Source: Naegleria gruberi
Lineage: Eukaryota
Assembly (NCBI GenBank): GCA_000004985.1
Contig: GG739615.1
DNA length: 1,017 nt
Direction: 5' to 3' (one strand)
In this document: piece by piece, positions 1 to 1,017 of the stretch
How the letters are laid out: each line of letters opens with the position of its first letter
Numbering within the stretch: position 1 is the stretch's first letter
Made by a program: the position numbers and the translations under genes
Notes under the pieces: model-generated
What the model was told of the DNA's origin: nothing
The model's input: only the letters and a program-made list of their open reading frames with translations
The model's database searches: none

Positions 1-161
1 ATTTATATTTTCATTTAATTGATTTAAATTTGAATTTAAATTATTTATATTTAAATTATTAAAAATATTATTTAAATAAATTGTTTGATTAATAAATGGA
101 TAAATTGATTGTAAATATAAATCATTAACATTATCAGCAAATATTTTAACTATATTTCCAC
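1..161 (-). CDS. Probable exon 3, partial, running off the window at position 1. It is an ATG-less open frame encoding (G)GNIVKIFADNVNDLYLQSIYPFINQTIYLNNIFNNLNINNLNSNLNQLNENIN...
   Basis: The minus-strand frame with codon high-ends at 159, 156, ... 3 has no stop across 53 codons. In DNA this AT-rich that is improbable by chance, since TAA, TAG and TGA together would be expected roughly once per 10 codons. The + strand has stops in all three frames. The part at 100-161 has diverse codons (GGT GGA AAT ATA GTT AAA ATA TTT GCT GAT ...), typical of coding sequence. There is no Met, so an upstream splice acceptor is required. Confidence 0.4.
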
Positions 162-246
162 CTATTTTTAGTAATTTATAAATTAATTAAAAAATTAAAA
201 AAATTAAAAATTAAATATTTTTTAATAAAAAAAAATAAAAACAAAC
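162..246 (-). other. Candidate intron 2, 85 nt, GTTTGT...TACTAAAAATAG. The donor is non-consensus, so this is uncertain.
   Basis: Minus-strand sequence 246->162 is GTTTGTTTTTATTTTTTTTTATTAAAAAATATTTAATTTTTAATTTTTTTAATTTTTTAATTAATTTATAAATTACTAAAAATAG. Positions 176-241 are 100% A+T. The track's C-terminal FLFFFIKKYLIFNFFNFLINL uses only F, L, I, K, N and Y, which is exactly what translating pure A/T sequence produces. The only AG in the region (163-162) is preceded by a TACTAA-like branch motif. With the GT at 246-245 it gives a phase-1 junction, G|GT = Gly, that reads straight into the open frame at 1..161. Confidence 0.4.
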
Positions 247-562
247 CCTTTGAAATATCATTTGCAGAATTTAAAAAAGTTTCAAAAGTTTTAGAAATAG
301 TTTCAAATGTTTTTGAAATAACTTGACCACTTCCAATTCCATAAGAAACTGTAAAAATAATTCCAATTAAACTTCCAATTACAATTAAAAATATTAAAAA
401 TGAATAAATTATAATGATAAACATTTGATTACTATTTGTATATTCCTTTTTAGTAGATGATGATCTAACACAACATAATCTTCTAATAATATAAAATATT
501 ACAAATGTTATTGTAATTAAAATACCAATTAATATTATAACTCCGCACATAATAAGTGCGAA
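247..562 (-). CDS. Exon 2. It encodes two transmembrane helices, a cytoplasmic RRLCC loop and a tandem SKTFET repeat. If intron 2 is not used, the CDS instead continues to a TAA at 176-178.
   Basis: The translation is FATIMCGVIILIGILITITFVIFYIIRRLCCVRSSSTKKEYTNSNQMFIIIIYSFLIFLIVIGSLIGIIFTVSYGIGSGQVISKTFETISKTFETFLNSANDISK(G). The two hydrophobic stretches of about 23 and 30 residues map to nt 485..556 and 332..424. Composition stays coding-like down to about 247. From 241 down to 176 the + strand contains no G or C at all. Confidence 0.5.
278..319. repeat. Imperfect 21-bp direct tandem duplication (agtttcaaaagttttagaaat / agtttcaaatgtttttgaaat, 19 of 21 identical) inside exon 2. It encodes the duplicated peptide ISKTFET-ISKTFET.
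   Basis: Read directly from the + strand at 278-298 and 299-319. Each unit contains an inverted repeat of tttcaaa and tttgaaa; the copy in unit 2 (301-318) is perfect, 7 bp with a 4-nt spacer. Confidence 0.6.
544..560. other. GC-rich 5-bp inverted repeat, CGCAC-N7-GTGCG. In the mRNA this hairpin would sit just 3' of the intron-1 acceptor and enclose the ATG that the ORF track picked.
   Basis: On the + strand cgcac is at 544-548 and gtgcg at 556-560, with loop ataataa between them. It is the only GC-rich palindrome in an otherwise roughly 80% A+T window. Confidence 0.3.
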
Positions 563-629
563 CTATTGTAATCATTTAAATATATTATTAAATATTTACT
601 ATTTAAGTAATAATAAAAATAAAACATAC
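563..629 (-). other. Intron 1, 67 nt, GTATGT...ACAATAG on the minus strand. Spliceosomal and dictyostelid-type.
   Basis: Minus-strand sequence 629->563 is GTATGTTTTATTTTTATTATTACTTAAATAGTAAATATTTAATAATATATTTAAATGATTACAATAG. Removing it joins codon TAT (632-630) to TTC (562-560), which is exactly the frame of ORF 176..550. The open frame of that ORF in fact begins at 562 (F-A-T-I-M...), immediately after the TAG of the acceptor. A 52-bp gap between two same-strand ORFs is too short for a terminator plus a promoter. Confidence 0.55.
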
Positions 630-1001
630 ATATGAATATCTAACCCAAGAACATAAATCTAAATTATTTGGAGTTTCACTTTGAACAGATTTAAAATCAC
701 AATTTTTAAACCAATCTTGCCAAGTAGAGACATCACCATTATTATTAGTATTATTATTTGATGATGATTGTTGAATAGTAGTATAATAATCCAATGATGA
801 TGTTAATAATTCCATACTTGAAATAAATAAATTATTAGTAAATTCATGATAATGATGATGGAAAGATGATGATGAAATTAATTGATTTTCATATTGTTGT
901 TCTTCATGACCATTAGTGAATGTTATTGTTAATAATACTAATACTACTACTAATAACAATAAAACAGTCAATGATATTCTTGATAATGTTGGTGATATCA
1001 T
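630..1001 (-). CDS. Exon 1 of a minus-strand gene. It encodes a signal peptide plus a low-complexity ectodomain of 124 aa (MISPTLSR...SWVRYSY) and ends in phase 0 at a GTATGT donor.
   Basis: ATG is at 999-1001 (cat on +). The N-terminus MISPTLSR-ISLTVLLLLVVVLVLLTITF-TNG has the n-region, h-region and small-residue cleavage site of a classic signal peptide. The frame is open down to 630, and the next minus-strand bases (629-624) read GTATGT. The 8 residues VCFIFIIT that the ORF track adds (606-629) come from roughly 90% A+T sequence and look like intron read-through. Codon usage is Dictyostelium-like. Confidence 0.6.
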
Positions 1002-1017
1002 TGTGTGGTTGAATGGT

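Follow-up and report, generated by a model that had tools for sequence, protein, structure and literature searches.

The question raised by this locus is whether the minus-strand open frame at the left edge of the DNA analyzed here, a stretch of 1,017 nt with approximately 19% GC that we refer to as the window, belongs to the same gene as the 2 ORFs listed for it. The minus strand of the window contains 3 long stop-free stretches, all in different frames, of 137 codons (positions 1016..606), 128 codons (562..179), and 62 codons (186..1). The frame at the left edge (minus-strand frame 0) encodes the peptide GGNIVKIFADNVNDLYLQSIYPFINQTIYLNNIFNNLNINNLNSNLNQLNENIN, which lacks a Met residue and ends at the window edge. 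These features, and the peptide itself, had been described correctly in the original prediction, as we verified by re-reading the frame. The frame of 53 stop-free codons that it reported is also real, but the complete run is longer (62 codons, starting at position 186): the 53 codons lie 3' of an AG acceptor at 163-162 and are preceded by bases 161-160, the last 2 of a split Gly codon, while positions 186..162 (the first 8 codons of the 62 and base 1 of the ninth) are intron sequence.

The probability of finding such a frame by chance was estimated from 5,000 dinucleotide-preserving shuffles in which all 6 frames were scored. For region 1-186, 0.08% of the 5,000 shuffles contained a run of 62 codons or more; the figures were 1.7% for a run as long as the observed one in region 1-246 and 1.6% for a run of 53 codons or more in region 1-161. 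The base composition gives a stop probability of 0.115 per codon, and hence p = 0.0015 for a stop-free run of 53 codons in a single fixed frame. The earlier statement that the open frame is improbable by chance therefore holds, with shuffle p values of 0.0008 to 0.017. Moreover, the G/C bases of 161..1 are distributed unevenly over the codon positions (11, 7, and 0 at positions 1, 2, and 3, respectively; 18/18 at positions 1 and 2), and with random placement the absence of all 18 from position 3 has a probability of (2/3)^18, approximately 7e-4. The same pattern occurs in the 2 upstream exons described below, in which G/C at position 3 is just 7% to 9%. The overall GC content of 161..1 is 11%, near the composition of the introns, which counts against a coding reading. 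On the plus strand, a stop-free frame of 58 codons rich in Lys, Ile, Leu, and Phe was observed at approximately 150-323, antisense to intron 2 and exon 2; this frame is probably a by-product of the composition and of the opposite coding strand.

The 3 minus-strand stretches can be joined in a single splice model, 1001..630 + 562..247 + 161..1, of 849 nt and 283 codons with zero stops, in which 2 GT-AG introns of 67 and 85 nt are removed. The introns have a GC content of 5% to 10% and the exons of 11% to 24%. Exon 1 (630..1001, minus strand; 372 nt, 124 codons) begins with an ATG at 1001-999, and its 3' boundary, after ...VRYSY, is in phase 0. The encoded residues 9-27 (nt approximately 977-921) form a hydrophobic stretch that resembles a signal peptide, as identified by hydropathy; they are followed by a weakly conserved His/Asn-rich ectodomain and, 3' of this ectodomain, by the conserved motif W..W...CD....PNN.D.C.W..Y. 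The start codon was assigned at 1001 only because the signal-peptide-like stretch comes after it. Upstream of this ATG, the minus-strand frame stays open to the window edge (1002-1017, PFNHT-M), and the GC content of this 16-nt flank (44%) is unusually high for this DNA. The region between the signal peptide and the Cys motif (minus strand, approximately 920-735, residues 28-90) contains the His-rich sequence FHHHYHEF and the Asn-rich sequence SSSNNNTNNNG, and no counterpart of these His- and Asn-rich stretches was found among the homologues.

Intron 1 (563..629, minus strand; 67 nt, 10% GC) reads GTATGT...ACAATAG and is followed by exon 2 (247..562, minus strand; 316 nt), whose last base, the G of a divided Gly codon, leaves the frame in phase 1. 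Hydropathy analysis places membrane helix 1 at nt approximately 559-485 and membrane helix 2 at nt approximately 427-359 of this exon, with a short Cys-rich loop between them (RRLCCVRSSSTKKEY); the first large loop begins in its 3' part (YGIGSGQVISKTFETISKTFETFLNSANDISK). Exon 2 also contains a 21-nt tandem duplication (274-294 and 295-315, minus strand; 86% identical) through which ISKTFET is encoded twice. Homologues show a looser heptad-like pattern in this region (ISTTFNTISMTIDQ), and a repeat scan of the window detected, besides this duplication, just AT-rich chance matches. Intron 2 (162..246, minus strand; 85 nt, 4.7% GC) reads GTTTGT...AAAATAG; it obeys the GT-AG rule and the frame is restored across its junction, 247|161, where a Gly codon is divided G|GT in the context ...TCA AAG G|GT GGA AAT. 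Exon 3, which is partial (1..161, minus strand), starts at position 161, where the G|GT re-forms Gly, and is open to the window edge. Its product, (G)GNIVKIFADNVNDLYLQSIYPFINQT...NENIN, carries one N-glycosylation sequon, NQT, at protein residue 254.

Intron 2 carries an in-frame TAA (178-176) that terminates the listed 124-aa ORF, and the C-terminal tails of the listed ORFs, ...VCFIFIIT and ...LFLFFFIKKYLIFNFFNFLINL, each ending at a stop codon, are read-through intron sequence. Exact look-up of the 2 listed ORF products in protein collections gave no match. A scan of the window for bacterial promoters and terminators produced only background-level signals, which are irrelevant to a eukaryotic gene.

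An exhaustive phmmer search with the spliced window protein against 1.84 billion representative proteins detected 4 relatives. The strongest match, P0001 (915 aa; E 1.4e-43, 42% identity over query residues 83-280), is the Naegleria lovaniensis protein XP_044546481 (C9374_007358, UniRef100_A0AA88GKK2), for which "Prominin" is UniRef's source name. The other 3 are metagenome proteins: P0002 (198 aa; E 1.2e-23, 43% identity over query residues 157-281), P0003 (852 aa; E 1.4e-10, 30% identity over query residues 101-241), and P0004 (817 aa; E 1.2e-07, 29% identity over query residues 105-235). Because the 247|161 junction corresponds to residue 230, the alignments with P0001 and P0002 span this junction, and they cover nearly the whole exon-3 part. 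Multiple alignments were gap-free at both junctions (for example, SANDISKGGNIVKIFADNVNDLYLQSIYPFINQT against SAKDITGGTGIVKVFAQNINQLFKDNIYPLLNST), and the identity to the homologues was 41% to 43% in the exon-3 part and 43% to 45% in exons 1 and 2. When the exon-3 peptide alone was used in BLASTP, it matched residues 185-235 of P0001 (E 7e-10) and residues 77-129 of P0002 (E 4e-12), both at the expected collinear place. The claim of the original prediction that 161..1 is a coding exon is supported. When the raw window was searched by tblastn with the homologues, 3 collinear matches in 3 different minus frames were obtained (716..636, 499..245, and 162..79). The last 27 or so codons of exon 3 encode an Asn/Leu-rich low-complexity sequence of a kind that AT-rich non-coding DNA could also yield, and only the Leu/Ile spacing of this Asn-rich tail agrees with the homologues. 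Because of this agreement, the coding region most likely reaches the window edge.

Other searches added little to this set of relatives. A word-indexed protein search with the spliced protein gave no match; with P0001 as the query, the same type of search recovered nothing beyond P0001 itself and a C-terminal fragment from N. fowleri, and with the family alignment it recovered only P0003 and P0008, probably because low-complexity words swamp the candidate list. No identical or >50% identical protein was present among approximately 15 billion sequences, sequence searches of the PDB with the window protein and with the family profile gave nothing meaningful, and a 30-mer of the window DNA had no exact match in collections of metagenomes, prokaryote genomes, or viruses. 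When metagenomes were scanned by pattern and by tblastn with the family alignment, no sequence continuing past position 1 was found. The close relatives (42% to 44% identity) are Naegleria or Naegleria-like. The dictyostelid affiliation suggested earlier for this gene was not supported, since no dictyostelid or other amoebozoan protein was present among the 4 phmmer relatives from the 1.84 billion representatives. An AT-rich heterolobosean is known, Willaertia magna, which has a GC content of 25% (PMC6892926), and a protist of this kind is a candidate source; a heterolobosean origin of the gene is no less likely than a dictyostelid one. A less probable reading is that the gene stems from a very AT-rich relative of Willaertia or Naegleria, or from some other protist, whose proteins are absent from public collections. 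If the source were a dictyostelid after all, the gene would be a Naegleria-like prominin lacking a detectable counterpart in the sequenced Amoebozoa, which would point to lateral transfer or to a very patchy distribution.

Compared with the N. lovaniensis protein and with P0002, which is encoded by the metagenome contig L001, the window protein is 42% to 44% identical over approximately 190 collinear residues and presents the same order of motifs: CD...PNN.D.C.W..Y, helix 1, RR.C..C, helix 2, YG.GSG.VI..TF.TIS, and SA.DI..G..IV..F. It differs from them in having a longer, unrelated His/Asn-rich N-terminal stretch and in often having Asn in place of their polar residues, and the GC content of the window is 19% versus 35% to 37% in the N. 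lovaniensis gene and L001. The window is not from the same species as either, as no exact match to its DNA or protein was found in the collections searched.

The relatives also permit a comparison of the splice junctions at the DNA level. The N. lovaniensis gene model, which we rebuilt exactly from the DNA (L002), consists of 4 exons, of which exon 2 has 313 nt (316 nt in the window) and exon 3 has 471 nt. Its intron 1 follows WISYLY and that of the window follows VRYSY, both in phase 0. Its intron 2 is in phase 1 (...ATT ACA G|GT GGT ACT) and splits the same Gly codon as in the window. Matching codons and phases show that the positions and phases of both window introns are conserved in N. lovaniensis. 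Contig L001 (37.5% GC) has intron 1 at the same position as the window, and in nt 336-821 the equivalents of exons 2 and 3 form a single unbroken frame without intron 2. This continuous frame directly shows that the exon-2 and exon-3 peptides belong together. The upstream connection at 247|161 proposed in the original prediction was therefore corroborated by an in-frame and gap-free alignment, by the same intron in N. lovaniensis, and by the absence of any intron at this site in L001. As regards the introns themselves, intron 1 is common to the window, N. lovaniensis, and L001, and intron 2 is common to the window and N. lovaniensis and is not found in L001 (regions compared: L001 149-335 and 336-821; L002 1738-1867 and 2181-2386). 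This distribution reflects the loss or gain of an intron inside a small clade.

Taken with these comparisons, 3 other readings of 161..1 have to be weighed. The first accepts exon 3 as real but has it begin 12 nt later, at an AG at 151-150 with position 149 as the first base, either as the sole form or as an alternative isoform. This acceptor (ATATAG|TT) is also in frame, because G + TT forms a Val codon, and its product would read ...DISK-V-KIFADN..., without GGNI. However, these 4 residues are kept in the homologues (GGTGIVKVFA in P0001 and NGVNIVQKFS in P0002), only the acceptor upstream of 161 gives a gap-free alignment, and the N. lovaniensis intron splits the same G|GT codon. Use of the 151-150 acceptor would thus delete residues conserved among the homologues; we rejected it in favor of the start at 161 and consider it highly improbable. 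Even less probable is a gene fragment or a pseudogene in decay, in which similarity is left but no full-length protein is expressed. The window shows just the first third of the gene, as such a reading would allow, and an in-frame stop or a disabling mutation could lie past position 1, but the 283 codons distributed over 3 exons contain no stop and no frameshift, the splice sites are intact, the codon-position periodicity has been kept, and conservation is even across the exons. The least probable reading is that exon 2 is read through without intron 2 to the TAA at 178-176, leaving 1..161 as 3' UTR or intergenic DNA whose open frame arose by chance from the biased composition: the 11% GC of 1..161, which resembles that of non-coding DNA in such genomes, the low complexity of the peptide tail, and the chance p of 0.016 to 0.017 when only 1-161 or 1-246 is shuffled, which is small but not negligible, would be compatible with it, but the homologues contain nothing that corresponds to the read-through tail LFLFFFIKKYLIFNFFNFLINL, 2 of them continue with 51 to 53 residues that match the frame-shifted peptide starting at 161 (E 7e-10 and 4e-12), intron 2 agrees with that of the N. 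lovaniensis gene in position and phase, and 161..1 has zero G/C at codon position 3, and we rejected it because its tail lacks homology.

Minus-strand 161..1 is thus very probably the start of a third coding exon of a nuclear protein-coding gene of a very AT-rich protist. For this exon we observe an open frame, coding periodicity, in-frame GT-AG junctions, homology across the junction, and conserved intron position and phase. The exon is an ordinary one, and the gene, of a known family, is captured only in part. According to this model, the primary transcript would begin 5' of the ATG at 1001 and 2 short GT-AG spliceosomal introns (629..563 and 246..162) would be excised, resulting in an mRNA composed of 1001..630, 562..247, and 161..1 that would continue onward past the window. 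We infer that the gene is actually spliced and expressed in this way. The parts encoded in the window would be, in order, a signal peptide, a small N-terminal ectodomain, helix 1, a Cys-rich cytoplasmic loop, helix 2, and the first 90 or so residues of the first large extracellular loop, of which exon 3 would contribute approximately residues 230-283. Homology likewise suggests that exon 3 encodes part of this predicted loop.

The full-length relatives have 789 to 915 aa, and therefore the window contains approximately the first third of the gene and about two thirds of it lie past position 1. The proposal that the gene exceeds both listed ORFs and goes on past position 1 agrees with this size range. 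By analogy, exon 3 would run for approximately 300 nt more past position 1 and would be followed by further exons, giving a protein of approximately 800 to 900 aa in total. Hydropathy analysis of P0001, P0003, and P0004 detected 5 membrane helices in a 2+2+1 pattern and 2 large loops of approximately 220 and 340 aa with 10 to 17 N-glycosylation sequons. Of this topology, the window covers the signal peptide, the first 2 helices, and the beginning of loop 1, and the product of the window gene would be expected to have the full 2+2+1 arrangement.

Several features of this family point to the prominins. A Cys-rich stretch after membrane helix 1 is typical of prominins, and metazoan prominins (PROM1/CD133, PF05478) resemble the family described here in having this stretch directly after helix 1, in being of the same size as the full-length relatives (789 to 915 aa), and in combining, as P0001, P0003, and P0004 do, 5 helices in a 2+2+1 pattern with 2 large N-glycosylated loops. 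Sequence similarity to them is marginal, and only P0004 approaches the Pfam threshold. This protein matched the Pfam Prominin profile (PF05478) with an E value of 2.2e-8 and 33.1 bits, 1.2 below the gathering score of 34.3. The match is in register (protein residues 92-219 against profile positions 93-219) and takes in the counterpart of the first 30 or so residues of exon 3. No match of the window protein to the Prominin profile was obtained even when E values up to 10 were allowed, and neither P0001, P0003, P0007, nor P0008 gave a match to it. The window protein reaches no Pfam threshold; its best relevant match is Tweety (PF04906; E 0.18, 10.9 bits), a weak signal that spans the hairpin formed by helices 1 and 2. 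TTYH proteins have 5 membrane helices in the same arrangement, but the loops of the relatives (approximately 220 and 340 aa) are prominin-sized, unlike the extracellular loops of Ttyh proteins, which have approximately 120 aa (PMC11405016). Membership in the Tweety family was rejected because the 10.9 bits compare with a threshold of 31.8 and the loops of the full-length relatives are too long. An AlphaFold2 model of P0001, built from a 5-sequence alignment, had a mean pLDDT of 34.6 and a pTM of 0.26, too poor for fold comparison.

Bell et al. 2024 defined prominins by a five-helix 2+2+1 topology together with homology to metazoan prominins (PMC11405016). This topology comprises 2 small intracellular and 2 large extracellular loops, and in the prominin/TTYH-like fold the membrane helices are prolonged into a long extracellular helical bundle (PMC11405016). 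A further criterion is a near-invariant Trp in membrane helix 5 (W795 in the human protein; PMC11405016), a helix that in our gene lies beyond the window. Putative prominins have been described in fungi, excavates, SAR, and plants (Bell et al. 2024, PMC11405016), and it has been argued that Ttyh proteins are distant prominin homologues, with both kinds of protein bending membranes (PMC11405016). Considering the topology, the in-register match of P0004, and the criteria of Bell et al., the best description of the product of the window gene is a predicted prominin-like membrane glycoprotein with 5 membrane helices.

The chief value of correcting this locus is for annotation: the bacterial-style ORF listing turned one eukaryotic gene into 2 false ORFs (132 and 124 aa) with spurious intron-derived C-terminal tails and overlooked the third exon altogether. 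The correction also reveals that 2 intron positions are conserved between an extremely AT-rich protist gene and Naegleria (N. lovaniensis). Furthermore, it provides one further putative non-metazoan member of the prominin/Tweety superfamily, whose product, by analogy with prominins, may organize or bend the plasma membrane.

Follow-up and report, generated by a model that had tools for sequence, protein, structure and literature searches.

A probable short intron with a GTTTGT donor site in a prominin-like membrane protein gene of very A+T-rich protist DNA

U2-type spliceosomal introns with GT-AG borders have been described in A+T-rich protists, including Dictyostelium discoideum as well as Naegleria and its relatives. 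In D. discoideum, the median intron length is 103 nt and the commonest branch motif is ACTAAT (PMC2483917), and the median intron length in Naegleria lovaniensis is 80 nt (PMC6125883). Willaertia magna, a heterolobosean that branches next to Naegleria, has a very A+T-rich genome as well (24.8% G+C; PMC6892926; PMC11702301). The nearest relative of the gene analyzed here was C9374_007358 of N. lovaniensis (XP_044546481.1, abbreviated P0001; genomic locus L001), which carries the name "Prominin" in UniRef; PYSW is the accession prefix of the N. lovaniensis genome. The second intron of that gene (L001 3681-3886, 206 nt, 33% G+C) is a phase 1 intron that splits a Gly codon as G/GT (GAT ATT ACA G/gtgagt...aaaaag/GT GGT ACT GGT ATT; here and below, slashes within sequences mark intron positions or splice junctions).

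The window, that is, the whole 1,017-nt stretch of DNA that was analyzed, had a G+C content of 18.7%, and every long ORF was found on the minus strand. A gene on the plus strand was rejected, the longest ORF of that strand being only 30 aa. The locus encodes a prominin-like multi-pass membrane protein, in a gene that comprises at least three exons and extends past the edge of the window (Table 1). We assign a probability of about 0.93 to the reading in which 246..162 is removed by splicing, as the initial annotation proposed, and represents the second intron of its gene, a conventional spliceosomal intron of the U2 type with GT-AG borders. In this model, the spliceosome would use GTTTGT at 246 and AG at 162, the transcript would be cut one base into a Gly codon (G/GTTTGT) and rejoined at AG/GT, and the exons would be ordered 1001..630, 562..247, and 161..<1 after removal of the introns 629..563 and 246..162. 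The spliced product within the window consists of 283 aa.

Table 1. Features of the predicted gene in the window, with intron 1 of two related loci.
Feature	Sequence	Position	Strand	Description
Start ATG	window	1001-999	minus	
Exon 1	window	630..1001	minus	24% G+C; within ORF 603..1001; ends ...CSWVRYSY
Intron 1	window	563..629	minus	67 nt; GTATGT...ACAATAG; phase 0; between Y124 and F125; 10% G+C
Exon 2	window	247..562	minus	21% G+C; ends ...NSANDISK+G
Intron 2 (predicted)	window	162..246	minus	85 nt; GTTTGT...TACTAAAAATAG; phase 1; 4.7% G+C; 60% T (sense strand)
5' splice site GTTTGT (predicted)	window	241..246	minus	after exon bases A-G-G (249-247)
Run without G or C	window	172..241		70 nt; low-complexity, (AATTAAAA)n-like on the plus strand
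TAA of read-through ORF	window	176..178	minus	within predicted intron 2; not the gene's stop codon
TACTAAA, branch-point-like motif	window	167..173	minus	putative branch A at 168
3' splice site AG (predicted)	window	162..163	minus	no other AG on the minus strand of 152-248
Exon 3 (partial)	window	1..161	minus	(G)GNIVKIFADNVNDLYLQSIYPFINQTIYLNNIFNNLNINNLNSNLNQLNENIN; 11% G+C; runs off the window edge
Intron 1	L001	3238-3367		130 nt; GTAAGT..AATAG
Intron 1	L002	149-341		193 nt; GTAAGT..CTCAG

The initial annotation had described positions 176-241 as free of G and C, which slightly understated the length of the run, since it begins at 172. The run goes beyond chance: when the window was shuffled 20,000 times at the mononucleotide level, G/C-free runs of at least 70 nt occurred at a frequency of 5e-5, and the mean longest run was 27.5. 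A minus-strand ORF (550..176, 124 aa) reaches into this stretch, with its last 22 codons and its stop codon inside the G/C-free run, and ends in DISKGLFLFFFIKKYLIFNFFNFLINL (in longer form, NSANDISKGLFLFFFIKKYLIFNFFNFLINL). If the DNA were read through at this point, the gene would end at the TAA at 178-176 and encode a 252-aa protein with two transmembrane segments and a Phe-rich tail, and 1..161 would be either 3' UTR or an unrelated ORF. This reading draws on a frame that is open from 550 to 179. It also draws on the observation that A+T-only DNA can be coding at this locus, as exon 3 includes a second such run (50 nt, 33-82) that is coding by homology. Because of that run, a composition of 100% A+T is not in itself a signature of non-coding DNA here, and composition alone fails to separate exon from intron, exon 3 itself having only 11% G+C. 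The values for intron 2, 4.7% G+C and 60% T next to 24% and 21% G+C in exons 1 and 2, are nevertheless in keeping with an intron. The A/T-only tail had been taken as the signature of read-through; what stood of this claim was that the tail matches no homologue, and its composition alone was not diagnostic. Further, the tail frame is open for 23 codons, which was unremarkable: 16% of shuffles of that stretch were open as well, so that the open frame carries no signal.

Examination of the minus-strand dinucleotides confirmed that the phase of the GT at 246-245 fits the sole AG of the region, at 163-162, as had been claimed. Only two GTs occur in the area on that strand, at 246-245 and 242-241. 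In the exon 2 frame, a codon begins at position 247, and joining this base to 161 gives G/GT, the split Gly codon originally suggested, and enters the sole open frame of 1..161. The GT at 246-245 and the AG at 163-162 constitute the only GT-AG pair that links the exon 2 frame to the 1..161 frame. The exon 3 frame contained 0 stops in 53 codons, the two remaining frames having 8 and 11, and such an open frame arose in only 0.17% of shuffles. The predicted spliced junction reads ...TTTCAAAGG/GTGGAAATATAG..., and the corresponding product is ...NSANDISK-G-GNIVKIFADN...

Two other assignments were rejected. The donor at 242-241 is out of phase and reads TTG TGG AAA TAT AGT TAA, an immediate stop. 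A U12-type intron was discarded on the basis of the donor, which is neither ATATCC nor GTATCC. In addition, intron 2 had no match in an Rfam scan of the window, and RNA folding of intron 2 revealed no unusual structure and no embedded ncRNA (z = 0.28).

An exhaustive HMMER search with the spliced product among 1.84 billion representatives found four relatives: P0001 (915 aa; E 1.4e-43; query residues 83-280 in one stretch), P0002 (198 aa; E 1.2e-23; 157-281), P0003 (852 aa; E 1.4e-10; 101-241), and P0004 (817 aa; E 1.2e-07; 105-235). The matches to P0001 and P0002 both cross the junction residue G230. The C-terminal part of exon 1 matched residues 43-79 of P0001 and positions 56-148 of L002, the contig encoding P0002. 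Exon 2 corresponded to residues 80-184 of P0001 and also matched P0002, and exon 3 matched residues 185-235 of P0001, P0002, and the genomic positions 3883-4038 of L001 and ~670-821 of L002. In BLASTP, the spliced product and P0001, with which it shares 42% identity, aligned with 171 bits and without gaps over residues 144-279, the only gaps lying upstream, near residues 88-104. Across the junction, NSANDISKGGNIVKIFADNVNDLYLQSIYPFINQT pairs with TSAKDITGGTGIVKVFAQNINQLFKDNIYPLLNST of P0001, and the number of residues between DI and IV(K/Q) is exactly five in the window product, P0001, and P0002.

The read-through product scored 135 bits against P0001, and its alignment ended exactly at G230; the tail had a counterpart in no homologue, and homology restarted at once at 161 in another frame. 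Moreover, the homologues are 789-915 aa long, so that a gene ending at 176 would be severely truncated. The splice at 246..162 was thus corroborated, in that the spliced product aligned without a gap to two independent relatives and the read-through tail did not, and we consider it highly improbable that the gene ends within this stretch. The 124-aa ORF with its Phe-rich tail is an artefact of unspliced DNA being read into a T-rich intron until a chance TAA.

It had also been anticipated that dictyostelid orthologues would conserve exon 3 but not the 176-246 reading. This pattern was found in P0001 and P0002, but the dictyostelid part of the comparison fell away: no dictyostelid homologue was among the matches from the 1.84 billion representatives, and the best match was heterolobosean. 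No match to the spliced 283-aa product was obtained in a word-indexed protein search, because its relatives share too few exact 5-mers with it. In exact look-ups, the products of two unspliced ORFs were absent from a 15-billion protein collection. Exact scans of metagenome and metatranscriptome contigs found neither a 24-mer spanning the spliced junction nor one from exon 2, and the source organism is therefore not in that collection.

P0002 originates from an ENA metagenome contig (L002; ERZ27237200 k141_217343, 1-1100), in which the sequence at the junction is contiguous: GAT ATT GTA AAT GGT GTG AAT ATT GTA CAG (DIVNGVNIVQ). The GGT of this segment pairs with the split Gly codon of the window, and L002 thus provides a genomic, uninterrupted equivalent of the proposed join between exons 2 and 3. 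The gene prediction behind P0002 is of the prokaryotic type: it begins with an internal Met of exon 2 and leaves the preceding exon as a gene of its own (149 aa). Intron 1 occupies the identical phase 0 site, between Y and F, in the window, L001, and L002, which makes the gene structures comparable. L002 contains intron 1 and lacks intron 2, indicating that the presence of intron 2 varies among relatives. P0004 (L003 2001-4454) and P0005, more distant members, are encoded by intronless ORFs in their contigs.

Errors are common in long A/T homopolymers, and the stretch under study holds A8-A9 runs. Such runs would be the source of error if 162-246 were in fact a homopolymer-rich coding stretch in which an assembly or sequencing frameshift had produced an artefactual change of frame. 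We judge this extremely improbable. About 28 extra codons would have no room in the homologue alignments, which are gapless without them, and stops are present in all three frames of 162-246. In addition, canonical GT and AG dinucleotides lie exactly at the borders, and N. lovaniensis has an intron there too.

The intron of L001 lies one codon upstream of the window site in the gapless alignment, an offset that could be due to compensating one-codon indels or to a 3-nt slide. A more specific scenario would be that intron 2 and the N. lovaniensis intron are one ancestral intron, displaced by a 3-nt slide between G/GT Gly codons, and/or that it is a regulated, often retained intron with a weak donor; this we regard as unlikely. 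Retention of the intron would lead to a shortened protein that has two transmembrane segments and a hydrophobic tail.

Returning to the predicted removal of 246..162, the choice of its 3' splice site was compared with that of the next AG (150..151, minus). Use of the latter would yield a 97-nt intron and the product ...DISK-V-KIFADN, either as the main form or as a minor isoform. This AG is also in frame, with G/TT encoding Val, and being located 12 nt downstream, it would drop the four codons G-G-N-I. It is 18 nt from TACTAA, a more usual spacing; in intron 2, the putative branch A (168) and the 3' end are just 6 nt apart, an unusually short distance. However, splicing normally takes the AG that comes first after the branch site, and without the four codons, P0001 and P0002 would no longer align gaplessly. 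The five residues shared between DI and IV(K/Q) favour the AG at 163-162 as well, N-I-V of the window pairing with G-I-V and N-I-V, respectively. Splicing at 151-150 was hence considered very unlikely.

For the AG at 163-162, the putative branch motif TACTAAA matches ACTAAT, the motif of D. discoideum, at 5 of 6 positions. The branch A was placed within the motif on the assumption that the yeast consensus applies, and an A upstream of TACTAAA may serve as the branch point instead. The donor GTTTGT differs from the intron 1 donor only at +3. It keeps G+1, T+2, G+5, and T+6 together with G-1, and has T at +3 and +4. In base pairing with U1, G-1, G+1, U+2, G+5, and U+6 can take part, whereas U+3 and U+4 cannot, and the site is for this reason weaker than GTAAGT. 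The literature gave no usable frequencies for donor hexamers in Dictyostelium or Naegleria, or for GTTTGT. The length of intron 2, 85 nt, is in keeping with short protist introns.

The N-terminus encoded by exon 1 is hydrophobic and is predicted from the sequence to comprise a signal peptide, followed by an N-terminal domain. On the plus strand, antisense to exon 1, a match to snoU18 was detected in Rfam (866-924), with 23.4 bits, below the gathering score of 47, and an E value of 0.51; it is most likely a chance match. Within intron 1, the segment TTACTTAAATAG (599-611, minus) is very similar to the sequence that ends intron 2, TTACTAAAAATAG (162-174). The first AG inside intron 1 would give a 31-nt intron followed by an immediate in-frame TAA, and is presumably skipped.

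The exon 2 product would contain two predicted transmembrane helices, with a Cys-containing loop (RRLCCVRSS) between them, followed by the start of a large loop; the site of intron 2 lies at the start of this large loop, after the second transmembrane segment. Two tandem repeats with a 21-nt (7-codon) unit were present in the coding sequence, at 270-320 and 1-57. The repeat in exon 2 encodes SKTFETI-SKTFETF, and that in exon 3 encodes an N/L-rich, heptad-like stretch (NNLNINNLNSNLNQLNENIN).

The significance of this assignment lies mainly in annotation, as an odd 124-aa ORF is replaced by a multi-exon prominin-like gene. It also adds one comparatively supported GTTTGT donor, from a protist genome that is very rich in A+T. 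Attribution of the DNA to a dictyostelid from its composition alone was unsafe, and a heterolobosean rich in A+T is no less plausible as its source. The source organism determines which splice-site matrix is appropriate, and the intron call is unaffected by it. An ordinary intron with a sub-consensus donor would be no surprise to specialists.

Regarding the protein family, similarity to prominins was indicated by the UniRef name of P0001, a match of P0004 to the Pfam family Prominin (PF05478), a length of ~800-900 aa, and five hydrophobic segments. P0004 matched PF05478 with an E value of 2.2e-8 and 33.1 bits, below the cut-off of 34.3 bits, and a precomputed table also assigned PF05478 to this protein. 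Inspection of P0001, P0003, and P0004 by eye suggested two large loops in addition to the five hydrophobic segments, with a loop containing Cys following the first transmembrane helix. In contrast, P0001 and P0003 had no match to Pfam Prominin, and the window product gave only sub-threshold Pfam matches, without Prominin among them; the nearest related-looking one was Tweety (E 0.18). A search of PDB sequences with the family profile gave no meaningful match, and thus no relative of solved structure by sequence. "Prominin-like" is therefore a reasonable label, and membership in PF05478 is not established.

Compared with the U2-type GT-AG introns of A+T-rich protists such as D. discoideum, Naegleria, and its relatives, intron 2 differs in its donor, GTTTGT instead of GTAAGT or GTATGT, and in the short distance of 6 nt between its branch-like motif and the AG. 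It resembles them in its borders, its length, its richness in A+T and in T, the CTAA-type motif near its 3' end, the restoration of the reading frame, and a site that lies within one codon of an orthologue's intron. Relative to intron 2 of N. lovaniensis C9374_007358, which lies one codon upstream, is longer (206 nt) and less A+T-rich (33% G+C), and begins with a strong GTGAGT donor, the window intron occupies a homologous gene in the same phase 1, with the same G/GT split of a Gly codon in the DI-xxxxx-IVK segment, and both genes carry the upstream intron between Y and F.

Follow-up and report, generated by a model that had tools for sequence, protein, structure and literature searches.

Prominins are defined as pentaspan membrane proteins with a 2+2+1 arrangement of transmembrane segments, intracellular loops of <25 aa and extracellular domains of ~280 to >300 aa (Bell et al. 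2024, PMC11405016). A Trp residue in TM5 (human Trp-795) is nearly invariant in curated prominins (PMC11405016), and for CD133 a cluster of Cys residues has been described at the boundary between TM1 and the first intracellular loop, IC1 (PMC10967083). The groups covered by a eukaryote-wide survey of prominins are metazoa, fungi, excavates, SAR and green plants, with Amoebozoa not listed (PMC11405016), and prominin-like proteins in Naegleria gruberi have been noted in a review (PMC10967083). The Tweety homologs (TTYH) are five-TM proteins of 2+2+1 topology with extracellular domains of ~120 aa and have been proposed as distant homologs of the prominins (PMC11405016); they have also been reported in D. 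discoideum (PMC8273234). As to gene structure, the introns of D. discoideum are 89.13% A+T with a median length of 103 nt (PMC2483917), and medians of 104 nt for D. discoideum and 78 nt for D. purpureum have also been given (PMC4683709).

The stretch of DNA analysed here (1,017 nt, referred to throughout as the window) has a G+C content of ~19%. Judged from its sequence and from that of its relatives, the window very probably holds the 5' part of one minus-strand gene that comprises three exons and two GT-AG introns and would encode a prominin-like N-terminal third.

Reading frames, predicted exons and introns of the locus

Two open reading frames lie on the minus strand: ORF1 runs from the ATG at 1001-999 to the TAA at 605-603 (132 aa) and ORF2 from the ATG at 550-548 to the stop at 178-176 (124 aa), with a spacer of 52 nt between them. 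A sequence-only reading of the window had placed the same two frames at 603..1001 and 176..550, 52 bp apart on one strand, and these coordinates hold on the minus strand. The gene model that we favour consists of the following features, which are listed in the direction of transcription:

630..1001, minus strand: exon 1, 372 nt, 124 codons from the ATG at 1001-999 (from ORF and translation)
563..629, minus strand: predicted intron 1, 67 nt, phase 0, donor GTATGT at 629-624, acceptor ACAATAG at 569-563 (AG at 564-563)
247..562, minus strand: exon 2, 316 nt, encoding TM1, loop, TM2 and the start of the first large extracellular domain (from translation and hydropathy)
~562..485, minus strand: predicted TM1, FALIMCGVIILIGILITITFVIFYII (from hydropathy)
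484..425, minus strand: predicted Cys-containing cytoplasmic loop, RRLCCVRSSSTKKEYTNSNQ, ~20 aa, beginning RRLCC
~424..341, minus strand: predicted TM2 (from hydropathy)
162..246, minus strand: predicted intron 2, 85 nt, phase 1, donor GTTTGT, acceptor AAAATAG, 95% A+T
176..246, minus strand: apparent C-terminal tail of ORF2, …LFLFFFIKKYLIFNFFNFLINL followed by the stop at 178-176, probably intron 2 read-through and non-coding
1..161, minus strand: exon 3 (partial), in which the first extracellular domain continues (GNIVKIFADNVNDLYLQSIYPFINQT...), with the frame open to the window edge

With its 372 nt, exon 1 puts intron 1 in phase 0, and the break falls on a codon boundary. Conceptual removal of intron 1 joins ...CSWVRYSY to FALIMCGVIIL in a frame that is stop-free through exon 2, whilst its retention leads to a stop after eight extra codons (VCFIFIIT). 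In the sequence-only reading, a GTATGT donor at 629-624 and an AG at 564-563 had been taken to bracket the 67-nt segment, and both the sites and the arithmetic were confirmed; equally correct was the statement that from 562 onwards the downstream frame is open and that the in-frame TAG upstream of it belongs to the acceptor, as the codon at 565-563 is indeed a TAG holding the acceptor AG. Two details need amending: the A+T content of the segment, put at roughly 87%, was computed as 89.6%, and the fused peptide, rightly described as being in frame, had been given as FATIM where the sequence reads FALIM. G+C content is 24%, 21% and 11% in exons 1, 2 and 3 and 5% in intron 2; intron 1 coincides with a drop to 10% between its two flanking exons.

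When compared to dictyostelid GT-AG introns, intron 1 is alike in its GTATGT donor, its TAG acceptor, its short length, its A+T content of ~90% and the ~22% G+C of the surrounding exons; its 67 nt fall a little below the median for D. discoideum, and nothing about it is unusual. Intron 1 is devoid of any CTRAY that could form part of a wCTRAY branch-point motif; since no more than ~33% of D. discoideum introns contain this motif (PMC2483917), we attach little importance to that. The segment 629..563 is most likely an ordinary U2-type GT-AG spliceosomal intron joining both ORFs. An internal AATAG is present at 600..596 on the minus strand, 31 nt into intron 1, with an in-frame TAA directly after it; AG 600-599 was considered as a cryptic acceptor and rejected, because the resulting 31-nt intron would be followed immediately by this stop. 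An RNA hosted in the intron was also considered and rejected, as scanning the window with Rfam and for tRNAs yielded no credible candidate: a match to snoU18 (E 0.51, 23 bits against a gathering score of 47 bits) falls within exon 1 and on the other strand.

A second spliceosomal GT-AG intron at 246..162, overlooked in the sequence-only reading, is supported by a frame switch in tblastn, by the best HMM score among six candidate junctions, by gapless protein alignment and by an intron in Naegleria, all of which are set out below. This intron would split a Gly codon as G/GT and contains an ACTAAA 6 nt before the AG of its 3' splice site, which is one base off wCTRAY. The alignment with homologs leaves the ORF2 frame at 247 and resumes at 161. 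With intron 2 in place, the tail of ORF2 (GLFLFFFIKKYLIFNFFNFLINL), that is its last 23 residues together with the stop, is to be regarded as intron read-through; removal of this phase-1 intron would join exon 2 to exon 3, and as the frame of exon 3 is open to the window edge, the gene would run on beyond the window.

At the 5' end, the five codons between the window edge and ATG 1001 are in frame and stop-free (PFNHT-M...), so that the assignment of ATG 1001 as the start is inferred rather than proven; the coding sequence may extend upstream of it or include another exon. The 16 nt before the ATG (1017..1002, minus strand) are 44% G+C, which is unusually high for gene-flanking DNA in such a genome. 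By codon position, G+C is 0.28/0.34/0.09 in exon 1 and 0.24/0.30/0.06 over the whole spliced frame, a strong position bias, and in codon usage AAT, CAA and AGA are exclusive, with TCA, TTA and ATT dominant. Together with the ~19% G+C of the window, the Asn- and His-rich tracts and the introns of 67 and 85 nt with ~90-95% A+T, such codon usage would fit a dictyostelid origin, as had been assumed in the sequence-only reading. Exact look-ups in public assemblies found neither ORF1 nor ORF2 on record in unspliced form, and for the spliced product, ORF1 and ORF2 alike no identical or >50% identical protein was present among the ~15 billion proteins of the collections searched: the proteome of the source is missing from them or lacks annotation.

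Homologs and intron positions in related genes

With the conceptual splice product as query, an exhaustive HMMER search recovered four relatives. The best of these, P0001, is a Naegleria lovaniensis protein of 915 aa (XP_044546481.1; named "Prominin" in UniRef, A0AA88GKK2), which matches query residues 83-280 with an E of 1.4e-43 and hence spans both junctions. Over residues 85-279, the window protein and P0001 are 42% identical in BLASTP, and both junctions are crossed without a gap: CSWVRYSY·FALIM is aligned with CAWISYLY·FILIV of P0001 at junction 1 and NDISKG·GNIVKIF with KDITGG·TGIVKVF at junction 2. Over junction 1, the alignments to P0001, P0002, P0003 and P0004 are all gapless (BLASTP and multiple alignment), and residues 93-124 from exon 1 align to P0001, P0003 and the L004 gene. 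The same picture is obtained from the raw DNA: when P0001 is aligned to the window by tblastn, the match falls into three minus-strand segments, each in a frame of its own, along which the P0001 coordinates are contiguous. Of these, one covers P0001 up to residue 79 and ends at 630, one covers residues 80-185 (562..245; 41.5% identity for exon 2, no gaps) and one covers residues 185-234 (162..13). The second segment starts on the first base past the acceptor of intron 1, so that the switch at 630/562 corresponds to P0001 79/80, and residue 185 of P0001 is common to segments 2 and 3 at the second frame switch. Exon 3 displays 44% identity to P0001 185-234 and 43% to P0002 77-129. Word-indexed protein searches gave no matches with the spliced protein as query, only P0003 and P0007 with the family alignment and only P0004 itself with P0004, probably because low-complexity words swamp the candidate list; scans of metagenomes with a degenerate peptide and with an exact 26-mer gave no matches.

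The exons of the relatives were mapped on their genomic contigs (L001-L005, of which L001 and L004 are environmental). Four divergent genes, including that of the window, have a phase-0 GT..AG intron at one and the same codon boundary directly ahead of TM1, and the N. lovaniensis gene contains a second intron:

Window, intron 1: VRYSY/gtatgt, 67 nt, aatag/FALIM, phase 0, before TM1
N. lovaniensis (L003), intron 1, 3238..3367: ISYLY/gtaagt, 130 nt, aatag/FILIV, phase 0
N. lovaniensis (L003), intron 2, 3681..3886: 206 nt, phase 1
L001, intron, 543..594: SHYLQ/gtttga, 52 nt, aatag/FIILV, phase 0
L004, intron, 149..341: ISYGY/gtaagt, 193 nt, ctcag/FILII, phase 0

The 206-nt phase-1 intron of N. 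lovaniensis lies in the same G/GT GG context as intron 2 of the window and is displaced from it by one codon in the gapless protein alignment. The intron before TM1 is absent from the gene for P0004 (L005, a genomic contig of 18.6 kb) and also from that for P0003 (L002), a contig that ends in an A run and may be a transcript. Over the 283 residues encoded here, to which the comparison extends, the N. lovaniensis gene is alike in both intron positions, in a Cys/Trp motif, in the hairpin of TM1, Cys loop and TM2 and in the start of the extracellular domain; it differs in that its introns, of 130 and 206 nt, exceed those of the window in length and are less A+T-rich (G+C ~0.32) and that the N-terminal regions, which are of low complexity, are unrelated.

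Two of the relatives illustrate how such a gene is misread. P0007 (L001 616..2985) and P0002 (L004 435..1031) are N-terminally truncated database gene calls that start inside TM1 and in the loop after TM1, respectively, in both cases just past the intron boundary: intron-blind gene finders missed exon 1 (the true first exons being L001 381..542 and, in L004, the sequence ending at 148, with the frame open as far as the contig end), and the same artefact yields ORF2. The main value of the present analysis is consequently one of annotation, as intron-blind ORF finding yields two spurious orphan proteins at this locus where the correct model would be a single multi-exon gene extending past the window. 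The biology of a short A+T-rich GT-AG intron is routine; of modest interest is the conservation of an intron position before TM1 in four divergent amoebal genes, one of them heterolobosean, which could help to trace how the prominin/Tweety superfamily originated outside animals.

Frame-restoring GT..AG pairs are common in this DNA, with nine stop-free pairs near the gap and 30 over a wider range, so that the case for intron 1 has to rest on independent evidence. Among the nine, 629..563 is the shortest, keeps the most coding sequence and has the strongest donor. The candidate junctions were also scored with an HMM built from the homologs only, with the window protein left out: the two-intron model reached 165.6 bits, as against 137.4 bits for the earlier one-intron model, and intron 1 gave the best junction of the nine (others ≤151.6 bits) and intron 2 the best of its six stop-free candidates (others ≤151.3 bits). 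These results bear directly on the possibility that the locus holds two independent small genes, with ORF2 expressed from its own mRNA starting at ATG 550 and the GT..AG pair arising by coincidence. The abundance of frame-restoring pairs would allow for such a coincidence, but in each of four other organisms a single protein aligns over the boundary without a break, homologous genes are interrupted there by an intron as well, the ATG of ORF2 lies within a conserved transmembrane helix, the spacer amounts to only 52 nt, and ORF1 and ORF2 unspliced score just 25.2 and 87.8 bits alone; we consider the probability of two genes to be very low. The claim of the sequence-only reading that the two ORFs are one gene split by a 67-nt intron is therefore borne out by gapless homologs, by the tblastn frame switch, by the best HMM score and by the shared intron position.

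A real intron with a different junction is hardly more probable. Both 644..563 (donor GTTAGA, 82 nt) and 625..541 (GTTTTA..GCGGAG, 85 nt) are stop-free and in frame, but they lower the score to 149.6 and 151.6 bits, respectively, lose residues conserved in the homologs (VRYSY in one case, FALIMCG in the other) and use donors that match the consensus poorly, and the introns of Naegleria, L001 and L004 lie exactly at the boundary between ...Y/Q and F.... Only a slight chance is likewise given to a decaying pseudogene or gene fragment, or to a main product that results from intron retention and would be a truncated secreted protein of 132 aa ending in VCFIFIIT. In keeping with decay or retention, the remainder of the gene lies outside the window, the metagenome scans returned no matches and the collections searched hold no identical or close protein; against this, the three exon segments are stop-free, codon-position bias is strong (third-position G+C of 6%), an identity of 41-44% has been kept with frame changes in the homolog match only at the two canonical introns, and both introns retain consensus splice sites. 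One gene with two predicted introns is the model used below.

The encoded protein compared with prominins and Tweety homologs

The window encodes 283 residues of the product, in which the predicted order is signal peptide, low-complexity ectodomain, Cys/Trp motif, hairpin of TM1, loop and TM2, and a long helical extracellular domain. Residues 1 to ~31 are hydrophobic and predicted to form a signal peptide or signal anchor; between these and the Cys/Trp motif, the ectodomain encoded by exon 1 is of low complexity and rich in His, Ser and Asn. The motif itself, C-x-[FY]-x(8)-P-x-N-x-D-x-C-x-W-x-x-Y, is conserved, and the splicing of intron 1 would place ...CSWVRYSY next to FALIMCGV..., directly before the TM1 helix. 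In exon 2, the multiple alignment reveals five family-invariant residues (C155, Y165, I184, I206 and T216), and a pair of Cys residues would be located at the boundary of TM1 and the cytoplasm within the hairpin.

The sequence-only reading had described the product as a signal peptide plus a two-TM protein ending at 176, which can no longer be upheld in view of the second intron, the frame open to the window edge and relatives of 789-915 aa with five TM segments. These full-length relatives combine two long loops with five hydrophobic segments arranged 2+2+1 and carry 10-18 sequons for N-glycosylation; the 2+2+1 hydropathy is seen in P0001, P0003 and P0004, and the window itself covers the signal peptide, TM1 and TM2, with TM3 to TM5 expected beyond its edge. 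The product would match the N-terminal third of these amoebal proteins, which are labelled prominin or prominin-like in databases, and this argues for its being the N-terminal third of a pentaspan glycoprotein of ~800-900 aa.

Comparison with the metazoan prominins (CD133/PROM1 and PROM2) reveals that the relatives are alike in their 2+2+1 topology, N-terminal signal peptide, short cytoplasmic loops, Cys cluster, two large N-glycosylated extracellular loops and size of 789-915 aa. The Cys cluster after TM1 reads RRLCCVR in the window and RRVCGLCGS, RRCCGLCGS and RKFGRCGN in relatives, and IC1 is ~20 aa in the window. Differences are also clear: sequence similarity to the metazoan proteins is marginal, the first extracellular domain of the relatives (EC1, ~205-230 aa; EC2, ~330-370 aa) is shorter, and no Trp is present in the TM5 segments predicted from hydropathy for P0001, P0003 and P0004. 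The Tweety homologs are similar in their five-TM 2+2+1 topology, but are about half the size and have extracellular domains of ~120 aa as opposed to the loops of 200-370 aa in the relatives.

Profile and structure searches place the family close to the limits of detection. The window protein gave no match to the Pfam Prominin family (PF05478) at E≤1 and only sub-threshold Pfam matches (EphA2_TM, Ly49 and Tweety), with that to Tweety (PF04906) over TM1-TM2 being non-significant (E 0.18, 10.9 bits against a cut-off of 31.8 bits). One out of six family members matched Pfam Prominin: P0004, which carries a precomputed PF05478 annotation and aligned to positions 93-219 of the profile with an E of 2.2e-8 and 33.1 bits, 1.2 below the gathering score of 34.3 bits. 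Sequence searches of the PDB with the family profile, P0004 and P0001 returned no prominin or TTYH chain. An AlphaFold2 model of P0003, computed from an alignment of six sequences, reached a pLDDT of 46 and a pTM of 0.30 and is too poor for a meaningful fold search; Foldseek with this low-confidence model against the PDB gave no match at E≤0.001, and TTYH2 chains recur among its non-significant matches. Membership in the prominin family is thus plausible but borderline, and we lean towards the gene being prominin-like in the sense of true homology to prominins. We further infer splicing in vivo, cleavage of the signal peptide and a prominin-type function, i.e. that of a glycoprotein of curved membranes.

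A prominin-like pentaspan family in a dictyostelid-type (very A+T-rich) genome would be of modest interest. We consider it rather doubtful that the gene truly represents an amoebozoan (dictyostelid) branch of the prominin superfamily with two intron positions in common with Naegleria; if true, the shared introns would date back to a very early divergence among eukaryotes, or the gene together with its introns would have been transferred between soil amoebae.

In two local features the coding sequence differs from the relatives. The His-rich FHHHYHE (863..843, minus strand) and the SSSNNNTNNNG (767..735, minus strand) in exon 1 have no counterpart in relatives and represent low complexity typical of the lineage. 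At 319..278 (minus strand), the protein contains a perfect tandem repeat, ISKTFET-ISKTFET, encoded by two 21-nt units with two synonymous differences, at a position where relatives display a looser heptad-like pattern (ISTTFNT-ISMTIDQ); the repeat, located in the juxtamembrane helix that follows TM2, may be the result of an in-frame duplication or of conversion in the recent past.
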